Shown here: positions 1 to 64,000 of the stretch, piece after piece | Numbering within the stretch: the stretch's first letter is position 1 | Layout of the letters: every line of letters starts with the position of its first letter | Source of the DNA: a phage | Sequence record: PZ019086.1 | Length of the DNA: 64,000 nucleotides | Direction: 5' to 3' (one strand) | Notes under the pieces: model-generated | What the model was told of the DNA's origin: nothing | What the model saw: the letters and a program-made list of their open reading frames with translations, nothing else | Databases searched by the model: none | Translations under genes and position numbers: made by a program

Positions 1-2
1 CA

Positions 3-224
3 AACGGGCTTAAAGCAATCGTTCTTGAAGAAACAACCTGCGAATTCTGCGGAATGATAGGCAAGAAATGCGTTATCGCAGCGCATAGAAATTTCTGCAA
101 GAAAAATCCAAATGGACGCAAGAAAACTGAAAAGACTGGTACTTGCGTCCATTGTGGTAAAGTTACCACTTTCGGAAATTTATCAAGATGGCATAATGAT
201 AATTGTAAATATAAACCTAGCTAA
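3..224 (+). CDS. Partial CDS (C-terminal fragment entering from upstream of the window) with two C-x2-C...H-x3-C zinc-binding motifs; converges on gene 46
   Basis: Frame 3 is open from position 3 to TAA at 222-224; translation ...CEFCG...HRNFC...CVHCG...WHNDNC; its end overlaps the gene 46 stop. Confidence 0.3.
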   Translation, partial: NGLKAIVLEETTCEFCGMIGKKCVIAAHRNFCKKNPNGRKKTEKTGTCVHCGKVTTFGNLSRWHNDNCKYKPS

Positions 225-1905
225 TCTTAGCTAAACTAAATCTACCAACTTTTTCCATTTGAATGTGCTGACCATATTCCTGTGGGTCATGGTCTTTATG
301 CGAAATTATGAAGAAGTTGGTATCCTTCAAACCATCTAAAATTTTAGCCACATTTTTAATACCTTCAGCATCAAATGCACCGTCATATACTTCATCAAGA
401 AATAAACAACTTATTTTAACACCTGAAACTTTTTCAGCAATATCACGCCAAGTAAATAAAAGAGCAATATCAATTCGCGCTTTTTCACCTTGACTAAATG
501 AAGCATAACTAAAATCTTCACGACCACGGGATTTAATTGTCTCATTAAATTCTTCATCTAATGTAAACACATAATCCGCTTCCATTATTTTAAGATAATG
601 GTTAATCTGCTTATTAAATAATGGAATGTACTTTTTAATAATAGCACCTTTAATACCAGAATCTTTGAGCATATCAGTCAAAATTCCTCTATGGTATTTT
701 TCCATTACTAAATTAGTTTTTGTCTTAACAATTTTATCAAGTTCTTCTTGAAGCAGTGCTATTTCATCAGCATGATCAATAAACTCAGATGATGCTTTTT
801 CTATAGCCGCTTTAACCTTTTTAGCTTTATCTACCGTCGTGATTAGAGATTGCTTTTTATTGCGAATATCATTCGCCAACGTCTGCTGGGTTTTAATATT
901 ATCTCGGTATTCATCAACAAGAACTTTTAAATTATCACGATGTGTTGAAAGCTGTTCAAATGAATGCGTGCATTCAGAAACTTTATCTTTAATTTTAGAA
1001 ACAACTTTATCACCGGAACTTAATTGTGACAAACAGGTTGGACATAATCCACCTTCGTGATACATATTAATGACTTTATTATACGAGTCAATTTTTGATT
1101 TAATTAAAAATGCTTCTTGACCGATTTTATCAAATGCATCAGTCGGGTCTTCATCCAAAACAATATTAACTAATCTTTCATTAGCTTCTTCTATTTCCGA
1201 TTTTAACGTTCTAGCTTCTTTTGCCAAATCATCATACATATTCTGCAGACGAGTAAGGTTATCACCAGTTAATTTTTTCTGGCGTTCAACGTTATCATTA
1301 TATATTTTAATTTGTTGGATAATACTATCTTTTTTAACATCAAGCACTTGGTTTTGTGAATTTAATTCACGTATTAGTGCTTTATTAAGCTTATCCATTT
1401 CAGCTAATGTTCCTACCTCAAGCAGGTCTTCCACAAGCTTTCTTCGCGCAGGGGTCGACAAACCCATGAAAGGGGTATACCCTGCTGTACCAAGGACAAC
1501 AATCTGCTTGAAACTGGCATATGACATTCCGATAAGCTGTTCAAATTCTGCTTGGAAATCTTTACTGCTGGCAGATTCATTAAGACGTGTACCGTTAACG
1601 GTGATTTCGAAAACGTTTGGTTTTTGTCCTCTTTTGATATAGTACTTTTTCTCATCATATTCCATCCACAGTTCAACTAAAAGTTCTTTCTTATTTGTGC
1701 TGTTTATTAATTGGCCTTTCTTTACATCACGGAATGGCTTGCCAAAAAGCCCAAATGTGATGGCTTCTAACATAGTAGACTTACCACCACCATTTCGCCC
1801 AGTAATAAGAGTTTTTTGAACCTTATCTAATTGAATGTCAACTCCATTTTGACCAACTGACATTATATTTTTATATTTTACTCTATTAAGTTTAAATGAT
1901 TTCAT
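217..1905 (-). CDS. 46: Recombination endonuclease ATPase subunit gp46 (SbcC/Rad50-like)
   Basis: 562 aa; N-terminal Walker A GRNGGGKST; long coiled-coil middle; C-terminal Walker B LFLDEV; sits beside an SbcD-like gene as in T4. Confidence 0.9.
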   Translation of the reverse strand: MKSFKLNRVKYKNIMSVGQNGVDIQLDKVQKTLITGRNGGGKSTMLEAITFGLFGKPFRDVKKGQLINSTNKKELLVELWMEYDEKKYYIKRGQKPNVFEITVNGTRLNESASSKDFQAEFEQLIGMSYASFKQIVVLGTAGYTPFMGLSTPARRKLVEDLLEVGTLAEMDKLNKALIRELNSQNQVLDVKKDSIIQQIKIYNDNVERQKKLTGDNLTRLQNMYDDLAKEARTLKSEIEEANERLVNIVLDEDPTDAFDKIGQEAFLIKSKIDSYNKVINMYHEGGLCPTCLSQLSSGDKVVSKIKDKVSECTHSFEQLSTHRDNLKVLVDEYRDNIKTQQTLANDIRNKKQSLITTVDKAKKVKAAIEKASSEFIDHADEIALLQEELDKIVKTKTNLVMEKYHRGILTDMLKDSGIKGAIIKKYIPLFNKQINHYLKIMEADYVFTLDEEFNETIKSRGREDFSYASFSQGEKARIDIALLFTWRDIAEKVSGVKISCLFLDEVYDGAFDAEGIKNVAKILDGLKDTNFFIISHKDHDPQEYGQHIQMEKVGRFSLAKIS

Positions 1906-1920
1906 TTTGTATCCAATTGT

Positions 1921-2775
1921 TCACAATGAAGAAAATTCTTTAACTAAAGCCTGTAATGAAGCCTCTATTGGATATCCATTCTTAACTAACATTTTCCTAA
2001 ACATCACATGTTTAGGACGATTATATGATATCCACAATTCATACAATTTATCTTTATTATCCCAATGATAGCCTTTTCGTCGAGATGCTATATGAGCTTT
2101 TCTAATCTCCGGATTTTTCCAACTAGCGGCTACTGAATTTGATATAGCTATTTTATATTCAGGTTTTGATAAAGCAACACGAACAGCCTTTTGGTGTTTA
2201 ATTTTATTTTCTTCGTTATTAAACCATTCCCTTGAAGCCATTGAAATTTTTTGTTTTGTTTTAAAATTATTTAATCTTTCTTTGTTATCTTTCCTATTTT
2301 TTGCTACTGAAAAGTATTTTAATGCTCTTTCTCTAGCAGCATTTCTATTTTGTGGATTTGAATAATATTGTTGAAGCCTTTTTGATATTGTGTCACTTAC
2401 ATCTTGTTTTATAAAACTATATTCAGCAGCTATTAAATCAACTTCGGCTAAAGATAAATTTTTATATGTTTTTCCTGACATCATTCTATTTAAAGCATTT
2501 AGCATTTTTCCATTTTTACCTTTTGCTAATAAGAAATGTGCTTTAAAATGATTAAAATGACTTAAATTAACTAAATTCCATGTAGATTTTAAATATTCAG
2601 GAAATATTGATTTAGGAAGCACATGGTGTGCTTCCGTTTTACCTGGAGTTTTAACAGTTGAATTCATAGAAATAAAATTAATGTAAGACTTGGCGTCTTC
2701 TTCACTCAACGCTAATTTTTCAACTAATTCCTTTATTAAAAATTCATCATTAATGTCAAGTTTAAAATTCTTCAC
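1921..2775 (-). mobile_element. Freestanding HNH homing endonuclease (Mob-like) with C-terminal NUMOD-like repeats
   Basis: 284 aa; motif EAHHVLPKS...NLVNLSHFNHFKAH typical of HNH Mob proteins; basic repeated C-terminal segments; lies between genes 46 and 47. Confidence 0.55.
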
Positions 2776-3035
2776 AAAAGATTCCTTTTAATGTATCTTT
2801 TAGACCATTCTATCATATCATCATAATCTAAAAAGTATTCATCAAATTCAGCCATGCAAACAACACCTTGTGCTGCTTTTGATGTGATATAAATTATTCC
2901 AACATATCTAGAATCTTCTTCGGTGTAATCAATATTTGCTACGAATTCATCGTTAATGTCAAATGTCGAAAACTTCACAGTATGCATCCTTAATACAAGA
3001 TACAGCCATATCTTGTAATGATTTAGGTGTGTCAT
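2772..3035 (-). CDS. Hypothetical small protein
   Basis: 87-aa ORF in the minus-strand array between 46 and 47; no recognised motif. Confidence 0.45.
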   Translation of the reverse strand: MTHLNHYKIWLYLVLRMHTVKFSTFDINDEFVANIDYTEEDSRYVGIIYITSKAAQGVVCMAEFDEYFLDYDDMIEWSKRYIKRNLL

Positions 3036-3222
3036 TATCTAAAATGTTGAAGTTAAAAGATACAGCCCAGTCAGTGCAGACCGTGACCTTTTTAATACAA
3101 TTATCTTCAACCTCTAGCGGTTCAAACCAATATTCAATAATTTCTTTATGCCCAATATCATCTTTTACTTCGCATTCAAAATGCTGACTCATCATAACAT
3201 TTTTAAATTCATCAAAAGTCAT
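2959..3222 (-). CDS. Hypothetical small protein (start may be internal)
   Basis: 87-aa ORF; overlaps the downstream ORF by about 77 nt; stop is coupled to the gene 47 region. Confidence 0.45.
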   Translation of the reverse strand: MTFDEFKNVMMSQHFECEVKDDIGHKEIIEYWFEPLEVEDNCIKKVTVCTDWAVSFNFNILDNDTPKSLQDMAVSCIKDAYCEVFDI

Positions 3223-4238
3223 TGTGTTGCCTCTACATATAACTGATTTGCATATTGAATAAGTGCTTCGCGGTCAGAATCAGTGATGTCTGGAATTGCA
3301 TTAATGTATTCTTCCATCAACGTCTGAAGAGATTGAACTTCAACTTCTTCACTATCATCTGACTCGACAGAGTTATCAATCTTTGACACAACTCGTAATG
3401 AATGCACAACTTTTTCTAGTTCAGATTCGAACTTCGTTAGATTTTTGTCTACTTCAGTTACTATAACACGCACTGATAGATTTGTAAAATCTTTATAGTC
3501 AATTTTTCCCTTAAATGGATATTGAATTCGACGATGCCAGGTAGTGTTGTTTGGAATAAATTCCATTCGTTCTGTTTCTGTATCAAACATCCAGAACCCG
3601 CGAGGGTCATTCTCGTCACCTGCAGTTAATGTCCATGGTGTCCCAATATATTTGACGTTAGCAGCCTCAGAGATAGTATGGAAGTGACCAGACCACACCT
3701 CTTTATAAGTCTTAAGGAAATCAGGTTCAAGACCGTGAGATTTCATTCCTTTATAAAAATAAAATCCATTCAGTTCCCAGTGACCAACACAAAAAGAAGC
3801 AGATGAAGTTTTGATGTGTTCAAGAATTTCACCAGTATTTTCTTCACACATCCAAGGAATTAAATCAATCAAACATCCGTCAAAATCTACTGTAGTAGGC
3901 TTATCATATACTTTAACATTAGGATATTTAGCCAGAAGCTCAGTAGAAGCATTTGGATGCATTACATTTTTGTAGTGGAGATCGTGATTTCCTACAATAG
4001 TATGTAATGTGATTCCAGCACCATCAAGCATTTGAACTATTTCACGGGCAAACTCCATAGTTTTATGCGTGATCGCTTTTCGTACATCAAAAATATCACC
4101 GTATTGAATCCATACCGTAATTCCATTTTTCTTAGAATATTCTATCGCTTGCTTAATTCCATCAATTTGAATACCGCGAATCCACTCATCATCAGCTTTA
4201 ACACCTAAATGCCAATCACCTAAATTTAAAATTTTCAT
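3219..4238 (-). CDS. 47: Recombination endonuclease nuclease subunit gp47 (SbcD/Mre11-like)
   Basis: 339 aa; N-terminal phosphoesterase motifs LGDWHLG, GDIFD, GNHD; size equals T4 gp47. Confidence 0.9.
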   Translation of the reverse strand: MKILNLGDWHLGVKADDEWIRGIQIDGIKQAIEYSKKNGITVWIQYGDIFDVRKAITHKTMEFAREIVQMLDGAGITLHTIVGNHDLHYKNVMHPNASTELLAKYPNVKVYDKPTTVDFDGCLIDLIPWMCEENTGEILEHIKTSSASFCVGHWELNGFYFYKGMKSHGLEPDFLKTYKEVWSGHFHTISEAANVKYIGTPWTLTAGDENDPRGFWMFDTETERMEFIPNNTTWHRRIQYPFKGKIDYKDFTNLSVRVIVTEVDKNLTKFESELEKVVHSLRVVSKIDNSVESDDSEEVEVQSLQTLMEEYINAIPDITDSDREALIQYANQLYVEATQ

Positions 4239-4398
4239 ATATCAAGAACCGTCATTGAAATGCAAAATAAAATTATTGAAATAAATCCATCTGGAGTGCT
4301 AAAAAACCCAATCCAACATGCTCTAGTGAATAGATAAAATGCGAGAAAAAGTATCACATATCCAAGAAATATCATTATATCAAACTCCGTATAAAGCT

Positions 4399-4416
4399 AA
4401 AGGGCCGAAGCCCTTT
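4399..4416 (-). terminator. GC stem with CGAA tetraloop at the 3' end of a-gt (terminator or RNA-stability hairpin)
   Basis: aaagggccgaagcccttt palindrome overlapping the a-gt stop. Confidence 0.4.
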
Positions 4417-5617
4417 ATTTTGTAATAATGTCAAACTGTTCTTTAAAGCAGAAGCTTGAATCTTGATGCTGATACAAAAATTCATAAGCTTTTTCGCGTT
4501 CACGGTCATAAAGAGCTCGGTCAGATGACAGTTCTTTAATACGCTCAAATGTTGATTCCATGTCATTTTCATCAAACCAAACGATACCGCTATCGTGTGA
4601 AATTAACGGAGTATTATCAACACGGAATTTTAAATTTTCGCCAGTAGATTTCCAAAATACCGGAATTGTTCCACATGCACCAAGCTCGAGATGAGTGTAT
4701 TCTAAAGAACGCTGTAGATATTTTTTGTCCAACTTACTCAGCTGATAACCAAATCCGGATTTACTCATGCGTTCAAGCATTTCGCTATTTACATAACGGT
4801 CGAGAATTTGCGTTGGCAAATTAGGAGCAATTTTAATTTGGTCTACTTGATGAAGACGATAATACTCGTATGGAATTCCTTTTTCTTTAATAGGAATGAA
4901 CGCTGGAGAACGTTCCAGACCTTCCATAATAGTACTTAGTCCTGCAGGTTTAAGATGTTTTTCGTGAAAATCAAACATCTGATAAAAACCTTTCCATGTA
5001 GTCGTACGACCAATCCAACGGTTGATATTCATGTTAATTTCAGAAACATCTTTCCAGTAGGTTGATCGAACCTTCGCAATATCCATAGGAGGCTGAAAGT
5101 TATATACGGTCGGTGCTTCTTCAATATCATCAAACAGAGAAACAGTTTCCGGATACCATTCTTTCATCAAAACTTTATTAAAGTCACCATTATCAGAATG
5201 GCTAAAAATAACATCAGCTCGACGAACAGTTTCTTCTAATCCCAAATTTCGACGCAAAGAAAGAGAAGAATGGTCATGCTGATAAACTACAACACGAACC
5301 GAAGGTTTAATGTTATCAATAATTTTTTTATAGTTATTAATTGTGTCTTCTTCGACTGAAGTAGCAGGAACTGAATTGATAACTAGAATATCACAATCAT
5401 TTACCAGCTTAAGCGTTTTATCGTATTCTTTTGCCAATAAAACCGGAATTGAAAATGATTTATAATCATGCGCGCAATTACGAGTAAATGATTTATCTTT
5501 AGCATAAACCAAAGTTACTTCATGACCATTTTTAATAAACCAATCACGCTGCTCAAGAGAAAATTTAGTTACACCGCAACCTTCAAGACCTCGAGCCATA
5601 AAAATACATACTTTCAT
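4415..5617 (-). CDS. a-gt: DNA alpha-glucosyltransferase
   Basis: 400 aa; N-terminus MKVCIFMARGLEGCGVTKFSLEQRDWF matches my recollection of T4 a-gt; size and position downstream of 55 match. Confidence 0.85.
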   Translation of the reverse strand: MKVCIFMARGLEGCGVTKFSLEQRDWFIKNGHEVTLVYAKDKSFTRNCAHDYKSFSIPVLLAKEYDKTLKLVNDCDILVINSVPATSVEEDTINNYKKIIDNIKPSVRVVVYQHDHSSLSLRRNLGLEETVRRADVIFSHSDNGDFNKVLMKEWYPETVSLFDDIEEAPTVYNFQPPMDIAKVRSTYWKDVSEINMNINRWIGRTTTWKGFYQMFDFHEKHLKPAGLSTIMEGLERSPAFIPIKEKGIPYEYYRLHQVDQIKIAPNLPTQILDRYVNSEMLERMSKSGFGYQLSKLDKKYLQRSLEYTHLELGACGTIPVFWKSTGENLKFRVDNTPLISHDSGIVWFDENDMESTFERIKELSSDRALYDREREKAYEFLYQHQDSSFCFKEQFDIITK

Positions 5618-5666
5618 TTAATATCCTCATTGTTTTGGTTTATTTTACCAAAAATTTATAAAGCAA

Positions 5667-5686
5667 TATAGGAGCCGAAGCTCCTA
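5667..5686 (-). terminator. Stem-loop with CGAA tetraloop
   Basis: ataggagccgaagctcctat palindrome in the intergenic gap upstream of a-gt. Confidence 0.35.
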
Positions 5687-5875
5687 TCCGCATAATACGC
5701 CATACAAAGGCTCGTTAGAGCTTCTAAATTTTATGCGCTTATATGTTATAGTTCCTTCTGCTTTAGCTTTATCGTGAGCCTCTTTAAAGCGTCTCATCAT
5801 TTCTACTTTAGAGGAACGAATTTTGTTATAATCTATTTCACAAGTCTGGCGTTCATCTTTCACAGTTGCCACCAT
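5684..5875 (-). CDS. Hypothetical small protein
   Basis: 63-aa ORF in the packed minus-strand array. Confidence 0.4.
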   Translation of the reverse strand: MVATVKDERQTCEIDYNKIRSSKVEMMRRFKEAHDKAKAEGTITYKRIKFRSSNEPLYGVLCG

Positions 5876-6066
5876 TTTTTGACTTGATAAGAATCAACCC
5901 ACACTTTCATGTTAGGGTCTGCTCTTACAATAGGAGGATTAACTTCTTTAATTGAACTATCATGGTATTCTTTTTCAGAAATTTTCACACAAAGATGACC
6001 ATTCAAAGATTCAGTAAATCCTGCATTAATTTTAAGACGCTTGAATTTTACGTGTGTAAGCATCAA
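5860..6066 (-). CDS. Hypothetical small protein
   Basis: 68-aa ORF, overlapping neighbours. Confidence 0.4.
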   Translation of the reverse strand: MMLTHVKFKRLKINAGFTESLNGHLCVKISEKEYHDSSIKEVNPPIVRADPNMKVWVDSYQVKKWWQL

Positions 6067-6349
6067 TCATATCCTCAATCTGCGATCTAGTAGTCTTCCA
6101 AAGAATACTAATGAGTTCATCGTTATATGGCTGTTTTAGAATATCCCGACTTTTCTTGATAGCATATTCGTATTGAGCAAAATTATTGTTTTCAGCTGCA
6201 ATCTGAGCGTGCTTATAAAGACGGTTCAGTTCGCGTTTATTTTTAGACAATAACTTATTTGCTTTTCTTTCTGCTTCAAGACGGTTCTTTTCTTCAATAG
6301 AAGAAATAAGCTTTTCCACTTCATCATTAATTTCGGGTTTATCAGTCAT
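6032..6349 (-). CDS. Hypothetical protein, predicted helical
   Basis: 105-aa ORF with charged, heptad-like sequence. Confidence 0.5.
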   Translation of the reverse strand: MTDKPEINDEVEKLISSIEEKNRLEAERKANKLLSKNKRELNRLYKHAQIAAENNNFAQYEYAIKKSRDILKQPYNDELISILWKTTRSQIEDMIDAYTRKIQAS

Positions 6350-6350
6350 A

Positions 6351-6569
6351 TTATTTCTCTAATATAAAATAAAAATCATCATCTGTTAAATGATACCGAT
6401 AGTTTAATTCTACACCATTAGATTTAAAAGCGGTATCATACGGATTTTCTGGATCAATATCAATGTCAAGAGCTAAAACTTCCCTGAGATACATTTTAAG
6501 TAAATAGGGAATAGCTTCAACTTCAGGTATTTCTTCCAAGAATCCGGAGAGGTTAATCGTTAGCCTCAT
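6351..6569 (-). CDS. Hypothetical small protein
   Basis: 72-aa ORF immediately downstream of gene 55. Confidence 0.5.
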
Positions 6570-7110
6570 ATAAAAAATCCAAACTAGGAGAATCGTCTAC
6601 AACACTTTTCTTTTCAGCCCCTGGTGTTCTATAGGTTGATTCTTCGTAATGCGTCATTTTATCATAGATGTCTTGAATAAAAGTTTCATCTACTAACGCA
6701 ACCATATCGTCGTCACGACTGTCATAGACATTGTGAACGAAGTAACTATATTTCTTTGCAACTTCCTTACGTTCTTTTTTAATACGTTGGACGAATGCAT
6801 TAAAACAAGCTTGAGTTATATATGCATGTGGGTTTTTATATTTCGTTTCATCAAAATTATGAAGCCCCTTAATAGAAGCTTCTATACCATCTGCAATCAT
6901 TTCTTGTTTCCAGGATTGGGTGTATCCTGAAAAGTTGAAACGTTTAGATAAGCCTTCTGCAATAAGCATAATGGCCAATCCGATAGTATCATTCTGACGA
7001 ACTACTTTATTTGGGTCTTTATTATTTGCTAATTCTGTTTTCCAATCAATAATAGCTTGTAAAAGCTCTTTATTGTTTACGTAATTATATTTAGGCTTAG
7101 TTTCTGACAT
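6553..7110 (-). CDS. 55: Late-transcription sigma factor gp55
   Basis: ORF 6553-7116; sequence from [23 protein letters not shown] matches my recollection of T4 gp55, so the start is probably the second Met at 7110. Confidence 0.9.
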
Positions 7111-7139
7111 TTTCACCTCTTAGCTCAATTCATAGATCT

Positions 7140-7185
7140 ATTATATCATAATATTTGAAGATCTATCTTAAAGCATAGAGGATGA
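7140..7185 (-). promoter_or_regulatory. Candidate middle-type promoter upstream of gene 55 (MotA-box-like TGCTT plus TATTAT on the minus strand)
   Basis: Minus strand reads ...tatgctttaagatagatcttcaaatattat...; flanked by two AGATCT sites. Confidence 0.25.
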
Positions 7186-7192
7186 ATCAATT

Positions 7193-7408
7193 TCACGCAT
7201 TCATTAAGTTAGCCGCTTCAAGAGCTGCATCTAACGAATCAAACTGGTCAACGTATTCAATCAATTCGCCATAATTAGCATATAACCACCATTGGCTAAA
7301 TTCATACTCAAGGATGAATCCATTTCCTTCAATTTGAGTTAAACCAATGCCGTTTGTATTTACTTCATATCCAGCAAGACGTAAATCGTTAATAAGAGCT
7401 TCGTTCAT
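7193..7408 (-). CDS. Hypothetical small acidic protein
   Basis: 71-aa ORF. Confidence 0.45.
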   Translation of the reverse strand: MNEALINDLRLAGYEVNTNGIGLTQIEGNGFILEYEFSQWWLYANYGELIEYVDQFDSLDAALEAANLMNA

Positions 7409-7410
7409 AA

Positions 7411-7737
7411 TTATGCCTTAGTAATTTTCAGGTCAGCAAATTTTTTCTTGCGTTGATTTTTCATACGACGAATAGTTTTATCGGAAATTTCATGCTTTTG
7501 ATAAGCTTTAGATTCTACACCAAAAGCTTTAACATCAAATTCTGACAAGATATATTGAACCAACAATTCACGGACAGTATTGCGTCCAATCTTCTGATCA
7601 TTCTGTTTCATCGTCTGATGAAGCTCTTTTTCCCATTTATCCAAAATTTGAGGAGTTACAATATCGCCTTTTTCTAGCAAAGAAACTACTTTATCATATG
7701 CGTAAGAATTGATGGCGTTTTTAATTTGAATAGTCAT
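7411..7737 (-). CDS. Hypothetical protein
   Basis: 108-aa ORF with basic C-terminus. Confidence 0.5.
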   Translation of the reverse strand: MTIQIKNAINSYAYDKVVSLLEKGDIVTPQILDKWEKELHQTMKQNDQKIGRNTVRELLVQYILSEFDVKAFGVESKAYQKHEISDKTIRRMKNQRKKKFADLKITKA

Positions 7738-7774
7738 ACATTATCCTCAATTACATTAAAATTTTATTATCCAA

Positions 7775-7790
7775 AAGGGCCGAAGCCCTT
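7775..7790 (-). terminator. Stem-loop with CGAA tetraloop
   Basis: aagggccgaagccctt overlapping the stop of ORF 7789-7989. Confidence 0.35.
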
Positions 7791-7989
7791 AGCTAAATTT
7801 TTTGGCACCCTTCCAGCCTTCGTACATCATTGCAGCTGATATTAATATTGCTCCTGCGCATTTTGAATATTTGTGATTCCAAAACCAGTTTAGAAAAACT
7901 TCGTCATCAATACCTTGGGCTATCATATTTTCAAAGAACTGACGACGAGCTTCAGCAATTCGTTGCGATAATTTAGATTCAGGATTCAT
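7789..7989 (-). CDS. Hypothetical small protein
   Basis: 66-aa ORF. Confidence 0.45.
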   Translation of the reverse strand: MNPESKLSQRIAEARRQFFENMIAQGIDDEVFLNWFWNHKYSKCAGAILISAAMMYEGWKGAKKFS

Positions 7990-8205
7990 TTAAATTTTCC
8001 AGTTACCATTTTCATCAATAAATTTAATCCAGTCATTTACTGACCACTTGGTCGTATCGCCTTTTGGAGCAACATTTAAAGTGTATAATCCTTGTTTAAA
8101 AAGCATGCGTTTGATATTCATATTTTCCTCAGCTGTAACGATAGCACTCGTTTGATTTACGCTTAGCAACTCGTTGAGAAGTATTGTAATCAAAATCATC
8201 GTCAA
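7990..8205 (-). CDS. Hypothetical small protein
   Basis: 71-aa ORF directly abutting the previous ORF. Confidence 0.45.
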   Translation of the reverse strand: MTMILITILLNELLSVNQTSAIVTAEENMNIKRMLFKQGLYTLNVAPKGDTTKWSVNDWIKFIDENGNWKI

Positions 8206-8461
8206 TGTAAACTGATTTTTTCAACTTTCTTACTTCACCACGCAATTGACGATTTAGCTCATCTTTAACTTCTGAATCAATGCCTTTCATTCTACGCCAT
8301 TTATCTGAACGAAAAATGTTTTCAACCATATCTTTATGACTTACACCATCAGGAGCTTTACGCTTTCCGAAATAGTCATAATCACGAACTTTCAAGTCTT
8401 TACGACGATACGTTTTACCCATGGAGTTTAATTTCCTTAGCAACTGAACTAAATACAGCAC
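8129..8461 (-). CDS. Hypothetical basic protein (start uncertain)
   Basis: 110-aa ORF; Lys/Arg rich; overlaps the downstream ORF. Confidence 0.4.
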   Translation of the reverse strand: MLYLVQLLRKLNSMGKTYRRKDLKVRDYDYFGKRKAPDGVSHKDMVENIFRSDKWRRMKGIDSEVKDELNRQLRGEVRKLKKSVYIDDDFDYNTSQRVAKRKSNECYRYS

Positions 8462-8597
8462 GATCGCAAATCATCTGTTTATGTAACTTGAGTATAAGAT
8501 AATAAACTTCAAAACCGTTTACATAAGTAACACGAACAACATTACCATTAATAAAATAATATTGTCCCTTTTTAATTTCTTTATCAACCACAACCAT
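8415..8597 (-). CDS. Hypothetical small protein
   Basis: 60-aa ORF just downstream of an early-promoter motif. Confidence 0.4.
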   Translation of the reverse strand: MVVVDKEIKKGQYYFINGNVVRVTYVNGFEVYYLILKLHKQMICDRAVFSSVAKEIKLHG

Positions 8598-8619
8598 ATC
8601 AAATCCTCAAAGGCAATTC

Positions 8620-8665
8620 ATGTGTTAATAATACCACAGTTTGAACTTCTTGTAAACAACTTTGT
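8620..8665 (-). promoter_or_regulatory. T4-type early promoter (minus strand: GTTTACA, 17-nt spacer, TATTAT)
   Basis: Minus-strand read ...cacaaagttGTTTACAagaagttcaaactgtggTATTATtaac. Confidence 0.5.
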
Positions 8666-8755
8666 GAAAATTATTTTAGGGAACGATAAGAAGGGAACGA
8701 TAGCTTAGAATGGTAATATACAGAATGCGAGAAAGAAAGGCCCAGAGGGCCCGTC

Positions 8756-9049
8756 TTAGTCTTCTATGATATCTCTATCATATCCAAGTGAAATGAGAGT
8801 TTCTTTGAAGTGTTTAATGTTCTTTTGTCTAGAATCATTAATGAAAATGACTGGATAACGAATGTTAAGAGATGTGAATCCAGCGCGTTTAGCAAGAGAT
8901 ACAATCAGTGGGCGATCATACTCAATCTTACCATTATTTGTAAGAACTTTATAGAAAGTAAAAGGAGCATTGAGCTCCTTTAGAAGTTTTGTAACTGATT
9001 GACATCCAGGACAACGACCTACTTCATCTGGAATTCCATAGACTTCAAT
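8756..9049 (-). CDS. nrdH: Glutaredoxin-like protein (NrdH-like); start codon unclear
   Basis: Redox motif GRCPGCQS; adjacent to nrdG/nrdD; the long ORF (to 9208) overlaps the upstream gene and no in-frame ATG lies near the expected start. Confidence 0.55.
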   Translation of the reverse strand: MEVYGIPDEVGRCPGCQSVTKLLKELNAPFTFYKVLTNNGKIEYDRPLIVSLAKRAGFTSLNIRYPVIFINDSRQKNIKHFKETLISLGYDRDIIED

Positions 9050-9050
9050 C

Positions 9051-9362
9051 TTATTCTTTAAGTTCGAGTTTTGTTCCACGAGAAATAATTCCTTGATAAG
9101 CCCAGTATGGCGGGTTAACAGAATCATCGCCAGAATTTTCTTCAGGAAAATAAACCTGGATAACAAATCCAGATGCATCAAAGGTAAAATAAACCGTAGG
9201 TAATTCACCTAACAATTCAGCGCGGTTATTAATTTCTTCAAGTTCTCGTTCTCGTCCAGCCCAAAAACTAGGATTTAGACTACATTCATAGAAATAATAG
9301 TCATTACCGAACATATCAAAACCCTTCCAACTCTCTACCACATACCGCTCAAAACTAATCAT
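9051..9362 (-). CDS. Hypothetical protein
   Basis: 103-aa ORF. Confidence 0.5.
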   Translation of the reverse strand: MISFERYVVESWKGFDMFGNDYYFYECSLNPSFWAGRERELEEINNRAELLGELPTVYFTFDASGFVIQVYFPEENSGDDSVNPPYWAYQGIISRGTKLELKE

Positions 9363-9364
9363 AA

Positions 9365-9580
9365 TTAAGCCTTTTTATCAAGAACAGCATTCAGTTTGTT
9401 AGTAATTTTATCCAGACGCTCATTGAACTCGCTAGAAGATAGTCCTTTTTCTGGAGAAATTAAGCTAATCACGAAAAATATAGCAATAAAAGGAATAAGA
9501 AAAATAGCTCCAACTGCCATAAACAGAAAGAATGTTACAGTTGTAAGAAAATCAGCTAAACCTTTACGAAATTTATACAT
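9365..9580 (-). CDS. Small membrane protein
   Basis: 71 aa with one long hydrophobic segment FLTTVTFFLFMAVGAIFLIPFIAIFFVISLI. Confidence 0.5.
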   Translation of the reverse strand: MYKFRKGLADFLTTVTFFLFMAVGAIFLIPFIAIFFVISLISPEKGLSSSEFNERLDKITNKLNAVLDKKA

Positions 9581-9695
9581 ATTTTACCCTTAATTGATTA
9601 ACCAAGCATTGATAAGCACTAAACTATATTGCGAATAAAATTCTGGACCAAAATGAAAAATCATATCATTTATAGTGTCCATAATATAATTCAAT

Positions 9696-10166
9696 TTAAT
9701 CATGTTTCCACACCCCATCGGTATTTGACCAAAGTCGCTGATTATCTGATCCTCGCCACAGCTTTTTGGTCGGAAGATTTTTCTCATACTTCCCATCAAT
9801 AATAACATCAACATATTTAAGCATTTCTAGTTGTTTAATATCTTCAAACTTATATCCTGTCCACAACCAAATGCTTTTATTTGGATAAAGATTTTTTACT
9901 GTTTGAACAATGCAATGAATAACATCTCGGTTATCAGGATAAAGAGGGTCACCTCCAGTTATAGTTAATCCTTCTATATAATCATTATTCAAACATTCAA
10001 TTAATTGTTCTAGTGTTTCACCAGTAAATGGAACGCCATTTCTAGCATTCCATGTTGATTTATTATAACACCCTTCACATTTATGCAAACAACCTGTAAC
10101 GAAAAGAACGACCCTGCAACCAGGGCCATTCACAAAATCGCAAGGATAAAATCTATCATAATTCAT
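9696..10166 (-). CDS. nrdG: Anaerobic ribonucleotide reductase activating protein (radical SAM)
   Basis: 156 aa; CxxxCxxC motif CLHKCEGC; directly downstream of nrdD. Confidence 0.85.
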   Translation of the reverse strand: MNYDRFYPCDFVNGPGCRVVLFVTGCLHKCEGCYNKSTWNARNGVPFTGETLEQLIECLNNDYIEGLTITGGDPLYPDNRDVIHCIVQTVKNLYPNKSIWLWTGYKFEDIKQLEMLKYVDVIIDGKYEKNLPTKKLWRGSDNQRLWSNTDGVWKHD

Positions 10167-11980
10167 TGGTGTTTAACCCTATGCATGATTTCTTTATTTT
10201 TGCCGAGATTAAATCCACGTTCGTTCGGATTTCCCAAATAACCGCAAGTTCTTCTTATTGTGTTCATCTTTTTAGGATCAGTTTCTCCACAAATAGAACA
10301 AACAAATCCGTTTTCAGTAGGAGTCATTTCATGGGTACTTCCACACGTAAAACATTTATCTACTGGCATATTAACACCAAAATAATCTAAATGTTGTGCA
10401 GCATAATCCCATACAGCCTCAAGACCTTTTAGGTTATTTTTCATATCAGGAAGTTCAACATAAGAAATGTGACCACCTGTCGCAATGAAATGATATGGTG
10501 CTTCACGAGAAATCTTTTCAAACGGAGTAATATTTTCTTCTACTGAAACATGGAAACTATTAGTGTACCAGCCTTTATCAGTAACATCTTTTACACTTCC
10601 ATATTTTTCGGTATCAAGTTTACAGAAGCGATAACAAAGGTTTTCAGCAGGTGTAGAATACAAGCTAAAAGCAAAACCAGTTCTTTCAGTCCACTGCTTA
10701 AGACGAGCATTCATTTTAGTTAAAATTTCTTGCCCAATATCACGTCCGACAAGAATATTCAATTCGTGAATACCAATGTATCCTAAGGACACTGAACTTC
10801 TACCGTTTTTAAATAACTCAATTATGTCGTCATCAGGTTTAAGACGAACCCCGAATGCACCTTCTTGGTAAAGAATAGGAGCAACAGTCGCTTTAACTCC
10901 TTTTAAGGAACTAATTCTACACATCAAAGCTTCAAAACACAAATCCATTCGTTCATTGAACAATTCGGCAAATTTCTGTTCATTGAATTGTGTTCCAATA
11001 TAAGAATCTAACGCAATGCGAGGAAGATTCAGCGTTACAACGCCAAGATTATTACGTCCATCAAGAATTTCATTACCAGTCGAATCTTTCCATACGCTTA
11101 AGAAACTACGGCAACCCATTGGAGAAACAGGAATAGATGAACCGGTGATAGCTTTATTGTTCTTAGCTGAAATAATATCAGGATACATTCTTTTGCTTGC
11201 ACACTCTAGAGCAAGCTGCTTAATATCATAGTTCGGATCGTCTTTATAAAGATTAACACCTTCTTCAACAAACATAACAAGTTTAGGGAAAATAGGAGTT
11301 ATCCCATCACGACCAAGACCTTTAATACGATTTTTCAGAATTGCTTTCTGAATCATTCGTTCAGTCCAGTCAGTTCCCGTACCAAATGTAATTGTTACAA
11401 AAGGCGTTTGTCCGTTTGAACTAAAGAGAGTATTTACTTCATATTCATAAGCTTGGAATGCATCGTATACATCTTTTTCTGTTTTAGATTGGGCATAATT
11501 CAACGCATCAGCGATTTGCCATTTTTCTGCATCCTCAATATGTTTTGCGTATGTGCGTTTAACATAAGGAGAAAGTACTTTATCTACATTAGCAAAAGTC
11601 GTTCCGCCGTACTGATGTGAAGCAACCTGTGCGGTAATTTGTGCCATAATTGCAGTAGCAACGCCGATTGATTTAGGAGTTTCAATCTGTGCATTACCGA
11701 GCTTAAATCCGTTTTCAAGCATTCCTTTTAAATCTACTAAACAGCAATTAGTAAATGGAAGAGCAGGGGAATAATCAATATCGTGGAAATGGATAATTCC
11801 GCTTTCATGCGCTTTCATAATAAAAGACGGGACCATATTTTTGGCAATGTGTTTAGACACAATACCAGCCATAAGGTCCCGTTGAGTTGGAAAAACACGA
11901 GAATCTTTATTAGCATTCTCGTTCAAAAGGTCTTTATTAGTTTTATGAATCAATCCTTCAATTTCTTTTTCAATTGTCAT
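10163..11980 (-). CDS. nrdD: Anaerobic ribonucleoside-triphosphate reductase, uninterrupted
   Basis: 605-aa continuous ORF; C-terminal glycyl-radical motif RRTCGYLG and a Zn-ribbon cysteine cluster. Confidence 0.9.
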   Translation of the reverse strand: MTIEKEIEGLIHKTNKDLLNENANKDSRVFPTQRDLMAGIVSKHIAKNMVPSFIMKAHESGIIHFHDIDYSPALPFTNCCLVDLKGMLENGFKLGNAQIETPKSIGVATAIMAQITAQVASHQYGGTTFANVDKVLSPYVKRTYAKHIEDAEKWQIADALNYAQSKTEKDVYDAFQAYEYEVNTLFSSNGQTPFVTITFGTGTDWTERMIQKAILKNRIKGLGRDGITPIFPKLVMFVEEGVNLYKDDPNYDIKQLALECASKRMYPDIISAKNNKAITGSSIPVSPMGCRSFLSVWKDSTGNEILDGRNNLGVVTLNLPRIALDSYIGTQFNEQKFAELFNERMDLCFEALMCRISSLKGVKATVAPILYQEGAFGVRLKPDDDIIELFKNGRSSVSLGYIGIHELNILVGRDIGQEILTKMNARLKQWTERTGFAFSLYSTPAENLCYRFCKLDTEKYGSVKDVTDKGWYTNSFHVSVEENITPFEKISREAPYHFIATGGHISYVELPDMKNNLKGLEAVWDYAAQHLDYFGVNMPVDKCFTCGSTHEMTPTENGFVCSICGETDPKKMNTIRRTCGYLGNPNERGFNLGKNKEIMHRVKHQ

Positions 11981-12450
11981 TTTAAACTCTTTCTAAGCTG
12001 CTTCTTAAATGAAGCTATTAATTGTGTTTTAGTGTCAGATTCATTATATTCAAATCCTCTTTGAAGCATCTCAGCCATCATTTCCTCTTTTCCTAAACGA
12101 GAAAATTCCTTTGATTTATCTCCAACGAAGTTAGGGTGAATATTATTTTGGGTGTAATCGGATTTTAAATAAGTAAGTAAATTTTCTAACCATTCAAGAT
12201 AATCAACACCTTGTCCCTTTAAGCCAGAACGATTAAATTTATGCTTCATTTGACCTTCTGCAGCATTACAGAGATTACATAGCAACCCACGTACCTTTCC
12301 TGCTTTTGGTCCATTTAATTCATGGTCATGGTCAAGGTGATTAGCTTGAACATCAGGATTTAGTTCTCGTTGGCAAATTAAGCATTTACCGTTTTGTGCA
12401 TCATAAAATTTCTGTTTTTCTTCTTTGTATAATTTGCCAGTCAATAACAT
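11977..12450 (-). CDS. 49: Endonuclease VII (Holliday junction resolvase)
   Basis: 157 aa; N-terminus MLLTGKLYKEEKQKFYDAQNGKCLICQREL and H-N-H/Zn motifs match my recollection of T4 gp49. Confidence 0.9.
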   Translation of the reverse strand: MLLTGKLYKEEKQKFYDAQNGKCLICQRELNPDVQANHLDHDHELNGPKAGKVRGLLCNLCNAAEGQMKHKFNRSGLKGQGVDYLEWLENLLTYLKSDYTQNNIHPNFVGDKSKEFSRLGKEEMMAEMLQRGFEYNESDTKTQLIASFKKQLRKSLK

Positions 12451-12499
12451 AATAAAACCCTTACCTTGAATAGATAAGGGTATTTATTATTTTCAAGTA

Positions 12500-12964
12500 T
12501 TAAAACGCTCGGTCAGAAAAAGAAATTTGAGTTTCAAGCCATTCAATATATTCTGCCGCAGCTTGCATCAAATTTCCTTCATAACCATCGTTATTTTCTT
12601 GTGCAGCTAATTTAGCTAATGCATATGAAATACGTTCACCTTGAAAAGCGGCTTTAGGTTTATGAATAGCTTGATCAATTCGTTCTACGACTTCTTCAAT
12701 TTCGCCATTTTCTGCGGATTCAGTATTCCACAAGCACCAATACGTAATTGGCTTATCATAGATGTTAATAATCTTTCCATCAGAAAGTTCAATTTCAATA
12801 ATTCCAGTATCAGGTTCTATATCATCTTCGCATTCTTTTGCAAGTTCACGAACTTTAAAGACAGTACCTGCACTAAGTTCCGGCCAGTAATTACACAGCC
12901 CTTTATCAGCACGATTAATTCTAAACCACTTATCTACTGCAATCATATCCCATCTCCATATCAA
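12500..12964 (-). CDS. Hypothetical protein (map position corresponds to T4 pin; identity not verified)
   Basis: 154-aa ORF immediately upstream of gene 49. Confidence 0.35.
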   Translation of the reverse strand: MIWRWDMIAVDKWFRINRADKGLCNYWPELSAGTVFKVRELAKECEDDIEPDTGIIEIELSDGKIINIYDKPITYWCLWNTESAENGEIEEVVERIDQAIHKPKAAFQGERISYALAKLAAQENNDGYEGNLMQAAAEYIEWLETQISFSDRAF

Positions 12965-13069
12965 TTAAGTCATTTATCGTTGGTTCATTATATACTGTTT
13001 CTTCATCAGTGTAAACCGGTTCTTCCGGCTCTGGCTCTACTGTTTCCCATCTAGCCGCCCACCAAGGTT

Positions 13070-13390
13070 TTATAGCGTAATCCATTCTCGTACTGTCTGA
13101 GTTACTACACGTTCACGGGGCTCGACTAGTTCAACAGTCGGAACTGCATAATACCAGTCAGAATGGTAAGAACCTGAGCGAGATTCATTTACAGACACAT
13201 GAACGTTATGTTTTGGACTAAAATAAACGCACTGCCGATATTGGCATTTGCCATCTTGTACCCAATCTTCTATTTCGACAGGTTTAAGATAGTCTGAAAA
13301 ATCAAAATCATAATTTTCTGAAAATGCATCATGGTCTTCGATGATTTCGCTCAGAACTGCATCAACATCTAATTTATTTTCAATAGTCAT
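13070..13390 (-). CDS. Hypothetical protein
   Basis: 106-aa ORF. Confidence 0.5.
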   Translation of the reverse strand: MTIENKLDVDAVLSEIIEDHDAFSENYDFDFSDYLKPVEIEDWVQDGKCQYRQCVYFSPKHNVHVSVNESRSGSYHSDWYYAVPTVELVEPRERVVTQTVREWITL

Positions 13391-13401
13391 TTTTCACCAC
13401 T

Positions 13402-13611
13402 TTAATTTCGCAATTTATTAAGTTCTTCATAATCAATCCAGGATTCTAATCCTGATGGCAAATCAGATTCAATTTCCCAAAAAAGTTCTTCAATTTTCTG
13501 AAGACGATCTAATTCTTCAGCAGGAATAGTAACCATTGACGGAGTTCTTGATACACTAATATCGTAAATCATATTTACCCCAGTTTGACCATACAATCGC
13601 CATATTTCCAT
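13402..13611 (-). CDS. Hypothetical small protein
   Basis: 69-aa ORF. Confidence 0.45.
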   Translation of the reverse strand: MEIWRLYGQTGVNMIYDISVSRTPSMVTIPAEELDRLQKIEELFWEIESDLPSGLESWIDYEELNKLRN

Positions 13612-13790
13612 TTAGAAATAGACTTTTCGCCATTAGAATAATAAACTTCGAGTTTAGCACGATTATTTTTAATTTGAATAACCTTAGCTGTCATCAAAGT
13701 TCCATACCCATAGTAAACTGCAACTTCATCACCTACATATACCGCGCTTCCGCGGTAGTCATGGATATAATCAGTTCCTTTGAGCATCAT
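13575..13790 (-). CDS. Hypothetical small protein
   Basis: 71-aa ORF. Confidence 0.45.
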   Translation of the reverse strand: MMLKGTDYIHDYRGSAVYVGDEVAVYYGYGTLMTAKVIQIKNNRAKLEVYYSNGEKSISKWKYGDCMVKLG

Positions 13791-14050
13791 TTAAAGTATT
13801 CCCGCAATTGGTCAAATCCGCCAATATGACTTCCATCAGGAGCAAATACTTGTGGCATTGTCAAACCAATTTGAGTATCACGACCCAGTTTAGTTAGAAG
13901 CTCAGCGATTTTCTCATCATCAAAAACACCTTTTTCCGGCATAATGTTGATAAATTCAAACGGCTGTTTCTTCACAGTCAAAAGACGTTTTGCATTATCG
14001 CAATACACACATTTATGGATGCTGCTATCATAACCATATACTTTAAACAT
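13787..14050 (-). CDS. nrdC: Thioredoxin (glutaredoxin-fold reductant for aerobic RNR)
   Basis: 87 aa; MFKVYGYDSSIHKCVYCDNAKRLL with the CVYC redox motif, matching my recollection of T4 NrdC. Confidence 0.85.
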   Translation of the reverse strand: MFKVYGYDSSIHKCVYCDNAKRLLTVKKQPFEFINIMPEKGVFDDEKIAELLTKLGRDTQIGLTMPQVFAPDGSHIGGFDQLREYFK

Positions 14051-14051
14051 A

Positions 14052-14309
14052 TTATTCCTTAATTCCTAGTACTTGTTTAAAAGTCTCGTCGTAATCAAGA
14101 CTTTGACCTGTTTGTTCTTTATGTTTGTATATAATATCACTTACTTCTGATAGCATATTTTTATATGAACGAGTTAAAGCAGATTTAAGCACGCTATATC
14201 TATCAGGAAATTTACCATGTTCATTATAATACGCTATTGCTAATTCACGGACTGCTTTTTCAGCAGTCTCCATATATTCTTTACGCTTTGTCATTTTCTT
14301 CTCGGTCAA
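14052..14309 (-). CDS. Hypothetical protein
   Basis: 85-aa ORF. Confidence 0.5.
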
Positions 14310-14598
14310 ATCGGTGTTTGCAATGACGACATTTATAGCGAAGATTACTAGTCTGCCAATGGACTAATTGAACCTGTTCAGTACCGCATTCAGGACAATT
14401 AGGAACGTTTTTAGAAGCCCTTTCGCGACGTTCAACCATAGCCATAATGGCATCCCAAGCTGGAGGTATAAAGTCTAAATCATCGCAACCATGAATCTTT
14501 CCACGCATTTCCAGATCGTCTTCTTCACCAGCCATAATAATTTTAATTAGACTGGAATTACTTGAAGCTGCAATATCTTCTAATAAACGCTTTTTCAT
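14281..14598 (-). CDS. Zinc-ribbon protein
   Basis: 105 aa; CPECG...CRHCKH four-Cys motif. Confidence 0.5.
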
Positions 14599-15524
14599 TT
14601 CAATACCTCAATAGCATTACGTAAACCATTTGCTTTTGCATTAAGAGCTTTTAACAATTTGGTGTGTTCGGCAATCTGGGCTTCAACTTCAACTAGTCGA
14701 GATTTGAGGTATTCACGTTCTTCACTCATGTTATCAATCTTTTCTACTTTAGGCTCTTTTACAACTGTCTTATATGTATTAGGATTCTTCAGTTTAATTA
14801 GAATACGTGAACTGTATAACATTGAACCATTATCTTCGATTTCGTCATACATTTCTACTACGTCCATGATTTTTAACATCATGCGGAGTTTATAAGACAA
14901 CGAACGAATAGTTTTGTTGTGCTTATTAATTTCTCTAGATGTCATGGTGCCGAGATTACGTGAGTAATAATAAGGAACTTGGATATTAATTAACACTGAT
15001 GAACCACCTGGCTTGTGTGTTACTTCATCAGCAATAACCCAATCCTTAACATGAACTGTATTTGTACGGTCATCGCCTGCGGTAAATAGTTTACGAGCAT
15101 GCTTAAAAAGCATATTCACTTGGTCATTAAATTGACAGGCAAATTTATCAGCAAATTTAGTTTCAGGAATGGTAGATAGCCAATCAGCCAAATGGGTCTT
15201 TTTAACATCGTTAACAATAGTAAATTCAACCAAATCGGTTATAGATGTTGCAGATTTAATGAAGCTTGGCTTCATAAAGTTTTTAATGTTATCACGAGCT
15301 ACAGTAGAAGATAACATACGAGAACGTTTAAACCATTCAAGCAAATTGCCTAATGAATGAGAATAGGCGTTCTGAGTATCTTTACAGATATGATTTTCCT
15401 GGCCAATATATTGAAGGAAATCACGAAGAATATTATTGATTACTGCTCTGTGTCCGATCTGATAATTACGGTGTTTAGCAATAAGACTGTCAAAATAATC
15501 AATATAATGTTTACGAGTTTTCAT
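14595..15524 (-). CDS. Hypothetical protein, member 1 of a tandem paralog array; C-terminal coiled coil
   Basis: 309 aa; N-terminus MKTRKHYIDYF resembles the two following ORFs. Confidence 0.6.
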   Translation of the reverse strand: MKTRKHYIDYFDSLIAKHRNYQIGHRAVINNILRDFLQYIGQENHICKDTQNAYSHSLGNLLEWFKRSRMLSSTVARDNIKNFMKPSFIKSATSITDLVEFTIVNDVKKTHLADWLSTIPETKFADKFACQFNDQVNMLFKHARKLFTAGDDRTNTVHVKDWVIADEVTHKPGGSSVLINIQVPYYYSRNLGTMTSREINKHNKTIRSLSYKLRMMLKIMDVVEMYDEIEDNGSMLYSSRILIKLKNPNTYKTVVKEPKVEKIDNMSEEREYLKSRLVEVEAQIAEHTKLLKALNAKANGLRNAIEVLK

Positions 15525-15576
15525 GTTCTTCTCACTTGGTTAATGATTTATACTCCGAGCCATCCTTGGCTTTAAA

Positions 15577-16599
15577 TTACTTAATTAACTGTAAAGCTTG
15601 TTCAAGACGATCCAGGCGATTAACAGATTCTTCCCAAATCCTTTTAGCTTGCTCATATTCTTTCTGCGCTTTATTAGAAATTTCTAGAGCTTCTTTATAA
15701 GCTTTTTCTAATGCAATAACTTCTGGACGAATTTCTACCGGTTCAGGTGAATCGTCAAGACATTCCATTAGTTCCTCAAGGGTAGTTTCTTCTTTAGGAG
15801 TATTCACAATTTCTTCACATTTTTGTTGGTAAATTTCTTTATCAGTCGGTGAGTACGCACACTTTACTTCACGAAGACTAACTACAATTTTATATCCTTC
15901 CCAACCGCATATATTCTTAAAAGGATACGTATGAATATTTTCTACTGTTTCCATACAAAGTAGTGCAGTCTCTAATTGACGAGTTATAGTGCTAGCAATT
16001 GAGAAAAATTTATTAATATTCCTTTGGTTAGTTTCTGGTGTAAAAAATCCATAATTCACAAAAATAGATACTTTATTTTTATCAAGTTCATATTCTTTTA
16101 TGATAATCATATCAGAAGCCAAAGGATGAATTTGACGATAATCGCCATAACATAATTTAGAAGCTGATTTTAGAATCTGTCCTTTGAAAAGCCTGAAATT
16201 ACTAATCCAACGACGAGTAAAAATATTCTCAGGGTCTTCTTTATTATTAAGATGATAAGAATTAACATCACCGAACCAATTATATCCTACTACATCTTTG
16301 GTTCGTTTAATTTCTTTCCCAAAATTACCAAGAATATCTCGATTAACCAAATATGAAAGAAGACGAGACTCTTTAAAGGTTTTCTTGATAACATCTTTAT
16401 CTACACGGCTAGAAATTTTACGAATTTCATGAATAAATTTAACAGAAGAAACAATACTTGCATCAACACTATTGAGCCATTGATTGATAATAGAAATAAC
16501 GCTATTTTGGCCAAACATCGGTATAGCTTTATCATCAATAACGCTATTGAATGATTTGATATATTCGTTACGAGTCATATTAATCTCCTCAGATACCAC
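15577..16599 (-). CDS. Hypothetical protein, member 2 of the tandem paralog array
   Basis: 340 aa; N-terminus ...MTRNEYIKSF; C-terminal coiled coil. Confidence 0.6.
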   Translation of the reverse strand: MVSEEINMTRNEYIKSFNSVIDDKAIPMFGQNSVISIINQWLNSVDASIVSSVKFIHEIRKISSRVDKDVIKKTFKESRLLSYLVNRDILGNFGKEIKRTKDVVGYNWFGDVNSYHLNNKEDPENIFTRRWISNFRLFKGQILKSASKLCYGDYRQIHPLASDMIIIKEYELDKNKVSIFVNYGFFTPETNQRNINKFFSIASTITRQLETALLCMETVENIHTYPFKNICGWEGYKIVVSLREVKCAYSPTDKEIYQQKCEEIVNTPKEETTLEELMECLDDSPEPVEIRPEVIALEKAYKEALEISNKAQKEYEQAKRIWEESVNRLDRLEQALQLIK

Positions 16600-16618
16600 A
16601 TCCTTGTGGCAAAGTAAA

Positions 16619-17641
16619 CTAGTTCAGTGCATTTAGTGCATTGTTCAGTTTAGAACGTTGCTTTGTCAGATTTTGAACCCTTGACTGAGCTTGTTCTAAC
16701 ACCTTTTCAGCTTCTAGCACTTCATTGGTCGCTTTAACTAATTCAGCATCTACTGCTTTAAGAGACTTCTCAATCGCGTCAGCGTGCCATTTTTCTACAG
16801 GTTTAAAATTTGAATTTTCAGTAGGAAGAAAACTCACTTTATTAAGTTTACATGCATCTATATTGCTTGAGCTATACATCCAAAATTTAGGATCGTTTGA
16901 TAAGTAATTGGATAAATTTAAGTTATCTTGCACTTCCTGCTTTTTCTCTTGCGGGACTTCGTCCTTTCTCAAAAAATCGTATTTAAATGAAACGATCATA
17001 TCAAGTTCATACGTTGTTGTGTCTAATTTAAATCGTTCAAAACGAGGTAAAATCTTAGATTGAACAGCAGCAACAACATCCATATACTTAAATGCTTCTG
17101 TCAACTGTGATTTAAGGCATTCACAAATTGAAAGAGAATTTTTTGTATTAGGTTTAAAGCTAATTCGTGCAGTTCTGTTATTTTCTTTTAATGGTCTTAC
17201 TTCCATCTGAAGAGTATAACCATCAAATTTCAGGTTCTTTAAGTTAATATCAGAACCTTTCAATCGACTCGCAGTTGATAAAATTTGCTTTAATTGTCTA
17301 CGGAACAGAGCAATAAATCTCCATTCAATACGATAATGATTTGGATTGAAAAATCCAGATGATAAATCGACCTTACTTTGACCAACGCCTTGAACAAATA
17401 GAGGATTTTTATAATCAATAGTTTTACAGAAATCTGTGAGCTGCTCACGAGCCGTCATTTGTGTAATATACCCCGCTTTACTAAAATTACTCACCCATTC
17501 ACTGCTATTTAGATATTTAAAGTGATGAATAGCACGATTAACTTTATCAGGGTCTAAATTATTTTCACACAAAAATGTCATAACATCACGAGTATCGCTG
17601 GCATTACGAACCATATCTTCAATTTGAGAACGAGTTTTCAT
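16619..17641 (-). CDS. Hypothetical protein, member 3 of the tandem paralog array
   Basis: 340 aa; N-terminus MKTRSQIEDM; C-terminal coiled coil. Confidence 0.6.
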   Translation of the reverse strand: MKTRSQIEDMVRNASDTRDVMTFLCENNLDPDKVNRAIHHFKYLNSSEWVSNFSKAGYITQMTAREQLTDFCKTIDYKNPLFVQGVGQSKVDLSSGFFNPNHYRIEWRFIALFRRQLKQILSTASRLKGSDINLKNLKFDGYTLQMEVRPLKENNRTARISFKPNTKNSLSICECLKSQLTEAFKYMDVVAAVQSKILPRFERFKLDTTTYELDMIVSFKYDFLRKDEVPQEKKQEVQDNLNLSNYLSNDPKFWMYSSSNIDACKLNKVSFLPTENSNFKPVEKWHADAIEKSLKAVDAELVKATNEVLEAEKVLEQAQSRVQNLTKQRSKLNNALNALN

Positions 17642-17649
17642 GGTGTTCC

Positions 17650-18555
17650 TTAAGATTTAAGTAAATCAACAATTTTAATTAACTTTTCACGCTCAGATTT
17701 AGCTTTACTACTCAATCCAGATAGTCTGAAAATTTCATCGTCATACTGTTGAATAGAAATATTCAGCTCTTCAATCTGCTTATTAAAATAATCAATTTGT
17801 TCAGAATGTTTTTCGTTACTGCGAACTGGTACAGGTTTTGTAGGCAATGTAGTTGAACTGGATTCATTCGGGCGATAAATCAAAATGCAATTTGAACCAA
17901 TCGGGCATTTAGCACCAGACGTATATTCTAATGTTCCAGCTTCTTTTAAAACTTCAAAAGCTAAACAGAGATGATGCCCCATATTAACATAATCTGTAGA
18001 GTGAGCTCTGATGTAATAATCATCTCCACGAATACTAAATTTAAAGCATTTAAGGTCTTCTGTATTATTGGTCTTAAAAATCATTTGTTTATCTAGACCT
18101 TTAGCTAATCGAGCGCCTAATGCTAATAATCGTCGTTGATTTTTCCACAAATCCGCAATCATTTGATCGAATGATAATTTTGGCATTAGTCGACCATAAA
18201 GGTCATATCCTTTATTATAATTACGAAGGATTTCACTCGCGTTAATACGAGACAATGCTCCAATTTTATTAAGGGCTTTCATAATGCGATTAGATAAACT
18301 CATTCCAGATCCGTTTGTTCGCTGTAAATGTTTTTCTAATCCAAATCCAATATCAACTTTAAACTTATCTAAAATTTCAGCATGAACATCTCTGTCGATA
18401 ACATTCAAATCCAAAGTTGGGTTAAATCTATGAAAAAATTTATCTGGCTCTCCACGACGAAATACAGTCCATTCATTCATCATTTTTTTATTAACTAATG
18501 ATTTAATTACTGCATTGACATTATTAATTACTACTGACATATTTTCCTCACTCAA
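17650..18555 (-). CDS. Hypothetical protein, member 4 of the tandem paralog array (more divergent)
   Basis: 301 aa; C-terminal coiled coil. Confidence 0.55.
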   Translation of the reverse strand: MSEENMSVVINNVNAVIKSLVNKKMMNEWTVFRRGEPDKFFHRFNPTLDLNVIDRDVHAEILDKFKVDIGFGLEKHLQRTNGSGMSLSNRIMKALNKIGALSRINASEILRNYNKGYDLYGRLMPKLSFDQMIADLWKNQRRLLALGARLAKGLDKQMIFKTNNTEDLKCFKFSIRGDDYYIRAHSTDYVNMGHHLCLAFEVLKEAGTLEYTSGAKCPIGSNCILIYRPNESSSTTLPTKPVPVRSNEKHSEQIDYFNKQIEELNISIQQYDDEIFRLSGLSSKAKSEREKLIKIVDLLKS

Positions 18556-18949
18556 TTTTACTAATTACACGAAATAAGATTGAACAGACTATATAAGTAC
18601 CACATATAGACTGAACTAATGCCATTCCAAAGAACCAAACAATATTATCAAACCATGTCTGTTTTACGTCGAAAGGACGTAAACTTACAGTAATATTATC
18701 ACCTTTTTCTATTGAAGAATACATCTCTGGGGAAATATATTCACTAAATCTATAACCATCTTTGAGTTCATATACGGCAATAAACGATAAACTAGACCCT
18801 TTTCCTTGTGTTCCTGTAATGGTATTAACTACAGTAACATCATAATCTTTATAGTGCATATAATCATTAATTGCGTAATAACCATATGCAACTACTACAC
18901 ATAAACAACATATCAATAAATTCAATCTTTTAATTATCGACTGTTTCAT
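18548..18949 (-). CDS. Membrane protein (two hydrophobic segments)
   Basis: 133 aa; N-terminal LNLLICCLCVVVAYGYYAI and C-terminal FFGMALVQSICGTYIVCSILF. Confidence 0.55.
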   Translation of the reverse strand: MKQSIIKRLNLLICCLCVVVAYGYYAINDYMHYKDYDVTVVNTITGTQGKGSSLSFIAVYELKDGYRFSEYISPEMYSSIEKGDNITVSLRPFDVKQTWFDNIVWFFGMALVQSICGTYIVCSILFRVISKIE

Positions 18950-19004
18950 AATAATCTCAATTAAAAGGGCTTAGAACCATTATACCATCCTTGGTATAAA
19001 GCGG

Positions 19005-19532
19005 TTATGCGAGTACCGTCTTTAACCGTTCTTCAAACTTCCGAAGAGTATTTTGGCGTTCAGCTCTTTGCTTTTTGTAAGTTTCAATACGCTCTGAAAT
19101 GAGAGTGTATCGTTCATTTACTGATTCTTTCATAAAATCAGGAATTTCACGAGAAGCTTTAATCTCGTCAAATTTATCAATAACAGCTTGCTCTTCAGCA
19201 ATTAAGTTATCATACATTAAAATATCTTTCTTGATGAACTCAATATCTTCTTGAGTTACACTAGATAATTTAGATGCTTTATCCTTTTTGTACTGTTCGT
19301 TAGTATCACGAGACCAATGTAATGTACGATTTTTATTCGTATTTTTGTAAATTTCTACAATACCGATCTCATCAATAATAACGATCCAATTCCAACGGGA
19401 TTTGTAAATTTGTCCTCCATCAACAGTGATTTCACCTCCGATTGAGATGTCGTTAAAGAACTTGCTTTGCGCTTCAGATTTAAATTTACCATCGTTGTAA
19501 TTTACCAAGTTGAAAATATCTTTAGCGTTCAT
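19005..19532 (-). CDS. Hypothetical protein
   Basis: 175-aa ORF downstream of an early-promoter motif. Confidence 0.55.
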   Translation of the reverse strand: MNAKDIFNLVNYNDGKFKSEAQSKFFNDISIGGEITVDGGQIYKSRWNWIVIIDEIGIVEIYKNTNKNRTLHWSRDTNEQYKKDKASKLSSVTQEDIEFIKKDILMYDNLIAEEQAVIDKFDEIKASREIPDFMKESVNERYTLISERIETYKKQRAERQNTLRKFEERLKTVLA

Positions 19533-19547
19533 TTTCTGTTCCTCCGT

Positions 19548-19600
19548 AGTTGATAGTTGTATAGTACCACAGAGGAACAGTCTTGTAAACCACTAAAAGA
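19548..19600 (-). promoter_or_regulatory. T4-type early promoter
   Basis: Shared motif gttgatagttgtatagtacca...tgtaaac (plus strand) = GTTTACA / TACTAT on the minus strand. Confidence 0.5.
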
Positions 19601-19907
19601 AACTTCTTTCACAATTTTTTCCACTGAACCAGGCGCTCACTGCTTTCTTAGTCTCAGGAGCAGTGTTATCCATAAACCATTCAAAGGCAGCCTTTTTATG
19701 ATTCTGGAGGGCTTCTCGGGCTTTAATCTGCTCACGGTCTATTAACACTAACATATGAGCCTTTCTTGTCACCATGGGCTTCTTATGATTTTTTGAATAC
19801 TCCCAGTCATTTGTCCATCGCATTGTCGTTGCGAACTGAAATACTGCTTCTTTAATTTTAGTTTCGTAAATTTCACGAGCCTTTGAGTATAACATCATTA
19901 CCTCCAT
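19593..19907 (-). CDS. Hypothetical protein
   Basis: 104-aa ORF. Confidence 0.5.
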   Translation of the reverse strand: MEVMMLYSKAREIYETKIKEAVFQFATTMRWTNDWEYSKNHKKPMVTRKAHMLVLIDREQIKAREALQNHKKAAFEWFMDNTAPETKKAVSAWFSGKNCERSFF

Positions 19908-19996
19908 TCACCAGTTTAATTCTAGTCATCTTTTTAATGGCAGTCCATATAATCTATTTCTGAACTGCCTTTTTGTTATAGAAGTCCTCTTATGAA

Positions 19997-20965
19997 TTAT
20001 TTCAGAAGAGTAACCTCAGCAATTTCTTCCCAACCGTTTTTGTCGGTCATAATAAAGTCAGCAAGATAAAGAGCAGTACGCAGTGAAACATTGCGTAAAC
20101 GGTTAACATTAACTTTCATCCATGATAATGCTTTATAAGTTTCTTCATCAGAAAGACCGCGCTTTTGCATCATATCAGTTGAAAGAATAACATCTTCAAC
20201 CCTGACCATAATTTCTTCATTAGTGTGAACACCCAAATCTAAATAAACTGAGCGGGACACTAATGCTTGTAAATGTGGAGCAAGTTTAGTACCACGGTCT
20301 AATTCGCGGTCAATGTCAACGTTTGTGATAAAAACAATCGTTCCTTTAAATTCAAACTCACGGTCAATGCCTTTTTCTTCTAAGTAAGAAGATGCAGTGC
20401 TCCAGCAGACTTTACGGGTCTCTCCAGTGTCCAGAGCAGCTTTTAGAAGATTAAGAATGTCCATATCAGAGAAAACATCCACATCATCAATCAAAAGGAC
20501 AGAATTCTCTTCACGATTATTCCAAAGCTGTTCATAAAGACCAATACCAGAGATTTTACCGTTAATGCTTTTATATTCAATGTATCCATTATCATTTGCT
20601 TTATTTAAAGCTTTATCTAAAGAATACGTTTTACCAATACCTGCTGCGCCAGAGATAATCAATGAACGAATATTTCCATTAATAATACCATTCGTCATCA
20701 TTCCCATAACATTAAATCTTTTATTAATGCGGGTTTTCATATCTTCATATGATTCTTTAACTTCTTCAACTTTTACACCATCATATGAAATATCTGATTT
20801 GTAAACCCAAACACCGCGACGTTTACCGTCAATTTCAACAAAAACTTTACCATCTCCTTGTGCATCTACCGGAGCATTATCTGGGAACCATTCGCCTAAG
20901 AGCTCAAAAGTTCCAGAGATTTCTTTACCGAAGTAGATACCCTTATTGATAGTTACAGTTTTCAT
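19997..20965 (-). CDS. P-loop NTPase (AAA-like ATPase)
   Basis: Walker A GAAGIGKT and Walker B VLLIDDVD; start placed at the ATG preceded by GGAGAATAAA (the listed ORF begins 18 nt upstream at GTG). Confidence 0.6.
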   Translation of the reverse strand: MKTVTINKGIYFGKEISGTFELLGEWFPDNAPVDAQGDGKVFVEIDGKRRGVWVYKSDISYDGVKVEEVKESYEDMKTRINKRFNVMGMMTNGIINGNIRSLIISGAAGIGKTYSLDKALNKANDNGYIEYKSINGKISGIGLYEQLWNNREENSVLLIDDVDVFSDMDILNLLKAALDTGETRKVCWSTASSYLEEKGIDREFEFKGTIVFITNVDIDRELDRGTKLAPHLQALVSRSVYLDLGVHTNEEIMVRVEDVILSTDMMQKRGLSDEETYKALSWMKVNVNRLRNVSLRTALYLADFIMTDKNGWEEIAEVTLLK

Positions 20966-20994
20966 TTTATTCTCCAATTTCACATTTGTTTTGA

Positions 20995-21045
20995 TAGGGT
21001 AATAGTATCACACTACTACCCTACTGTAAACAATTTATTTTAATG
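20995..21045 (-). promoter_or_regulatory. T4-type early promoter
   Basis: ttgatagggtaatagtatcac...tgtaaac motif. Confidence 0.45.
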
Positions 21046-21298
21046 TTCGCCAAATTTTTACTGCTTCGCGACGAGATACTTCTACAGCTCCAAGTTCTAC
21101 GGCTTTTTGGCGGCGGCGCGCGTGTAAGTCATAATGTTTAATGCGTTTATCTTGAAACCAAGAGCGTTTCATTCCTATTGCTTCTGCCATTTCATGAAGC
21201 TCTTCAATATCTCCATCAGTGAACATATGACAATTTTTAGTTGGATGACCGCGAAGTTTCCATCCATGATTCATTAAAACATCTACGTAAACTGTCAT
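21035..21298 (-). CDS. Hypothetical basic protein
   Basis: 87-aa ORF; its ATG overlaps the stop of the upstream small ORF (ATGA). Confidence 0.5.
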   Translation of the reverse strand: MTVYVDVLMNHGWKLRGHPTKNCHMFTDGDIEELHEMAEAIGMKRSWFQDKRIKHYDLHARRRQKAVELGAVEVSRREAVKIWRTLK

Positions 21299-21444
21299 TG
21301 ATTCTGCTCCAAATATGTTTCTATAATTTTCTGAGCGAGATAAACTGCGTTATCTTCAGTTGCATCTTCTAAGAAATTTTCAAAACAAGCTGAAATCTCT
21401 TCTGTGTCAATCAACTTTTTTACTTCAATTAACGTAGTTTTCAT
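21297..21444 (-). CDS. Small acidic ORF (48 aa, below the ORF-track cutoff)
   Basis: Hand translation MKTTLIEVKKLIDTEEISACFENFLEDATEDNAVYLAQKIIETYLEQNQ; coupled to the next gene; lies downstream of a promoter motif. Confidence 0.4.
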
Positions 21445-21464
21445 TTTATTCCCCAAATCCACAT

Positions 21465-21535
21465 CAGTTGATAGTTGTATAGTACCATAAAGCTTTATGC
21501 TTGTAAACCGTTTTGTGAAAAAATTTTGAAATAAA
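21465..21535 (-). promoter_or_regulatory. T4-type early promoter
   Basis: cagttgatagttgtatagtaccat...tgtaaaccgttttgtgaaaaa. Confidence 0.5.
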
Positions 21536-21538
21536 AAA

Positions 21539-21556
21539 GGGAGCCCGAAGGCTCCC
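21539..21556 (-). terminator. Stem-loop with CGAA tetraloop
   Basis: gggagcccgaaggctccc palindrome after the stop of ORF 21559-22569. Confidence 0.4.
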
Positions 21557-21558
21557 TA

Positions 21559-22569
21559 TCATTTATAATAACTTCGATGGTTTTCAAGATAGACCTTCTC
21601 AAGGAAGTCATCCCAGAAACTCATGTCTACTTTTTGCTGCATACCGTTCTTAGAAGCTTCAGTAGATGCTGCTTCTACTTGATCGACCACATCTTCCAAA
21701 AACTCTTGAACAATTTTAAATGGATGTTTACCCAACTTCACGTCGAGAATAAATGGAGCGTCTTGAAGTGGATAGACTAAGTCACCAGTTTTGTAAATTT
21801 CCAATAGTTGAAGTCCACCACGACAAGCATGGCTCAGAGCTTTCCAGTCAATACCTTCGTTGGCTTCGGCCTTACGGGCACGTTCACCATATTCAGCATC
21901 TAATTTGTTCAGTGACTGCTTAAGCTCAATAAGAGAAAGCGTTGTCTGATATTTACGACCCAACACAGTGTAAAACGTTTGTGGACCTGTTTTCTCATGA
22001 TTATGGAACACCCATTCACAGAATTCGTTTTCTGGAAGACGATGCTTAATATCTTCAACTTTAGTACGACGCTGCTTAATGGAACCGTCTTCTTGGTAAT
22101 CAACCCATTGCTCAGGGATTTGATTAACTACTTTCAATACATCGCGTAATGCAGCCAAACGAGAACCCTTGACACCGTATTTAGAAGCTTGCTTGCGGAC
22201 ATATCCTAAATAGGATTTCATGTTAGTCGTATAAAAACGAGAACGATTGTCTTGAATAAACTTCCATACATCAGGCAAATCAGATTTAACCACTAGCTCG
22301 GGTGGAGTGTGGAGCATATCCAATGCTACAGTTTCACCATCTGCTGCTAATTTAAAGAAATACTTAAGACTGTATAGTTCATGGTCAATATCATCTTTAG
22401 TGTTTTTAGATGATGTGTTGTTAGTGTTTTTACTCATATGCTCTTTAACATTTCCGATAAGAATATCGCGAGCAGGAGGAACAAAGATTTCTTTAAAATC
22501 TACATCAGATTCTGGAGTAGAAGTTCCATAAAGATGACTACCAAAATAAGACTTAACTACAGTTTTCAT
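21559..22569 (-). CDS. Putative nucleotidyltransferase-fold protein (minimal Pol-beta-like NTase motif at the N-terminus)
   Basis: 336 aa; N-terminal FGSHLYGTSTPESDVDF fits the GS-x(9-13)-DxD nucleotidyltransferase signature. Confidence 0.35.
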   Translation of the reverse strand: MKTVVKSYFGSHLYGTSTPESDVDFKEIFVPPARDILIGNVKEHMSKNTNNTSSKNTKDDIDHELYSLKYFFKLAADGETVALDMLHTPPELVVKSDLPDVWKFIQDNRSRFYTTNMKSYLGYVRKQASKYGVKGSRLAALRDVLKVVNQIPEQWVDYQEDGSIKQRRTKVEDIKHRLPENEFCEWVFHNHEKTGPQTFYTVLGRKYQTTLSLIELKQSLNKLDAEYGERARKAEANEGIDWKALSHACRGGLQLLEIYKTGDLVYPLQDAPFILDVKLGKHPFKIVQEFLEDVVDQVEAASTEASKNGMQQKVDMSFWDDFLEKVYLENHRSYYK

Positions 22570-23030
22570 TATTTATCCTTATATTCAATAACAGGACATA
22601 CTTTAGCTTTACTCGCTTTTAAAAATTCGACGATAATAGATTTCTTGGGTTGAATAGGAGGTAAACCTTTATACGCCCTATCAATATTTTCTACATGTAA
22701 AGCATAATCCTTTTTCCATTTATAATCTTTATATTTTTCACGCAGTTGTACAGGAATAACAAATGAACCAATAATAAGTAAAACAAGCAAAATGACAAGT
22801 ACAAATGCTGATGGAATAAGAGTCCATAAACTACCAAAAATAAGCCATTTCTGTATGATTTCTGCACAGATGATAGTTAGACCTGCGAGTACAGTACATC
22901 CGAAAAAAGAAACGAAAAATGTAGGGATAACAATAGACCAAAAGTATGCACATAGTGTCTTAGGTCGTTTCCATTCATCATTAAACATTTTGAATAATTT
23001 ATAATGCCAAGAGTTTTCATTAATAATCAT
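22569..23030 (-). CDS. Membrane protein
   Basis: 153 aa; two long hydrophobic segments. Confidence 0.55.
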   Translation of the reverse strand: MIINENSWHYKLFKMFNDEWKRPKTLCAYFWSIVIPTFFVSFFGCTVLAGLTIICAEIIQKWLIFGSLWTLIPSAFVLVILLVLLIIGSFVIPVQLREKYKDYKWKKDYALHVENIDRAYKGLPPIQPKKSIIVEFLKASKAKVCPVIEYKDK

Positions 23031-23032
23031 AA

Positions 23033-23554
23033 TTATCCTTTCATTGAAGGTGTAACAGTTGTTAAATACTTAATCATAGCTTCAGCTTCTGATTTTGATA
23101 ATGAAATTTCTCCATTGTTTTGACGAATAGAAATAAAATCCGGATGACGGTCACCACCAGCTTTTAAAACACACATGTAAGTATCAACTTCGCCTTCAAT
23201 ATTTGAAATGATTGAAGCAGTTCCACATGAATGTGGTTGTTGATAAACTAATACAGCTTTTCTTCCACCGTTTGACTGTTCATAAACTTTTAACACATCA
23301 AACAAATCACTTCTTTTATCAATAGCTAAGATGTTGTTTTCATCTTCAATGTTAAATCCTTCGGATATTTCATAAAGTGTCACCCATAAATCGCCAATAT
23401 CAATGACAGCATTCACCTTTCCATGATTTTCAAGAGCATTACAAATTTTCTTAATTTCATCATAACTCATTTTAATAATATCATCTCCTTGAATAAAGAA
23501 GATGTCATTTTTAAATTCAACGCGAATTAAACCACTTTCACTTGAAATAAACAT
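23033..23554 (-). CDS. Hypothetical protein (paralog of the next ORF)
   Basis: 173 aa; shares GFNIE and C-terminal YLTTVTPSMKG with the neighbour's YLDSVIPTMISK. Confidence 0.55.
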   Translation of the reverse strand: MFISSESGLIRVEFKNDIFFIQGDDIIKMSYDEIKKICNALENHGKVNAVIDIGDLWVTLYEISEGFNIEDENNILAIDKRSDLFDVLKVYEQSNGGRKAVLVYQQPHSCGTASIISNIEGEVDTYMCVLKAGGDRHPDFISIRQNNGEISLSKSEAEAMIKYLTTVTPSMKG

Positions 23555-23560
23555 ATTTCC

Positions 23561-24112
23561 TCACTTTGAAATCATAGTTGGAATGACAGAATCAAGATAA
23601 GTCTTTAATAAAACAGCTTCTTCTTTGTTTAATACAACAACATTAACATCATTTACCGATTGACGAATAGTTAAGACATCTCCCTCTTCATAGCATTTTG
23701 ATACATTTAAAACAGTTTCATAATTTTGATTACAAGCGTTAGTAATAATAGCATTGCAATTTTTAAACCATTTTAAACCATGTTTTCTTTCATTAGAATA
23801 ATAGAAATATTTAATCTTAGCTATAAAATTATCCCAATTATTAATTGATAAGCATATTGACTCGCTTTCAATATTAAATCCTGGGCATAAAGAATAAAAA
23901 TGAATTTTATGCTCATCATTAATGCTTACAATTTTATCAGTGTATGGTTTTTCAATTTGGGTTAAATGAATAATTTCGCTAGGCGTAAAATATAGCATAT
24001 CGTCTTCTTGCGTCAAACGATACATATTATTTACTTTTTCTATAGCCAATTCACCAAAAAGTGAACTAACTTCTAGTACTAATCGTTTCATATTAATCCT
24101 TTTTATTGGCAT
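23561..24112 (-). CDS. Hypothetical protein (paralog of the previous ORF)
   Basis: 183 aa; shared motifs as above. Confidence 0.55.
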   Translation of the reverse strand: MPIKRINMKRLVLEVSSLFGELAIEKVNNMYRLTQEDDMLYFTPSEIIHLTQIEKPYTDKIVSINDEHKIHFYSLCPGFNIESESICLSINNWDNFIAKIKYFYYSNERKHGLKWFKNCNAIITNACNQNYETVLNVSKCYEEGDVLTIRQSVNDVNVVVLNKEEAVLLKTYLDSVIPTMISK

Positions 24113-24371
24113 GAATTTGTTCTAAAATTTTAGAGTATTCCTTTGTATCAGATTTACGTACAATCGATACACTATAAGGCATACTATCGGTGTCTTTTAT
24201 AAAGCGTTCCAAATGACACTCTAACAAAATTTCTGGGTTATAAATCGTGTACATCAAATTACCTGTTGCTCCACGATATTGACAGATTTCTACTGATTGA
24301 GCATCATTCCACAATTTTGTTAAGACTAAATCGCCTACTTCTAATTTAGGAAAGCTCATGTTATTCACCAA
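24093..24371 (-). CDS. Hypothetical protein
   Basis: 92-aa ORF. Confidence 0.45.
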   Translation of the reverse strand: MVNNMSFPKLEVGDLVLTKLWNDAQSVEICQYRGATGNLMYTIYNPEILLECHLERFIKDTDSMPYSVSIVRKSDTKEYSKILEQIHANKKD

Positions 24372-24546
24372 TTAAAGTTTCAATATAAGAATCAAGATTT
24401 ACTTTAGCTTCTTCCATAAGAGTTTTGTATTTAATCTTATTAGCATGTCCGGAGAAAGCTGATTCATCAATAACTGTTGATGCATGAACAGCTTTACTAT
24501 ACATCTCAATTAATTCTCTTAATTTAAAAGCCTGCTCACTTGTCAT
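24361..24546 (-). CDS. Hypothetical small protein
   Basis: 61-aa ORF. Confidence 0.45.
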   Translation of the reverse strand: MTSEQAFKLRELIEMYSKAVHASTVIDESAFSGHANKIKYKTLMEEAKVNLDSYIETLIGE

Positions 24547-24674
24547 TACATGCTCCTTTGAATAATATCAATAATGTTGTTCACCAGATTATAAGTAAAC
24601 ATTGGGTAATTATATTGAATCATCACATACACAACAAACAAAACTTTCATTCTCTTCTCCTTGGCAGTTGGCAA

Positions 24675-24725
24675 GATTACTATATCATAACCTTGCCAAC
24701 TTGTAAACCATTAAATGACGTTTTC
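24675..24725 (-). promoter_or_regulatory. Early promoter with a 13-bp inverted repeat in its spacer / -10 region
   Basis: ggcagttggcaag ... cttgccaacttg flanking attactatatcataac, followed by tgtaaac (plus-strand view). Confidence 0.35.
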
Positions 24726-24873
24726 AATAAAATTCTGGAGTTTTGTGTGAGCATCAACCATGATTTTCATTTCTTCCTTTGCAAAAGCTATGCCTCTTTC
24801 CCTAGAAGAACACTCATAGTCAGAAACTGCATTAGCATATTCTTCAATTAGCTTCATTAAAAACATCTGCTTT

Positions 24874-25068
24874 TCAGTTTTCATTATTCCACCTAATCAT
24901 TTCAAGATATTGAACTAACTTAGCTTTAGATTTATCCAAATCTCTTTTAGCTGCTTCTATACCATCGTATGAGTATCCTTCACAATGCTCAACTGCTAAT
25001 TGGTATGAATCTATTTCAACATCACGTGCTAATTTAATGATTTTTTCAAACTGTTCACGCGTTAGCAT
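24874..25068 (-). CDS. Hypothetical small protein
   Basis: 64-aa ORF. Confidence 0.45.
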   Translation of the reverse strand: MLTREQFEKIIKLARDVEIDSYQLAVEHCEGYSYDGIEAAKRDLDKSKAKLVQYLEMIRWNNEN

Positions 25069-25070
25069 AC

Positions 25071-25310
25071 TTAAACTCTCGTATTATGATCGATAATTTC
25101 ATCAAGAAACATATCTAAAGCTTCTACAGCATTATCAACTTTAGCTTCAAGTTCTTCAGCATCTTTATTTGCAATGCCTGACGAAAACCAAGCAAAGTCA
25201 CTAAGTTCCTCATCTGCTTTGCGAATTAAAGCTACCAATTCTTTAATTTTATCTGCTTGTTCAATGCTAATCATTATTCCACCACATATGAAAGAGAGAA
25301 TATTGCACAC
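25071..25310 (-). CDS. Hypothetical small acidic protein
   Basis: 79-aa ORF. Confidence 0.45.
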
Positions 25311-25462
25311 GCCATGTGAGTTGCAGCTTCATCACACATATCATAACGTTTCTTAAGAAGTTCTACAAGTTCTTCACTAGTAACGTCATCCACGTTGACG
25401 AAAAAATCACCATTAATGATGACGTAGATATTTCCTTCTTGATTGAGTGCTTCAATTTTCAT
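25274..25462 (-). CDS. Hypothetical small protein
   Basis: Start set at the internal Met (MKIEALNQ...) preceded by GAGGAGAA; the longer listed ORF would start inside the promoter. Confidence 0.4.
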
Positions 25463-25484
25463 GATGTTCTCCTCTTTATCCGAT

Positions 25485-25530
25485 GGTTGTATAGTATCAC
25501 AGCTCAAATGGAAAGTAAACCGGTAAAATG
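25485..25530 (-). promoter_or_regulatory. T4-type early promoter
   Basis: gttgtatagtatcac...agtaaac motif. Confidence 0.45.
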
Positions 25531-25534
25531 AAAA

Positions 25535-25552
25535 AAGTCTCCCGAAGGAGAC
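25535..25552 (-). terminator. Stem-loop with CGAA tetraloop
   Basis: agtctcccgaaggagact. Confidence 0.4.
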
Positions 25553-25557
25553 TAATG

Positions 25558-25944
25558 TTATTCGAGGGAAAGAAGATATTTGCTCTGGTAAAACATCCCA
25601 GTAATATCATCTATCGTGCTTTGAATGGCCGGAGGCATTTCTTTATAAATGCTGTTAGATTGGTCTAGTATGCGATCAATCATTTTAATTGTGTCGGTAG
25701 GAAGTTTACTGGCATCTGGAATAGAAGGCGTGTATTTTCTACCAGAATACCCCAAATATTGCTCACCAAATTTATCAATCAAATCTGGCAACTCAGAGAA
25801 AATAAAATCGTATGCTTTGTGTCTAGCATAACTTTTAGTTTCAAAATGCGCAGAATGAAAATAAGCTTGTGCAGCCATTAATAAACCTAAGTATTCATCT
25901 GCCTTTGAAGGTTTTCCACTTTGTGAAAAGTCGCTGAATTTCAT
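25558..25944 (-). CDS. Hypothetical protein
   Basis: 128-aa ORF, coupled to rI. Confidence 0.5.
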
Positions 25945-26234
25945 TCAGTCTCCAATTTAATGTTCATAATTCTAGCGTATGATTGTGCCATCTCCGCGCC
26001 TCGCTCTATACATTCAAAATCGGAAGAACACGGGTCATTTTTATAAGTCGTTCGCATAAAACTATAGAACTGTTCAGATGATTCTACGCTTTTATTTTCA
26101 AAAAGCGTATAAACATGTCTAATACCAGATTCCATAAATTTATCAAAATGAGGATCGACATTCGCTTCAATCGGCGGAGATAAAACAAACGCTAATCCTA
26201 GCATGGCGAATAATGCCGCTGCTTTTAAGGCCAT
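25941..26234 (-). CDS. rI: Lysis-inhibition regulator rI (antiholin) with N-terminal signal-anchor
   Basis: 97 aa; MALKAAALFAMLGLAFVLSPPIEANVDPHFDKFMESG... closely matches my recollection of T4 rI; lies next to tk. Confidence 0.8.
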   Translation of the reverse strand: MALKAAALFAMLGLAFVLSPPIEANVDPHFDKFMESGIRHVYTLFENKSVESSEQFYSFMRTTYKNDPCSSDFECIERGAEMAQSYARIMNIKLETE

Positions 26235-26246
26235 AAAGGCCTCCTA

Positions 26247-26459
26247 TCATTTTTGTCCTGTATTTACTTTATGCCGATGCACGGCCTTAACTTTATCAAG
26301 GTATTTTTCAAAATTTCGCAATCTAGTATAGTCTGCCGGAGATTGGTTGAGTGATACTTCTCGACGCAAAGCTGAAATGATATTTCCAACTTCCCTACGA
26401 ATTTCATCTAATTGAAGAACAGTAAGATTGCGAAGTTGCTTTTCAGTTAATTGTAGCAT
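26247..26459 (-). CDS. Hypothetical small protein
   Basis: 70-aa ORF. Confidence 0.45.
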
Positions 26460-26501
26460 ATATACCCCTTTAGTTAGATAAACCTATTTATAACTTTTGC
26501 A

Positions 26502-27083
26502 CTAACCGAGCTTTTTAGTTAATTCATTCCAATGTTTTCTACACAAAGAAACATAAATTTCATCACCAATACAGATTTGATTACCTTCTTTAACTGGTGT
26601 TCCATCTTCCATTAATCGAGCTGTCATAATAGCTTTTTTACCACAATGACAAACTGCTTTTAGTTCAATAAGTTTATCTGCAATCGCCAAAAGTTCTTTA
26701 GAACCTTCAAATAATTTTCCAGCGAAATCAGTCCTTAGCCCATAAGCCATAACAGGAACATTATATGTATCAACAATTCGGCTTAATTGATGCACCTGTT
26801 CAGTTTTTAAAAACTGGGCTTCATCTACAAATACACAATGAATATCTTTTTGTGCTTCAGCCCATTTATAGAACTCAAAAATATCCATATCATCCGTAAT
26901 AATATTCGCTTCCTGCTTAATTCCAATGCGAGAAACGACTTCACAGACAGAATCACGAGTATCAATAGCAGGCTTAAGAACTAATACGCCCATTCCGCGT
27001 TCTTTATAATTATGTGCAGCAGTCAAAAGAGAAGCAGATTTTCCAGCATTCATTGCTGCATAAGTAAAAATTAAACTCGCCAT
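26502..27083 (-). CDS. tk: Thymidine kinase
   Basis: 193 aa; P-loop AAMNAGKS; C-terminal Zn-binding cysteines; typical TK fold motifs. Confidence 0.9.
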   Translation of the reverse strand: MASLIFTYAAMNAGKSASLLTAAHNYKERGMGVLVLKPAIDTRDSVCEVVSRIGIKQEANIITDDMDIFEFYKWAEAQKDIHCVFVDEAQFLKTEQVHQLSRIVDTYNVPVMAYGLRTDFAGKLFEGSKELLAIADKLIELKAVCHCGKKAIMTARLMEDGTPVKEGNQICIGDEIYVSLCRKHWNELTKKLG

Positions 27084-27092
27084 ATCACCTTC

Positions 27093-27278
27093 TTAAAGCG
27101 TATTCACATAAGCTATTAATTCGTTTTCTTTCTTATCAAACCGGTCAGCAAATTCTTCCTGTTGTTCGGGAGATAGCGGGCCATATTCATCATAAAAGGT
27201 GTTTGCTTCTGTATGCTCATCTAGAAGTTCATGGATAAGCTCAAACAATTTATCTTTTTGTTCTTTACTCAGACTCAT
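27093..27278 (-). CDS. Hypothetical small acidic protein
   Basis: 61-aa ORF. Confidence 0.45.
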   Translation of the reverse strand: MSLSKEQKDKLFELIHELLDEHTEANTFYDEYGPLSPEQQEEFADRFDKKENELIAYVNTL

Positions 27279-27444
27279 ATATTAATTTCCAGAAGTTTTA
27301 AAATAATTCGCTTTTGCTTAAATATTTCCATAGTTAAATGATCAGTATCTTTTTGACCAATTCCGATGGCAAAACCTTTATTAACAGCGAGTTCAATTAA
27401 ATTATCAAGCTCGCGTAACACCTCATATTGTAACTCAGAACTAT

Positions 27445-27672
27445 TCATTTTGGTTTACCTTCTTTAACAAAATCGGGATAAGGATAAAATCCTGAATAAA
27501 ATCCTTCACCTTTATGATTAATGCATCCTTTATTAGAGCAATAGCACCAATAATCGAAATCACAAGCCATTTCATCATTGCATAAAGCAAAAACAACTGG
27601 CCATTTACACTTTTCACAATGTGCATTTTTAAGAATGCTAGTTTGGCTCATAACCATGTAACCTTTAAGCAA
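27445..27672 (-). CDS. Cysteine-rich small protein (probable Zn-binding)
   Basis: 75 aa with about 10 Cys (CEKCKWPVVFALCNDEMACDFDYWCYCSNKGC). Confidence 0.45.
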   Translation of the reverse strand: MLKGYMVMSQTSILKNAHCEKCKWPVVFALCNDEMACDFDYWCYCSNKGCINHKGEGFYSGFYPYPDFVKEGKPK

Positions 27673-27860
27673 TATTCTTCTACATGCTGTTTACGACCTT
27701 TCTTATCAATAAAGGTATATTCAACGAATGTTCCAATATAGTCTTTATCTACATCATGTGGACTATTAATTGGGCATTTAGTACGGCAAATGCGTTCCCA
27801 TTGACGAATAATTTCTGCTTTGTTTTTAGGATCAAACGGATGCGGGTAATGTACTTTCAT
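27648..27860 (-). CDS. Hypothetical small protein
   Basis: 70-aa ORF. Confidence 0.45.
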   Translation of the reverse strand: MKVHYPHPFDPKNKAEIIRQWERICRTKCPINSPHDVDKDYIGTFVEYTFIDKKGRKQHVEEYCLKVTWL

Positions 27861-28311
27861 AATCCACCACTATTAAATCAATATCAGGAGTAAACATGTC
27901 GATTAATTTAGAAACCTTATCCCAATCACCGCCAGCAATACCACAACCTATGCGTGGAATGTAAATTACTGGTTTAAACAAAAGGGTCTCTGCCTGTAGA
28001 TTTAATTCTATCATGCAGTTTACTAAAGCACCATAATCAAGATTAGGACCCGGTTCGTATTGCGTATACAGGTTATAGCATATACCAAATCCTGTAGGAT
28101 TATGTTTAAAAACAATAGACATATCGCCTAATTTATCACGAGAACCGTACTCAGTAGTGGTTTTATCTATTTCTAAAATTTTGGGATAGGCTCTTGCTAA
28201 TTGACCTGCTACGCCAGAGCCCATTGTGTGAAAACAGTTGCACCCGTGCGCAATAATATTACCTTGAAGAAATAGGGCGACAATATCGCCCTTGATATAT
28301 TTTACAATCAT
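27832..28311 (-). CDS. Macro-domain protein (ADP-ribose binding/processing fold)
   Basis: 159 aa; GDIVALFLQGNIIAHGCNCFHTMGSGVAGQLARAYP resembles the macro-domain core motif. Confidence 0.55.
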   Translation of the reverse strand: MIVKYIKGDIVALFLQGNIIAHGCNCFHTMGSGVAGQLARAYPKILEIDKTTTEYGSRDKLGDMSIVFKHNPTGFGICYNLYTQYEPGPNLDYGALVNCMIELNLQAETLLFKPVIYIPRIGCGIAGGDWDKVSKLIDMFTPDIDLIVVDYESTLPASV

Positions 28312-28655
28312 CTAGTACTCAATCCTCGATTATAAGAATCTACCAAACGGTCAACCATTGAATGACAAGCGGCTTTATCTTTCTCCTCCGCAACTGAACA
28401 TTCTAAGGTATTCCACTTTTTAGCATATCGTTTTAATAATGTATCGTTTTTGTATCTGCTTGATTTATCTCTTTCTCCGTCTTTATATGCATATATTAAT
28501 TTCTGCGCAAATTCAGCTTGGCATGCTTTATTTTTCCCACAATAATCCGCGGCAGTACGGTTTACATATTCTCTAATTTCAGTATATGATGTATCTGCTG
28601 ACGCAGAAGCAGAAAATGAAATTAATCCTACACATAAAACCAAAATTTTAGTCAT
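28308..28655 (-). CDS. Secreted/periplasmic small protein with signal peptide (size and position correspond to T4 vs)
   Basis: 115 aa; N-terminus MTKILVLCVGLISFSASASA. Confidence 0.4.
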   Translation of the reverse strand: MTKILVLCVGLISFSASASADTSYTEIREYVNRTAADYCGKNKACQAEFAQKLIYAYKDGERDKSSRYKNDTLLKRYAKKWNTLECSVAEEKDKAACHSMVDRLVDSYNRGLSTR

Positions 28656-29193
28656 TTACTATTTCCAACAGTTTATTATTTTTAAGGTAGTTAGCCTTTT
28701 CTAGGACTTCAGAAGCATATTTAGAACCTGCTTTAACATTCCATCCCGAATTATAAGAGGATATTGCTTTTCTTATATCGCCCTTATGTATATTTAACCA
28801 ATAAGAAAGTTCAATGTATGCCCAGGAAGCTGAATTGGACCGTTTATTCAACATTCTTTTTATTTCAGCATCAGTCATATTATAACCAAGTTCCTTAACT
28901 CTTGCTCGCATGGTTGGCAAATAATTTTGGAACATTCCGTAGGCGTGATGCTTTGGTTTAGATTTTAAATTAACTCCGGCAGAGCTTTCTTGCCATAAAA
29001 TAGCAGCCATTATATGACCCAATCCGCTCTTGTGGATATTTTTGTGTGTTTTATATTTTCCATCCTTAGAAAATTGTTCCCCGAATTGATATGCGTAGCG
29101 CATGTTATCGAGTTGGACATTACTGAAAGTATGCTCGGAGCTATGTGCCATCATTGAAATGGCCAATAGACCAGCGAGTAGTGCTTTTCTCAT
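28648..29193 (-). CDS. Periplasmic lytic-transglycosylase-like protein (SLT-domain motif) with signal peptide
   Basis: 181 aa; signal peptide; ILWQESSAGVN...AYGMFQ resembles the SLT catalytic region. Confidence 0.5.
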   Translation of the reverse strand: MRKALLAGLLAISMMAHSSEHTFSNVQLDNMRYAYQFGEQFSKDGKYKTHKNIHKSGLGHIMAAILWQESSAGVNLKSKPKHHAYGMFQNYLPTMRARVKELGYNMTDAEIKRMLNKRSNSASWAYIELSYWLNIHKGDIRKAISSYNSGWNVKAGSKYASEVLEKANYLKNNKLLEIVND

Positions 29194-29200
29194 GCTTACC

Positions 29201-29662
29201 TCATTGAGTTTTAATTACTGCTTTAGAAGCCTTTCCTGGTAAACGACGACTGTTGATAATTGCCATCCTGCACTGAAGTGACGGGTCTTTGAACTTCGCA
29301 TTAGGTTTACAAACTGTAAATCCAAGCCAAAGATTTCCATCTGTGATTTCTAAACGTCCAGGACGGTATTCAACTCCATCAATAAAATCCTCGTCAATGT
29401 CAGGACGCGGAGGCATACTCAGGAATTCATTAACTTCTAAAACATGGTCTTTTATTTTATGGAATAATTCAAAAACATATGTCTCATCAATCTCCCGTTG
29501 AATTGCGCGATCAAGAAGATGTTGAGAATATTTTAGATGAAACGATGAGACCCCTGCTGCTTTTGATGCCTCACGAATCTCATTGTTAATTTGACGAAAC
29601 TCCGACTCAAAGTGACGACGGAGCTTATTTCGACGGATAAAAACTTCTGTGTTGATAGTCAT
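29201..29662 (-). CDS. regB: Endoribonuclease RegB
   Basis: 153 aa; MTINTEVFIRRNKLRRHFESEF... matches my recollection of T4 RegB; position matches. Confidence 0.8.
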   Translation of the reverse strand: MTINTEVFIRRNKLRRHFESEFRQINNEIREASKAAGVSSFHLKYSQHLLDRAIQREIDETYVFELFHKIKDHVLEVNEFLSMPPRPDIDEDFIDGVEYRPGRLEITDGNLWLGFTVCKPNAKFKDPSLQCRMAIINSRRLPGKASKAVIKTQ

Positions 29663-29721
29663 GTTATTCTCCTCTTAACTGATAGAAAAATTATACCACA
29701 GTCAAGAGGAAAAGTAAACAG

Positions 29722-30042
29722 TTATTCTTTAAATCTAATCAATTTATTCATAGACTTTGTAACTTCTGCACGAACCTCATGTAGGTTTTTAAGCTGTTCA
29801 AGACGCTGCTCATAGTAAGCAATTTCATCTTCTTCGAGACAGTCCTGCGAATCTTCTTTAAGATAACGTGCATAGTCCTGGAAAGCTTTACGGACTACTT
29901 CCCGGAAGTCATCAAGACTTTGAATTTTCTTAGGAGCAACAGATACACGACGAGGGGCAGTATAATACTCATAACCAAACCCTGCGCTTAATTGAGCCAT
30001 TAATATTTTTCCTCTGGTTGGAACACAGCACGACAAGCCCAC
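29722..30042 (-). CDS. Hypothetical protein
   Basis: 106-aa ORF. Confidence 0.5.
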
Positions 30043-30302
30043 ATACTGGCTTCTTTGAGTTTCGTTTTAGCAATAGTTAACTGATCAAGACTTTCAGCAT
30101 AATTCTTCGCGAATTCACAGTCTTCACAATTATCTAGTGCTTCCCAGAATTCATCGTATAAAGCGTCAAAGATAAGTCCTAAACGAACTTCAGCGTCTTT
30201 GATAGCATTCACTTTACCGATTTTCTCTTCAGTATGTGGTTTATAACCCTTAATATCTTCAATCATATTTGACTTCCTCGCCAGTACCCAAATCATATTC
30301 AA
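30000..30302 (-). CDS. Small helical protein at the map position of T4 vs.4 (Acb2, cyclic-oligonucleotide sponge); true start probably an internal Met
   Basis: Position three genes downstream of regB; size about 90-100 aa; identity by synteny only. Confidence 0.35.
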
Positions 30303-30480
30303 CTAAACGAATAGGTTCATGAATGCCATATCCCTGAACAGAAATTTCTGTCGTAGGATAAATTCCATCAATATCACCCATATTCCAGGCTTCATTAAAT
30401 TGCTGTTCGCCTGAATTACTAAACCACTCGGCGAAAGCATTTAGCACATCTTCAGAACCTTCAATAATTATCTTTGCCAT
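30259..30480 (-). CDS. Hypothetical small acidic protein
   Basis: 73-aa ORF. Confidence 0.45.
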   Translation of the reverse strand: MAKIIIEGSEDVLNAFAEWFSNSGEQQFNEAWNMGDIDGIYPTTEISVQGYGIHEPIRLVEYDLGTGEEVKYD

Positions 30481-30842
30481 TACAAACTTTCAGTAAAGGT
30501 ACGAGCGATAACGTCGCGCTGCTGTTCCGGAGTCAGAGAGTTAAAGCGAACTGCATAACCGGATACACGGATGGTCAGCTGCGGATATTTTTCCGGATGC
30601 TTAACTGCATCTTCCAGAGTTTCACGACGCAGAACGTTAACGTTCAGGTGTTGACCACCTTCAATTTTAACTGTAGGTTGTGTTTCAATTTCAATTTCGC
30701 GGGCATGCAAACCGTAGAAAATTTCCGGGTCTACAAAAGAGTCCTCTTTAAAGGTTTTAGAAACGATAATTCGTGCTTGAATACCATCTTCAAAATAAAT
30801 AGTACCTTTATGTGTGCCTTCAAGAATTTGATATGCTTTCAT
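30480..30842 (-). CDS. Autonomous glycyl-radical cofactor protein (GrcA/YfiD-like)
   Basis: 120 aa; C-terminal half ...[59 protein letters not shown] with the RVSGY glycyl-radical motif; locally GC-rich DNA. Confidence 0.8.
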
Positions 30843-30849
30843 ATAAACC

Positions 30850-31227
30850 TCAATTAGAAAATAAATTTATCCAGGATTGTTCTTTAATTAAAAACGGCTC
30901 AGAATCATATGCCATTAAACTTTGGGTAATTAATCCTTTAAAAGGTCCATCAATAAATTCCATGGTAAAATATGGAATTTTATTCATTAGCCGTGCATTA
31001 GGAGCAGTGCACAAAACTCTGCATCCTTTGAATACACCTTTTTGTAATTTGTATTGCTTGGGATAAAATTCGCTTAAAATGTTATTATTTGCTAAAATTT
31101 CAAAATGATTCACCAATTTATTTTTAATAGTTTTTGGCGAAAAATAAAGATATTCGAAAAGCTGAGTGTCTGTCATCATTGCATTCCGATTACGAAAAAC
31201 TGTGGACGAGTAATACCACCAATGCAA
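30850..31227 (-). CDS. Hypothetical protein
   Basis: 125-aa ORF. Confidence 0.5.
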
Positions 31228-31763
31228 CAGTTAATATTACAGCAGTGGTGTACAGTGTCAATATGGACACTATAAATCTTATCCATATCAGGAGATTTGA
31301 CAGGCTCATCAATTATATATAAAATTCGCGAAAGCGATAAACCTCTGAACTTGCTTCCTTTATTACCAATAAAACTGCGCACAGAATCAGTAAATAAACG
31401 AAAACGTATATCATCATTAGAATAACGCGAAAATTCCTTTTTAATGTTATTTGCAGAAATTTTAGCGTAAGCTGAAGTATTAGAAAGAACAATAACTGTT
31501 CCGCCATCATATAACCAATTAGCAGCAAAGTTAGTCACAGCAATTGATTTACCGGATTGACGTCCACCATCTATACGAAGTGTGCAATACTGTTTAAGTA
31601 AGTCTTCAAATGGTGGGATATAATCGTTTTTACAAATTTCTTCTACTCTAGCATCAGAATGGTGTGTAAAAGCATTCATCAGGGATAGATAAGGACCAGT
31701 TAAAAATGTTCTCATTTTGTTCTCTCTAAGTTTGGGCCATTCCGTGGCGCATGAATTGTCCAT
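31176..31763 (-). CDS. Hypothetical protein with a P-loop-like motif
   Basis: 195 aa; GGRQSGKS; C-terminal Cys/His cluster HHCCNINCC. Confidence 0.45.
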   Translation of the reverse strand: MDNSCATEWPKLRENKMRTFLTGPYLSLMNAFTHHSDARVEEICKNDYIPPFEDLLKQYCTLRIDGGRQSGKSIAVTNFAANWLYDGGTVIVLSNTSAYAKISANNIKKEFSRYSNDDIRFRLFTDSVRSFIGNKGSKFRGLSLSRILYIIDEPVKSPDMDKIYSVHIDTVHHCCNINCCIGGITRPQFFVIGMQ

Positions 31764-31892
31764 TTCTGTATTTACCCATTACCGCACTTGGGCTCGACCT
31801 TATTACAGGTTGGCGGGAATCCCTCACAGAATCATGAGGTCCAGCTTGTTCCCATTTTATTTGAATGTAAATAGGCCTATACTTAGGCCTTA

Positions 31893-32471
31893 TTAATTAC
31901 CACGGGCCGCATTAGCAACGGCGTAAGCATACTGAACATTAGCGTCTTTAAATGTACCTTTAGAGGTATCTATTTCTGCCTTAAAGCCGCCTTTAGCCAT
32001 AACATCGGCGAATTCTTTACGGAAAGCCATTGCATCGAGACCTTTCCATGATGATTTATGCTTGGCAAATTCAAGACCTGCGAAGTTGACAGCTTTAGCC
32101 AATTTATTATCAATGACCCATTTACCGGCTTTAGGCACAAACTTCGGGCCTTTTTGTTTAGAGAACAGTTTTAAATTCCAGCGACGAAGATCACTGTCGG
32201 CTTTAACAAAAGCTGCGTCTAAGTTACTAGCAACAACATCTTCAATATGAGCAAATTTAAGTCCGTCAACTTCAATATTTAAATCGGTACGCCAGCGAAG
32301 TCCTTCCCAAGCGAAAGCTTTAAAATCGGAAGCTTTTGTAGCTAAGTATCGTTCAATAGGGGCTGTTTTAGGGTCAAAGCCGTTTCCACCACGATAGTTC
32401 CACTCGTCCTTATTAATGCCTTTGGCCTTTACTACAGAAGCTTCAGCAATAAATTCTTGATACGTTTTCAT
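31893..32471 (-). CDS. ipIII: Internal protein III-like (head-packaged, injected protein) with capsid-targeting leader
   Basis: 192 aa; N-terminus MKTYQEFIAEA (capsid-targeting sequence cleaved by the prohead protease). Confidence 0.75.
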   Translation of the reverse strand: MKTYQEFIAEASVVKAKGINKDEWNYRGGNGFDPKTAPIERYLATKASDFKAFAWEGLRWRTDLNIEVDGLKFAHIEDVVASNLDAAFVKADSDLRRWNLKLFSKQKGPKFVPKAGKWVIDNKLAKAVNFAGLEFAKHKSSWKGLDAMAFRKEFADVMAKGGFKAEIDTSKGTFKDANVQYAYAVANAARGN

Positions 32472-32497
32472 TTTTGTTCCTATTGTTTTAATTCATG

Positions 32498-32812
32498 TTA
32501 TTCTTTAGGGAAGTTTTTAGAGTATGCGTCATAAAGTTTATTACCAATACGACGGAAGACTCTAGCTGCAAAACGGTTTTCAGGGTTTTTAATCATGATT
32601 TGCATCATGTAAGTTCCTGCATCCGAAAGAGCTTCTTCATAGTACCCATTAATTTCTTTAAGAGTCCTACGTTTACCACCAGGACCATCAACAGTAATTT
32701 TCCATTTACCTGTAGAAGTGCGGCTCGGTGGCTCAACTTGTTCAATCCAAATATAACCACCTTCAACGCGTTGGTTGGCGGATTCTGCAATAAATTCTTT
32801 ATATGTTTTCAT
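32498..32812 (-). CDS. ipII: Internal protein II-like with capsid-targeting leader
   Basis: 104 aa; N-terminus MKTYKEFIAES. Confidence 0.7.
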   Translation of the reverse strand: MKTYKEFIAESANQRVEGGYIWIEQVEPPSRTSTGKWKITVDGPGGKRRTLKEINGYYEEALSDAGTYMMQIMIKNPENRFAARVFRRIGNKLYDAYSKNFPKE

Positions 32813-32834
32813 TTTTGTTTCCTTATTTGTTTTG

Positions 32835-32880
32835 ATAGAGTAATTATACCATATTAATACTTAAGCGTAAACTGTTTAAG
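32835..32880 (-). promoter_or_regulatory. Early promoter (minus strand GTTTACG ... TATAAT)
   Basis: Plus strand gagtaattataccat...cgtaaac. Confidence 0.4.
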
Positions 32881-33136
32881 CTTTACCGCCAGAAATAATT
32901 CCGAAGGTGTTAAAATCATATCCAATATCGTCAACATCTACTTTAGGGCTTGCTACAACGTAAGCAATTTCACTACGTTTTGCATAGGTGTTTATTTCTC
33001 TACCATCGCCGCCTAGGAAAGAATACCCATTACGTTTTAATGAGCCAAAATCTTCGGCATCACCAACGAAAGCTTTAACTTTAAATTTGGGGCCTTTGAC
33101 ATCTGCTTCAGCGATAAATTCTTGATACATTTTCAT
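32876..33136 (-). CDS. Additional internal-protein-like ORF with capsid-targeting leader
   Basis: Starts MKMYQEFIAEA after a GGAGGA Shine-Dalgarno; about 87 aa. Confidence 0.6.
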   Translation of the reverse strand: MKMYQEFIAEADVKGPKFKVKAFVGDAEDFGSLKRNGYSFLGGDGREINTYAKRSEIAYVVASPKVDVDDIGYDFNTFGIISGGKA

Positions 33137-33154
33137 TTTTCCTCCAAGTAGTTG

Positions 33155-33200
33155 ATGAATGTATAGTATCAAAGTCCTTGGAGGAAGTAAACACTATTTT
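33155..33200 (-). promoter_or_regulatory. T4-type early promoter
   Basis: gttgatgaatgtatagtatca...agtaaac. Confidence 0.45.
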
Positions 33201-33475
33201 TCTGAAGCGCCTGAAATATATTTTTCAAGACGTTGTTTCATTAGCGAGCCGTTCTTAGCGATTTCTTCCGGTTTATCGCACATACGCAACAAGGCTTCAA
33301 GCTTAACGATATCGCTGGTACGTTCAAATTTGCGAGTATCTATCTTACTAGCAAGTTCAGAAATACGTGCTAATAGACTTTCAGCTTCAACCAAAGCTGC
33401 ACCTAGCTTAGTTGCAAATGTGTCGGTAGCTTCGTTAAGAATAGATTCCGATAAAAATTCACTATATGTTTTCAT
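33194..33475 (-). CDS. Additional internal-protein-like ORF with variant capsid-targeting leader
   Basis: 93 aa; N-terminus MKTYSEFLSES. Confidence 0.55.
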   Translation of the reverse strand: MKTYSEFLSESILNEATDTFATKLGAALVEAESLLARISELASKIDTRKFERTSDIVKLEALLRMCDKPEEIAKNGSLMKQRLEKYISGASEK

Positions 33476-33485
33476 ATATACGCTT

Positions 33486-34010
<525 letters not shown>

Positions 34011-34466
34011 TTAAAAGAGGTTGTTCATTATTCGGTAAAGTGAAGGACCCATCACATATTGCCACTGAGTACGAGGAATAAGAGCAAAAGCGTCCATCTC
34101 TGGAATCATAACACCATCTTTATTTTCAAAATAAGACTCGCAATGGCAATTTCTAAACATCTCATGCTCTACTGGAATCGTATAATAAAACAGCTGTAAG
34201 TCTTTATTACTAGAATATTTAAATACACCTAGGTCTTCTAGAAGGTCTGGATTATAATTGCTAAAACCAGTCTCTTCTAAACATTCTCTTCGTGCTGCAT
34301 CTAGTGCGCTTAAATCAGAACTTTCTACACGCCCCTTTGGAATATCCCAGCGATGTGCCATCATTCCAGGCTTACGAGAACCAGTAACTCGTCCCATAAA
34401 TAAATCTTTATCTTCTGTCATAAAGATAATACCAGCTGATAGTGTTTTCATTTTAATTTCCTGCAT
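34011..34466 (-). CDS. nudE: Nudix hydrolase
   Basis: 151 aa; Nudix box GRVESSDLSALDAARRECLEETG. Confidence 0.8.
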   Translation of the reverse strand: MQEIKMKTLSAGIIFMTEDKDLFMGRVTGSRKPGMMAHRWDIPKGRVESSDLSALDAARRECLEETGFSNYNPDLLEDLGVFKYSSNKDLQLFYYTIPVEHEMFRNCHCESYFENKDGVMIPEMDAFALIPRTQWQYVMGPSLYRIMNNLF

Positions 34467-34936
34467 TCAGTAATAAAGTTATTTAAATTTTGAGTATATT
34501 TCTTTTCATCAAAAATCTTTTGCTGCCTACGTAACCGCCATGGCATTTCAATGAACATGTACCATATTCCTGATAGTATTGCTGCTGTAAAAATATTAAC
34601 AAGTATGGTTAAAAGAGCCCAATCTCCTATTCTGTCCATTGGATTTTTTATAAAAAAGTAAAACACAAACGATGATATAGGAAGACTAATGATATACCAC
34701 AGAATCATAATCTTATCTGTGAACCAATCAGCGTTAGTTAATTTAGCGCGACCGTTTCGAATACACACGAATTTATCATCTGTCGCAGTAGATGGCTTAA
34801 CTGGTTGATATCCCATTCTAAACTCCCTAATTAATCGTTTCTTTGTATCTTCAGAACAGCCACTCCAGTCAACTCTATCGACTGAAATGCCATCGTCCCC
34901 ATCATCTAAATCATACCAGCGAGTTTTTAAAATCAT
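34448..34936 (-). CDS. Membrane protein
   Basis: 162 aa; two or three hydrophobic helices. Confidence 0.5.
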   Translation of the reverse strand: MILKTRWYDLDDGDDGISVDRVDWSGCSEDTKKRLIREFRMGYQPVKPSTATDDKFVCIRNGRAKLTNADWFTDKIMILWYIISLPISSFVFYFFIKNPMDRIGDWALLTILVNIFTAAILSGIWYMFIEMPWRLRRQQKIFDEKKYTQNLNNFITECRKLK

Positions 34937-35295
34937 TTGATTTTCCTACAATCACTCACAAACTCTTCCATTGATTCTTTTTCAATATAAGACATGTAGT
35001 TATTATATTCCTTTAATTGTATTTTGTAATCCTTTTTTCTTTGCCAATTTATTTTAAAATTATCATAATGAAAATATAACATGGTACCAAAGAATGAAAA
35101 TAATGAAATCGCTATAGTATAACGAAGTTCACTCCAAACCTCTGTTATAATTACTGTGCCGTCGATGTTTAAAATAAAACAGTCAATTAGCAATCCAATA
35201 AGACTACCCGCAAGAGCTGCAAATACTGACACAGCAAGAATTAATAGCGCCTCGGGAAACGAATATTTGACTTTATTTAGTTTTGGCTTTTGCAT
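34933..35295 (-). CDS. Membrane protein
   Basis: 120 aa; two hydrophobic helices. Confidence 0.5.
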   Translation of the reverse strand: MQKPKLNKVKYSFPEALLILAVSVFAALAGSLIGLLIDCFILNIDGTVIITEVWSELRYTIAISLFSFFGTMLYFHYDNFKINWQRKKDYKIQLKEYNNYMSYIEKESMEEFVSDCRKIK

Positions 35296-35690
35296 CGTGA
35301 TTCCTTAACAAATTTCATAATTTCATTAAATTCATACATATTTAGTTTAAGCTGATGTTCCTTTTTAATCTTTTTGCATTGGGCTTTCCATTCGCGTACG
35401 CGTTTACGATAATGTCTTCCTTGATACCAGTATCCTACCCAATTTACAGGTACTAATAAAAATGGAACTACAAATGGAAGAATTAATACGAACAGAAATA
35501 TTACGCCAGATTCAATATCAGTCATAAAGTCTATAACCATTCCAGCAATCAATAGAATTACAAATGATATAGCTGTCACAGGACCTATTAATATATCAGT
35601 AGGAATTAGCTGGCGCTTTAATTCATACTTCACAGGTTTACTTGGAAGGTATAGTGATGGCTTTGACATATTCTCTACATTCCTTAACAA
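35277..35690 (-). CDS. Membrane protein
   Basis: 137 aa; two hydrophobic helices and basic C-terminus. Confidence 0.5.
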   Translation of the reverse strand: MLRNVENMSKPSLYLPSKPVKYELKRQLIPTDILIGPVTAISFVILLIAGMVIDFMTDIESGVIFLFVLILPFVVPFLLVPVNWVGYWYQGRHYRKRVREWKAQCKKIKKEHQLKLNMYEFNEIMKFVKESRCKSQN

Positions 35691-36246
35691 ATTTTTCTAA
35701 TAATAAATCGCTTTCAAAATTAGGATTTTCCACGAATTTATCAAAAAGATCATCAACAATAGTCAAGATATTCTTTTTACTAAGAATACGTTTATTTTCA
35801 TGTTTTGTTTCAGAATCAACTATAAGAGTAAAGAAATATTTCTTTCCCTGAAATTTTACCGTAGTATCAATATAGAACAAATTTGACTTTTGTAAATTAC
35901 GTTTAAACCATGCGTCACTTAAACTATAAACGCCAAGATAATCATAATCGTCATTTAAATAACAAACTGTCCATTCAGGAGAAATGAAATCAGTAAATTC
36001 AACATCAAAATCACATGTCAATGAATGAATTGATTCAATACTTTTAATGAGTATTCCAGGACGTATTAAAGACTTTTTACCTCTACAAAATCTTCCAGAA
36101 AGGCTTTCATCAGTTTCATATGAAGACCCCCAATAATAATTACGTCCTTCTGCCATGCGTTTAAGAGCATTTAGTAATTGGTCTGGAACATCAACTTGTC
36201 TTTGGAACTCTTCAAACATTGAATTGAAATCACTTTGCATTTTCAT
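35638..36246 (-). CDS. Hypothetical protein
   Basis: 202-aa ORF. Confidence 0.5.
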   Translation of the reverse strand: MKMQSDFNSMFEEFQRQVDVPDQLLNALKRMAEGRNYYWGSSYETDESLSGRFCRGKKSLIRPGILIKSIESIHSLTCDFDVEFTDFISPEWTVCYLNDDYDYLGVYSLSDAWFKRNLQKSNLFYIDTTVKFQGKKYFFTLIVDSETKHENKRILSKKNILTIVDDLFDKFVENPNFESDLLLEKFVKECREYVKAITIPSK

Positions 36247-36266
36247 TCCTATTTACTCCAAGTAAT

Positions 36267-36283
36267 AGGGGCCGAAGCCCCTT
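36267..36283 (-). terminator. Stem-loop with CGAA tetraloop
   Basis: aggggccgaagcccctt. Confidence 0.4.
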
Positions 36284-36287
36284 ATCA

Positions 36288-36881
36288 TTATTTCAGAGAA
36301 TTAATGTATTCCTGAACATCGGCAGAGGTAGTTTCAACCCCGGAAATATTACCGTTAAAGGTTTCAACTCGAGCAAGGGTATCTTCAATATCAACCTTAG
36401 TCAGCGCTGCAATTTCAACTACATCATCTGCAGTACTAATTCCAAGGGCATTTGCTGCACGAGTTTCACGGATATATTCCAATTTAACTGCAAGTTCTTG
36501 ACGAGCATCATCTAACTCAACTACTTTCTTGGCGATTTCAATTCGCATTTCAGCATAACCGTCAGCTTTAGTAGTCAACTGCTCAGCTGTTCGACGATAT
36601 AGCAAGCCGAGTTTAGCGTGCATTGTTACATCTTGACCTTCAGAAAGAAGTTTACGAATTTCACGCTCTTTTGATTCGGCTTGTCGATTCTTTTCAATAA
36701 CAAGTTCACGAATACGTTTTTCTTCATTAATAGATTTAACAGAAGCAGTTTTTAAGTCTTTAATCTTATCAAGTAGTTTTGCTGCTGCAGCAGTATACTG
36801 TTCTTCAACAGATAGATTTTTAGCCATAGCAGAACCAAGTTTAGTGCGAATAAACTCAACAATTTTCTTCAGTGTGTTCAT
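36288..36881 (-). CDS. Coiled-coil protein (possibly PspA/IM30-like)
   Basis: 197 aa; continuous heptad-like charged sequence. Confidence 0.4.
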
Positions 36882-36924
36882 AGTATTTCCTTAGGTTAAT
36901 TGAGATTTAAAATCCGTGGGAGTA

Positions 36925-37101
36925 TTATACTCCAAAGAGTTTATAAACTATTTCGACATCGCCTTTTGCTGCTTTATAACCTTCAGCCCAAGATACAACC
37001 GAGTTTTTATCTGAAGATTCAAAGTCAGGCATTGGACTTTCACCAATATTCACACAATATGTTTCTTCATTTTCATCGAACCAAATAATTAAAGTAGTCA
37101 T
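36925..37101 (-). CDS. Small acidic ORF (58 aa, below the ORF-track cutoff)
   Basis: ATG preceded by GGAGTAAACAAA; hand translation MTTLIIWFDENEETYCVNIGESPMPDFESSDKNSVVSWAEGYKAAKGDVEIVYKLFGV. Confidence 0.4.
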   Translation of the reverse strand: MTTLIIWFDENEETYCVNIGESPMPDFESSDKNSVVSWAEGYKAAKGDVEIVYKLFGV

Positions 37102-37127
37102 TTTGTTTACTCCTCTGTGGTTGATAA

Positions 37128-37175
37128 GTCTATAGTATCACCATCCTTGGTGCTTGTACATCATTATTTTAATTT
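37128..37175 (-). promoter_or_regulatory. Promoter-like element carrying the CCAAGGATGG motif next to TGATACTAT (minus strand)
   Basis: Motif recurs at 15562, 18987 and 37151. Confidence 0.3.
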
Positions 37176-37501
37176 TTCCAACTTAACAACTTGTAGTGTC
37201 CTTCATTAATACGTGGTTTATCCCAAGAAATACTAATATATGATTCACTGTCAATAGAAGTCGCCGGGTTTTTCTCTACCGTAAGACCTTCACTTTCCAG
37301 CCATTCAATAGTATTTGCGCATAAATCGGAAGAACACCTCATCGGAAACCGGCAAGATTTTTCACCTTTAGCTGCAGTGTTATACATCTTTTCCAAAATA
37401 CGCTTTTGCACGTTTTTAAAAATAGTTTCAGCAGATTCTTCAGATTTTTTATTCAGTTCAGTATAAAGACTCATAACATTCTTCTCATTAATAGGGCTCA
37501 T
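37169..37501 (-). CDS. Hypothetical protein
   Basis: 110-aa ORF. Confidence 0.5.
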   Translation of the reverse strand: MSPINEKNVMSLYTELNKKSEESAETIFKNVQKRILEKMYNTAAKGEKSCRFPMRCSSDLCANTIEWLESEGLTVEKNPATSIDSESYISISWDKPRINEGHYKLLSWKN

Positions 37502-37531
37502 AATATCTTAATCATGAGCCCATGTAAACAA

Positions 37532-37807
37532 TTATTTCATATTATTGAAATATTCTTCTGCAATTTCATCATTATCGTGGTAAACTTTAGAAGACAGTTT
37601 AACATAACCTTCTGCTGTGAACATGTTAATCACAACTTTTACAGTATACCACTGGCCGTCTTCATTACCCATTACTGCGTAAGTTTCAAACATCGGATGG
37701 TCAGGACCGATAACTTTAATATCATTCACTGTACGACCGAAATCTTCTGAAACACATTTCATAAAGAAGTTGAACAGTTCGCCGTAATTATCCATTTTAT
37801 TCTCCAA
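37532..37807 (-). CDS. Hypothetical protein
   Basis: 91-aa ORF with strong upstream promoter motif. Confidence 0.5.
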   Translation of the reverse strand: MENKMDNYGELFNFFMKCVSEDFGRTVNDIKVIGPDHPMFETYAVMGNEDGQWYTVKVVINMFTAEGYVKLSSKVYHDNDEIAEEYFNNMK

Positions 37808-37824
37808 GTTGTTTTCTGTATCAG

Positions 37825-37895
37825 TAGTTGATAGTTGTATAGTACCATAGAAGAACAGGAATGTAAACAGTTTTGTGAAAAATTTTTTAAAAAGT
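37825..37895 (-). promoter_or_regulatory. T4-type early promoter with A/T-rich upstream element
   Basis: Minus strand aaaaatttttcacaaaactGTTTACAttcctgttcttctatggTACTATac. Confidence 0.55.
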
Positions 37896-38081
37896 TTTAG
37901 GGAATTCTAGGGCAGGGAGGGGCAATTAAAGGATAGGATAATATATTATAAATGGTAGAAACTAAATGATGCCTAGAGAGGTCCAAAAAGGCCTAGATAC
38001 CAAAAAGCCCCAACCTTTCGGTCGGGGCTAAGCCTTGCGGCAACCTTGTCGGGGTTCCACCTGCTAAGGCAAGTGTTTGTA

Positions 38082-38171
38082 CGAAACGCCGGGATTCGAA
38101 CCCGGTTATTAAGCAGTTGACGCTACTCAATATTTTTAAAAGGCCATATCTCGACCATATCCGAACGTTCC
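38082..38171 (-). ncRNA. tRNA-like small RNA (acceptor-like stem plus GGTTCGAATCC T-arm, no normal anticodon arm); candidate stable 'species' RNA
   Basis: Minus-strand read ...ccgggTTCGAATcccggcgtttcg; 7-bp acceptor-like pairing CGGAACG/CGTTTCG. Confidence 0.3.
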
Positions 38172-38344
38172 GTCAAAAACGCTACTCGGCTTACGGCAAA
38201 GATATTTCCTCGAATCGATAATTCTGTGCGCCGTTTCTGCTGTGATGTAAGGGGATATTAACAAATCGTAAAGATTTATTAAGACCAGTCCTTACTCAGG
38301 GAACATCAGTCCGACGACTTACCGGTAGCGACCCGGCTTCTTGT

Positions 38345-38420
38345 CTGGTCGAGGCAGTAGGGATCGAACCTACGACCTAGGACTTAGAAGGTCCTTGCTC
38401 TTCCTTCTGAGCTATGCCTC
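38345..38420 (-). tRNA. tRNA-Arg (anticodon UCU), CCA encoded
   Basis: Hand-folded cloverleaf; anticodon loop CTTCTAA; T-loop GGTTCGATCC. Confidence 0.8.
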
Positions 38421-38424
38421 GGAT

Positions 38425-38499
38425 TTGGCGGACGTGATAGGATTCGAACCTATAACCAATCGCTTAACAGGCGATCGCTCTGCCATTGAGCTACACATC
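38425..38499 (-). tRNA. tRNA-Asn (anticodon GUU), CCA encoded
   Basis: Acceptor GGATGTG/CACGTCC; anticodon stem ATCGC/GCGAT; loop CTGTTAA. Confidence 0.7.
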
Positions 38500-38503
38500 C
38501 AAA

Positions 38504-38590
38504 TTGGTGGGGAGTGATGGAGTCGAACCACCCGAGTCGCAATGACAATGGATTTACAGTCCACACCGCTACCTCTACGGGATAACTCCC
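38504..38590 (-). tRNA. tRNA-Tyr (anticodon GUA), long variable arm, CCA encoded
   Basis: Acceptor GGGGAGT/ACTCCCC; anticodon loop CTGTAAA; 87 nt. Confidence 0.7.
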
Positions 38591-38603
38591 CTTAATTCTT
38601 AAT

Positions 38604-38678
38604 TTGGTGGCCCTGGGTGGAATTGAACCACCATCTGGCGATTATGAGTCGCTTGCTTGAACCTTCCAGCTACAGGGC
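38604..38678 (-). tRNA. tRNA with anticodon CAU (Ile lysidine-type or elongator Met)
   Basis: Acceptor GGCCCTG/CAGGGCC; anticodon loop CTCATAA. Confidence 0.7.
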
Positions 38679-38679
38679 C

Positions 38680-38755
38680 TTGGTGCTGATTGACGGAATC
38701 GAACCGCCGACCTTCTCATTACAAGTGAGTTGCTCTACCTACTGAGCTAAATCAG
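38680..38755 (-). tRNA. tRNA-Thr (anticodon UGU)
   Basis: Acceptor GCTGATT/AATCAGC; anticodon loop CTTGTAA. Confidence 0.8.
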
Positions 38756-38760
38756 CAAAA

Positions 38761-38850
38761 CTGGCGGAGGCGATAGGATTCGAACCTATGAGTCGCTGGA
38801 GCGACTGCCGGTTTTCAAGACCGGTGCATTAAACCACTCTGCCACGCCTC
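38761..38850 (-). tRNA. tRNA-Ser (anticodon UGA), long variable arm
   Basis: Acceptor GGAGGCG/CGCCTCC; anticodon loop CTTGAAA; 90 nt. Confidence 0.8.
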
Positions 38851-38852
38851 CA

Positions 38853-38926
38853 GTCTCCGTGGCAGGATTTGAACCTGCGACATTCTGCTCCCAAAGCAGA
38901 CGCTCTACCAAACTGAGCTACACGGA
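38853..38926 (-). tRNA. tRNA-Pro (anticodon UGG), CCA not encoded
   Basis: Acceptor CTCCGTG/CACGGAG; anticodon loop TTTGGGA; the next tRNA follows immediately with no CCA. Confidence 0.75.
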
Positions 38927-38936
38927 GTAAATTAAA

Positions 38937-39010
<74 letters not shown>

Positions 39011-39015
39011 CAAAT

Positions 39016-39102
39016 TTGGTGCGAGAAGTGGGACTCGAACCCACAAGGAAATCATTCCGCAGCATTTTAAGTGCTGTGCCTTTACCAATTTGACCATTCT
39101 CG
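39016..39102 (-). tRNA. tRNA-Leu (anticodon UAA), long variable arm
   Basis: Acceptor GCGAGAA/TTCTCGC; anticodon loop CTTAAAA; 87 nt. Confidence 0.8.
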
Positions 39103-39103
39103 C

Positions 39104-39176
39104 GCTGGGAATAAAGGACTCGAACCTTTGCATCTAGCAGTCAAAGTGCTATGCCTTACCAACTTGGCTAATTCCC
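39104..39176 (-). tRNA. tRNA-Gln (anticodon UUG), CCA not encoded
   Basis: Acceptor TGGGAAT/ATTCCCA; anticodon loop CTTTGAC. Confidence 0.75.
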
Positions 39177-39265
39177 AATTATTAACAAAGGCTCTCAAAC
39201 AAGAACCCTTGATGATAGAGGGGGTATTAATCAGTGCGATATAAGTTAATAATAACACATAATTC

Positions 39266-39817
39266 TTAAAGCAAATCAATCATTTTAACAGTTGGCAAAA
39301 CGATTTCTTCTTCAATATAAGCGAATTCAACACATTCAACTACACGCAAGAAATCATAATCATAATATTCAGAAGCATGGCCAAGAATATCAATGAGACC
39401 TTCTGATACCAAATATCCATTCTCACGGAACAGGTCGAATACACGCGATTCGTCTTCTTCAGATTTATTACCAAGGTCGACTTCAATATCAAAGACCTTT
39501 TTAATGAATTCTGGATAAAGCTGGTCTGAGAACAGTCCTTCAACCAAGTATTCATAGATTAAAAGCGAGCAATCACTGAATAGTGTATTACCACAGTAAC
39601 GTTCAGCTTTAGTGCTAGAATGACGACTCTTAAATTTCTTCAAGAGATATTTAAACTGTTGGAGCTCATGCTCTTCTACACCAAATAATGTTTTGGTTTT
39701 ATAGTTGTCGCCGTCATTTTCCCAAGTAGTGACATCAATTACGTAACCTTTAGGAATTGTACTGCCTAAACAAATATTCATTTTCTCACCGTACCATATT
39801 AATGTAATTATATTCAA
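39266..39817 (-). CDS. Hypothetical acidic protein
   Basis: 183-aa ORF immediately upstream of the tRNA array. Confidence 0.5.
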   Translation of the reverse strand: MNIITLIWYGEKMNICLGSTIPKGYVIDVTTWENDGDNYKTKTLFGVEEHELQQFKYLLKKFKSRHSSTKAERYCGNTLFSDCSLLIYEYLVEGLFSDQLYPEFIKKVFDIEVDLGNKSEEDESRVFDLFRENGYLVSEGLIDILGHASEYYDYDFLRVVECVEFAYIEEEIVLPTVKMIDLL

Positions 39818-40082
39818 TGCAACGTAATTTCAAAGGATTCTTGAAAATATCATATTCAAGAGGGCCTTTTTCTGTTTCAATAAAGAAATCAAAATTTACT
39901 GTATTAAATTTACGGTCTTCCTTCACTAATTTAACTTGAGAAGATGAACGGTCAATGTAAACCTTTTCAACTTCAAAACATGTTAAAATGCCATAATCAT
40001 CAATCAAGGCTTTAGCTGCTTCTTGATCATATTTATATCCATTTTCAATGGATGATACTTTCGCATAAAGAATCATTATCAA
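39786..40082 (-). CDS. Hypothetical protein
   Basis: 98-aa ORF. Confidence 0.45.
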   Translation of the reverse strand: MIMILYAKVSSIENGYKYDQEAAKALIDDYGILTCFEVEKVYIDRSSSQVKLVKEDRKFNTVNFDFFIETEKGPLEYDIFKNPLKLRCIEYNYINMVR

Positions 40083-40498
40083 CCTTCATCAACAATAGTA
40101 TGCGTATTGGCATTTACAATTTGCCACCAATCAAAGCGATTAGAACCATAATCTGGTTTGTTTTCATTTTCTTTGATGATGTCACGGAGTTCATCTTCAG
40201 TGGCGGCTTTCGCGATTAAATCAGCATATCCACCACGAGGATAATAATTATCACCTGCAAAAAGTAAAAAGTTTGGTTTAATGTTATTGAACTCTTCAAG
40301 AGTAATAACTTTTCCTGACGGTTGAACAATCTCTACATATTTATATCCCAATTTTTGAGCAGCATCTACTGCTTCAAGCAAAGTATCATGAGCCCATCCA
40401 ATTTGACAACTTGGCTTTTCAGATGGATTAGCTTGATAATCCGCATACACTTTATACATTCTATTCACCTTTAGAAATTTTATCCATAACGATAGCAA
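40079..40498 (-). CDS. Hypothetical protein
   Basis: 139-aa ORF. Confidence 0.5.
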   Translation of the reverse strand: MLSLWIKFLKVNRMYKVYADYQANPSEKPSCQIGWAHDTLLEAVDAAQKLGYKYVEIVQPSGKVITLEEFNNIKPNFLLFAGDNYYPRGGYADLIAKAATEDELRDIIKENENKPDYGSNRFDWWQIVNANTHTIVDEG

Positions 40499-40646
40499 TT
40501 AAACCAATTAAAAATGCTACTACAAGTGAAAACACGTTTTCTGCTGTAGTTAATAATCCGCATATAAATCCAACAAACATTGAAAAACTAAAAGCAGAAG
40601 CAGAAATTGCAATAGCAACATTTCGAATTAATTCACAACGTTTCAT
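40461..40646 (-). CDS. Small membrane protein
   Basis: 61 aa, largely hydrophobic. Confidence 0.45.
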   Translation of the reverse strand: MKRCELIRNVAIAISASAFSFSMFVGFICGLLTTAENVFSLVVAFLIGLIAIVMDKISKGE

Positions 40647-40667
40647 TTTATTCTCCTCAGTAGTTGA

Positions 40668-40720
40668 TAGGGTAATAGTATCACAACTAAAACCCTATGT
40701 AAACAACTTTGTGAAATATT
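40668..40720 (-). promoter_or_regulatory. T4-type early promoter
   Basis: gttgatagggtaatagtatcac...tgtaaacaactttgtgaaatattt. Confidence 0.5.
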
Positions 40721-40722
40721 TA

Positions 40723-41010
40723 TTACAAAAGATTTTTAGCAATAATCTTGAGATGTGCCGCAGAAATGTGTTTAGCTTTAAACAACGCAGTTTCTTCAGC
40801 AGGAGAGATAATGATTGTAGCACCATCCTTTTTAGCAGACCACCCATCGCCTAGGTAAACAGTACCTTTGATTTCTTCGCCATCAACCAGACTAATCATT
40901 GGTTTACCTTCTCGTCCTTTATTTGCTTTAATAACTTCAGAAGTAAGAGTAGCTTCGGTAATGGTAGAAACCGGGGTAGTTGTAGAAGTAAATTCTTTAA
41001 ATGTTTTCAT
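40723..41010 (-). CDS. ipI: Internal protein I precursor (IPI; the mature IPI* is an injected anti-restriction protein in T4)
   Basis: 95 aa; body ATLTSEVIKANKGREGKPMISLVDGEEIKGTVYLGDGWSAKKDG... matches my recollection of T4 IPI; leader MKTFKEFTS... is a variant capsid-targeting sequence. Confidence 0.8.
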   Translation of the reverse strand: MKTFKEFTSTTTPVSTITEATLTSEVIKANKGREGKPMISLVDGEEIKGTVYLGDGWSAKKDGATIIISPAEETALFKAKHISAAHLKIIAKNLL

Positions 41011-41034
41011 TTTATTTTCCTAATTAATTTTGAT

Positions 41035-41082
41035 GAGATAATAGTATCACTACCTCATCAGCGTGTAAACAACTTTGTGAAA

Positions 41083-41085
<3 letters not shown>
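41035..41085 (-). promoter_or_regulatory. T4-type early promoter
   Basis: gatgagataatagtatcac...tgtaaacaactttgtgaaattatttt. Confidence 0.5.
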
Positions 41086-41779
<694 letters not shown>

Positions 41780-41780
<1 letters not shown>

Positions 41781-42493
41781 TATAGTACCTTTAGTGTATT
41801 TTTAATTTTAGAAAAAAGTTCTTCAAGAGAACCATCGTTTGTAATTACTAAATCGCCATCACGAATTGGCAATCCAGCTTCTGTAATATGAGTATCATTG
41901 GATTTTTGACCAGGACGAACTACATGAATTACTGTAGCACCCATCGCCCTAGCCGCATCCATTTCATGGTCTTGACGAGTATCAGGAACGATATAATAAT
42001 CATAACCTGAGTTAAATTTATCAAGATAATCTAAAGCAAATAATTTTACCCAATACATGCGGTCGAAGTTATTAACAATCAAATCCGTACCTAGGGCTTG
42101 CATCAGACGACGGACTGACCATTGATCTTCAATATTATTTATAACGTCAATAATCTTGTTAAATGCTACGAAATTAACTGCGTCATCAAAAACACACACA
42201 CCCTTAATTGGGCTTTTACTATTAAGATAGCAAAATGCTTGTTCCATAATCGTAATTACTTCTAATTTAGTCAGATTTAAATTAGTCTCGCGATCATAGT
42301 CAATTCCTTCAAACTCTTTACGAGTTAAACAAGGATAGTCAGTGTTTGCTACGAATACGCCCCATGCATAAGCCAATGCATCTTTAATAGGACCAGCAAG
42401 TTGATATTTAACTGCAGAATAATTATTCATGATAAAATCTGCGGTAGTATCTTTTCCACTACGCTTTACACCACTTAAAAAGATTAGTTTCAT
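41780..42493 (-). CDS. 1: Deoxynucleoside monophosphate kinase
   Basis: 237 aa; P-loop LSGVKRSGKDT. Confidence 0.85.
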
Positions 42494-42542
42494 ATGTTTC
42501 TCCTCAAATTTAGTTAAGATTATAACACATGAAACTTAAGCA

Positions 42543-43073
42543 TTAAACTTCTGCTATAATTTTGCCATCTTTTTCTACTTGAAAATACGTATAAGGAATC
42601 GTTGCTGTGCATACTAAGGCTGGGTCTGAATCTTCTGTGTAGCTAAATTCTACTTCAGACAGGTCAGAAACCCAGGGCTTATAAAAATTTATTGACATCA
42701 CGATTTCAGTTTTACTATTATCTAAAATGTAAAGCGTAATGTATTCAGGACCTGTTTTTTGGGCAGTATTTTCGCCTGTAAGATAGTTACTAGTTCCTAG
42801 CATCCATTCATACATTCCTATCCACGACTTAAGCTCTTCATCAACTATAAATCTCACAATGAGTGGGTCGTACTCAAATGTAACTCCTGGACGCTGTGCT
42901 CGGCCTAGTCCAAACGGCCCAGTCACGGTATCAGTAACAGGTATCCTAATTCCCGGAATAGGAACTGACTGAGCATTTAAAGTAAAAGCAGATGTAGTAT
43001 TACTATGCGGTATTGATACTACAAAGTTAGTTGTATTTGCTTGGTTAAAAATTTGTTGTAGTGCTTGCGACAT
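42543..43073 (-). CDS. 3: Tail tube terminator / sheath stabiliser gp3
   Basis: Starting at the internal Met gives 176 aa, equal to T4 gp3; the listed ORF extends 27 codons upstream. Confidence 0.75.
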   Translation of the reverse strand: MSQALQQIFNQANTTNFVVSIPHSNTTSAFTLNAQSVPIPGIRIPVTDTVTGPFGLGRAQRPGVTFEYDPLIVRFIVDEELKSWIGMYEWMLGTSNYLTGENTAQKTGPEYITLYILDNSKTEIVMSINFYKPWVSDLSEVEFSYTEDSDPALVCTATIPYTYFQVEKDGKIIAEV

Positions 43074-43179
43074 ATATTCCTCATAATGCTTTATAAATGT
43101 TGGTGGTATAATGGGTCTAAGTCCCTTCCATTCAATTCCAATTAGAACAAACAATAGAAAAGAATGGAAGATAATAGAA

Positions 43180-44004
43180 TTAGATATTTGACCAGACTTT
43201 GTTTGCAGAGAAACGTTTTCCTTTTGAAACGAACTGCTGAAGTGGCATTAACACAACGTTCGCCCAGTCTTTCGGGGCGATTTCAACAAGACTACCCATG
43301 ATATTACCAGGTATATATGCCTTAATCATTTGGTCTGCACCCCTAAATCCTTTCACTTGACTCCAATCAATTTTTAATTTCGTTTTATTAGTAATAGTAG
43401 GTGTATTCGAATATTGCTTTAAAAGCTCTTCTAGAAATTGCTGACGAGCTTTAGGTGGAATATAGTGCAAGTTCAATCCGTACATTAAATTATGTTTACC
43501 TAAACCAAGATAAATTATCAAAGGAAATTTATCCCAGTAAGGAAGAGTTTCCTTGTGTTTAGCATCATAAGCAAAAGCATATATTCGTCCCGGCTGAGGG
43601 CGAACAACTTTATGTCCTTTTACTTGCTTAATAGTTTCAGCAAACCACTTTCTGGTTTTATTATTAATTGCTGCGCCTTCATTACGAATTTTATCACGCA
43701 ATGTTTGCCTGAATGAATTTATCATAAGCAGTTGTCTTTCTTGCTTATTGAGTTTATTCATTGGTTTTGATTCAAGCTTTTGAATCTTTTCAGCTGTTTT
43801 AATTCCTGAAGCATATTTTGACATTGCCGAAGTAAACGTAGAGTATTTGATTCCTCTTACTTCGGCAAATTGCTTTCCTGTCATTCCTTTTGCTTTGGCC
43901 TTTTTGTATTCAAGACCTATCTGAATCCATTTCTTTTCGTTTAATGATTGCTTAACCTTTGGAACTTGGGGAGTGCTTTCATTAATTATTTGAAAAATAG
44001 CCAT
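43180..44004 (-). CDS. 2: DNA end-protector protein gp2
   Basis: 274 aa; size and position between 3 and 4. Confidence 0.8.
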
Positions 44005-44456
44005 TATGCCCCCTTAAAGCCAAGAGCCCGTAATCCATCTTCTGTTAGAATTCTAAATTTTATTCCACGCTTTTCAGCTAAAGATTGTGCTGCTTTCCAT
44101 TTGTCAGTATTAACAGAATATGTATAAATTTCATTCATAAATCTTTTCTTCGCTGCTGTTGTTAGATGTGCTGGTTTAACTGGTGGTTGTGTTTCTTTTT
44201 TAGGTTTTATTTCAATAAAAAATTCTTGTCCAGAAGAATCTTTCATCCAAATATCCATGAAGTATCTACGTTTTTTCCCTTCTGCATTACAAAAATAAGG
44301 AATTACTGCTGTTTCACTACCCCATGCAATAATTTCTGGATTTTTATCTAACCATTCAAAAAAGAATTTTTCCCAATTTGATCTATACGTAATTTTTTTA
44401 GGGTCACCTCTATATTTTGATATATTTTTAGGAACCCATTTTCCAGAATATGCCAT
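44004..44456 (-). CDS. 4: Head completion protein gp4
   Basis: 150 aa; overlaps the gene 2 start by one base. Confidence 0.8.
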
Positions 44457-44467
44457 TGGATTCTCCT

Positions 44468-44475
44468 TATAAATA
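44468..44475 (+). promoter_or_regulatory. Late promoter box TATAAATA for gene 53
   Basis: Exact TATAAATA about 28 nt upstream of the gene 53 ATG. Confidence 0.6.
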
Positions 44476-44482
44476 GATAATA

Positions 44483-44490
44483 TATTTATA
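44483..44490 (-). promoter_or_regulatory. Late promoter box TATAAATA for gene 4 (divergent from the gene 53 promoter)
   Basis: Plus strand tatttata = TATAAATA on the minus strand, about 27 nt upstream of the gene 4 ATG. Confidence 0.55.
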
Positions 44491-44503
44491 AACAGGAGGG
44501 CCC

Positions 44504-45094
44504 ATGCTCTTTACATTTTTTGATCCGATTGAATATGCGGCCAAAACAGTGAATAAAAACGCGCCGACTATTCCTATGACAGATATTTTTAGAAACTATA
44601 AAGACTATTTCAAACGTGCTCTTGCGGGATACCGCTTACGCACTTATTATATCAAAGGTTCACCACGCCCGGAAGAATTAGCAAATGCTATATATGGAAA
44701 TCCACAGTTGTATTGGGTTTTATTGATGTGTAATGATAATTATGATCCGTATTATGGATGGATTACTTCGCAAGAAGCTGCTTATCAAGCATCTATACAA
44801 AAATACAAAAACGTAGGTGGAGACCAAATAGTATATCATGTGAATGAGAACGGTGAAAAATTTTATAATTTAATATCATACGATGATAATCCATATGTTT
44901 GGTATGACAAAGGCGATAAAGCTAGAAAATATCCTCAATATGAAGGAGCACTTGCTGCGGTCGATACGTATGAAGCTGCTGTTCTTGAAAATGAAAAACT
45001 TCGTCAAATAAAAATAATAGCAAAATCAGACATCAATTCATTTATGAACGACCTTATACGTATAATGGAGAAATCTTATGGAAATGATAAGTAA
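44504..45094 (+). CDS. 53: Baseplate wedge protein gp53
   Basis: 196 aa; first gene of the plus-strand late operon. Confidence 0.8.
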   Translation: MLFTFFDPIEYAAKTVNKNAPTIPMTDIFRNYKDYFKRALAGYRLRTYYIKGSPRPEELANAIYGNPQLYWVLLMCNDNYDPYYGWITSQEAAYQASIQKYKNVGGDQIVYHVNENGEKFYNLISYDDNPYVWYDKGDKARKYPQYEGALAAVDTYEAAVLENEKLRQIKIIAKSDINSFMNDLIRIMEKSYGNDK

Positions 45095-46850
45095 TAACCT
45101 TAATTGGTTTGTTGGTGTTGTTGAAGATAGAATGGACCCATTAAAATTAGGTCGCGTTCGTGTTCGTGTTGTTGGTCTGCATCCACCACAAAGAGCACAA
45201 GGTGATGTAATGGGTATTCCAACTGAAAAATTACCATGGATGTCAGTTATTCAACCTATAACTTCTGCAGCAATGTCTGGAATTGGAGGCTCCGTTACTG
45301 GTCCGGTAGAAGGAACTAGAGTTTATGGTCATTTTTTAGACAAATGGAAAACTAACGGAATTGTTCTTGGCACGTATGGTGGAATAGTTCGCGAAAAGCC
45401 TAATAGGCTTGAAGGATTTTCTGACCCAACTGGACAGTATCCTAGACGTCTAGGAAATGATACTAACGTATTAAACCAAGGCGGAGAAGTAGGATATGAT
45501 TCGTCTTCTAATATTATCCAAGATAGCAATCTAGACACTGCGATAAATCCCGATGATAGACCACTATCAGAAATTCCAACTGATGATAATCCAAATATGT
45601 CAATGGCTGAAATGCTTCGCCGTGATGAAGGATTAAGACTAAAAGTTTATTGGGATACTGAAGGATATCCGACAATTGGTATTGGTCATCTTATCATGAA
45701 GCAGCCAGTTCGTGATATGACTCAAATTAATAAAGTTTTATCAAAACAAGTTGGTCGTGAAATTACCGGAAATCCAGGTTCTATTACAATGGAAGAGGCG
45801 ACAGCTTTATTTGAACGCGATTTGGCTGATATGCAACGTGACATTAAATCACATTCTAAAGTTGGCCCAGTTTGGCAGGCAGTTAATCGTTCTCGTCAAA
45901 TGGCATTAGAAAACATGGCATTTCAGATGGGTGTTGGTGGTGTAGCTAAATTTAACACAATGTTAACTGCTATGTTAGCAGGAGATTGGGAAAAAGCATA
46001 TAAAGCTGGTCGTGATTCATTGTGGTATCAACAAACAAAAGGCCGTGCATCCCGTGTTACCATGATTATTCTTACGGGAAATTTGGAATCATATGGTGTT
46101 GAAGTGAAAACACCGGCTAGGTCTTTGTCAGCAATGGCTGCTGCTGTAGCGAAGTCTTCTGATCCAGCTGACCCTCCTATTCCTAATGATTCGAGAATTT
46201 TATTTAAAGAACCTGTTTCTTCATATAAAGGTGAATATCCATATGTTCACACAATGGAAACTGAAAGCGGTCATATTCAGGAATTTGATGATACCCCTGG
46301 GCAAGAACGATACAGATTAGTTCATCCGACTGGAACATATGAGGAAGTATCACCGTCAGGAAGAAGAACAAGAAAAACTGTCGATAATTTGTATGATATA
46401 ACAAATGCTGATGGTAATTTTTTGGTAGCCGGTGATAAAAAGACTAACGTCGGTGGATCAGAAATTTATTACAACATGGATAATCGTCTTCACCAAATAG
46501 ATGGAAGCAATACAATATTTGTGCGTGGCGACGAAACGAAAACTGTTGAAGGTAATGGAACTATCCTAGTTAAAGGTAATGTTAAAGTAGTTATTCAAGG
46601 AACAGCAGATATAACTGTTGAACAGGAAGCATACATAACTGTTGAAAAAGACACGACTGTTAATGTTAACCAAAACGCAGACATAAGTGTTAAAAATAAA
46701 GCAACTGTTAATGCTGAAAATATGGATGTCAACGTTGAGCAAGATTTAAATTTTTCAGCGACAAATATTAATTTAAGTGCATCTAATACTGTTCATATGG
46801 ATGGCGGGGTTCTTTCTAAAGTATCAGGTGGAAACGTACAGGTTGGTTAA
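45078..46850 (+). CDS. 5: Baseplate hub subunit with tail lysozyme domain gp5
   Basis: 590 aa; OB-fold N-terminus; central lysozyme domain MAEMLRRDEGLRLKVYWDTEGYPTIGIGHLI; C-terminal beta-helix repeats. Confidence 0.9.
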   Translation: MEMISNNLNWFVGVVEDRMDPLKLGRVRVRVVGLHPPQRAQGDVMGIPTEKLPWMSVIQPITSAAMSGIGGSVTGPVEGTRVYGHFLDKWKTNGIVLGTYGGIVREKPNRLEGFSDPTGQYPRRLGNDTNVLNQGGEVGYDSSSNIIQDSNLDTAINPDDRPLSEIPTDDNPNMSMAEMLRRDEGLRLKVYWDTEGYPTIGIGHLIMKQPVRDMTQINKVLSKQVGREITGNPGSITMEEATALFERDLADMQRDIKSHSKVGPVWQAVNRSRQMALENMAFQMGVGGVAKFNTMLTAMLAGDWEKAYKAGRDSLWYQQTKGRASRVTMIILTGNLESYGVEVKTPARSLSAMAAAVAKSSDPADPPIPNDSRILFKEPVSSYKGEYPYVHTMETESGHIQEFDDTPGQERYRLVHPTGTYEEVSPSGRRTRKTVDNLYDITNADGNFLVAGDKKTNVGGSEIYYNMDNRLHQIDGSNTIFVRGDETKTVEGNGTILVKGNVKVVIQGTADITVEQEAYITVEKDTTVNVNQNADISVKNKATVNAENMDVNVEQDLNFSATNINLSASNTVHMDGGVLSKVSGGNVQVG

Positions 46851-46851
46851 T

Positions 46852-48888
46852 ATGAATTATAACGAAATTGTTGATGAATTAGTTGATACCATACAATCAG
46901 CTTGTTCAATTATTCCCGAAGGTTATTATAGACGAGTTAAATGGGAATTATACAATCCCAATAAAGAAATGATTCAACCCGATAATGGGGTTGAATGGGA
47001 CACTGAAATTATTAAATTAGATACCCATCTTTACACCGAAAATCCATTTGGTCATTCTTCTGATACATTTACTGAATCATCTGATGGAGAAACCCAAACT
47101 GGTGTTTTTTGTCATAAAATCGGCGTGTATTTTCCAACTCAAACTGCGTTAGAAGATTACGTTGAACAAATTGGTGCAACTTTACTTCCAGGTAATACTT
47201 GGTATGGTGCTGATTTATCGAAACGTGAATTTTTTAAAACTGAAATTGAATATGATATGTATCGCATTGAAAATCGCGGAGGTACATGGCATCATACGGG
47301 TCCTAGAATAGATGCTAGGACAATGATCGGTGTTAACAATGACTATACAATGTATGTTAACTTTAACGGTTTAGGAGATTATCGAAGAGCATATTTAAAA
47401 TATTATGAAGATAAACCATGCACATATGTCGGTTTAACACTAAATTTAAATATAGATACATCAATTCCCGGTATTCCTTATTCACCTCCATCAATTATTG
47501 GAGAGCTTCCACTTAATGCAATTTCATGCGTTAATTTTACTGCCCAATTTCCATACAATGGCTTAACAACTGCAATTATTGAGGCTTGGAACACCTCAAG
47601 AGATTCATTTAAACTATATTGGGATATGTTGCCTGGTATGCCGGCAATTAGCGGAAGTGATTTTGAAAAATATTTTAATTCGGCATATACACATTTATCT
47701 GTAGCAATGGAAGAGCTTGGAAATTCGGCAATTGCCATGTGTCAATATGTTCAGCAACAAGCCTTTATGGTTTTTAAAAATTCTGTTTCACAAGTTCTAA
47801 ATATTGTCGGTGGCGGATGGGATTTATTAAAAAGTTTTTTACCTAAAATAACAATAATGGGCATATCTATTGATATTGAAGATTTATGTACATCAACAGA
47901 TGGTGTTCAAAAATTGAAGGAAACCTTTGAAAATTTTAATCTGGAAGATACTATTAGTTCAATTTATTCTGCAATGGGTTCTGCATATGACTATTCTATA
48001 GAACGCGTTAAAATGTATTCGCGGGATTTAATTGATGCAATAACAGATTTATATGATTGGGCCTGGTCAAAATTAATGATGGCCGGTGTCGCTTTATCAA
48101 AATTATGTGTTGATTTAGCACAAATCTGGAGCATGCCACCAATTATTCCAAATCCAGTGTGGTCTGTTATCACTTTAGTGAAGGAAATGATGAAACAAAT
48201 TCCTCCATTAGATATGATTATGTCAGGTAATTTTCCTGGATTTACTGCTTCTGATGTATATCAGATGGTTATGTCTATCGTATCTGAAAAAATTAAACAA
48301 GTTTATACTGAAATAGAATCATTAAAAACCCAAGCATTGGATGTATGGAATGAAATTAAACTAAAAACACAGGAATATAAAAAGCAAACGATTGAATTTA
48401 AACAATATTTATCAGGAATGGCTGAAAAGGTTGAAGATGAAATAACTATAGCAAAAAAGAAAGCGTTACAAGAAGCTGAATCCGCTTTAAATGTTTTAAA
48501 GGATAAATATAACAGTATTAAAGACTTGATAAAAAATAAACAGATTTCTGTGTCTGATGTATTAGATTTAGCTTTGACTGAATTTCGAAAAATTCCATTA
48601 ATTTCACAAATGGAATCATTATTATCTTTAGCTGGAGCATCTATCGATGATATAATGAAAGTATATGAAAATAGCGTTACTAAAGCAAAATCATTATATC
48701 ACGAATTCACCGATGGCGCTCGGTCAATGAAAGATCTATGCAAATCATTATACAATCAAATTTCGACTTTATGTTTGAGTAAGGTTGTGCAATGGATTAA
48801 TAAAATGCTTGGAATATTTGGATTAAGTATTACATTTCCAACAGTATCAATATGCATTCCATGCTTAAAAACTCCTATGAGGAATTAA
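46852..48888 (+). CDS. Large uncharacterised protein encoded between gene 5 and gene 6; N-terminal Trp/Tyr-rich region, C-terminal helical/coiled-coil half, hydrophobic C-terminal tail
   Basis: Uninterrupted 2.0-kb ORF in AT-rich DNA; ATG one base after the gene 5 stop (TAAtATG); its stop sits 1 nt before the gene 6 ATG. Confidence 0.7.
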   Translation: MNYNEIVDELVDTIQSACSIIPEGYYRRVKWELYNPNKEMIQPDNGVEWDTEIIKLDTHLYTENPFGHSSDTFTESSDGETQTGVFCHKIGVYFPTQTALEDYVEQIGATLLPGNTWYGADLSKREFFKTEIEYDMYRIENRGGTWHHTGPRIDARTMIGVNNDYTMYVNFNGLGDYRRAYLKYYEDKPCTYVGLTLNLNIDTSIPGIPYSPPSIIGELPLNAISCVNFTAQFPYNGLTTAIIEAWNTSRDSFKLYWDMLPGMPAISGSDFEKYFNSAYTHLSVAMEELGNSAIAMCQYVQQQAFMVFKNSVSQVLNIVGGGWDLLKSFLPKITIMGISIDIEDLCTSTDGVQKLKETFENFNLEDTISSIYSAMGSAYDYSIERVKMYSRDLIDAITDLYDWAWSKLMMAGVALSKLCVDLAQIWSMPPIIPNPVWSVITLVKEMMKQIPPLDMIMSGNFPGFTASDVYQMVMSIVSEKIKQVYTEIESLKTQALDVWNEIKLKTQEYKKQTIEFKQYLSGMAEKVEDEITIAKKKALQEAESALNVLKDKYNSIKDLIKNKQISVSDVLDLALTEFRKIPLISQMESLLSLAGASIDDIMKVYENSVTKAKSLYHEFTDGARSMKDLCKSLYNQISTLCLSKVVQWINKMLGIFGLSITFPTVSICIPCLKTPMRN

Positions 48889-48889
48889 A

Positions 48890-50869
48890 ATGACAACTCC
48901 TGTAAATTATCAATTAACAAGAACAGCAAATGCTATTCCCGAGATATTCGTCGGGGGTACATTTGCTGAAATAAAACAAAACCTCATTGAATGGCTTAAT
49001 GGTCAAAATGAATTTTTGGATTATGATTTTGAAGGCTCAAGATTAAACGTTCTGTGCGACCTTTTGGCTTATAATACATTATACATTCAGCAGTTTGGTA
49101 ATGCTGCCGTGTATGAAAGCTTTATGCGTACTGCTAATTTGCGTAGTTCAGTAGTTCAAGCGGCACAAGATAATGGATATTTACCTACTTCAAAATCAGC
49201 TGCTCAAACTGAAATTATGCTAACTTGTACAGATGCATTGAATAGAAATTACATTACTATTCCTCGTGGTACTCGCTTTTTAGCATATGCAAAGGATACT
49301 TCCGTTAATCCTTACAACTTTGTATCTACCGAAGATGTTATTGCTATTCGCGATAAAAATAACCAATATTTTCCGCGTTTAAAATTGGCCCAGGGACGTA
49401 TAGTAAGAACTGAAATCATTTATGATAAATTAACGCCTATTATCATTTATGATAAAAATATTGATAGAAACCAGGTTAAATTATATGTTGATGGAGCGGA
49501 ATGGATTAACTGGACGAGAAAGTCAATGGTTCATGCTGGTTCAACATCAACGATTTACTATATGCGTGAAACTATTGATGGAAACACTGAATTCTATTTT
49601 GGTGAAGGTGAAATTTCTGTTAATGCGGCAGAAGGAGCATTGACTGCTAATTATATTGGGGGTCTTAAACCTACCCAGAACTCTACGATTGTTATTGAGT
49701 ACATCAGTACTAACGGTGCAGATGCGAATGGCGCAGTCGGATTTTCATATGCAGATACATTAACAAATATAACTGTCATCAACATTAATGAAAATCCAAA
49801 CGATGACCCAGATTTTGTTGGGGCAGATGGCGGCGGTGATCCAGAAGATATTGAACGTATTCGCGAATTGGGTACTATTAAACGCGAAACCCAGCAACGC
49901 TGTGTAACTGCGACTGACTATGATACATTCGTTTCAGAGAGATTTGGTTCTATTATTCAAGCAGTTCAGACTTTCACTGATTCTACTAAACCTGGTTATG
50001 CATTTATTGCTGCTAAACCTAAATCAGGGTTGTATTTAACTACTGTACAGCGCGAAGATATTAAAAATTATCTCAAAGACTATAATTTAGCTCCTATTAC
50101 ACCGTCAATTATTTCTCCTAATTATCTTTTTATTAAGACTAATTTAAAAGTCACATATGCTTTAAATAAGCTGCAAGAATCCGAACAGTGGCTCGAAGGT
50201 CAAATAATTGATAAAATTGATCGTTATTATACCGAAGATGTAGAAATTTTTAACTCATCTTTCGCTAAATCTAAGATGTTGACATATGTAGATGATGCAG
50301 ATCATTCTATCATTGGTTCATCAGCGACAATTCAAATTGTTCGTGAAGTACAAAACTTCTATAAAACGCCTGAAGCAGGTATTAAATACAATAATCAAAT
50401 AAAAGATCGTTCTATGGAATCTAATACGTTTTCATTTAATTCTGGACGAAAGGTTGTAAATCCTGATACTGGTTTAGAAGAAGATGTATTATATGACGTT
50501 CGCATAGTATCAACAGACCGAGATTCTAAAGGAATTGGTAAAGTTATTATTGGTCCATTTGCTTCTGGCGATGTTACAGAAAATGAAAACATTCAGCCGT
50601 ATACAGGCAACGATTTTAACAAATTAGCAAATTCTGATGGACGCGACAAATACTATGTTATCGGTGAAATAAATTATCCAGCTGATGTGATTTATTGGAA
50701 TATCGCTAAAATTAATTTAACATCTGAAAAATTTGAAGTTCAGACTATTGAATTATATTCTGACCCAACCGATGATGTTATCTTTACTCGCGATGGTTCG
50801 CTGATTGTATTTGAAAATGACTTACGTCCACAATACTTAACTATCGATTTGGAGCCTATATCACAATGA
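48890..50869 (+). CDS. 6: Baseplate wedge protein gp6
   Basis: 659 aa; GAGGAA Shine-Dalgarno; size and order match T4. Confidence 0.9.
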   Translation: MTTPVNYQLTRTANAIPEIFVGGTFAEIKQNLIEWLNGQNEFLDYDFEGSRLNVLCDLLAYNTLYIQQFGNAAVYESFMRTANLRSSVVQAAQDNGYLPTSKSAAQTEIMLTCTDALNRNYITIPRGTRFLAYAKDTSVNPYNFVSTEDVIAIRDKNNQYFPRLKLAQGRIVRTEIIYDKLTPIIIYDKNIDRNQVKLYVDGAEWINWTRKSMVHAGSTSTIYYMRETIDGNTEFYFGEGEISVNAAEGALTANYIGGLKPTQNSTIVIEYISTNGADANGAVGFSYADTLTNITVININENPNDDPDFVGADGGGDPEDIERIRELGTIKRETQQRCVTATDYDTFVSERFGSIIQAVQTFTDSTKPGYAFIAAKPKSGLYLTTVQREDIKNYLKDYNLAPITPSIISPNYLFIKTNLKVTYALNKLQESEQWLEGQIIDKIDRYYTEDVEIFNSSFAKSKMLTYVDDADHSIIGSSATIQIVREVQNFYKTPEAGIKYNNQIKDRSMESNTFSFNSGRKVVNPDTGLEEDVLYDVRIVSTDRDSKGIGKVIIGPFASGDVTENENIQPYTGNDFNKLANSDGRDKYYVIGEINYPADVIYWNIAKINLTSEKFEVQTIELYSDPTDDVIFTRDGSLIVFENDLRPQYLTIDLEPISQ

Positions 50870-53800
50870 CAGTAAAAGCACCTTCAGTCACTAGTCTCAG
50901 AATTTCCAAGTTATCCGCAAATCAGGTGCAAGTACGCTGGGATGACGTTGGTGCTAATTTCTACTATTTTGTAGAAATCGCTGAGACAAAAACAAACTCG
51001 GGGGAAAATCTCCCGAGTAATCAATACAGATGGATTAACTTAGGATATACTGCAAATAACAGCTTCTTTTTTGATGATGCTGACCCATTGACATCATACG
51101 TTATTAGAGTAGCTACAGCTGCACAAGATTTTGAGCAGTCTGATTGGATTTATACCGAAGAGTTTGAAACTTTTGCTACAAATGCTTATACATTTCAAAA
51201 CATGATTGAAATGCAATTAGCCAATAAATTCATTCAGGAAAAATTTACTCTTAATAATTCTGATTATGTCAATTTTAATAATGACACCATAATGGCTGCA
51301 TTGATGAATGAATCGTTCCAATTCAGCCCGTCATATGTTGATGTTTCATCAATAAGTAATTTTATTATTGGTGAAAATGAGTATCATGAAATACAAGGTT
51401 CTATTCAGCAAGTATGTAAGGATATTAACCGAGTTTATTTGATGGAATCAGAAGGGATTCTATACCTTTTTGAGCGTTATCAACCTGTAGTTAAAGTATC
51501 CAATGATAAAGGACAAACTTGGAAAGCTGTAAAGCTCTTCAATGACCGCGTAGGATATCCTTTATCTAAGACAGTATATTACCAATCTGCGAACACAACA
51601 TACGTTCTAGGATACGACAAGATTTTCTATGGCCGCAAATCTACTGATGTTAGATGGTCAGCTGACGATGTCAGATTTAGTTCTCAGGATATAACATTCG
51701 CTAAACTTGGCGACCAATTACATTTAGGATTTGATGTAGAAATTTTTGCCACTTACGCAACTTTGCCAGCGAATGTATATCGCATTGCAGAAGCTATTAC
51801 TTGCAACGATGATTACATTTACGTTGTCGCCAGAGACAAAGTTAGATACATAAAAACGAGCAATGCACCTATAGATTCTGATCCATTATCTCCAACATAT
51901 TCGGAAAGGCTTTTTGAACCTGATACAATGACTATAACCGGAAATCCTAAAGCAGTATGCTATAAAATGGATTCTATCGGTGATAAAGTTTTTGCTCTTA
52001 TTATTGGTGAAGTTGAAACACTAAATGCTAATCCTAGAACATCAAAAATAATTGATTCTGCTGATAAAGGAATATATGTTTTAAATCATGACACAAAAAC
52101 ATGGAAAAGAGTTTTTGGCAACACTGAAGAAGAAAGAAGACGTATTCAACCAGGGTATGCGAATATGTCAACTGATGGTAAATTAGTTTCTCTATCATCG
52201 AGTAATTTTAAATTTTTAAGTGATAATGTTGTTAATGACCCTGAAACTGCCGCAAAATATCAGTTAATCGGTGCCGTTAAATATGAATTTCCTCGTGAAT
52301 GGTTAGCTGATAAGCATTATCATATGATGGCATTTATAGCAGATGAAAAGTCTGATTGGGAAACTTTTACTCCTCAGCCGATGAAATACTACGCTGAACC
52401 ATTCTTTAACTGGTCTAAAAAATCTAACACACGTTGTTGGATAAACAACTCTGATAGGGTTGTAGTAGTTTATGCTGATTTAAAATACACTAAAGTTATA
52501 GAAAATATTCCTGAAACATCACCAGATAGATTAGTTCATGAATACTGGGATGATGGCGATTGCACTATAGTAATGCCAAATGTTAAATTCACTGGATTTA
52601 AAAAATATGCATCTGGGATGCTTTTCTATAAAGCCTCTGGCGAAATAATTTCTTACTATGATTTTAACTATCGTGTTAGAGACACTGTCGAAATTATTTG
52701 GAAGCCAACTGAAGTATTTTTAAAAGCATTTTTACAAAACCAAGAGCATGAAACTCCTTGGTCGCCTGAAGAAGAGCGTGGATTAGCTGACCCTGATTTA
52801 AGACCGTTGATTGGCACAATGATGCCTGATTCTTATTTGTTACAGGATTCGAATTTTGAGGCATTTTGCGAAGCATATATTCAATATCTTTCTGATGGAT
52901 ATGGAACCCAGTATAACAATTTACGAAATTTAATTCGTAACAAATATCCACGAGAAGAGCATGCATGGGAATATTTGTGGTCAGAGATATATAAAAGAAA
53001 CATTTATTTAAATGCTGACAAACGTGATGCTGTTACAAGATTTTTCGAATCACGTAGCTATGATTTTTATTCTACTAAAGGAATTGAAGCATCATACAAA
53101 TTTCTTTTTAAAGTTCTTTATAATGAAGAGGTTGAAATTGAAATTGAATCTGGGGCTGGTACTGAATATGATATAATCGTTCAATCTGATTCTTTGACCG
53201 AAGACTTAGTAGGACAAACGATTTATACAGCTACAGGAAGATGTAATGTTACTTATATAGAAAGAAGCTATTCTAATGGTAAATTGCAATGGACCGTAAC
53301 TATTCATAATCTTTTGGGAAGATTGATTGCCGGTCAAGAAGTTAAAGCAGAAAGACTTCCTAGTTTTGAAGGCGAAATTATTCGTGGGGTTAAAGGAAAG
53401 GATTTGCTTCAAAATAATATAGACTATATTAATAGAAGTCGATCATATTATGTAATGAAAATTAAATCCAATTTGCCTTCTTCCCGCTGGAAATCTGACG
53501 TTATTCGTTTTGTTCATCCAGTAGGATTTGGATTTATAGCAATTACTCTTTTAACAATGTTTATTAATGTTGGTTTAACTCTTAAACACACAGAGACTAT
53601 AATTAATAAATACAAAAACTACAAATGGGATTCTGGATTGCCTACTGAATATGCTGATAGAGTAGCTAAATTAACTCCAACCGGTGAAATTGAGCATGAT
53701 TCGGTAACAGGCGAGGCAATTTATGAGCCTGGCCCAATGGCTGGTGTAAAATATCCTCTTCCTGATGACTATAATGCTGAAAATAATAATTCAATATTTC

Positions 53801-53964
53801 AAGGTCAATTGCCATCTGAACGACGTAAATTAATGAGTCCTCTATTTGATGCATCTGGAACAACATTTGCACAATTTAGAGATTTAGTTAATAAACGTCT
53901 AAAAGATAATATAGGAAATCCAAGAGACCCTGAAAATCCAACACAGGTTAAAATAGATGAATGA
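50866..53964 (+). CDS. 7: Baseplate wedge protein gp7
   Basis: 1032 aa, equal to T4 gp7; overlaps neighbours by 4 nt. Confidence 0.9.
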   Translation: MTVKAPSVTSLRISKLSANQVQVRWDDVGANFYYFVEIAETKTNSGENLPSNQYRWINLGYTANNSFFFDDADPLTSYVIRVATAAQDFEQSDWIYTEEFETFATNAYTFQNMIEMQLANKFIQEKFTLNNSDYVNFNNDTIMAALMNESFQFSPSYVDVSSISNFIIGENEYHEIQGSIQQVCKDINRVYLMESEGILYLFERYQPVVKVSNDKGQTWKAVKLFNDRVGYPLSKTVYYQSANTTYVLGYDKIFYGRKSTDVRWSADDVRFSSQDITFAKLGDQLHLGFDVEIFATYATLPANVYRIAEAITCNDDYIYVVARDKVRYIKTSNAPIDSDPLSPTYSERLFEPDTMTITGNPKAVCYKMDSIGDKVFALIIGEVETLNANPRTSKIIDSADKGIYVLNHDTKTWKRVFGNTEEERRRIQPGYANMSTDGKLVSLSSSNFKFLSDNVVNDPETAAKYQLIGAVKYEFPREWLADKHYHMMAFIADEKSDWETFTPQPMKYYAEPFFNWSKKSNTRCWINNSDRVVVVYADLKYTKVIENIPETSPDRLVHEYWDDGDCTIVMPNVKFTGFKKYASGMLFYKASGEIISYYDFNYRVRDTVEIIWKPTEVFLKAFLQNQEHETPWSPEEERGLADPDLRPLIGTMMPDSYLLQDSNFEAFCEAYIQYLSDGYGTQYNNLRNLIRNKYPREEHAWEYLWSEIYKRNIYLNADKRDAVTRFFESRSYDFYSTKGIEASYKFLFKVLYNEEVEIEIESGAGTEYDIIVQSDSLTEDLVGQTIYTATGRCNVTYIERSYSNGKLQWTVTIHNLLGRLIAGQEVKAERLPSFEGEIIRGVKGKDLLQNNIDYINRSRSYYVMKIKSNLPSSRWKSDVIRFVHPVGFGFIAITLLTMFINVGLTLKHTETIINKYKNYKWDSGLPTEYADRVAKLTPTGEIEHDSVTGEAIYEPGPMAGVKYPLPDDYNAENNNSIFQGQLPSERRKLMSPLFDASGTTFAQFRDLVNKRLKDNIGNPRDPENPTQVKIDE

Positions 53965-54961
53965 TTCAAGTGTTATCTATCGTGCGATAGTTACTTCAAA
54001 ATTTAGAACAGAAAAAATGTTGAATTTTTATAATTCAATTGGAAGTGGTCCGGATAAAAACACTATCTTTATCACATTTGGAAGATCAGAACCATGGTCA
54101 TCAAATGAAAATGAGGTGGGCTTTGCCCCACCTTATCCCACCGATTCTGTATTAGGTGTAACTGACATGTGGACTCATATGATGGGAACTGTAAAGGTTC
54201 TTCCATCTATGCTTGATGCAGTTATTCCTCGTAGAGATTGGGGAGATACTAGATATCCGGATCCATACACATTTAAAATTAACGATATTGTAGTATGTAA
54301 CTCAGCTCCTTACAATGCTACTGAATCAGGCGCAGGCTGGTTAGTATATCGCTGTTTAGATGTTCCTGACACAGGAATGTGTTCAATTGAGTCTTTAACT
54401 AATAAGGATGAATGCCTTAAGTTAGGTGGAAAATGGACTCCTTCTGTTAGGTCAATGACTCCTCCTGAAGGTCGAGGAGACGCGGAAGGAACAATCGAAC
54501 CTGGAGACGGGTATGTATGGGAATATCTTTTTGAGATTCCGCCTGATGTATCTATAAATAGATGCACGAATGAATATATCGTAGTTCCTTGGCCGGAAGA
54601 ATTAAAAGAAGACCCGACTAGATGGGGGTATGAAGATAATCTCACTTGGCAACAAGATGATTTTGGATTAATTTACCGTGTTAAGGCAAATACTATCCGT
54701 TTTAAAGCATATTTAGATTCAGTTTATTTTCCTGAAGCTGCACTGCCGGGAAATAAAGGATTTAGGCAAATATCAATAATCACGAATCCTCTTGAAGCTA
54801 AAGCTCATCCAAATGACCCAAACGTTAAAGCTGAAAAGGATTATTATGATCCGGAAGATTTAATGAGGCATTCGGGCGAAATGATTTATATGGAAAATAG
54901 GCCACCTATTATCATGGCAATGGATCAAACAGAAGAAATCAATATTCTGTTTACATTTTAA
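53957..54961 (+). CDS. 8: Baseplate wedge protein gp8
   Basis: 334 aa, equal to T4 gp8. Confidence 0.9.
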   Translation: MNDSSVIYRAIVTSKFRTEKMLNFYNSIGSGPDKNTIFITFGRSEPWSSNENEVGFAPPYPTDSVLGVTDMWTHMMGTVKVLPSMLDAVIPRRDWGDTRYPDPYTFKINDIVVCNSAPYNATESGAGWLVYRCLDVPDTGMCSIESLTNKDECLKLGGKWTPSVRSMTPPEGRGDAEGTIEPGDGYVWEYLFEIPPDVSINRCTNEYIVVPWPEELKEDPTRWGYEDNLTWQQDDFGLIYRVKANTIRFKAYLDSVYFPEAALPGNKGFRQISIITNPLEAKAHPNDPNVKAEKDYYDPEDLMRHSGEMIYMENRPPIIMAMDQTEEINILFTF

Positions 54962-54964
54962 CTT

Positions 54965-54990
54965 AAGGGAGCCCATGGGCTCCCTTTTTC
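54965..54990 (+). terminator. Rho-independent terminator after gene 8
   Basis: gggagcccatgggctccc hairpin followed by a T-run. Confidence 0.6.
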
Positions 54991-54991
54991 T

Positions 54992-54999
54992 TTATAAAT
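54992..54999 (+). promoter_or_regulatory. Late promoter box TATAAATA for gene 9
   Basis: Exact TATAAATA 26 nt upstream of the gene 9 ATG. Confidence 0.6.
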
Positions 55000-55024
55000 A
55001 CTATAAACTCATAAGGAAACCGCT

Positions 55025-55891
55025 ATGTTCATTCAAGAACCAAAGAAATTGATTGATACCGGCGAAATTGGTAACGCTTCTACTGGTGATATCTTATTCG
55101 ACGGTGGTAATAAAATTAATAGTGATTTTAACGCAATTTATAATGCGTTTGGTGATCAACGTAAAATGGCAGTAGCAAATGGAACTGGAGCAGATGGCCA
55201 AATTATCCATGCTACTGGATATTATCAAAAACACTCTATTGCAGAGTACGCAACTCCAGTAAAAGTTGGCACTAGACATGATATTGATACCTCTACTGTA
55301 GGTGTTAAAGTTATCATTGAAAGAGGCGAACTTGGCGACTGCGTTGAATTTATTAACTCAAATGGATCTATATCAGTTACTAATCCTTTAACGATTCAGG
55401 CGATTGATTCAATTAAAGGTGTTTCGGGTAATTTAGTAGTAACTAGCCCATATAGTAAAGTAACATTACGTTGTATTTCATCTGATAATTCTACATCGGT
55501 TTGGAATTATTCTATTGAAAGCATGTTTGGACAAAAGGAATCACCAGCTGAAGGTACATGGAATATTTCTACATCCGGATCAGTTGATATTCCACTATTT
55601 CATCGCACTGAATACAATATGGCTAAATTGCTAGTTACATGCCAATCAGTAGATGGAAGAAAAATTAAAACAGCAGAAATAAATATTCTTGTGGATACTG
55701 TTAATTCAGAGGTCATTTCTTCTGAATATGCTGTCATGCGGGTTGGGAATGAAACCGAAGAAGACGAAATCGCTAATATTGCATTTAGTATTAAAGAAAA
55801 TTATGTAACGGCGACTATAAGTTCTTCAACTGTCGGTATGAGAGCAGCAGTTAAAGTTATCGCTACGCAGAAAATCGGGGTGGCTCAATAA
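55025..55891 (+). CDS. 9: Baseplate protein gp9 (long tail fibre socket)
   Basis: 288 aa, equal to T4 gp9. Confidence 0.9.
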   Translation: MFIQEPKKLIDTGEIGNASTGDILFDGGNKINSDFNAIYNAFGDQRKMAVANGTGADGQIIHATGYYQKHSIAEYATPVKVGTRHDIDTSTVGVKVIIERGELGDCVEFINSNGSISVTNPLTIQAIDSIKGVSGNLVVTSPYSKVTLRCISSDNSTSVWNYSIESMFGQKESPAEGTWNISTSGSVDIPLFHRTEYNMAKLLVTCQSVDGRKIKTAEINILVDTVNSEVISSEYAVMRVGNETEEDEIANIAFSIKENYVTATISSSTVGMRAAVKVIATQKIGVAQ

Positions 55892-57699
55892 TGAAACAAA
55901 ATATTAATATCGGTAATGTTGTTGATGATGGTACCGGTGACTACCTGCGTAAAGGTGGTATAAAAATAAATGAAAACTTTGATGAGCTTTATTATGAGCT
56001 CGGTGATGGAGATGTTCCATATTCAGCCGGTGCCTGGAAAACTTATGATGCTTCAACTGGCCAAACATTAAAAGCTGAGTGGGGGAAATCATACGCTATT
56101 AATACCTCTTCTGGAAGAGTAACTATAAATCTTCCAAAAGGAACTGTCAATGATTACAACAAGGTAATTAGAGCTAGAGACGTATTTGCTACATGGAACG
56201 TCAACCCAGTTACATTAGTAGCTGCTTCCGGCGATACGATTAAAGGGTCTGCAGTACCAGTTGAAATTAATGTTCAATTCAGCGATTTGGAATTAGTGTA
56301 TTGCGCCCCAGGACGTTGGGAATATGTCAAAAATAAGCAAATTGACAAAATTACCAGTTCAGACATTAGTAATGTAGCTCGTAAAGAATTTTTAGTCGAA
56401 GTCCAAGGACAAACAGACTTTTTAGATGTTTTCCGTGGAACTAGTTATAATGTAAATAACATCAGAGTAAAACATCGTGGTAACGAATTGTATTACGGCG
56501 ATGTATTTAGTGAAAACAGCGATTTTGGCTCTCCGGGCGAAAATGAAGGTGAATTAGTTCCTCTTGATGGATTTAATATTCGATTAAGACAGCCTTGTAA
56601 TATTGGTGATACTGTTCAAATTGAAACATTTATGGATGGCGTATCACAGTGGAGAAGTTCATATACAAGACGTCAAATTAGAGTGTTAGATTCAAAATTA
56701 ACGTCAAAAACTTCTTTAGAAGGAAGCATTTACGTTACTGATTTATCAACAATGAAATCAATTCCGTTTTCAGCTTTTGGATTAATTCCAGGTGAACCTA
56801 TTAATCCTAATTCTCTCGAGGTCCGTTTTAATGGAATTTTACAAGAATTGGCTGGAACAGTTGGAATGCCATTATTTCATTGTGTTGGTGCCGATTCAGA
56901 CGATGAAGTAGAATGCTCTGTTTTAGGTGGAACTTGGGAACAGTCTCATACCGACTATTCAGTTGAAACTGATGAAAACGGCATACCAGAAACATTGCAC
57001 TTCGATAGAGTATTTGAGCATGGCGACATTATTAATATCACCTGGTTTAATAATGATTTAGGTACATTATTAACAAAAGATGAGATTATTGATGAAACTG
57101 ATAATCTCTATGTATCGCAAGGACCAGGAGTAGATATTTCCGGTGATGTAAATTTAACAGACTTCGATAAAATTGGTTGGCCAAATGTAGAAGCAGTTCA
57201 ATCCTATCAACGTGAATTTAATGCTGTTTCAAATATCTTTGATACGATTTATCCTATTGGAACTATATATGAAAACGCTGTTAATCCAAATAACCCTGTT
57301 ACATATATGGGATTCGGCTCATGGAAATTATTTGGGCAAGGAAAAGTTTTAGTTGGATGGAATGAAGATATTTCGGACCCTAACTTTGCTCTAAATAACA
57401 ACGATTTAGATTCGGGCGGAAATCCTTCACATACTGCGGGCGGAACAGGTGGTTCTACTTCTGTTACATTGGAAAATGCTAATCTTCCTGCAACTGAAAC
57501 AGATGAAGAAGTTCTAATAGTTGATGAAAATGGATCAGTCATTGTTGGTGGATGTCAATACGATCCAGATGAATCTGGTCCAGTTTACACGAAATACCGT
57601 GAAGCTAAAGCATCTACTAACTCTACTCACACTCCGCCAACATCAATAACTAACATTCAACCATATATTACAGTTTATCGTTGGATAAGGATTGCATAA
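55891..57699 (+). CDS. 10: Baseplate protein gp10
   Basis: 602 aa, equal to T4 gp10. Confidence 0.9.
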
Positions 57700-58358
57700 T
57701 GAGTTTACTTAATAATAAAGCGGGAGTTATTTCCCGCTTAGCCGATTTTCTTGGTTTTAGACCTAAAACTGGTGACATCGATGTAATGAATCGTCAATCA
57801 GTTGGGTCAGTGACAATTTCTCAATTAGCGAAAGGATTTTATGAACCAAACGTAGAATCAGCTATTAATGACGTTCATAATTTTTCTATAAAAGACGTCG
57901 GTACAATTATTACTAATAAAACCGGTGTTTCTCCTGAGGGTGTTTCTCAAACTGATTACTGGACATTTTCGGGAACTGTAACAGATGATTCGCTTCCTCC
58001 TGGTTCTCCTGTTACTGTGTTAGTATTTGGTCTTCCAGTTTCAGCAACAACTGGAATGACAGCTATTGAGTTTGTCGCCAAAGTTCGTGTTGCTCTGCAA
58101 GAAGCTATTGCGTCATTTACTGCTATCAATTCATATAAAGACCATCCAACCGATGGTAGTAAATTAGAAGTTACTTATTTAGATAATCAAAAACATGTAT
58201 TAAGCACATATTCTACATATGGAATAACTATTTCCCAAGAAATTATTTCAGAATCTAAGCCTGGGTATGGCACATGGAATTTGCTTGGTGCACAAACTGT
58301 AACTTTAGATAATCAGCAAACTCCAATAGTACTTTATCATTTTGAGAGAACAGCATGA
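57699..58358 (+). CDS. 11: Baseplate protein gp11 (short tail fibre attachment)
   Basis: Start set at the ATG overlapping the gene 10 stop (TAATG), giving 219 aa as in T4; the listed ORF begins 18 nt upstream. Confidence 0.85.
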
Positions 58359-59938
58359 GTAATAATACATACCAACACGTTTCTAATGAATCTCGCTATG
58401 TAAAATTTGATCCAACTGGCACAAATTTTCCAGCAGAGATTACTGATGTTCAGGCTGCTATAGCAGCCATTTCTCCTGCTGGTGTAAATGGAGTTCCTGA
58501 CGCATCATCAACAACAAAGGGAATTTTATTTCTTGCCACTGAACAGGAAGTTATCGATGGAACTAATAATACCAAAGCAGTTACACCAGCAACGTTGGCA
58601 ACAAGATTATCTTATCCAAACGCAACTGAAACTGTTTACGGATTAACAAGATATTCAACCAATGATGAAGCAATTGCCGGAGTTAATAATGAATCTTCTA
58701 TAACTCCTGCTAAATTTACTGTTGCCCTTAATAATGCCTTTGAAACTCGTGTTTCAACTGAATCATCAAATGGAGTTATTAAAATTTCATCTCTACCGCA
58801 AGCATTAGCTGGCGCAGATGATACTACTGCGATGACTCCATTAAAAACACAACAGTTAGCTATTAAACTAATTGCACAAATCGCTCCTTCTGAAACCACA
58901 GCTACCGAATCGGACCAAGGTGTTGTTCAATTAGCGACAGTAGCTCAAGTTCGTCAAGGAACCTTAAGAGAAGGCTATGCAATTTCTCCTTATACGTTAA
59001 TGAATTCTACTGCTACTGAAGAATATAAAGGCGTAATTAAATTAGGAACACAATCAGAAGTTAACTCGAATAATGCTTCTGTTGCGGTTACTGGCGCAAC
59101 TCTTAATGGTCGTGGTTCTACAACGTCAATGAGAGGCGTAGTTAAATTAACTACAACCGCCGGCTCACAGAGTGGAGGCGATGCTTCATCAGCACTAGCT
59201 TGGAATGCTGACGTTATCCACCAAAGAGGTGGTCAAACGATTAATGGAACACTTCGCATTAATAATACGCTCACAATAGCTTCAGGTGGAGCAAATATTA
59301 CCGGAACAGTTAACATGACTGGTGGTTATATTCAAGGTAAGCGTGTTGTAACACAGAATGAAATAGATAGAACTATTCCTGTTGGAGCTATTATGATGTG
59401 GGCGGCAGATAGTCTTCCTAGTGATGCTTGGCGCTTCTGTCATGGTGGAACTGTTTCTGCGTCAGATTGCCCATTATATGCTTCTAGAATTGGAACAAGA
59501 TACGGTGGAAGCTCATCAAATCCTGGATTGCCTGACATGCGTGGTCTTTTTGTTCGTGGCTCTGGTCGCGGCTCTCACTTAACAAATCCAAATGTTAATG
59601 GTAATGACCAATTTGGTAAGCCTAGATTAGGTGTAGGTTGTACCGGTGGATATGTTGGTGAAGTACAAAAACAGCAGATGTCTTATCATAAACACGCTGG
59701 CGGATTTGGTGAATGGGATGATTCTGGAGCATTCGGTAATACCCGTAGATCAAATTTTGTTGGTACACGTAAAGGACTTGACTGGGATAACCGTTCATAC
59801 TTCACCAATGATGGATATGAAATTGACCCAGCATCACAACGAAATTCTAGATACACACTAAATCGTCCTGAGTTAATTGGAAATGAAACACGTCCATGGA
59901 ACATTTCTTTAAACTACATAATTAAGGTAAAAGAATGA
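58355..59938 (+). CDS. 12: Short tail fibre protein gp12
   Basis: 527 aa; Gly/Thr/Ser/Ala-rich fibrous repeats. Confidence 0.9.
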
Positions 59939-61398
59939 CAGATATTGTACTGAATGACTTACCATTCGTTGACGGCCCTCCTGCAGAGGGCCAGAGCCGC
60001 ATTTCCTGGATTAAAAACGGCGAAGAAATATTAGGAGCTGACACACAGTATGGAAGTGAAGGTTCAATGAATAGACCTACAGTTTCTGTACTAAGAAATG
60101 TTGAAGTTCTTGATAAAAACATTGGAATACTCAAAACATCTTTAGAATCCGCGAATAGTGATATTAAAACAATTCAGGGCATCTTAGATGTATCTGGTGA
60201 TATTGAAGCTTTGGCCCAAATAAGTATCAATAAAAAGGATATTTCTGACCTTAAAACGCTTACCAGTGAACATACAGAAATATTAAATGGAACTAATAAC
60301 ACGGTTGATAGCATTCTTGCTGATATTGGTCCATTTAACTCCGAGGCCAACTCTGTATACAGAACGATCAGAAATGATTTACTGTGGATAAAGCGTGAAC
60401 TTGGACAATACACGGGTCAAGATATTAATGGTCTTCCTGTTGTAGGAAATCCTAGCACAGGAATGAAGCATCGCATTATTAATAATACTGATGTCATTAC
60501 TTCACAGGGAATACGTTTAAGCGAATTAGAAACAAAATTTATTGAATCTGATGTAGGTTCTTTAACTATTGAAGTTGGTAATCTTCGTGAAGAGCTTGGG
60601 CCAAAACCACCATCGTTTTCACAAACCGTCTACAGCCGCTTAAATGAAATTGACACTAAACAGACAACAGTTGAGTCTGACATTAGTGCTATTAAGACCT
60701 CAATAGGATATCCAGGAAATAATTCGATTATCACGAGTGTTAATACAAACACTGATAATATTGCATCTATTAATTTAGAGCTAAATCAAAGTGGAGGTAT
60801 TAAACAGCGTTTAACCGTTATTGAAACTTCTATTGGTTCAGATGATATTCCTTCGAGTATTAAAGGCCAAATCAAAGATAATACAACTTCAATCGAAGCT
60901 CTAAATGGAATCGTCGGTGAAAACACTTCATCCGGTTTAAGAGCGAATGTTTCGTGGTTAAACCAAATTGTTGGAACTGATTCTAGCGGTGGACAACCTT
61001 CTCCTCCTGGGTCTCTTTTAAACCGAGTTTCTACAATTGAAACTTCTGTTTCAGGCTTGAATAACGATGTTCAAAACCTACAAGTAGAGATTGGTAATAA
61101 CAGCGCAGGAATTAAAGGGCAAGTTGTAGCGTTAAATACTTTAGTAAATGGAACTAATCCAAATGGTTCAACTGTCGAAGAACGTGGATTAACCAATTCA
61201 ATAAAAGCTAACGAAACCAACATTGCATCAGTTACACAAGAAGTGAATACAGCCAAAGGTAGTATATCTTCTCTGCAAGGCGATGTTCAAGCTCTACAAG
61301 AAGCAGGTTATATTCCTGAAGCTCCAAAAGATGGTCAAGCTTACGTTCGTAAAGACGGCGAATGGGTATTACTTTCTACCTTTTTATCACCAGCATAA
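59935..61398 (+). CDS. wac: Fibritin (whisker/collar protein)
   Basis: 487 aa; segmented coiled coil; ends with foldon-like [27 protein letters not shown]. Confidence 0.9.
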
Positions 61399-61401
61399 CA
61401 T

Positions 61402-61429
61402 GGGGCCGCAAGGCCCCAAAGGATTTTTA
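61402..61429 (+). terminator. Stem-loop after wac
   Basis: ggggccgcaaggcccc followed by aaaggattttt. Confidence 0.45.
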
Positions 61430-61430
61430 A

Positions 61431-63132
<1,702 letters not shown>

Positions 63133-63173
63133 TAAATATTATAAACTAATTAAAGCCCAGATTAGGAGAAATC

Positions 63174-63992
63174 ATGTTTGGTTATTTTTATAATTCGTCT
63201 TTTAGACGATATGCTACCTTGATGGGCGATTTGTTTTCAAATATCCAAATCAAACGTCAGTTAGAATCTGGTGATAAGTTTATACGTGTTCCTATTACGT
63301 ATGCATCAAAGGAACACTTCATGATGAAATTAAATAAATGGACATCGATAAATTCACAAGAAGATGTAGCTAAAGTTGAAACTATTCTACCTCGTATAAA
63401 TTTACATTTAGTTGATTTTAGCTATAATGCTCCATTTAAAACAAACATTTTAAATCAGAATTTACTGCAAAAAGGCGCAACTTCTGTAGTATCACAGTAT
63501 AATCCATCTCCTATTAAAATGATTTATGAATTGAGTATCTTTACTCGCTACGAAGATGATATGTTTCAAATAGTTGAACAGATTCTTCCATATTTTCAAC
63601 CTCATTTTAATACAACTATGTACGAACAGTTTGGAAATGATATTCCATTTAAAAGGGATATTAAAATTGTACTGATGTCTGCTGCTATAGACGAATCTAT
63701 AGATGGAGATAATTTATCTCGTCGTAGAATTGAATGGTCACTAACATTTGAAGTAAACGGATGGATGTATCCTCCAGTAGATGATGCAGAAGGATTAATT
63801 CGTACTACTTATACAGATTTTCACGCCAATACAAGAGATTTGCCTGATGGCGAAGGTGTTTTTGAATCTGTCGATAGCGAAGTTGTTCCTCGAGATATTA
63901 ACCCAGAAGACTGGGATGGAACAGTAAAACAAACTTTCACTAGCAATGTAAATAGACCAACACCGCCAGAACCTCCTGGCCCAAGAACATAG
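63174..63992 (+). CDS. 15: Tail sheath stabiliser / tail completion protein gp15
   Basis: 272 aa, equal to T4 gp15. Confidence 0.85.
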   Translation: MFGYFYNSSFRRYATLMGDLFSNIQIKRQLESGDKFIRVPITYASKEHFMMKLNKWTSINSQEDVAKVETILPRINLHLVDFSYNAPFKTNILNQNLLQKGATSVVSQYNPSPIKMIYELSIFTRYEDDMFQIVEQILPYFQPHFNTTMYEQFGNDIPFKRDIKIVLMSAAIDESIDGDNLSRRRIEWSLTFEVNGWMYPPVDDAEGLIRTTYTDFHANTRDLPDGEGVFESVDSEVVPRDINPEDWDGTVKQTFTSNVNRPTPPEPPGPRT

Positions 63993-64000
63993 AGGTTATT

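Follow-up and report, generated by a model that had tools for sequence, protein, structure and literature searches.

The stretch of phage DNA analyzed here (64,000 nucleotides of record PZ019086.1, one strand; henceforth the window) carries, between the genes vs and tk.3, an interval that is exactly one minus-strand ORF with a product of 159 aa. In phage T4, the slot between vs and tk.3 is held by tk.4, whose 155-aa product is annotated 'contains A1pp phosphatase motif'. The window ORF occupies this same slot, shows significant full-length similarity to the T4 gene, and is recognizable by these features as an allele of the T4-family gene tk.4/adfM. The 64-kb window itself is identifiable as a T4-like (Tequatrovirus) genome: it is collinear over its whole length with T4 coordinates ~33.3-96.2 kb, and several Tequatroviruses of Escherichia and Shigella match the 20 kb around tk.4 at ~95% identity. 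A megablast search with the tk.4 ORF returned 561 phage records with top identities of 98-99%, several of which label the gene tk.4, 'phosphatase' or 'macro domain-containing protein'. With tblastn, homologues were recovered from 2859 of the 50,697 records in a phage collection (~5.6%); their identities form discrete classes, at least 90% in 313 of these, 80-90% in 7, 60-80% in 107 and below 60% in the other 2432. The hosts of the phages concerned include Escherichia, Klebsiella, Salmonella, Pseudomonas, Vibrio, Acinetobacter, Aeromonas and others.

The genes surrounding tk.4 are either ~96-100% identical to their T4 counterparts or belong to PHROG or Pfam families without an assigned function, and no darT lies beside it, its neighbours being vs, vs.1, tk.3 and small phage ORFs. 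The ATGA overlap with vs suggests that the two genes may be translationally coupled, and a GAGGA motif stands 11 nt upstream of the tk.4 ATG. At the other end, the overlap with tk.3 encodes a disordered C-terminal tail, with pLDDT values below 50 for residues 157-159 of the structural model considered below. A promoter scan of positions 26300-31500 gave 19 sites against 20.3 expected and, being at chance level, is uninformative on the timing of expression.

Two further observations concern this neighbourhood. Codons 7-13 of tk.4 contain a GC-rich hairpin (AGGGCGA-TATTG-TCGCCCT, 28274-28292, minus strand) situated 20 nt past the stop codon of vs, with a T-rich run after it; T4 has an identical hairpin followed by TTTTCGC, and the element is located where identity to T4 begins to collapse. 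We considered it as a terminator or attenuator and set that role aside, the folding z-scores being -1.1 in the window and -1.4 in T4, with a terminator-like count no higher than in shuffled sequences; the hairpin may be incidental. The gene vs.1 (28648-29193, minus strand) codes for a 181-aa protein with a signal-peptide-like N-terminus that is annotated in T4 only as hypothetical, and its match to the Pfam SLT lytic transglycosylase family is barely over the threshold (23.4 vs 21.3 bits).

Features of the tk.4/adfM locus, in coordinates of the window
Feature	Positions	Strand	Basis
tk.4/adfM coding sequence; single macrodomain, no added domain	27832..28311	minus	ORF listing, 159 codons + stop
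ATGA junction; vs stop codon and tk.4 start codon overlap	28308..28311	minus	Sequence; T4 has identical junction
H22-G23-C24-N25-C26, N-terminal active-site patch	28234..28248	minus	Conservation in 58 homologues
Q84 codon, family-invariant, at catalytic-Lys position of TARG1 (K84) / DarG (K80)	28060..28062	minus	Profile alignment, MAFFT
P119-W130 (PRIGCGIAGGDW), Gly-rich phosphate-binding loop	27922..27957	minus	Alignment to BT1257, SCO6735, TARG1
Divergent core of allele, ~44-80% nt identity to T4	27864..28270	minus	50-nt windows, pairwise alignment
29-nt overlap of tk.4 3' end with tk.3 start	27832..27860	minus	T4 alignment, ORF coordinates

Fold and active site of the tk.4 product

The window protein matches the Pfam Macro profile (PF01661) with 33.1 bits (E 5.8e-8), against a gathering threshold of 22 bits, over profile positions 2-117 of 118, and PHROG 335 with an E-value of 1.6e-71. 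Single-sequence searches of the PDB retrieve BT1257, Poa1p, SCO6735, M. tuberculosis DarG and TARG1, and a profile of 58 homologues lifts the same matches to E-values between 2e-19 and 5e-10. An AlphaFold2 model computed from the 58-sequence alignment (mean pLDDT 94.3, pTM 0.89), with disorder confined to the last few residues, displays the three-layer alpha/beta/alpha macro fold. Foldseek comparison of this model with the PDB returns TARG1, BT1257, Poa1p, the T. aquaticus and M. tuberculosis DarG macrodomains and SCO6735, all with probability 1.00. In the ranking of fold neighbours, BT1257 stands at 18.4, M. tuberculosis DarG at 17.7, Poa1p at 17.3, TARG1 at 16.8 and Thermosipho DarTG at 16.6, with the next match, a coronavirus macrodomain, at 13.8. 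The nearest neighbours in both sequence and structure belong to the ALC1-like class (TARG1/DarG/SCO6735/Poa1p) and not to the MacroD, PARG or viral Mac1 types, which makes the window Tk.4 a member of this class that consists of the macrodomain alone. That the product is a macrodomain protein had been proposed in the earlier note from a peptide that corresponds to residues 8-43 of the ORF, and the above-threshold Pfam match, the PHROG assignment and the confident model all bear this out, structure prediction being the very check that had been named there. The further statement that the gene lies next to tk holds only roughly, as tk is 749 nt off with four small ORFs in between. An A1pp (macro) match of the tk.4 orthologues in T4-like phages had already been reported in 2006 (PMC1524935).

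Invariant across the 58 homologues are H22, G23, N25, C26, G33, A35, D49, N80, Y82, Q84, P119, G122, G124 and W130, with C24 conserved in at least 90% of them. In the N-terminal patch, H22 aligns with H23 of Poa1p and corresponds to SCO6735 H24 by offset via BT1257 H23, while N25 aligns with N23 of the PhiKZ AdfM protein. The conservation of N25 together with the Gly-rich loops (G31/G33 and G122/G124) points to a probable ADP-ribose-binding site at these positions.

The catalytic lysine of the DarG2 type (K80) is absent from the window Tk.4, where the aligned residue is the invariant Gln84. In the profile alignment, 'YtQ' (Y-T-Q84) falls opposite 'iTK' of TARG1 (K84), and Q84 falls opposite Q82 of BT1257; MAFFT agrees. 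In SCO6735, Gln85 takes the structural place of TARG1 K84 and DarG K80, and the Q85A and Q85E substitutions abolish activity (PMC9411070). Q84 was equated with this residue by way of TARG1 and BT1257 and of the structural correspondence reported in the literature, SCO6735 being directly aligned in the C-terminal loop and its Gln85 region being reached through those two proteins. The phosphate-binding loop of the window Tk.4, PRIGCGIAGGDW, is nearly identical to those of BT1257 (PRIGCGLAGGKW) and SCO6735 (PRIGCGLAGGTW). It compares with the subclass pattern PRIGCGLAGG(K/T)W, which has Ala/Gly in place of TARG1 Asp125; in the TARG1 loop, PRIGCGLDRLQW, D125 is the second catalytic residue, and its window equivalent is A126. 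Because Q84 aligns with both TARG1 K84 and BT1257 Q82, A126 stands at the position of D125 and the loop resembles those of BT1257 and SCO6735, the window Tk.4 is of a Gln type like SCO6735/BT1257 and not of the Lys type represented by DarG.

The likeness to these Gln-type proteins has its limits. SCO6735 and BT1257 are only 25-29% identical to the window Tk.4 and are cellular, not phage, proteins; their mobile loop is ~5 residues longer than that of TARG1 and DarG (PMC9411070), whereas the phage family is without this extension, BT1257 having 5-6 extra residues here relative to both the phage family profile and TARG1. Likewise, the DNA-contacting Lys34 of SCO6735 (by offset; BT1257 K33) is Ser32 in the window Tk.4 and Ala in the family consensus. 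The differences from the DarG2 macrodomains of T. aquaticus and M. tuberculosis are of another kind, in that these possess Lys80, a C-terminal DarT-binding domain and an adjacent darT, and the window Tk.4 has none of the three. Its 159 aa are all macrodomain, with no room taken by a C-terminal DarT-interacting domain, and it matches the PADLOC DarG model at positions 3-144 of 329 only, scoring 27.7 bits as compared with 36 bits for T4 Tk.4 and 132.9 bits for PhiKZ gp104. T4 Tk.4 (AdfM) is 58% identical to the window protein (E 1e-70; 159 vs 155 aa) and shares with it the slot, the ATGA junction, the single-domain size and the invariant H/N/Q/Gly residues; the phosphate loop, in contrast, reads GCGIAGGDW in the window and GAGIGKGNW in T4.

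Proposed reversal of DarT2 adducts and competing readings

The anti-DarT role of the T4 orthologue is already published, and its annotation as a macro protein dates back two decades. In a preprint of November 2025, transposon libraries of T4 identified tk.4 as the sole significantly depleted gene on a DarTG2-expressing host, and a clean tk.4 knockout made the phage sensitive to DarTG2, the phenotype being specific to DarTG2 and the gene otherwise dispensable (bioRxiv 10.1101/2025.11.20.689424). Its authors renamed the gene adfM (anti-DarT factor, macrodomain), noted the structural likeness of the product to the M. tuberculosis DarG macrodomain, and went no further than stating that enzymatic removal of ADP-ribose by it 'seems likely' (bioRxiv 10.1101/2025.11.20.689424). 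Biochemical precedents come from the same class: SCO6735, TARG1 and DarG remove thymidine-linked ADP-ribose from DNA, and SCO6735, for which a water-mediated mechanism has been proposed, hydrolyses dT-ADPr, is inactive on dG-ADPr, strongly prefers DNA over protein substrates and rescues E. coli from DarT (PMC9411070).

We propose, with a probability of roughly 0.8, that the window allele hydrolyses DarT2 adducts on single-stranded phage DNA, probably by a Gln/water route of the SCO6735 type, and restores replication. Under this proposal, bacterial DarT2 would attach ADP-ribose to thymidines of single-stranded phage DNA in the course of infection and would thereby block replication. The phage macrodomain would then bind the ADP-ribose adduct and hydrolyse the ribose-thymine bond, with Q84, rather than a catalytic Lys, serving to orient the substrate and a water molecule, a chemistry that is probably SCO6735-like and not DarG-like. 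Removal of the adduct would restore the DNA and permit growth on DarTG2 hosts, with the protein functioning as an orphan antitoxin. Reversal of DarT-like DNA ADP-ribosylation had been offered as one possibility in the earlier note, and it draws support from the DarTG2 genetics of T4 tk.4, the shared synteny and the level of identity between the two proteins, as well as from the capacity of class members among the nearest solved relatives to strip ADP-ribose from thymidine in DNA (PMC9411070). The difference in the phosphate loop, the identity of only 58% to T4 Tk.4, the missing DarG lysine and the missing long mobile loop and Lys34 all count against this explanation.

The legacy 'phosphatase / A1pp' annotation implies something quite different, namely a housekeeping enzyme without an anti-defence role, be it a Poa1p-like ADP-ribose-1''-phosphate phosphatase or an enzyme acting on ADP-ribose metabolites, and H22 and T29 indeed align with H23 and S30 of Poa1p. 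However, we know of no source of Appr-1''-p in T4 infection, which counts against a phosphatase; the similarity to Poa1p is strong over residues 3-79 only, with a weak second stretch at 116-148, whereas the BT1257/SCO6735-type motifs fit the whole length of the window Tk.4. With the phenotype of the T4 orthologue specific to DarTG2 and the gene dispensable otherwise (bioRxiv 10.1101/2025.11.20.689424), we regard a housekeeping role as highly improbable. We extend the same strong doubt to the erasure of protein ADP-ribosylation, whether of the marks set by Alt, ModA and ModB or of those set by a host defence or toxin. [quoted passage not shown] Since the class acts on Glu/Asp- and thymidine-linked ADP-ribose, erasure of the phage's own marks is unlikely, and the other suggestion of the earlier note, that the protein regulates the phage's own ADP-ribosyltransferases, finds no support. 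The strong preference of SCO6735 for DNA and the DarTG2-specific T4 phenotype point away from protein substrates in general, and mod and alt lie away from the tk.4 locus, given that the window corresponds to T4 33-96 kb.

Even if DarT2 is the target, the protein could in principle neutralize it chiefly through stoichiometric inhibition or sequestration, attaching to the toxin or to its product in place of catalysis. The catalytically dead SCO6735 Q85A, DarG K80A and TARG1 K84A versions still inhibit DarT in vitro, SCO6735 most strongly (PMC9411070), and Tk.4 is without the classical catalytic Lys. Yet the ADP-ribose-binding and SCO6735-type catalytic residues, H22, N25, Q84 and the Gly loop, are all invariant, a strict conservation that argues for catalysis, and the C-terminal domain by which DarG binds DarT is missing from the window Tk.4; we hold a binding-only mode of action to be very unlikely. 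A wider substrate range is a somewhat different matter: the protein might be a broader nucleic-acid de-ADP-ribosylase whose main targets are other defences, such as RNA ADP-ribosylation, with DarTG2 being one of several. The spread of homologues over 2859 of 50,697 records, many hosts and many phage families is wider than would be expected from a single defence system, and RNA ADP-ribosylating systems are on record, along with macrodomain erasers for them. Against this stand the specificity of SCO6735 for dT-ADPr, with no activity on dG-ADPr (PMC9411070), and the allotment of DarT1 to a separate T4 enzyme, AdfN (PMC11825919), and we consider so broad a role rather improbable. Homologues are present in ~5.6% of sequenced phage genomes, a frequency suggesting that phages are widely under pressure from DNA ADP-ribosylation.

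A comparable protein is gp104 of phage PhiKZ, independently named AdfM, which removes DarT2-made ADP-ribose from DNA in vitro, acts in vivo too, and shows reduced activity as an N23A mutant (PMC13309987). Like the window Tk.4 in its proposed role, it is a stand-alone phage macrodomain deployed against DarTG2, the conserved Asn being N23 there and N25 here, and hhalign relates the two with a probability of 95.6%. In contrast to the Gln-type window Tk.4, however, gp104 is DarG-type with a Lys in an FPTK motif, and BLASTP between the two yields only E 0.001 over 33 residues; further, gp104 is imported into the phage nucleus, a structure that T4-like phages are without. In the hhalign and MAFFT alignments, the gp104 Lys falls one column from Q84, which we took for register noise in a low-confidence segment and as evidence neither way. 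PhiKZ gp104 and T4 Tk.4 represent two evolutionarily distinct macrodomain lineages that are both named AdfM, and this naming collision could mislead annotation transfer.

The second T4 protein of this kind, AdfN (T4 30.3) of the NADAR family, counters DarTG1 and not DarTG2 (PMC11825919). It resembles AdfM, in the role proposed for the latter, in being a T-even orphan antitoxin-like hydrolase that strips ADP-ribose from DNA (PMC11825919), and differs from it in its unrelated NADAR fold, its action on the guanine adducts of DarT1 and the location of its gene outside the 64-kb window. The T-even phages would possess one orphan 'antitoxin' per DarT type, with the NADAR protein AdfN directed at guanine adducts and the macrodomain AdfM at thymine adducts. 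The T4-type AdfM is a Gln-type relative of SCO6735/BT1257, not a copy of DarG. More generally, the case confirms that a genuine anti-defence gene can be picked out by reading nothing but the raw sequence. What our comparisons add to the published work is the divergence of the alleles, the Gln84 subclass and the distinct lineage of the PhiKZ AdfM.

As an observation apart from these, the window carries nudE (34014-34466, minus strand), which is 98% identical to the T4 gene, annotated there as a Nudix hydrolase active on ADP-ribose; that NudE disposes of ADP-ribose released by AdfM is speculation.

Allelic divergence at tk.4 and other variable regions

In 50-nt windows, vs is 92-100% identical to T4, and the match is complete (100%) as far as the tk.4 start codon. 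Over the first 50 nt of tk.4, identity drops to 86%, and in its middle and 3' part to 44-52%, before returning to 92-98% in tk.3. At the 3' end of tk.4, the window allele has a 13-nt deletion relative to T4 and a longer C-terminal tail; the deletion shifts the stop codon and produces the overlap with tk.3. Because the encoded proteins are so much less alike than the flanking genes (58% against ~96-100%), the window tk.4 looks like an exchanged cassette. The T4-type AdfM exists in alleles that differ strongly from one another although their flanks are nearly identical. Allele replacement by recombination is common in T4-like genomes, and replacement within the T4-like gene pool appears to be the simplest reading of this pattern; it is compatible with selection on an anti-defence gene without being proof of it. 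In a neighbour-joining tree computed without support values, the T4-type alleles branch off outside a larger clade uniting the window allele with many others, a placement that is only suggestive.

A more specific possibility, which we consider unlikely but worth stating, is that the tk.4/adfM locus holds discrete recombining classes of alleles (that of the window, the T4 type and others), which would differ in the DarT2 variants or the ADP-ribosyl-nucleic-acid adducts that they reverse, and which perhaps all work by a Gln/water mechanism that needs no lysine and is combined with a short mobile loop. To our knowledge, such a mechanism has been described for no characterized macrodomain. Were this the case, the abrupt edges of the cassette would be the mark of an arms race at the locus and not of neutral mosaicism.

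A second variable patch directly adjoins adfM. Between tk and tk.3 (27084-27647), the window has small ORFs of 61 aa (DUF7438), 57 aa (PHROG 3452) and 75 aa (Pfam Phage_zn_bind), where T4 carries tk.1 and tk.2; only positions 27102-27279 resemble tk.2, at 67% nucleotide identity.

Departures from T4 are also seen farther from the locus. Nowhere in the window does tblastn match the T4 genes denV (endonuclease V) or ipII. The surroundings of ipIII (31853-33491) contain instead three small ORFs (32498-32812, 32876-33172 and 33194-33475; PHROGs 3966, 2667 and 3499) with an N-terminal 'MKTYxEF' sequence as is characteristic of the internal head proteins of T4; the region has the look of a variable cassette of internal-protein genes, which may serve in anti-restriction. 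Between genes 5 and 6, T4 has 5.1, segC, 5.3 and the PAAR spike-tip gene 5.4; gp5.1, segC and gp5.4 have no match in the window, which has in this place a single 703-aa ORF (46777-48888, plus strand) of PHROG 5296 (unknown function), with no Pfam match and weak tape-measure-like matches only. The content of homing endonucleases is likewise unlike that of T4: gene 46 is followed by an inserted ORF for a 284-aa HNH homing endonuclease (PHROG 655; 1921-2775, minus strand), the window lacks mobB, mobC and the I-TevII intron (nrdD), and mobD is replaced (22569-24371) by a membrane-protein ORF, two paralogous ORFs of PHROG 1502 and a 92-aa ORF of unknown function. The anti-CBASS gene 57B/acb1 (41086-41541, minus strand), in turn, is 99% identical to its T4 counterpart.

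Follow-up and report, generated by a model that had tools for sequence, protein, structure and literature searches.

A T4-type vs.6 gene with an exact copy of Escherichia coli grcA in its 3' half, and the probable role of repeated host-to-phage gene conversion

The vs.6 gene in the window

How does a virulent T4-type phage come to carry a small gene of which one half reads like the DNA of its host? The locus that raises this question lies in a stretch of 64,000 nt of phage DNA (sequence record PZ019086.1), here called the window. It is an open reading frame at 30480-30842 on the minus strand that starts with ATG and encodes 120 amino acids; a Shine-Dalgarno sequence, GAGG at 30848-30851 on the same strand, was read directly from the sequence 5 nt 5' of the ATG, and the stop codon TAA overlaps the start codon of vs.5 (TAATG). 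When the annotated T4T region was aligned to the window, the block vs.8-vs.7-vs.6-vs.5-vs.4-vs.3-regB was found to be syntenic, and the vs.6 region was 97-98% identical in nucleotide sequence to that of T4/T2-type phages. An earlier note on this DNA had recognised a T4-type spare part resembling YfiD/GrcA, and the synteny from vs.8 to vs.4 bears this out. Taking together the reading frame, the synteny and the domain matches, the gene is the ortholog of T4 vs.6/Y06I, a GrcA-like autonomous glycyl-radical cofactor whose gene and biochemical role are already known. T4 vs.6 occupies the same position between vs.7 and vs.5, its record is 98.1% identical in nucleotide sequence to the window gene, and it has the same host-identical 3' block. 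The T4 and window proteins differ in a single amino acid (Thr vs Pro in EIEIE(T/P)QP) and the genes in a few mostly synonymous sites of the 5' half, and no functional difference would be expected from these.

The Pfam family PF01228 (Gly_radical) was matched at residues 60-101 with an E value of 2.2e-18 and 67.2 bits, against a cut-off of 22.2. The NCBIfam equivalog model TIGR04365, for the GrcA/YfiD family IPR011140, aligned to residues 20-120 with 154.6 bits, which is below its cut-off of 170 because the N-terminal half is divergent; despite this score of the window protein, the phage protein is named GrcA in RefSeq records. Residues 22-120 aligned to residues 28-127 of YfiD in PDB 6OWR, and among proteins of solved structure YfiD and PFL 697-759 were the closest to it. 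The RVSGY glycyl-radical motif that had been noticed earlier is present at residues 92-96 (30555-30569, minus strand), as placed by its coordinates and by alignment to YfiD and to PFL 697-759, and the codon of Gly95, at 30558-30560, is aligned with YfiD Gly102 and PflB Gly734. The C-terminal domain of PflB/TdcE is the fold element that such a protein replaces; window residues 58-120 are about 78% identical to PFL 697-759, and in contrast to PflB/TdcE the window protein is a stand-alone protein of 14 kDa that lacks the catalytic barrel. Promoter-like sites occurred at the frequency expected from shuffled sequence and were not used as evidence.

Two halves of different kinds

The C-terminal residues of the window protein are identical to those of E. 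coli GrcA at 60 of 60 positions, and the DNA at 30487-30664 on the minus strand (gene positions 179-356, codons 60-119) is identical at 178 of 178 nt to the common B-type allele of E. coli grcA, synonymous sites included. This is stronger than the earlier claim that about 60 C-terminal residues were essentially those of the host protein. The 178-nt block encodes the structured glycyl-radical domain and starts about six residues inside the boundary of that domain in YfiD (61-127). It ends at a 3' junction (30480-30486, minus strand) where the phage ends its sense codons with AGT TTG and the host with AGC CTG, which places synonymous mismatches to host grcA at 30485-30486. By BLAST the identity to E. 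coli grcA was 98.9% over 185 nt, and all of the 5426 complete E. coli genomes (5426/5426) had a match, every one in the 95-99% band; the nucleotide identity of the phage gene to tdcE was 75.9%. The exact run is 176-178 nt in phage, whereas its maximum across 6495 host-host control pairs was 48 nt, and in bacterial grcA pairs at 78-86% identity the exact runs had a median of 17 nt and a maximum of 48 nt. When 50 kb of the window was compared to the E. coli chromosome, no further match of note was found outside the vs.6 block.

The 5' half (30665-30842, minus strand; codons 1-59/60) was delimited by its GC content, its alignment to GrcA and its conservation among T4-like genera. Phage residues 22-60 align with YfiD 28-67 with 13 of 40 amino acids identical (33%, pairwise E 6e-6), phage residues 1-21 have no match in E. 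coli GrcA, and the window protein is 7 residues shorter than GrcA/YfiD (P68066; NMR structure 6OWR), with which it shares the 60 C-terminal residues, the 178 nt and the radical motif. The N-terminal half is thus as divergent as had been said. Its phage-type sequence, MKAYQILEG..., is common to Mosigvirus, Jiaodavirus, Karamvirus and RB16, and a host-type N-terminal half was absent from all phage records searched. Between Tequatrovirus and Mosigvirus the 5' half had a dN of 0.053 and a dS of 0.44, compared to a dS of 0.13 in the core, so that the two halves are not equally close to their phage homologs. The 5' half is an old, phage-specific module under purifying selection, and the gene as a whole is a chimera of this module and an exact 178-nt copy of E. 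coli grcA in the 3' half. The suggestion that a recent host-derived segment is present therefore holds, and it holds for the 3' half.

The composition of the gene gives a weaker signal. The whole gene had been described as GC-rich relative to AT-rich flanks, and this is true of the 3' half but not of the 5' half. The stretch 30480-30664 has 47.6% GC against a window mean of 35.1%, which puts it in the top 1.3% of 185-nt windows (standard deviation 4.5%), and four other regions in the window also attain this level; the 5' half has 34.3% GC, which is background. Composition is consequently not uniform across the gene, and at 41.0% GC the entire gene is merely in the top 5.7% among 363-nt windows. 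GC3 is 0.41 in the 3' half and 0.22 in the 5' half. In phage CC31, which is without the host-like block, GC also rises from 34.5% in the 5' half to 41.5% in the 3' half, and in RB16, without a recent host block, the 3' half is likewise GC-richer. The GC jump is therefore partly intrinsic to the encoded domain, by roughly half when CC31 is used as the control, and composition alone was rejected as proof of transfer. What proves derivation from the host is the nucleotide identity and not the weak evidence from composition.

Passage of host DNA into phage genes

Host-type blocks were found to follow the type of host. In 639 E. coli-type phage records (Tequatrovirus/Mosigvirus) the identity of the gene to E. 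coli grcA was 95% or more, starting at position 199-202, and in 134 Klebsiella/Raoultella phage records (Jiaodavirus) it was 90-97.6% identical to K. pneumoniae grcA. In the reciprocal search the E. coli phages were 86-88% identical to K. pneumoniae grcA and the Klebsiella phages were 86-88% identical to E. coli grcA. The Klebsiella-type block was present in five of five Jiaodaviruses examined, sits at the same junction as the E. coli-type block, and in KPV15 has a 140-nt exact run in common with loci whose protein is exactly GRCA_KLEP7. Between E. coli and the blocks of the window, a Tequatrovirus, and of phiE142, which is Mosigvirus-like, there are 0 mismatches, and yet the 5' halves of these two phages differ at 19 of 180 positions.

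The explanation that we favour, with a probability of roughly 0.8, is that vs.6 is a spare part whose 3' half was copied from the host by repeated host-to-phage gene conversion. During infection the phage gene and chromosomal grcA would undergo homologous recombination or gene conversion, and the block would enter in this way, with crossovers only where the conserved DNA that encodes the domain begins and ends, at a 10-residue stretch and at RTFTES; repetition of this event would leave E. coli phages with E. coli alleles and Klebsiella phages with Klebsiella alleles. That such recombination or conversion took place, and repeatedly, is likely from the alignments. The more specific proposition that strictly virulent T-even phages time and again replace the domain-coding half by the grcA allele of their current host, through homologous recombination with the host chromosome during infection, is one that we hold with a little better than even confidence.

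Repeated rather than single transfer is argued by the different natural alleles, the varying 3' ends of the tract, and the dS of 0.13 in the core as against 0.44 in the 5' half. The alternative is a single recent transfer followed by phage-phage spread within Tequatrovirus/Mosigvirus, with a separate single event in Jiaodavirus and none ongoing, and this we regard as unlikely though it has several observations to its credit. The 5' junction is identical in all E. coli phages; an identical junction would be expected anyway, however, since host-phage homology collapses upstream of the 10-residue stretch. T-even phages recombine freely and the flanks are mosaic, but genus-specific differences are still seen as close as about 10 nt to the junction, and phage-phage crossovers would therefore have to be very tight. 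In several phages there are 3-4 private mutations not seen in any of the 5426 E. coli genomes, and no identical E. coli allele was found for the blocks of L003, O157 typing phage 6 and FL18, for which the best alleles had 1, 3 and 4 mismatches and which have private mutations or combinations. These private mutations speak for a single transfer and show that conversion is not continuous. Also in its favour, Tequatroviruses designated 'Yersinia', 'Salmonella' and 'Citrobacter' still have the E. coli block, from which either conversion is infrequent or the natural host of these phages is E. coli.

Several observations speak against a single transfer. The PST block is a 100% match over 172 nt to a different natural E. 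coli allele, and the Nispero block combines two Klebsiella alleles in a perfect mosaic, while the 5' halves of the Jiaodaviruses are 98-100% identical to one another. The 3' end of the identity tract varies among phages. Finally, phage variants coincide with host polymorphisms at P=4e-5 (P=2e-3 with transitions only). PST, Nispero and the shared variants all belong to a comparison of 13 E. coli-phage and 5 Klebsiella-phage sequences with small host-allele panels, in which homoplasy may account for some of the agreement. For E. coli phages the case for recurrence is built on a small number of variable sites, and mutational hot spots could inflate the sharing of alleles.

Relatives that are without the block give a picture of the gene in the absence of recent conversion, by virtue of their low nucleotide identity. 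The GrcA genes of RB16 (Pseudotevenvirus), CC31 (Karamvirus) and T5-like phages have the same family and architecture as the window gene. No recent host block was found in RB16 or in L017/L018 (E. coli phages of other genera, the latter two of which we take to be RB43), nor in CC31 (L009, a Karamvirus); L010-L013 were taken, from sequence similarity, to belong to the same group as CC31. The domain DNA of RB16, CC31 and T5-like phages has an identity of 70-83% to E. coli grcA, does not exceed 86% with any sampled bacterial grcA, and has exact runs no longer than 38 nt. A donor search with RB16/RB43-type, KP15-type, Karamvirus, T5-like, jumbo and Pasteurellaceae-type phages, against a panel of bacterial grcA genes, 81 of them from genomes and 80 from metagenomes, did not detect recent transfer; the best matches had 70-86% identity and runs of at most 56 nt.

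RB16 also bears on the possibility that the whole of grcA was acquired long ago and that purifying selection has held the C-terminal half since, with no recent transfer. The domain is extremely constrained, and RB16, an E. coli phage, has the same 60 of 60 residues as E. coli GrcA and the window protein. Its DNA, however, has not been recently converted and differs from E. coli grcA at 31 of 180 nt, with a dS of about 2, and since the protein is the same, selection at the protein level is not the cause of the nucleotide identity. Such selection cannot keep about 40 synonymous sites identical, and over 178 nt the window shows 0 differences and its block has host-like GC3; nor did a scan of 28500-33000 give any match in Rfam that could point to a shared RNA element. 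The identity at synonymous sites refutes an old acquisition, which we consider extremely improbable.

Just as improbable is the reverse direction, in which a T-even phage would have been the source of the 3' half of E. coli grcA. Identity alone is silent on direction. The E. coli 3' half diverges from the Escherichia clade, Citrobacter, Salmonella and Klebsiella in step with the 5' half: the dS of E. coli vs Salmonella, Citrobacter and Klebsiella is 0.84, 0.54 and 0.82, respectively, in the N-terminal half and 0.98, 0.39 and 0.75 in the core, so that both halves of bacterial grcA diverge as expected of ordinary vertical descent. In E. coli the 3' half has 49.7% GC, which is the bacterial composition and not the phage background of 35%, and Klebsiella phages have Klebsiella-type blocks. 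An assembly artefact in which host reads entered a phage contig would account for perfect identity and for nothing else, and it can be dismissed since the same chimera, in the same frame and with the same junction, recurs in about 640 phage genomes that were sequenced independently, T4, T2 and the RB phages among them, with in-frame junctions and a stop codon that overlaps the vs.5 start.

Function, parallels and use of the block

T4 Y06I was reported to reconstitute cleaved PFL together with PFL activase in vitro (Wagner et al. 2001, in the account given of it by PMC8683613). In YfiD the structured domain (61-127) mimics PFL 693-759, and the N-terminal half, which is disordered, favours both activation and the binding of cleaved PFL (PMC8683613). 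From the one-residue difference to the T4T copy we infer that the window protein would be a spare part of the same kind. In such a role, after cleavage of host PflB at its radical glycine by O2, the C-terminal domain of the small phage protein would dock into the damaged PflB and the host activase PflA would install a new glycyl radical on Gly95, whereby PFL activity would be restored. A copy of its own may be needed by the phage because it shuts off host gene expression, and PFL kept running in the micro-oxic gut would, as we see it, sustain acetyl-CoA, ATP and formate. Formate would then serve as the reductant of the phage anaerobic ribonucleotide reductase NrdD, whose gene lies 18.5 kb from vs.6. 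The presence of NrdD had been pointed out before, and it is indeed encoded in the window at 10163-11980 (minus strand) with NrdG beside it at 9696-10166 (minus strand). The benefit to the phage may accordingly lie in formate for NrdD and in compensation for host shut-off.

Whether PflB is the real client has to be considered, since the protein could instead serve another glycyl-radical enzyme, such as the phage NrdD, or be a decoy that titrates host PflA. In line with this, the NrdD and NrdG genes are in the same window, a role in nucleotide metabolism was proposed in an early comparative paper (PMC1524935), and the phage N-terminal half is unlike that of YfiD, the half that mediates binding to cleaved PFL (PMC8683613). 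The C-terminal domain, however, is identical to that of host GrcA and has the resemblance to PFL 697-759 given above, the radical site of NrdD (RRTCGYLG) has an unrelated context, and the reported restoration of cleaved PFL by Y06I with PFL activase points to PFL. We therefore think a different client or a decoy improbable, and PflB remains the client that we prefer.

As to parallels, Zeidner et al. in 2005 and Sullivan et al. in 2006 reportedly described intragenic recombination between host and phage in cyanophage psbA. The likeness is that of an auxiliary metabolic gene of T4-like phages with host-derived patches, a shift in composition and homologous exchange. Unlike psbA, vs.6 involves a different host and pathway, its tract coincides with one structural domain and is 100% identical over 178 nt, and it fits the host species in two pairs of enterobacterial phages and hosts. 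Both gene and function are known already, and no description of the host-matched mosaic origin of vs.6 was found in the searchable full-text literature on grcA or glycyl radical cofactor and phage recombination.

The vs.6 block is the sole noteworthy spot in at least 50 kb where the T4-type DNA equals the E. coli chromosome, and it thus provides a clean natural marker of exchange by recombination between a host and a virulent phage that degrades the DNA of that host. If repeated conversion is correct, the 178-nt block would be a self-updating, host-matched module, a record from which the recent host species or allele of the phage could be read, and a natural assay for gene flow from host to lytic phage. 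Host-matched blocks in E. coli and Klebsiella phages could aid in inferring the natural hosts of T4-like phages. There is also a practical side, in that grcA was picked as a qPCR marker for Straboviridae in a 2026 typing study (PMC12845203), and with primers in the 3' half of grcA the chromosomal DNA of E. coli would amplify too.

Identity and composition of the vs.6 gene

The gene at 30480-30842 on the minus strand is the ortholog of the known T4 gene vs.6, which encodes Y06I. It is a single intact ORF of 120 aa with an ATG start; by reading of the sequence, a Shine-Dalgarno GAGG lies 5 nt upstream of this ATG on the same strand and an RVSGY motif is at aa 92-96, and the stop codon, TAA, overlaps the ATG start of the gene that follows. 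Over about 1.3 kb that include the ORF, identity to Tequatrovirus genomes (T4, T2, RB phages, and vB_EcoM_G4498) is 97-98%. The T4T annotation names the ORF vs.6 and places it after vs.8 and vs.7 and before vs.5, vs.4, vs.3, and regB, and the window protein differs from the T4T copy at one residue. An older comparative paper placed vs.6 among the few ORFs kept in all T4-like genomes (PMC1524935). Residues 60-101 of the protein match the Pfam Gly_radical domain (E 2e-18), and the nearest solved structures are the NMR structure 6OWR of E. coli YfiD/GrcA, the autonomous glycyl radical cofactor (aa 22-120 against 28-127), and residues 697-759 of pyruvate formate-lyase (PFL). Synteny, the T4T annotation, and this domain thus identify the ORF as the YfiD/GrcA-like spare-part gene of T4 that the earlier note had named. 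By function the vs.6 protein would act like GrcA, although it falls short of the NCBIfam equivalog rule (154.6 bits against a cut-off of 170) because of its N-terminal half. In Escherichia phage OES_C-2 the gene (529-885 of its record) has lost 6 nt, in frame, from the phage-specific half, giving 118 aa and the residues REIE-TQP.

When the gene was searched by BLAST against 5426 complete E. coli genomes, grcA was matched in all 5426 at 98.4-98.9%, and the match was limited to gene positions 179-363. Direct alignment gave an unbroken identical run of 178 nt (30487-30664, codons 60-119), after which come two synonymous mismatches (host AGC CTG, phage AGT TTG) and a common stop codon. The C-terminal 60 residues are identical to those of E. 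coli GrcA, whereas in the N-terminal half only 13 of 40 alignable residues are identical and phage residues 1-21 have no match in E. coli GrcA. The reported host-like C-terminal end proved exact over DNA as well as protein, which is more than had been claimed, and the N-terminal half is divergent as described. The host-derived interpretation is supported.

The gene had also been described as GC-rich as a whole. This holds for its 3' 185 nt (30480-30664), where GC is 47.6%, in the top 1.3% of 185-nt windows (mean 35.1%, sd 4.5%) and at a level matched by only four other regions of the window. It does not hold for the 5' half (30665-30842), which at 34.3% is at background, nor for the whole gene, whose 41% ranks no higher than the top 5.7% of 363-nt windows. 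GC3 likewise differs, at 0.41 in the 3' half against 0.22 in the 5' half. In CC31, a relative without the host-like block, GC also climbs in the 3' half, from 34.5% to 41.5%, and therefore about half of the jump is due to the amino-acid content of the domain. Composition on its own is not decisive for transfer. The GC peak of the window is at 37906-39025 (up to 54% in 185-nt windows), presumably a T4-type tRNA gene cluster; the tRNA genes around 38440-38600 match tRNA clusters of E. coli phage-plasmids at 83-90% identity. Short peaks of 48-50%, at or above the vs.6 block, are at 12994-13206 and 59055-59589, and the former had no E. coli match in the search of 1-25000.

Transfer from host grcA and its probable recurrence

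The core dS of E. coli grcA against the Escherichia clade, Citrobacter, Salmonella, and Klebsiella is 0.04, 0.39, 0.98, and 0.75, respectively, and that of the N-half is 0.09, 0.54, 0.84, and 0.82. Bacterial grcA behaves as a vertically inherited gene whose 3' half diverges in step with its 5' half, and the 3' half of E. coli grcA has bacterial composition. These comparisons show that the direction of transfer was from host to phage.

All copies in E. coli-infecting Tequatrovirus and Mosigvirus share a 5' junction immediately before GAAGGTGG. This is no proof of a single event because upstream of it the host and phage sequences differ too much for recombination, and any homologous exchange has to begin at this point. 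Between Tequatrovirus and Mosigvirus, dS is 0.44 in the 5' half and 0.13 in the core. Against the E. coli allele, the blocks of the window and of phiE142 show no mismatch, while the two phages differ from each other at 19 of 180 positions in the 5' half. The 3' limit of identity varies: it extends through GAA in the window and T4 but ends before GAG in most other phages and before ACC GAG in PST and in the collection locus L004, and OES_C-2, whose block is 99.5% identical to E. coli grcA, has host-like codons in the last two positions. The PST block differs from that of T4 at one site, and 172 nt of it are 100% identical to another natural E. coli allele. Moreover, six of 14 synonymous phage variants match, in site and base, the nine variants in 15 Escherichia alleles (P=4e-5 for coincidence; P=2e-3 with transitions only). 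The dS contrast, the variable 3' ends, the second allele, and the shared variants favour repeated exchange in the E. coli phages. Against it, some phages have 3-4 private mutations absent from all E. coli genomes, and Tequatroviruses isolated on Yersinia, Salmonella, and Citrobacter retain the E. coli block; conversion would therefore be episodic and not continuous.

Klebsiella phages form an independent case matched to their own host, and reciprocal searches of the phage collection gave a clean pattern. With E. coli grcA as query, 639 records of E. coli-type phages were at least 95% identical and Klebsiella/Raoultella phages 86-88%, whereas with K. pneumoniae grcA the E. coli-type phages were 86-88% and 134 records of Klebsiella/Raoultella phages 90-97.6% identical. 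Klebsiella phage KPV15 and its Jiaodavirus relatives have the same phage-type N-terminal half and a 3' block of 57% GC. A metagenome scan with Klebsiella GrcA returned bacterial loci (L169-L171) that encode exactly the K. pneumoniae GrcA protein (GRCA_KLEP7), and KPV15 shares with them an exact run of 140 nt, or about 158 nt with one mismatch, which begins at the same junction and breaks off some 25 nt short of the stop codon. Among five Jiaodaviruses, identity is 98-100% in the 5' half, while the blocks differ by 2-8% (mean 5.5%); Nispero carries a perfect mosaic, with the first third of the block 100% identical to one Klebsiella allele and the remainder 100% identical to another, and the last third of KpV477 is nearest to a third, Raoultella/Klebsiella-type allele. 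The diversity of the phage blocks is thus drawn from that of the hosts, and host-matched gene conversion is probably recurrent. The KPV15 gene (1501-1859) is split by a 1-nt deletion, which is a sequencing error or else marks a recent pseudogene; the gene is intact, at 120 aa, in 15882-6-2, Nispero, KP179, and KpV477.

In relatives without a recent block, namely Karamvirus CC31, RB16, putative RB43 (L017/L018), putative KP15-type phages, and T5-like phages, the domain DNA is 70-86% identical to any of about 160 sampled bacterial grcA genes. Elsewhere, full-length PflB/TdcE-like ORFs in five IMG/VR loci (L076, L079-L082) are 88.9% identical over their last 180 nt to a bacterial grcA (L201), with an exact run of 101 nt, which suggests pflB/tdcE-grcA gene conversion inside some enterobacterial genome.

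Selection, chance, and artefact

Protein-level selection could be proposed as the cause of the nucleotide identity. It is ruled out by RB16, an E. coli phage of Pseudotevenvirus, which has the same 60 residues with 31 of 180 nt different from E. coli grcA (dS about 2), and therefore protein constraint does not keep synonymous sites. As to chance, the longest exact run among 6495 pairs of bacterial grcA at 78-86% identity was 17 nt at the median and 48 nt at most, against 176-178 nt for the window and E. coli grcA. A 91-kb IMG/VR contig (L023) and a Pasteurellaceae-type grcA (L211) share a 56-nt exact run at 84% overall, which also exceeds this maximum; it may mark a third tract of host origin, shorter than the others, in a phage with a different host group. 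When all E. coli genomes were searched by megablast with 1-25000 and 30670-55669, there was, besides tRNA-gene similarities to phage-plasmids, no chromosomal match except one of 52 nt (21490-21541, 96%, at an unannotated spot in the single strain BE104), and the block is therefore unique within at least 50 kb of the phage. An assembly artefact is excluded since the same chimera is present in about 640 independently sequenced phage genomes.

Function and relation to known systems

According to PMC8683613, which cites Wagner et al. 2001, T4 Y06I is one of only two biochemically validated spare parts for O2-cleaved PFL; this function is established for Y06I and would extend to the window protein. 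Where O2 has cleaved PflB (at Gly734), the lost segment would be replaced by the small protein's C-terminal domain, which, once radicalised by the host activase PflA, would restore catalysis. YfiD has a disordered part (residues 1-60), which aids activation and the binding of cleaved PFL, and a structured PFL mimic (residues 61-127) (PMC8683613). The host-copied tract corresponds to YfiD residues 67-126 and starts about six residues inside the structured domain, while the phage's own N-terminal half is retained and conserved across genera (dN/dS about 0.12). Shut-off of host expression may be why the phage needs a copy of its own, and sustained PFL would supply ATP as well as formate for NrdD. 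Selection may account for the exact domain match, or the match may simply arise as a side effect of efficient recombination; in favour of selection, the E. coli and Klebsiella domains differ at two residues and RB16 has the E. coli protein without the nucleotide identity.

The phage does carry NrdD, as the earlier note stated: one uninterrupted ORF of 605 aa (10163-11980, minus strand), with NrdG (9696-10166, minus strand) directly downstream. T4 nrdD (sunY) has a group I intron, and unlike it, the window phage nrdD seems to be the intron-less form. That the vs.6 protein is a spare part for NrdD itself is unlikely, as the radical site of NrdD, RRTCGYLG, is unrelated.

Host-phage intragenic recombination has been described for cyanophage psbA, and the evolutionary pattern of vs.6 is similar. 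No description of a grcA mosaic in phages was found in the searchable literature, and an earlier mention in the primary T4 papers is possible. The gene is already known, and its conversion, matched to the host and probably recurrent, is a worthwhile evolutionary footnote. It also bears on the use of grcA as a core-gene qPCR target, proposed for Straboviridae phages of E. coli (PMC12845203): primer placement matters, as the 3' half of the gene is 95-100% identical to host chromosomal DNA of E. coli.

Follow-up and report, generated by a model that had tools for sequence, protein, structure and literature searches.

The internal proteins (IPs) of T-even phages are encoded at two polymorphic loci (Repoila et al., 1994, EMBO J 13:4181, as related in PMC3012670 and PMC12373910). 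According to these accounts, the loci carry unrelated small ORFs that have only an N-terminal leader in common and that vary in number, order and identity, with at least 10 Ip families described (PMC3012670, PMC12373910). The leader is a capsid-targeting sequence (CTS) of about 10 residues; under the rules of Mullaney and Black (1996), in the form summarised in PMC9026906, residues 4 and 7 are aromatic and determine targeting, and the gp21 motif given in PMC9026906 is L/I-X-E. For Ip1, Ip2 and Ip3, inhibition of type IV enzymes has been shown, with a different GmrSD for each, and the same role was proposed in that study for all proteins of both Ip loci (PMC12373910). T4 Ip3 inhibits GmrS1/GmrSD2 of ECOR17 (PMC12373910; PMC9391042); ipIII is required on this strain, and Ip3 lacking its CTS is active in the cytoplasm (PMC9391042). 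A fourth CTS protein, Bas37_0260, is unrelated and acts as an inhibitor of McrBC (preprint 10.1101/2025.11.20.689424).

The DNA that we analysed, a 64-kb stretch referred to here as the window, comes from a Tequatrovirus (T4-like phage). It is matched by 850 phage records, of which IME340 (vB_EcoM_IME340, NC_054904) is the best at 96.9% nucleotide identity. Gene order from vs to 57B is collinear with T4, and the T4 genes vs and regB through nudE are all found in collinear order, with the exception of denV and ipII. The window ends at gene 15, and the genes for gp21 and gp22 are beyond its edge. Genes 21 and 22 are core genes in all Tequatrovirus phages. Bases 31873-34008 of the window correspond to the hyperplastic region between e and vs.8, which in T-even phages is one of two classical polymorphic IP loci (Table 1).

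Between e and vs.8 lie four consecutive minus-strand ORFs, in the order e-IP93-IP86-IP104-ipIII-vs.8. The T4 region has the same interval, flanks and CTS leader, an orthologous ipIII, and, between genes, the same type of PeSL (promoter-early stem-loop) element. In T4, however, the order is e-ipIII-ipII-denV-vs.8, such that the window is without ipII and denV and has three non-T4 IP genes, and ipIII adjoins vs.8 in the window and e in T4. The same four IP genes are present in IME340 and about 150 similar Tequatrovirus genomes, with the order e-IP93-[denV]-IP86-IP104-ipIII-vs.8; these genomes retain denV, whereas the window is without the 421 bp between two AGGAAA copies. Across T4, T2, IME340, G8, ECO07P2, SP18 and the present window, the e-vs.8 interval has seven different gene orders. 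Compared with the T-even polymorphic IP loci described previously, the window is one more combination, the same in kind: the T-even internal-protein cassette is real and ordinary, and there is no new kind of element in the window. The reading of the locus as a whole, namely an IP locus for head-packaged, injected proteins, remodelled by cassette shuffling and by a 421-bp deletion of denV, is one that we consider very probable.

Table 1. Features of the e-to-vs.8 internal-protein locus and of the second IP locus (coordinates are positions in the window)
Feature	Coordinates	Strand	Notes
Terminator-like hairpin AGGCCTAAGTATAGGCCT	31873..31890	-	Directly after ipIII stop codon
ipIII orthologue (Ip3), 192 aa	31893..32471	-	phrog_5341, E = 2e-117; leader MKTYQEFIAE/A
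IP104, 104 aa, Ip10 family, predicted CTS protein	32498..32812	-	phrog_3966, E = 7e-34
Early-type promoter-like site TTTACG-N17-TATAAT upstream of IP104	32843..32871	-	10/12 matches, TG extension
IP86, 86 aa, RB69ORF125c / SP18 gp123 family, predicted CTS internal protein	32876..33136	-	phrog_2667 'internal head protein'
denV deletion junction, single AGGAAA left	33138..33143	-	BLAST segments overlap by 6 nt
PeSL-type element	33139..33192	-	TTTACT (33186-33191)-N17-TACTAT (33163-33168) in 10-bp hairpin
IP93, 93 aa, Ip5-like family, predicted CTS internal protein	33194..33475	-	phrog_3499 'internal head protein', E = 1e-46
Gene e (endolysin), conserved upstream flank	33486..33974	-	94.4% identity to T4 e; Pfam Phage_lysozyme; start codon 33974
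Two T4 late-promoter motifs TATAAATA upstream of e	33988-33995, 34001-34008	-	Exact motif matches
41-nt direct repeat, 4 copies	32440-32480, 32781-32821, 33105-33145, 33444-33484	-	Post-RBS spacer, ATG, CTS codons
ipI (T4-type Ip1, 95 aa), second IP locus, fifth IP gene in window	40723..41010	-	98.9% identity to T4 IPI

The initial annotation, made from the DNA letters, had recognised four consecutive ORFs with leaders of the MKTYQEFIAEA type and had taken these leaders to be capsid-targeting, and both observations were borne out. The leaders read MKTYSEFLSES (IP93), MKMYQEFIAEA (IP86), MKTYKEFIAES (IP104) and MKTYQEFIAEA (IP192, the ipIII product). Scanned in six frames, the window contains the pattern M[KR]xYx[ED]F[ILVM]x[ED] four times, only at the starts of the four ORFs, compared with a mean of 0.003 and a maximum of 1 in 300 first-order Markov random windows. 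The aromatic targeting determinants Y4 and F7 are present in all four leaders, and residues 8-10 of each form a gp21 site, L/I-X-E, with a small residue next in line (IAE/A, IAE/S, IAE/A and LSE/S), so that residues 4, 7, 8 and 10 fit the experimental rules (PMC9026906). On these residues, the four leaders are T4 capsid-targeting sequences, and the four gene bodies, each behind the same 10-residue CTS, are mutually unrelated. It had also been stated that CTS-bearing internal proteins are injected with the DNA, which is correct as a general statement of established T4 biology. If the same holds here, the CTS proteins would be built into the prohead scaffolding core, the gp21 prohead protease would cleave their leaders after Glu10, and the processed IPs would stay among the packaged DNA and be injected along with it in the following infection, acting ahead of any phage gene expression. 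A literature search for virion proteomics or mass spectrometry of the Ip5-like, RB69ORF125c-like and Ip10 families found none.

By alignment, ipIII is the only cassette gene orthologous to T4. Its product is 95.8% identical to T4 IPIII over 192 of 193 residues (E = 1e-138), its predicted mature form has a pI of about 9.7, and it is the orthologue of the T4 inhibitor of ECOR17 GmrS1/GmrSD2 type IV restriction. A further T4-type gene, ipI, is found at the second IP locus (Table 1); its product has a long leader (MKTFKEF...ITE/A) and corresponds, by its identity to T4 IPI, to the inhibitor of GmrSD-CT596. In contrast to the initial annotation, which had expected ipII and ipIII plus two extra genes, ipII is absent. 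A tblastn search of the whole window for T4 Ip2, the inhibitor of GmrSD/BrxU of ECOR21, gave nothing at E <= 1e-3, and therefore the cassette contains three non-T4 genes rather than two.

None of these three genes is new: by homology they fall into families for which hundreds of T-even genomes already carry annotations. Identity to deposited phage genes is 97-100%, the genes are present in 190-497 phage genomes, and 'internal head/virion protein' families of PHROG were assigned for three of the four cassette proteins. IP93 has homologues in 497 phage records, with identity reaching >=90% in about 235, and is 47.6% identical to Ip5 of T2 and RB32 over 84 residues (E = 4e-22). It can be considered a distant paralogue of Ip5; the two occur at different IP loci, and the IP93 leader is the shorter. 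Cleavage is predicted at MKTYSEFLSE/S, with a second possible gp21 site (ILNE15/A) that aligns with ITE15/S of T2 Ip5, and the predicted mature protein has a pI of about 6.3. IP86 has homologues in 218 phage records (72.7% identity to SP18 gp123) and would be cut at MKMYQEFIAE/A, giving a mature form of 76 aa with a pI of about 6.4. A mechanical ORF list began this gene at a TTG (33172); we rejected this start, the real one being the ATG at 33136, 5 nt past GGAGG. IP104 (predicted cut MKTYKEFIAE/S; mature form 94 aa, pI ~9.6) has homologues in 190 phage records, is 71% identical over 104 residues to Ip10 of SP18 and VR25 (E = 7e-58; Ip10 is also annotated in phage Pol), and is 52-55% identical to proteins of Karamvirus-type Enterobacter and Klebsiella phages. 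Classical IPs are basic, in contrast to the mature forms of IP86 and IP93, whose pI is close to neutral (6.3-6.4).

Wider searches added little to these assignments. No family was found for the four cassette proteins by Pfam and NCBIfam scans. A phmmer search with IP104 against 1.84 billion cluster representatives returned one true homologue cluster (P0014, 54% identity). Five further hits, all to very long proteins with repeats (FG-GAP, RTX, filamin, CBM and Calx-beta), were set aside as artefacts of composition or repeats, given that their families are unrelated and that the matches are spread over many short segments. In the PDB, a sequence search with IP104, IP86 and IP93 had no hit below E = 0.05, and matches to filamin, HLA and sarcosine oxidase were treated as noise. 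AlphaFold2 models built from shallow alignments were too poor to use, with a pLDDT of 52.6 for IP86 (10 rows) and 57.9 for IP104 (4 rows).

denV encodes T4 endonuclease V, a pyrimidine-dimer glycosylase, and is a textbook UV-repair gene. Its absence between the cassette and regB, already noticed in the initial annotation, extends across the whole window: tblastn of T4 DenV against the 64 kb gave a best E of 7.5, at an unrelated place. In the closest relatives, denV is located between IP93 and IP86, and IME340-type relatives have one copy of AGGAAA in the Shine-Dalgarno region of denV and another, 421 bp away, in that of IP86. The junction in the window retains no denV codon. By this comparison, denV was removed by a 421-bp deletion between the two Shine-Dalgarno copies of AGGAAA, a microhomology of 6 bp, and the deletion is recent. 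The event fused the promoter, hairpin and Shine-Dalgarno sequence of denV to IP86. The exact denV-less junction was not found in INPHARED (50,697 records), where all of the best matches listed were split by denV, and had no match in IMG/VR with a 31-mer or a degenerate 24-mer. Other losses include a 310-bp internal deletion in G8, the removal of denV and most of IP86 in ECO07P2, and the absence of denV from T2; at least three independent losses beyond this one are seen in relatives, and the gene has been repeatedly discarded in the clade.

The locus also carries the sequences by which such cassettes could be exchanged. The 41-nt direct repeats at the gene starts are 88-90% identical among three copies and 63% for the IP93 copy. 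Relative to G8, the boundaries of the presence or absence of IP104 fall inside the repeat, where both copies align with the same 52 nt of G8. Boundaries within a repeat of 41-52 nt, composed of RBS and leader, fit cassette shuffling by recombination between repeats, and the 41-nt repeats are likely substrates for cassette gain and loss. Repoila and colleagues are said to have proposed recombination in the conserved leader. The set of cassettes is probably reshuffled both through the RBS and CTS repeats and through recombination between PeSL elements.

The putative promoter before IP86 agrees with the PeSL consensus published for PST/T4, TTTACW-N17-TAYWAT (PMC4122927), with flanking stem arms. 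The 10-bp stem is perfect and pairs with the GGAGG Shine-Dalgarno sequence (fold -17.8 kcal/mol, z = -3.2), and an identical element, denV's promoter and 5´ UTR, precedes denV in IME340, G8, ECO07P2 and T4. As in described mobile PeSL cassettes of T4-type phages (Arbiol 2010, PMC2839356; Comeau 2014, PMC4122927), the IP86 element is found in a hyperplastic region beside variable ORFs. The denV deletion used the Shine-Dalgarno microhomology rather than the PeSL itself, and the IP104 indel appears to have used the CTS repeat. The promoter-like site upstream of IP104 has no stem comparable to that of the PeSL before IP86; in G8-type phages, the same TTTACG-N17-TATAAT element is directly upstream of ipIII. 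The late-promoter motifs upstream of e are the likely late start of an e-IP93-IP86-IP104-ipIII transcription unit, and the hairpin after ipIII is probably its 3´ end.

Several other explanations of this arrangement were weighed. We give practically no credence to the possibility that sequencing error or ORF calling has broken the canonical ipII/ipIII pair into four ORFs. When the alignment to T4 ipII and ipIII proposed in the initial annotation was run, T4 IPII matched the window ORFs at residues 1-13, the leader, and no further, and IP93, IP86 and IP104 had no similarity to T4 IPII or IPIII past the first 11-13 residues. The four ORFs are not a mis-split pair because each has its own ATG, with its own Shine-Dalgarno sequence, and full-length homologues in hundreds of independent phage genomes. 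That denV was relocated rather than lost is conceivable in that the window covers only 64 kb of a genome of ~167 kb, but in all Tevenvirinae relatives inspected denV is within the e-vs.8 interval, and a clean deletion scar is found exactly where the closest relatives have the gene; we regard relocation as very improbable. Decay of one or more cassette genes, especially IP86, would leave a remnant or a poorly expressed gene, its Shine-Dalgarno sequence caught in a hairpin behind an early promoter after the denV deletion. IP86 may be dispensable or decaying because truncations or frameshifts affect its homologues in several relatives (P0007, P0010-P0012, UFV13 and FL44), most of the gene is gone in ECO07P2, and the GGAGG is paired here. 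Yet the window has an intact IP86 ORF, with 91-98% identity to the intact copies of >100 phages, and the same hairpin and promoter design drives denV in T4 and relatives, where transcripts started in the loop free the Shine-Dalgarno sequence. We consider the remnant explanation quite unlikely.

The three non-T4 proteins of this cassette have the same leader and loci as Ip1, Ip2, Ip3 and Bas37_0260 and a similar small size, and no sequence in common with them outside the CTS. Bas37_0260 was examined as a possible relative of each IP in the window and matched in the CTS alone; its neighbour, Bas37_0261, is a T2-type Ip5. By association with these inhibitors, we lean slightly towards the Ip5-like, RB69ORF125c-like and Ip10 proteins being injected inhibitors of further variants among the modification-dependent type IV enzymes that attack glucosyl-hmC DNA. 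The suggestion in the initial annotation that the extra ORFs are anti-defence candidates thus stands as the best functional guess; as a novel idea it does not, since it is already in print (PMC12373910). A rather unlikely alternative is that the three are generic head-filling or DNA-associated proteins, which neutralise charge or help packaging and ejection, have no specific host target, and have diversified by neutral drift. Classical IPs are abundant, at ~300 copies apiece, are basic and associate with DNA when salt is low (PMC9026906), mature IP104 is likewise basic, and ten other ip genes gave no inhibition of five additional GmrSD systems (PMC12373910). However, all four IP families of established function are specific inhibitors of type IV restriction, and mature IP86 and IP93 are not basic. 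In addition, the unrelated bodies are each conserved at 48-73% identity across phage species or genera, which argues for selection on specific folds. It is also possible, if improbable, that one of IP93, IP86 and IP104 targets a defence other than GmrSD or McrBC, such as an abortive-infection sensor or the 5hmC DNA glycosylase defence described recently. Of the three, the two without a basic mature form, IP93 and IP86, would be the most plausible choices. If this were true, the IP loci would serve generally as 'first-strike' anti-defence islands instead of being dedicated to type IV enzymes.

On the inhibitor reading that we favor, the locus would set which wild hosts a T-even phage infects, because each injected protein neutralises one modification-dependent restriction variant, and catalogues of IP repertoires would be useful for choosing therapy phages. 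The window provides a clean, datable example of two remodelling processes, leader-repeat exchange and microhomology deletion. The Ip5-like, RB69ORF125c-like and Ip10 families are widespread, and are reasonable candidates for anti-restriction screens of the type that succeeded for Ip1, Ip2, Ip3 and Bas37_0260.

The four consecutive leader-bearing ORFs lie between e and vs.8 in what is, judged by sequence, a Tequatrovirus (T4-like) genome: a 1.9-kb query spanning the cassette matched 850 phage records, with IME340 at the top (96.9% identity), and the T4 proteins vs, regB through vs.8, ipIII, e, nudE, the tRNA region, ipI and 57B are collinear on the minus strand. The N-termini are exactly as the initial annotation gave them, and a scan of all six frames across the 64-kb window places the leader pattern nowhere except at these ORF starts, far beyond chance (4 versus a mean of 0.003 in random windows of matched dinucleotide make-up). 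For packaging, the N-terminal 10 residues of IPIII are enough; in such a capsid-targeting sequence (CTS), positions 4 and 7 act in targeting and positions 8 and 10 in processing, and the prohead protease gp21 cleaves after L/I-X-E (PMC9026906). Each of the four leaders carries Y4, F7, I/L8 and E10 with Ala or Ser next, and thus fits these experimentally defined rules, as would be expected of the capsid-targeting role proposed for them. The mature N-terminus of IP93 is uncertain because of a second candidate gp21 site, LNE15/A, which aligns with ITE15/S of T2 Ip5. Predicted mature IP104 is basic, like classical IPs, and mature IP86 and IP93 are near-neutral. The window ends at gene 15, with genes 21 and 22 beyond its end.

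Features of the cassette and related elements; the late and early-type promoters and the terminator-like hairpin are predictions from sequence
Feature	Position	Strand	Remark
e	33486-33974	-	one flank of cassette
IP93	33194-33475	-	ORF between e and vs.8
IP86	32876-33136	-	ORF between e and vs.8
IP104	32498-32812	-	ORF between e and vs.8
IP192 (ipIII)	31893-32471	-	ORF between e and vs.8
vs.8	31179-31763	-	other flank of cassette
ipI (T4-type IPI)	40723-41010		fifth CTS protein in window; 98.9% identity to T4
Two late-promoter motifs (TATAAATA)			upstream of e
Terminator-like hairpin	31873-31890		directly after ipIII
Early-type promoter, TTTACG-N17-TATAAT			upstream of IP104
PeSL-type (promoter-early stem-loop) element, TTTACT-N17-TACTAT			upstream of IP86, within 10-bp hairpin

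IP192 is the T4 IPIII orthologue (95.8% identity, full length) and the sole T4 orthologue among the four. IP93, IP86 and IP104 have no similarity to T4 IPII or IPIII past the first 11-13 residues and no resemblance to one another, and no ipII counterpart was found anywhere in the 64-kb window. The cassette therefore holds one T4-type and three non-T4 genes rather than ipII, ipIII and two extras, as had been supposed; alignment to the T4 pair bore out ipIII and left ipII unmatched.

These three are already known genes, not new ones. IP104 is present in 190 deposited phage genomes, shares 71% identity with an Ip10-annotated protein of Shigella phage SP18 and VR25, and has homologues (52-55%) adjoining the lysozyme gene in Enterobacter, Klebsiella and Kosakonia T4-like phages. 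IP86, present in 218 genomes, shares 73% identity with SP18 gp123 (annotated "similar to RB69ORF125c"), and IP93, found at >=90% identity in ~235 genomes, matches at 48% identity the Ip5 proteins of T2, RB32 and Bas37, whose genes lie at the other IP locus. PHROGs classes three of the four cassette proteins as "internal head/virion protein"; sequence searches of Pfam, NCBIfam and PDB gave no match, and AlphaFold models were too low in quality for structure search. An exhaustive profile search with IP104 recovered one genuine homologue cluster, its repeat-protein matches being rejected as spurious.

Gene order from e to vs.8 differed in every lineage inspected: e-IP93-IP86-IP104-ipIII in the window, e-IP93-denV-IP86-IP104-ipIII in IME340, e-IP93-denV remnant-IP86-ipIII in G8, e-IP93-denV/IP86 fusion remnant-IP104-ipIII-ipIV in ECO07P2 (the T2-type IpIV lying between ipIII and vs.8), e-denV-Ip10-gp123-gp122 in SP18 and e-ipIV in T2. 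Thus ipIII adjoins vs.8 in the window, whereas T4 has e-ipIII-ipII-denV-vs.8. The window order is an instance of the T-even IP-locus polymorphism described since 1994, as relayed in PMC3012670 and PMC12373910. A 41-nt direct repeat recurs at all four gene starts (three copies 88-90% identical) and takes in the spacer that follows the ribosome-binding site, the start codon ATG and the codons of the CTS. G8 lacks IP104, and one 52-nt G8 stretch aligns to both the IP104 and ipIII starts of the window; the boundaries of IP104 presence or absence therefore fall within the leader-coding repeat, the position that unequal homologous exchange between such repeats would give.

denV, the endonuclease V gene for UV repair, had been reported missing between the cassette and regB, and T4 DenV as query found no match anywhere in the 64-kb window. 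The closest relatives carry denV between IP93 and IP86. Both sides match in the alignment with IME340, with a 6-nt overlap at 33138-33143. In IME340, the Shine-Dalgarno regions of denV and IP86 each contain AGGAAA, the IP86 copy lying 421 bp downstream; the window has a single copy, at the junction, so a 421-bp deletion has removed denV exactly, leaving the IP86 start codon fused to the promoter, hairpin and Shine-Dalgarno of denV. denV could instead have relocated outside the 64-kb window, but this is unlikely, as the deletion scar at the expected site speaks against it. The deletion is probably recent, since the denV-less junction was found neither in a 50,697-record phage collection, where the best hits were all denV-split, nor in IMG/VR.

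Other lineages lost denV in varied ways. In G8 (L002 4083-4195) a 104-bp remnant survives an internal deletion of 310 bp, which lies between ATGACCCGT and ATGTCCCGT; ECO07P2 (L008 2250-2440, 770-1243) lost denV along with most of IP86, of which the last ~33 nt are now joined to the first 21 nt of denV; and T2 lacks denV wholly. The G8 and ECO07P2 losses are independent events, and T-even denV loss is therefore recurrent and unsurprising. Absence of denV is the classical basis of the higher UV sensitivity of T2 relative to T4.

The element upstream of IP86 fits the published PST/T4 PeSL consensus (PMC4122927), and in T4 the same kind of element precedes ipIII, ipII and denV. Its hairpin (-17.8 kcal/mol, z = -3.2) includes the GGAGG Shine-Dalgarno in the 3' arm. 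By analogy, the ribosome-binding site would be hidden by the hairpin in long read-through transcripts and would stay free in those initiated within the loop.

Several neighboring sites also vary. Between the e stop codon (33486-33488) and the IP93 start codon (33473-33475) lies a 14-bp tandem duplication (AAGCGTATATATGA twice; 33472-33499); these genes share an ATGA overlap in G8, and in IME340 an extra TA extends e, reading into IP93. The e/IP93 boundary is a minor hotspot for indels. In annotated T4 Vs.8, residues 1-41 map to another frame than the rest (31705-31827, 31179-31763), this region also overlapping the terminator-like hairpin of ipIII; relatives have only the short form annotated, starting at MRTFLTG. 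Either the window phage carries a frameshift or the long T4 N-terminus is an annotation artefact. T4 Vs.5 matches 30306-30480 as two pieces in different frames; the window, like IME340, has a 73-aa ORF (30259-30480), and the T4 gene is 58 aa. A T2-like 10-tRNA cluster (Arg, Asn, Tyr, Met-CAT, Thr, Ser, Pro, Gly, Leu, Gln) occupies 38346-39177, and neither e.7 nor segB, the homing endonuclease that interrupts the T4 tRNA cluster, had a match in the window. The trna.3 homologue adjoining the ipI locus (40082-40474) has 55% identity to T4, and trna.2, trna.4, ipI and 57B around it have 93-100%; the divergence is a local replacement within the second IP locus.

The anti-restriction role ascribed to IPI* holds, as it inhibits GmrSD of strain CT596 (PMC3012670). 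T4 growth on ECOR17 requires ipIII, whose product works in the cytoplasm even when the CTS is lacking (PMC9391042); Ip2 inhibits GmrSD of ECOR21 and Ip3 inhibits GmrS1/GmrSD2 of ECOR17, with no cross-protection (PMC12373910). Those authors name GmrSD variants as the probable targets of every protein encoded at the two Ip loci; in the same 2025 study, ten further ip genes gave no inhibition of five additional active GmrSD systems (PMC12373910). McrBC is inhibited by Bas37_0260, a fourth CTS protein that is unrelated to the others (preprint 10.1101/2025.11.20.689424). IP93, IP86 and IP104 have no relation to Ip1, Ip2, Ip3 or Bas37_0260 beyond the leader. The suggestion of injected anti-defense proteins matches the current view of the field and extends to these three families by association; purely on that ground, the best-supported reading, to which we lean slightly, is that they are injected type IV restriction enzyme inhibitors. 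IP86 is frameshifted or truncated in several relatives (homologues P0007 and P0010-P0012, KU867876 (UFV13), PP400790 (FL44)). The frameshifts show it to be dispensable in some settings, and the broken copies suggest ongoing pseudogenisation of this IP family in some lineages.

The cassette is real and was correctly recognised in the initial annotation, but in kind it is ordinary, since this polymorphic locus has long been known and is well annotated. Its residual value lies in three widespread IP families that are candidates for anti-restriction screens. Specific to the window are only its particular gene combination and the clean 421-bp denV deletion rewiring IP86 to the denV control region.

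Follow-up and report, generated by a model that had tools for sequence, protein, structure and literature searches.

Strong early promoters of the T4-like type are used by host sigma-70 RNA polymerase in the first minute of infection, independently of phage protein synthesis. Compilations of the T4 early promoters (Pe) are reportedly provided by Wilkens and Rueger (1994) and by Miller et al. (2003). These promoters are described as very strong 'uber' sigma-70 promoters, in which UP, −35, TGn and −10 elements are accompanied by additional consensus (Hinton 2010, PMC2988021), and their GTTTAC sequence is located at −36 to −31 (Nolan 2006, PMC1524935). Transcription starts have been given for Pe57954, Pe26.4 (27,044), Pe40.4 (41,225), Pe35.3 (35,662) and Pe148.6 (150,727), several of which were verified by primer extension both in vivo and in vitro (Patterson-West et al. 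2018). Primer extension confirms Pe40.4, Pe35.3, Pe41 and Pe148.6 in PMC6024815.

A second body of work describes promoter-early stem-loops (PeSLs), regulatory cassettes of T4-type phages and the basis of a shuffling model proposed with mini-circle evidence for RB49/phi1 (Arbiol et al. 2010, PMC2839356) and described also for PST/T4 (Comeau et al. 2014, PMC4122927). The PST/T4 PeSL consensus is TTTACW-N17-TAYWAT, and the RB49/phi1 stem-loops are located mostly between −35 and −10 or overlap the −10 element; one of them lowered downstream expression in a terminator-like manner. Terminator or attenuator activity and mini-circles are experimentally shown for RB49/phi1 only. The PeSL authors also cite a polymorphic internal-protein (IP) locus from Repoila et al. 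1994.

The 64,000-nucleotide stretch of phage DNA analysed here (PZ019086.1; 'the window') contains modules that share with T4 Pe the GTTTAC at −36 to −31, the 17-nt spacer, TGn, TAnnAT, the A/T block, the +1 consensus and a position upstream of early genes. Nothing substantive separates the two sets, apart from a few extra window copies that precede alternative internal protein genes and small ORFs that T4 lacks, and single-base differences in a few orthologues (e.g. TACAAT versus TATAAT at the Pe40.4 orthologue). The modules resemble PeSLs in joining an upstream stop codon, an AT-rich block and a sigma-70-like promoter to an SD and ATG. Part of them also have a PeSL-like stem-loop, located between −35 and −10 or over −10, and some are associated with single-gene indels and with the internal-protein locus. 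They differ in that a significant stem is present in only about half of the window modules and is lacking in the module upstream of e.8 (37825–37895), with which this analysis began, and in that breakpoints relative to T4 are not, overall, enriched at the modules.

Early-promoter modules in a T4-like window

The window is a T4-like (Tequatrovirus) segment that shares ~95% identity with Tequatrovirus phages including GEP001, Aplg8 and Sf22. Its collinearity with T4 begins at ~33 kb of the T4 genome and extends to 78 kb or beyond, the T4 DNA used in this comparison reaching 78.0 kb, a short way beyond genes 53 and 5. The collinear minus-strand order comprises gene 46 (T4 33.3 kb), the tRNA cluster, ipI, 57B/57A and genes 1, 3, 2 and 4, and comparison with GEP001 identifies plus-strand late baseplate, tail-fibre and neck genes from 44.5 kb to ~63 kb, where the comparison ends. 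The G+C content is about 33–37%, and the GC skew switches sign near 44 kb. The tRNA cluster (38346–39177, minus strand) contains 10 genes (Arg, Asn, Tyr, Met, Thr, Ser, Pro, Gly, Leu and Gln), compared with eight in T4; Asn, Tyr and Met are extra, whereas the tRNA-Ile gene and the segB homing endonuclease of T4 are missing. An Rfam scan of the window returned the 10 tRNAs and nothing else.

Several larger differences in gene content were observed. An 862-bp insertion relative to T4 at 1896–2758, adjoining gene 46, encodes a 284-aa homing endonuclease (phrog_655; ORF 1921–2775, minus strand). The T4 genes mobB, mobC and mobD, the nrdD intron with I-TevII, and denV with ipII are missing from the window. 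A 366-bp segment of GEP001 (6592–6958, annotated with a 351-nt hypothetical CDS) is also missing, at 38342–38346; in GEP001 it is on the minus strand just downstream of tRNA-Arg, towards the rnaD/rnaC-homologous stretch and e.8.

A position weight matrix (PWM) scan identifies 14 modules in total, each named here by G, the coordinate of the first base of its −35-region hexamer. Outside these 14, two intragenic sites have published T4 early promoters as their orthologues. The e.8 module is described first, followed by the others.

37821–37891, minus strand: module 37868, early promoter of the e.8 orthologue
37891–37870, minus strand: UP-like A/T block of module 37868 (−59 to −38)
37868–37862, minus strand: −35 region, GTTTACA
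37847–37845 and 37844–37839, minus strand: TGn (TGG) and −10 element TACTAT
37832, minus strand: A at the predicted +1, followed by SD GGAG at 37805–37802 and ATG at 37795
41023–41092, minus strand: module 41070, predicted +1 41034, ATG 41010, ipI orthologue (T4 G = 73939); stem TGATGAG/CTCATCA bracketing the −10 box
40657–40726, minus strand: module 40704, predicted +1 40668, ATG 40646, trna.4 orthologue (T4 G = 73572); stem ATAGGGT/ACCCTAT bracketing the −10 box
37482–37551, minus strand: module 37529, predicted +1 37493, ATG 37474, 101-aa ORF missing from GEP001
37114–37183, minus strand: module 37161, weaker −35 ATGTAC, predicted +1 37125, ATG 37101, 58-aa ORF
33145–33214, minus strand: module 33192, predicted +1 33156, ATG 33136, alternative internal head protein; 10-bp stem TTCCTCCAAG/CTTGGAGGAA over the SD
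32825–32894, minus strand: module 32872, predicted +1 32836, ATG 32812, 104-aa ORF
29672–29741, minus strand: module 29719, predicted +1 29683, ATG 29662, regB orthologue (T4 G = 62797); stem predicted to occlude the SD in read-through RNA
25473–25553, minus strand: module 25520, predicted +1 25484, ATG 25462, mobD.5 orthologue
25553–25536, minus strand: intrinsic terminator hairpin before module 25520
24661–24730, minus strand: module 24708, predicted +1 24672, ATG 24650, mobD.2 orthologue, corresponding to T4 Pe57954; 10-bp stem AGTTGGCAAG/CTTGCCAACT bracketing the −10 box
21461–21557, minus strand: module 21508, predicted +1 21472, ATG 21444, inserted 49-aa ORF
21557–21538, minus strand: terminator upstream of module 21508; terminator and promoter identical to those of T4 upstream of nrdC.10
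20984–21053, minus strand: module 21031, predicted +1 20995, ATG 20965, nrdC.10 orthologue
19543–19612, minus strand: module 19590, predicted +1 19554, ATG 19532, nrdC.8 orthologue (T4 G = 53943); 9-bp stem CTGTTCCTC/GAGGAACAG over the SD
8610–8679, minus strand: module 8657, predicted +1 8621, ATG 8597, 55.6 orthologue (T4 G = 41706, +1 41670)
8165–8234, minus strand: intragenic site 8212, GTTTACA-N17-TACAAT without the extended consensus, predicted +1 8176
3442–3511, minus strand: intragenic site 3489, inside gene 47, TTTTAC 3489–3484 and TATAGT 3465–3460, predicted +1 3453

All 14 modules are co-directional with the early genes and positioned 19–37 nt before an SD/ATG. The PWM, which covers −58 to +8, gives 13–14 hits, all of them on the minus strand, and no hit in 20 Markov-null sequences. 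The simpler pattern GTTTAC-N18-TANNAT has 14 minus-strand and no plus-strand matches in the window, and GTTTACA-N17-TANNAT occurs 10 times where 0.1 is expected. In DNA as AT-rich as this, scanning with a generic sigma-70 consensus has no discriminating power (87 found versus 81 expected), so the case depends on the extended T4-specific consensus and on orthology. The early-promoter hits span 3.4–41.1 kb of the minus strand, with none in the plus-strand late region beyond 44.5 kb. One additional intragenic match, GTTTACA-N17-TATAAT at 12987–13016 (minus strand) in the pin/49.1 region, is a candidate early promoter without the extended consensus; no published T4 counterpart of it was found.

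A first-pass annotation of this DNA had listed 11 such elements, all of which are present on the minus strand at its coordinates; it omitted modules 29719 (regB), 37529 and 37161 and the intragenic sites 8212 and 3489. The strand and the position before an ORF start that it gave for the elements are correct for all 14 modules, with no plus-strand hits and 5′UTRs of 19–37 nt. Its description of them as 'near-identical' is too strong: over −58 to +12, the pairwise identity averages 51% and reaches at most 79% (37868 versus 21508), compared with 27% for random pairs, and the spacer between −29 and −18 is at background (28%). Conservation therefore tracks the RNA polymerase contact positions, with no copied repeat. 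We agree with the same annotation that the elements are not a CRISPR array, as there is no CRISPR-like structure, the spacing is irregular (320 bp to >10 kb) at a mean identity of 51%, and protein-coding genes are located between the copies.

The module consensus, TTTCACAAA..tGTTTACa-N-TGnTActAT....ctATCAA, runs from about −50 to +6, and a longer form reads ..TTTTCACAAAA..tGTTTACa-(spacer)-TgTG.TActAT....ctATCAA. GTTTAC occupies −36 to −31 in 13 of the 14 modules (with T, not G, at −33), the exception being ATGTAC in 37161. The 17-nt spacer between TTTACx and TAnnAT is invariant (14/14) and is followed by TAnnAT or TATAGT at −12 to −7. The TG of the extended −10 element is found at −15/−14 in every module except 37529, which has no TGn (13/14). 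The UP-like region consists of the TTTTCACAAAA block at about −49 to −39, invariant in the JS98 orthologue, with further A/T runs upstream. The arrangement proposed in the first-pass annotation (A/T-rich UP element, GTTTACA, 17-nt spacer, −10 element) is thus found in the modules and corresponds to the published T4 Pe architecture.

Orthology provides a second line of support. The window-derived PWM finds 31 minus-strand and no plus-strand sites in 127 kb of T4. The T4 GenBank/RefSeq records contain no promoter features except a note naming Pe133295, so named in the record itself. Using the pattern (G/T)TTTAC-N18-TAnnAT, we found that all six published T4 Pe starts considered (133295, 57954, 27044, 41225, 35662 and 150727) fall precisely 36 nt downstream of the hexamer's first base, and this constant offset fixes the predicted +1 of every module. 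Three window sites pair with such promoters: 24708 with Pe57954, 8212 with Pe40.4 (start 41,225) and 3489 with Pe35.3 (start 35,662). By the old map-unit names, module 8657 is probably 'Pe41', and the probable T4 counterparts of 41070 and 40704 are 'Pe73' and 'Pe72.6', respectively. Across genera, the promoter blocks are conserved and the surrounding sequence is not.

The e.8 module illustrates this pattern. It is 95% identical to the T4 sequence upstream of e.8 (T4 G = 70696, predicted +1 70660) and, judging from the map units, is probably the T4 promoter 'Pe69.9'. The 261-nt region around it has matches in 592 phage records, typically at 7–8 places per genome because the modules are dispersed. 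An alignment of the window, T4, SH7 and two Dhakavirus genomes (JS98 and Esco_phi_B-01) contains three sets of invariant blocks: AAAAAT..TTTCACAAA..TGTTTACA, ATG.TACTATA.A.CTATCAA and GGAGA..AAATG. In the Dhakaviruses the UP/−35, TG/−10, start-site and SD/ATG blocks are kept whereas the spacer and 5′UTR diverge, and the DNA upstream of the e.8 promoter is unrelated, with a different ORF and terminator. Read from sequence, the conserved blocks are a phylogenetic footprint of a predicted promoter and ribosome-binding site. Literature searches turned up nothing specific on e.8 expression or on T4 transcription start site maps.

Every sequence feature, the orthology to T4 and the promoter blocks conserved between genera support the T4-type early promoter assignment first made from the window alone. 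The first-pass annotation did not mention the stem-loops or the connection with gene-cassette indels, which the PeSL literature already covers. We place the probability that the modules serve a T4-like phage as sigma-70-dependent early promoters (Pe) at about 0.93, an estimate that comes from sequence comparison. Modules of this kind, whether regarded as T4-type early promoters or as PeSL cassettes, are already known; the result is confirmed but ordinary.

Sequences resembling other T4 promoter classes were also noted in the window. GTTTAATGCTTAAGTTTCATGTGTTATAAT, at 42519–42548 (minus strand) upstream of gene 1, combines a MotA-box-like TGCTTA at about −30 with an extended −10 element, giving it the look of a middle rather than an early promoter. 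Two TATAAATA late motifs are arranged back to back (44468–44475, plus strand, and 44483–44490, minus strand) in the intergenic gap from which gene 4 (minus strand) and gene 53 (plus strand) diverge; across the window, this motif is not enriched (10 versus 10.9 expected).

Gene cassettes bounded by modules

In most modules the stop codon of the preceding ORF is 1–4 nt from the −35 region, so that a module makes up approximately the entire intergenic gap. The gap-filling PeSL composite, from the preceding stop codon through the AT-rich block and the early promoter to the SD and ATG, is accordingly present in the window modules. Canonical terminators were found upstream of only two modules in the terminator scan of the window. 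A recurring RBS/start block, GGAGAATAAAATGAAAAC with close variants, is located at the ATGs at 41010, 40646, 37795, 21444, 20965 and 32812, and a block of this type is the recombination junction of the nrdC.10 cassette.

Three indels are bounded by modules. The first is a 459-bp insertion relative to T4 that contains two small ORFs and is bracketed by modules 21508 and 21031. Its junction is a GGAGAATAAAATGAAAACT block common to both modules; following the insertion, nrdC.10 is driven by module 21031, and the T4-identical terminator and promoter are now at 21508. The second is a 354-bp one-ORF cassette relative to GEP001, the closest relative, with edges inside 37529 (upstream) and 37161 (downstream) and a crossover at the stop codon/−35. 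The third, a 644-bp insertion relative to GEP001, has one edge inside module 32872 and carries two alternative internal-head-protein genes together with module 33192. These three indels fit the PeSL shuffling model. Between ipIII and e (32498–33475, minus strand), the window contains three extra small ORFs, and the downstream two each have their own early promoter (modules 33192 and 32872). The ORFs at 32876–33136 and 33194–33475 match internal head protein families. This region is the polymorphic IP locus cited by the PeSL authors.

The three indels, whose edges are inside or adjoin modules, and the published model for RB49/phi1 and PST/T4, with its mini-circle evidence, favor an alternative emphasis: that the modules are mainly recombination linkers or mobile regulatory cassettes (PeSLs), with promoter activity as a by-product. 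This reading is largely compatible with the promoter assignment and differs from it in emphasis. Breakpoints relative to T4, however, are not enriched at the modules overall (3 of 32 within 60 bp, versus about 2 expected; p = 0.32), and most other indels are gains or losses of homing endonucleases. The absence of enrichment leads us to reject, for this window, the proposition that most indels are PeSL-mediated. In addition, conservation concentrated at RNA polymerase contacts, with the spacer at background, indicates selection for a promoter and not for length of homology. We consider recombination as the main role of the modules possible, but distinctly less probable than a promoter function.

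Stem-loops and remaining alternatives

Many modules have a spacer complementary either to the bases just past the −10 box or to the SD region. In the commoner geometry, the arms are located at −30 to −17 and −6 to +6 and the extended −10 element occupies the loop; in the second, the 3′ arm covers the SD. A perfect stem of at least 7 bp brackets the −10 box in 7 of the 14 modules, compared with 5.6% of random positions (p = 4e-6). In module 37868 the best stem measures 4 bp and is not significant. The association was replicated with 20 T4 promoters outside the window's region, where stems of at least 8 bp are present in 3 of 20 versus 1.5% (p = 0.003; rank test on the same set, p = 0.002). It was observed again among 80 non-redundant modules from IMG/VR contigs, 23% of which have stems versus 5.3% (p = 2e-7); these modules were picked with a matrix blind to the arms, and the control consisted of arms cross-paired between modules.

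The stem sequences are unrelated between modules (TAGGGT, TGATGAG, AGTTGGCAAG and others). One orthologous pair contains a compensatory change, GGCAAG/CTTGCC in the window versus GACAAG/CTTGTC in T4. G·U pairs are tolerated somewhat more than A·C, which hints at folding of the sense strand, a lean that is not decisive between RNA- and DNA-level stems. At the DNA level, presentation of the −10 box in a hairpin loop may ease its melting.

The position of the 5′ arm upstream of a module's own +1 means that the hairpin can form only in read-through RNA. The predicted SD accessibility in read-through RNA versus the module's own transcript is 0.02 versus 0.86 for the regB module and 0.00 versus 0.77 for 19590, and it is also sharply lower in read-through RNA for 33192 and 25520. 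For 37868 the corresponding values are 0.16 and 0.87, arising from weak predicted structure (MFE −13.4) and no stem. For the modules as a class, we did not retain SD occlusion in read-through RNA, since the comparison with control gene starts is borderline (p = 0.054); the prediction applies to individual modules only.

An arrangement of this type is known from the T4 genes e, soc and 49 and from I-TevI, where long early transcripts fold into a hairpin that masks the ribosome-binding site, whereas transcripts that start at a promoter within this hairpin leave the site free. Modules 29719 (regB), 19590, 33192 and 25520 are similar in having the 5′ arm upstream of their own +1. They differ from these classic cases, in which the internal promoter is late, in that their internal promoter is early and the effect is predicted. 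In several modules the 3′ arm covers the SD; the corresponding role, occlusion of the ribosome-binding site in read-through RNA, was not found stated in the accessible portions of PMC2839356 and PMC4122927.

These observations suggest a tentative proposal, which we regard as doubtful in its full form. In a quarter to half of T4-type early promoters, the spacer would be complementary to the post-−10 sequence or to the SD, with a conserved geometry but unrelated stem sequences, and the resulting hairpin would mark RNA by its promoter of origin, with read-through transcripts attenuated or translationally silenced and local transcripts fully translatable.

The dyad symmetry of many modules is also typical of operators, and the mechanism by which T4 early promoters are shut off is still unknown (Hinton 2010, PMC2988021). 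The modules could on these grounds be operators for a phage or host DNA-binding regulator, or belong to another T4 promoter class (MotA middle or gp55 late). We judge this very improbable. The dyads differ completely between modules, so no single sequence-specific protein could read them, and the invariant blocks are exactly the sigma-70 and alpha contact elements at canonical spacing. A MotA-dependent middle promoter was rejected because TGCTT of the MotA box, (a/t)(a/t)(a/t)TGCTTtA, which replaces the −35 element in that class, is not found at −30 in any module, and a late promoter because none contains TATAAATA. Chance hits in AT-rich DNA, or functionless remnants of dispersed repeats, have a negligible probability: although shuffled sequence yields generic sigma-70-like matches just as often, the extended motif is found 10–14 times versus 0–0.1 expected, is confined to the coding strand of the early region, has a start codon 19–37 nt further on in every case, and is conserved across genera.

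Proposed mechanism and significance

With the modules taken as early promoters, we propose that host RNA polymerase holoenzyme, unmodified or Alt-modified, would bind them through four contacts: the alpha-CTDs with the A/T-rich UP element, sigma region 4 with the GTTTACA −35 element, sigma region 3 with the TGn extended −10 and sigma region 2 with the TAnnAT −10. Transcription would start 36 nt beyond the G of GTTTAC, with the A in the conserved CTATCAA as its first base, and short leaders of 19–37 nt would run directly into the SD and ATG. As a module fills nearly the whole gap between small early genes, many early ORFs would have their own strong promoter. In about half of the modules, the inverted repeat places its 5′ arm in the untranscribed spacer, and read-through RNA alone would fold; this hairpin may act as a transcriptional attenuator or, for some modules, make the SD inaccessible. 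The modules would also act as short homology patches where gene cassettes come and go, as in the published PeSL model. Initiation at the predicted +1, its timing and the function of the stems are the steps that we infer.

For this phage, the analysis supplies about 16 predicted early transcription starts. It also marks small ORFs, including those for alternative internal head proteins, as candidates for independent expression as immediate-early genes. The current understanding of T4 transcription is unchanged. The additions are a quantified and replicated PeSL stem statistic and three clean promoter-bounded gene cassettes; new at most are the quantitative support for the stems and the possibility that the promoter of origin gates translation, the latter a prediction from modelled RNA structure. 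In their accessible portions, the PeSL papers cover the terminator/attenuator part only. If true, the proposal would provide a general 'insulator' logic for early gene cassettes.
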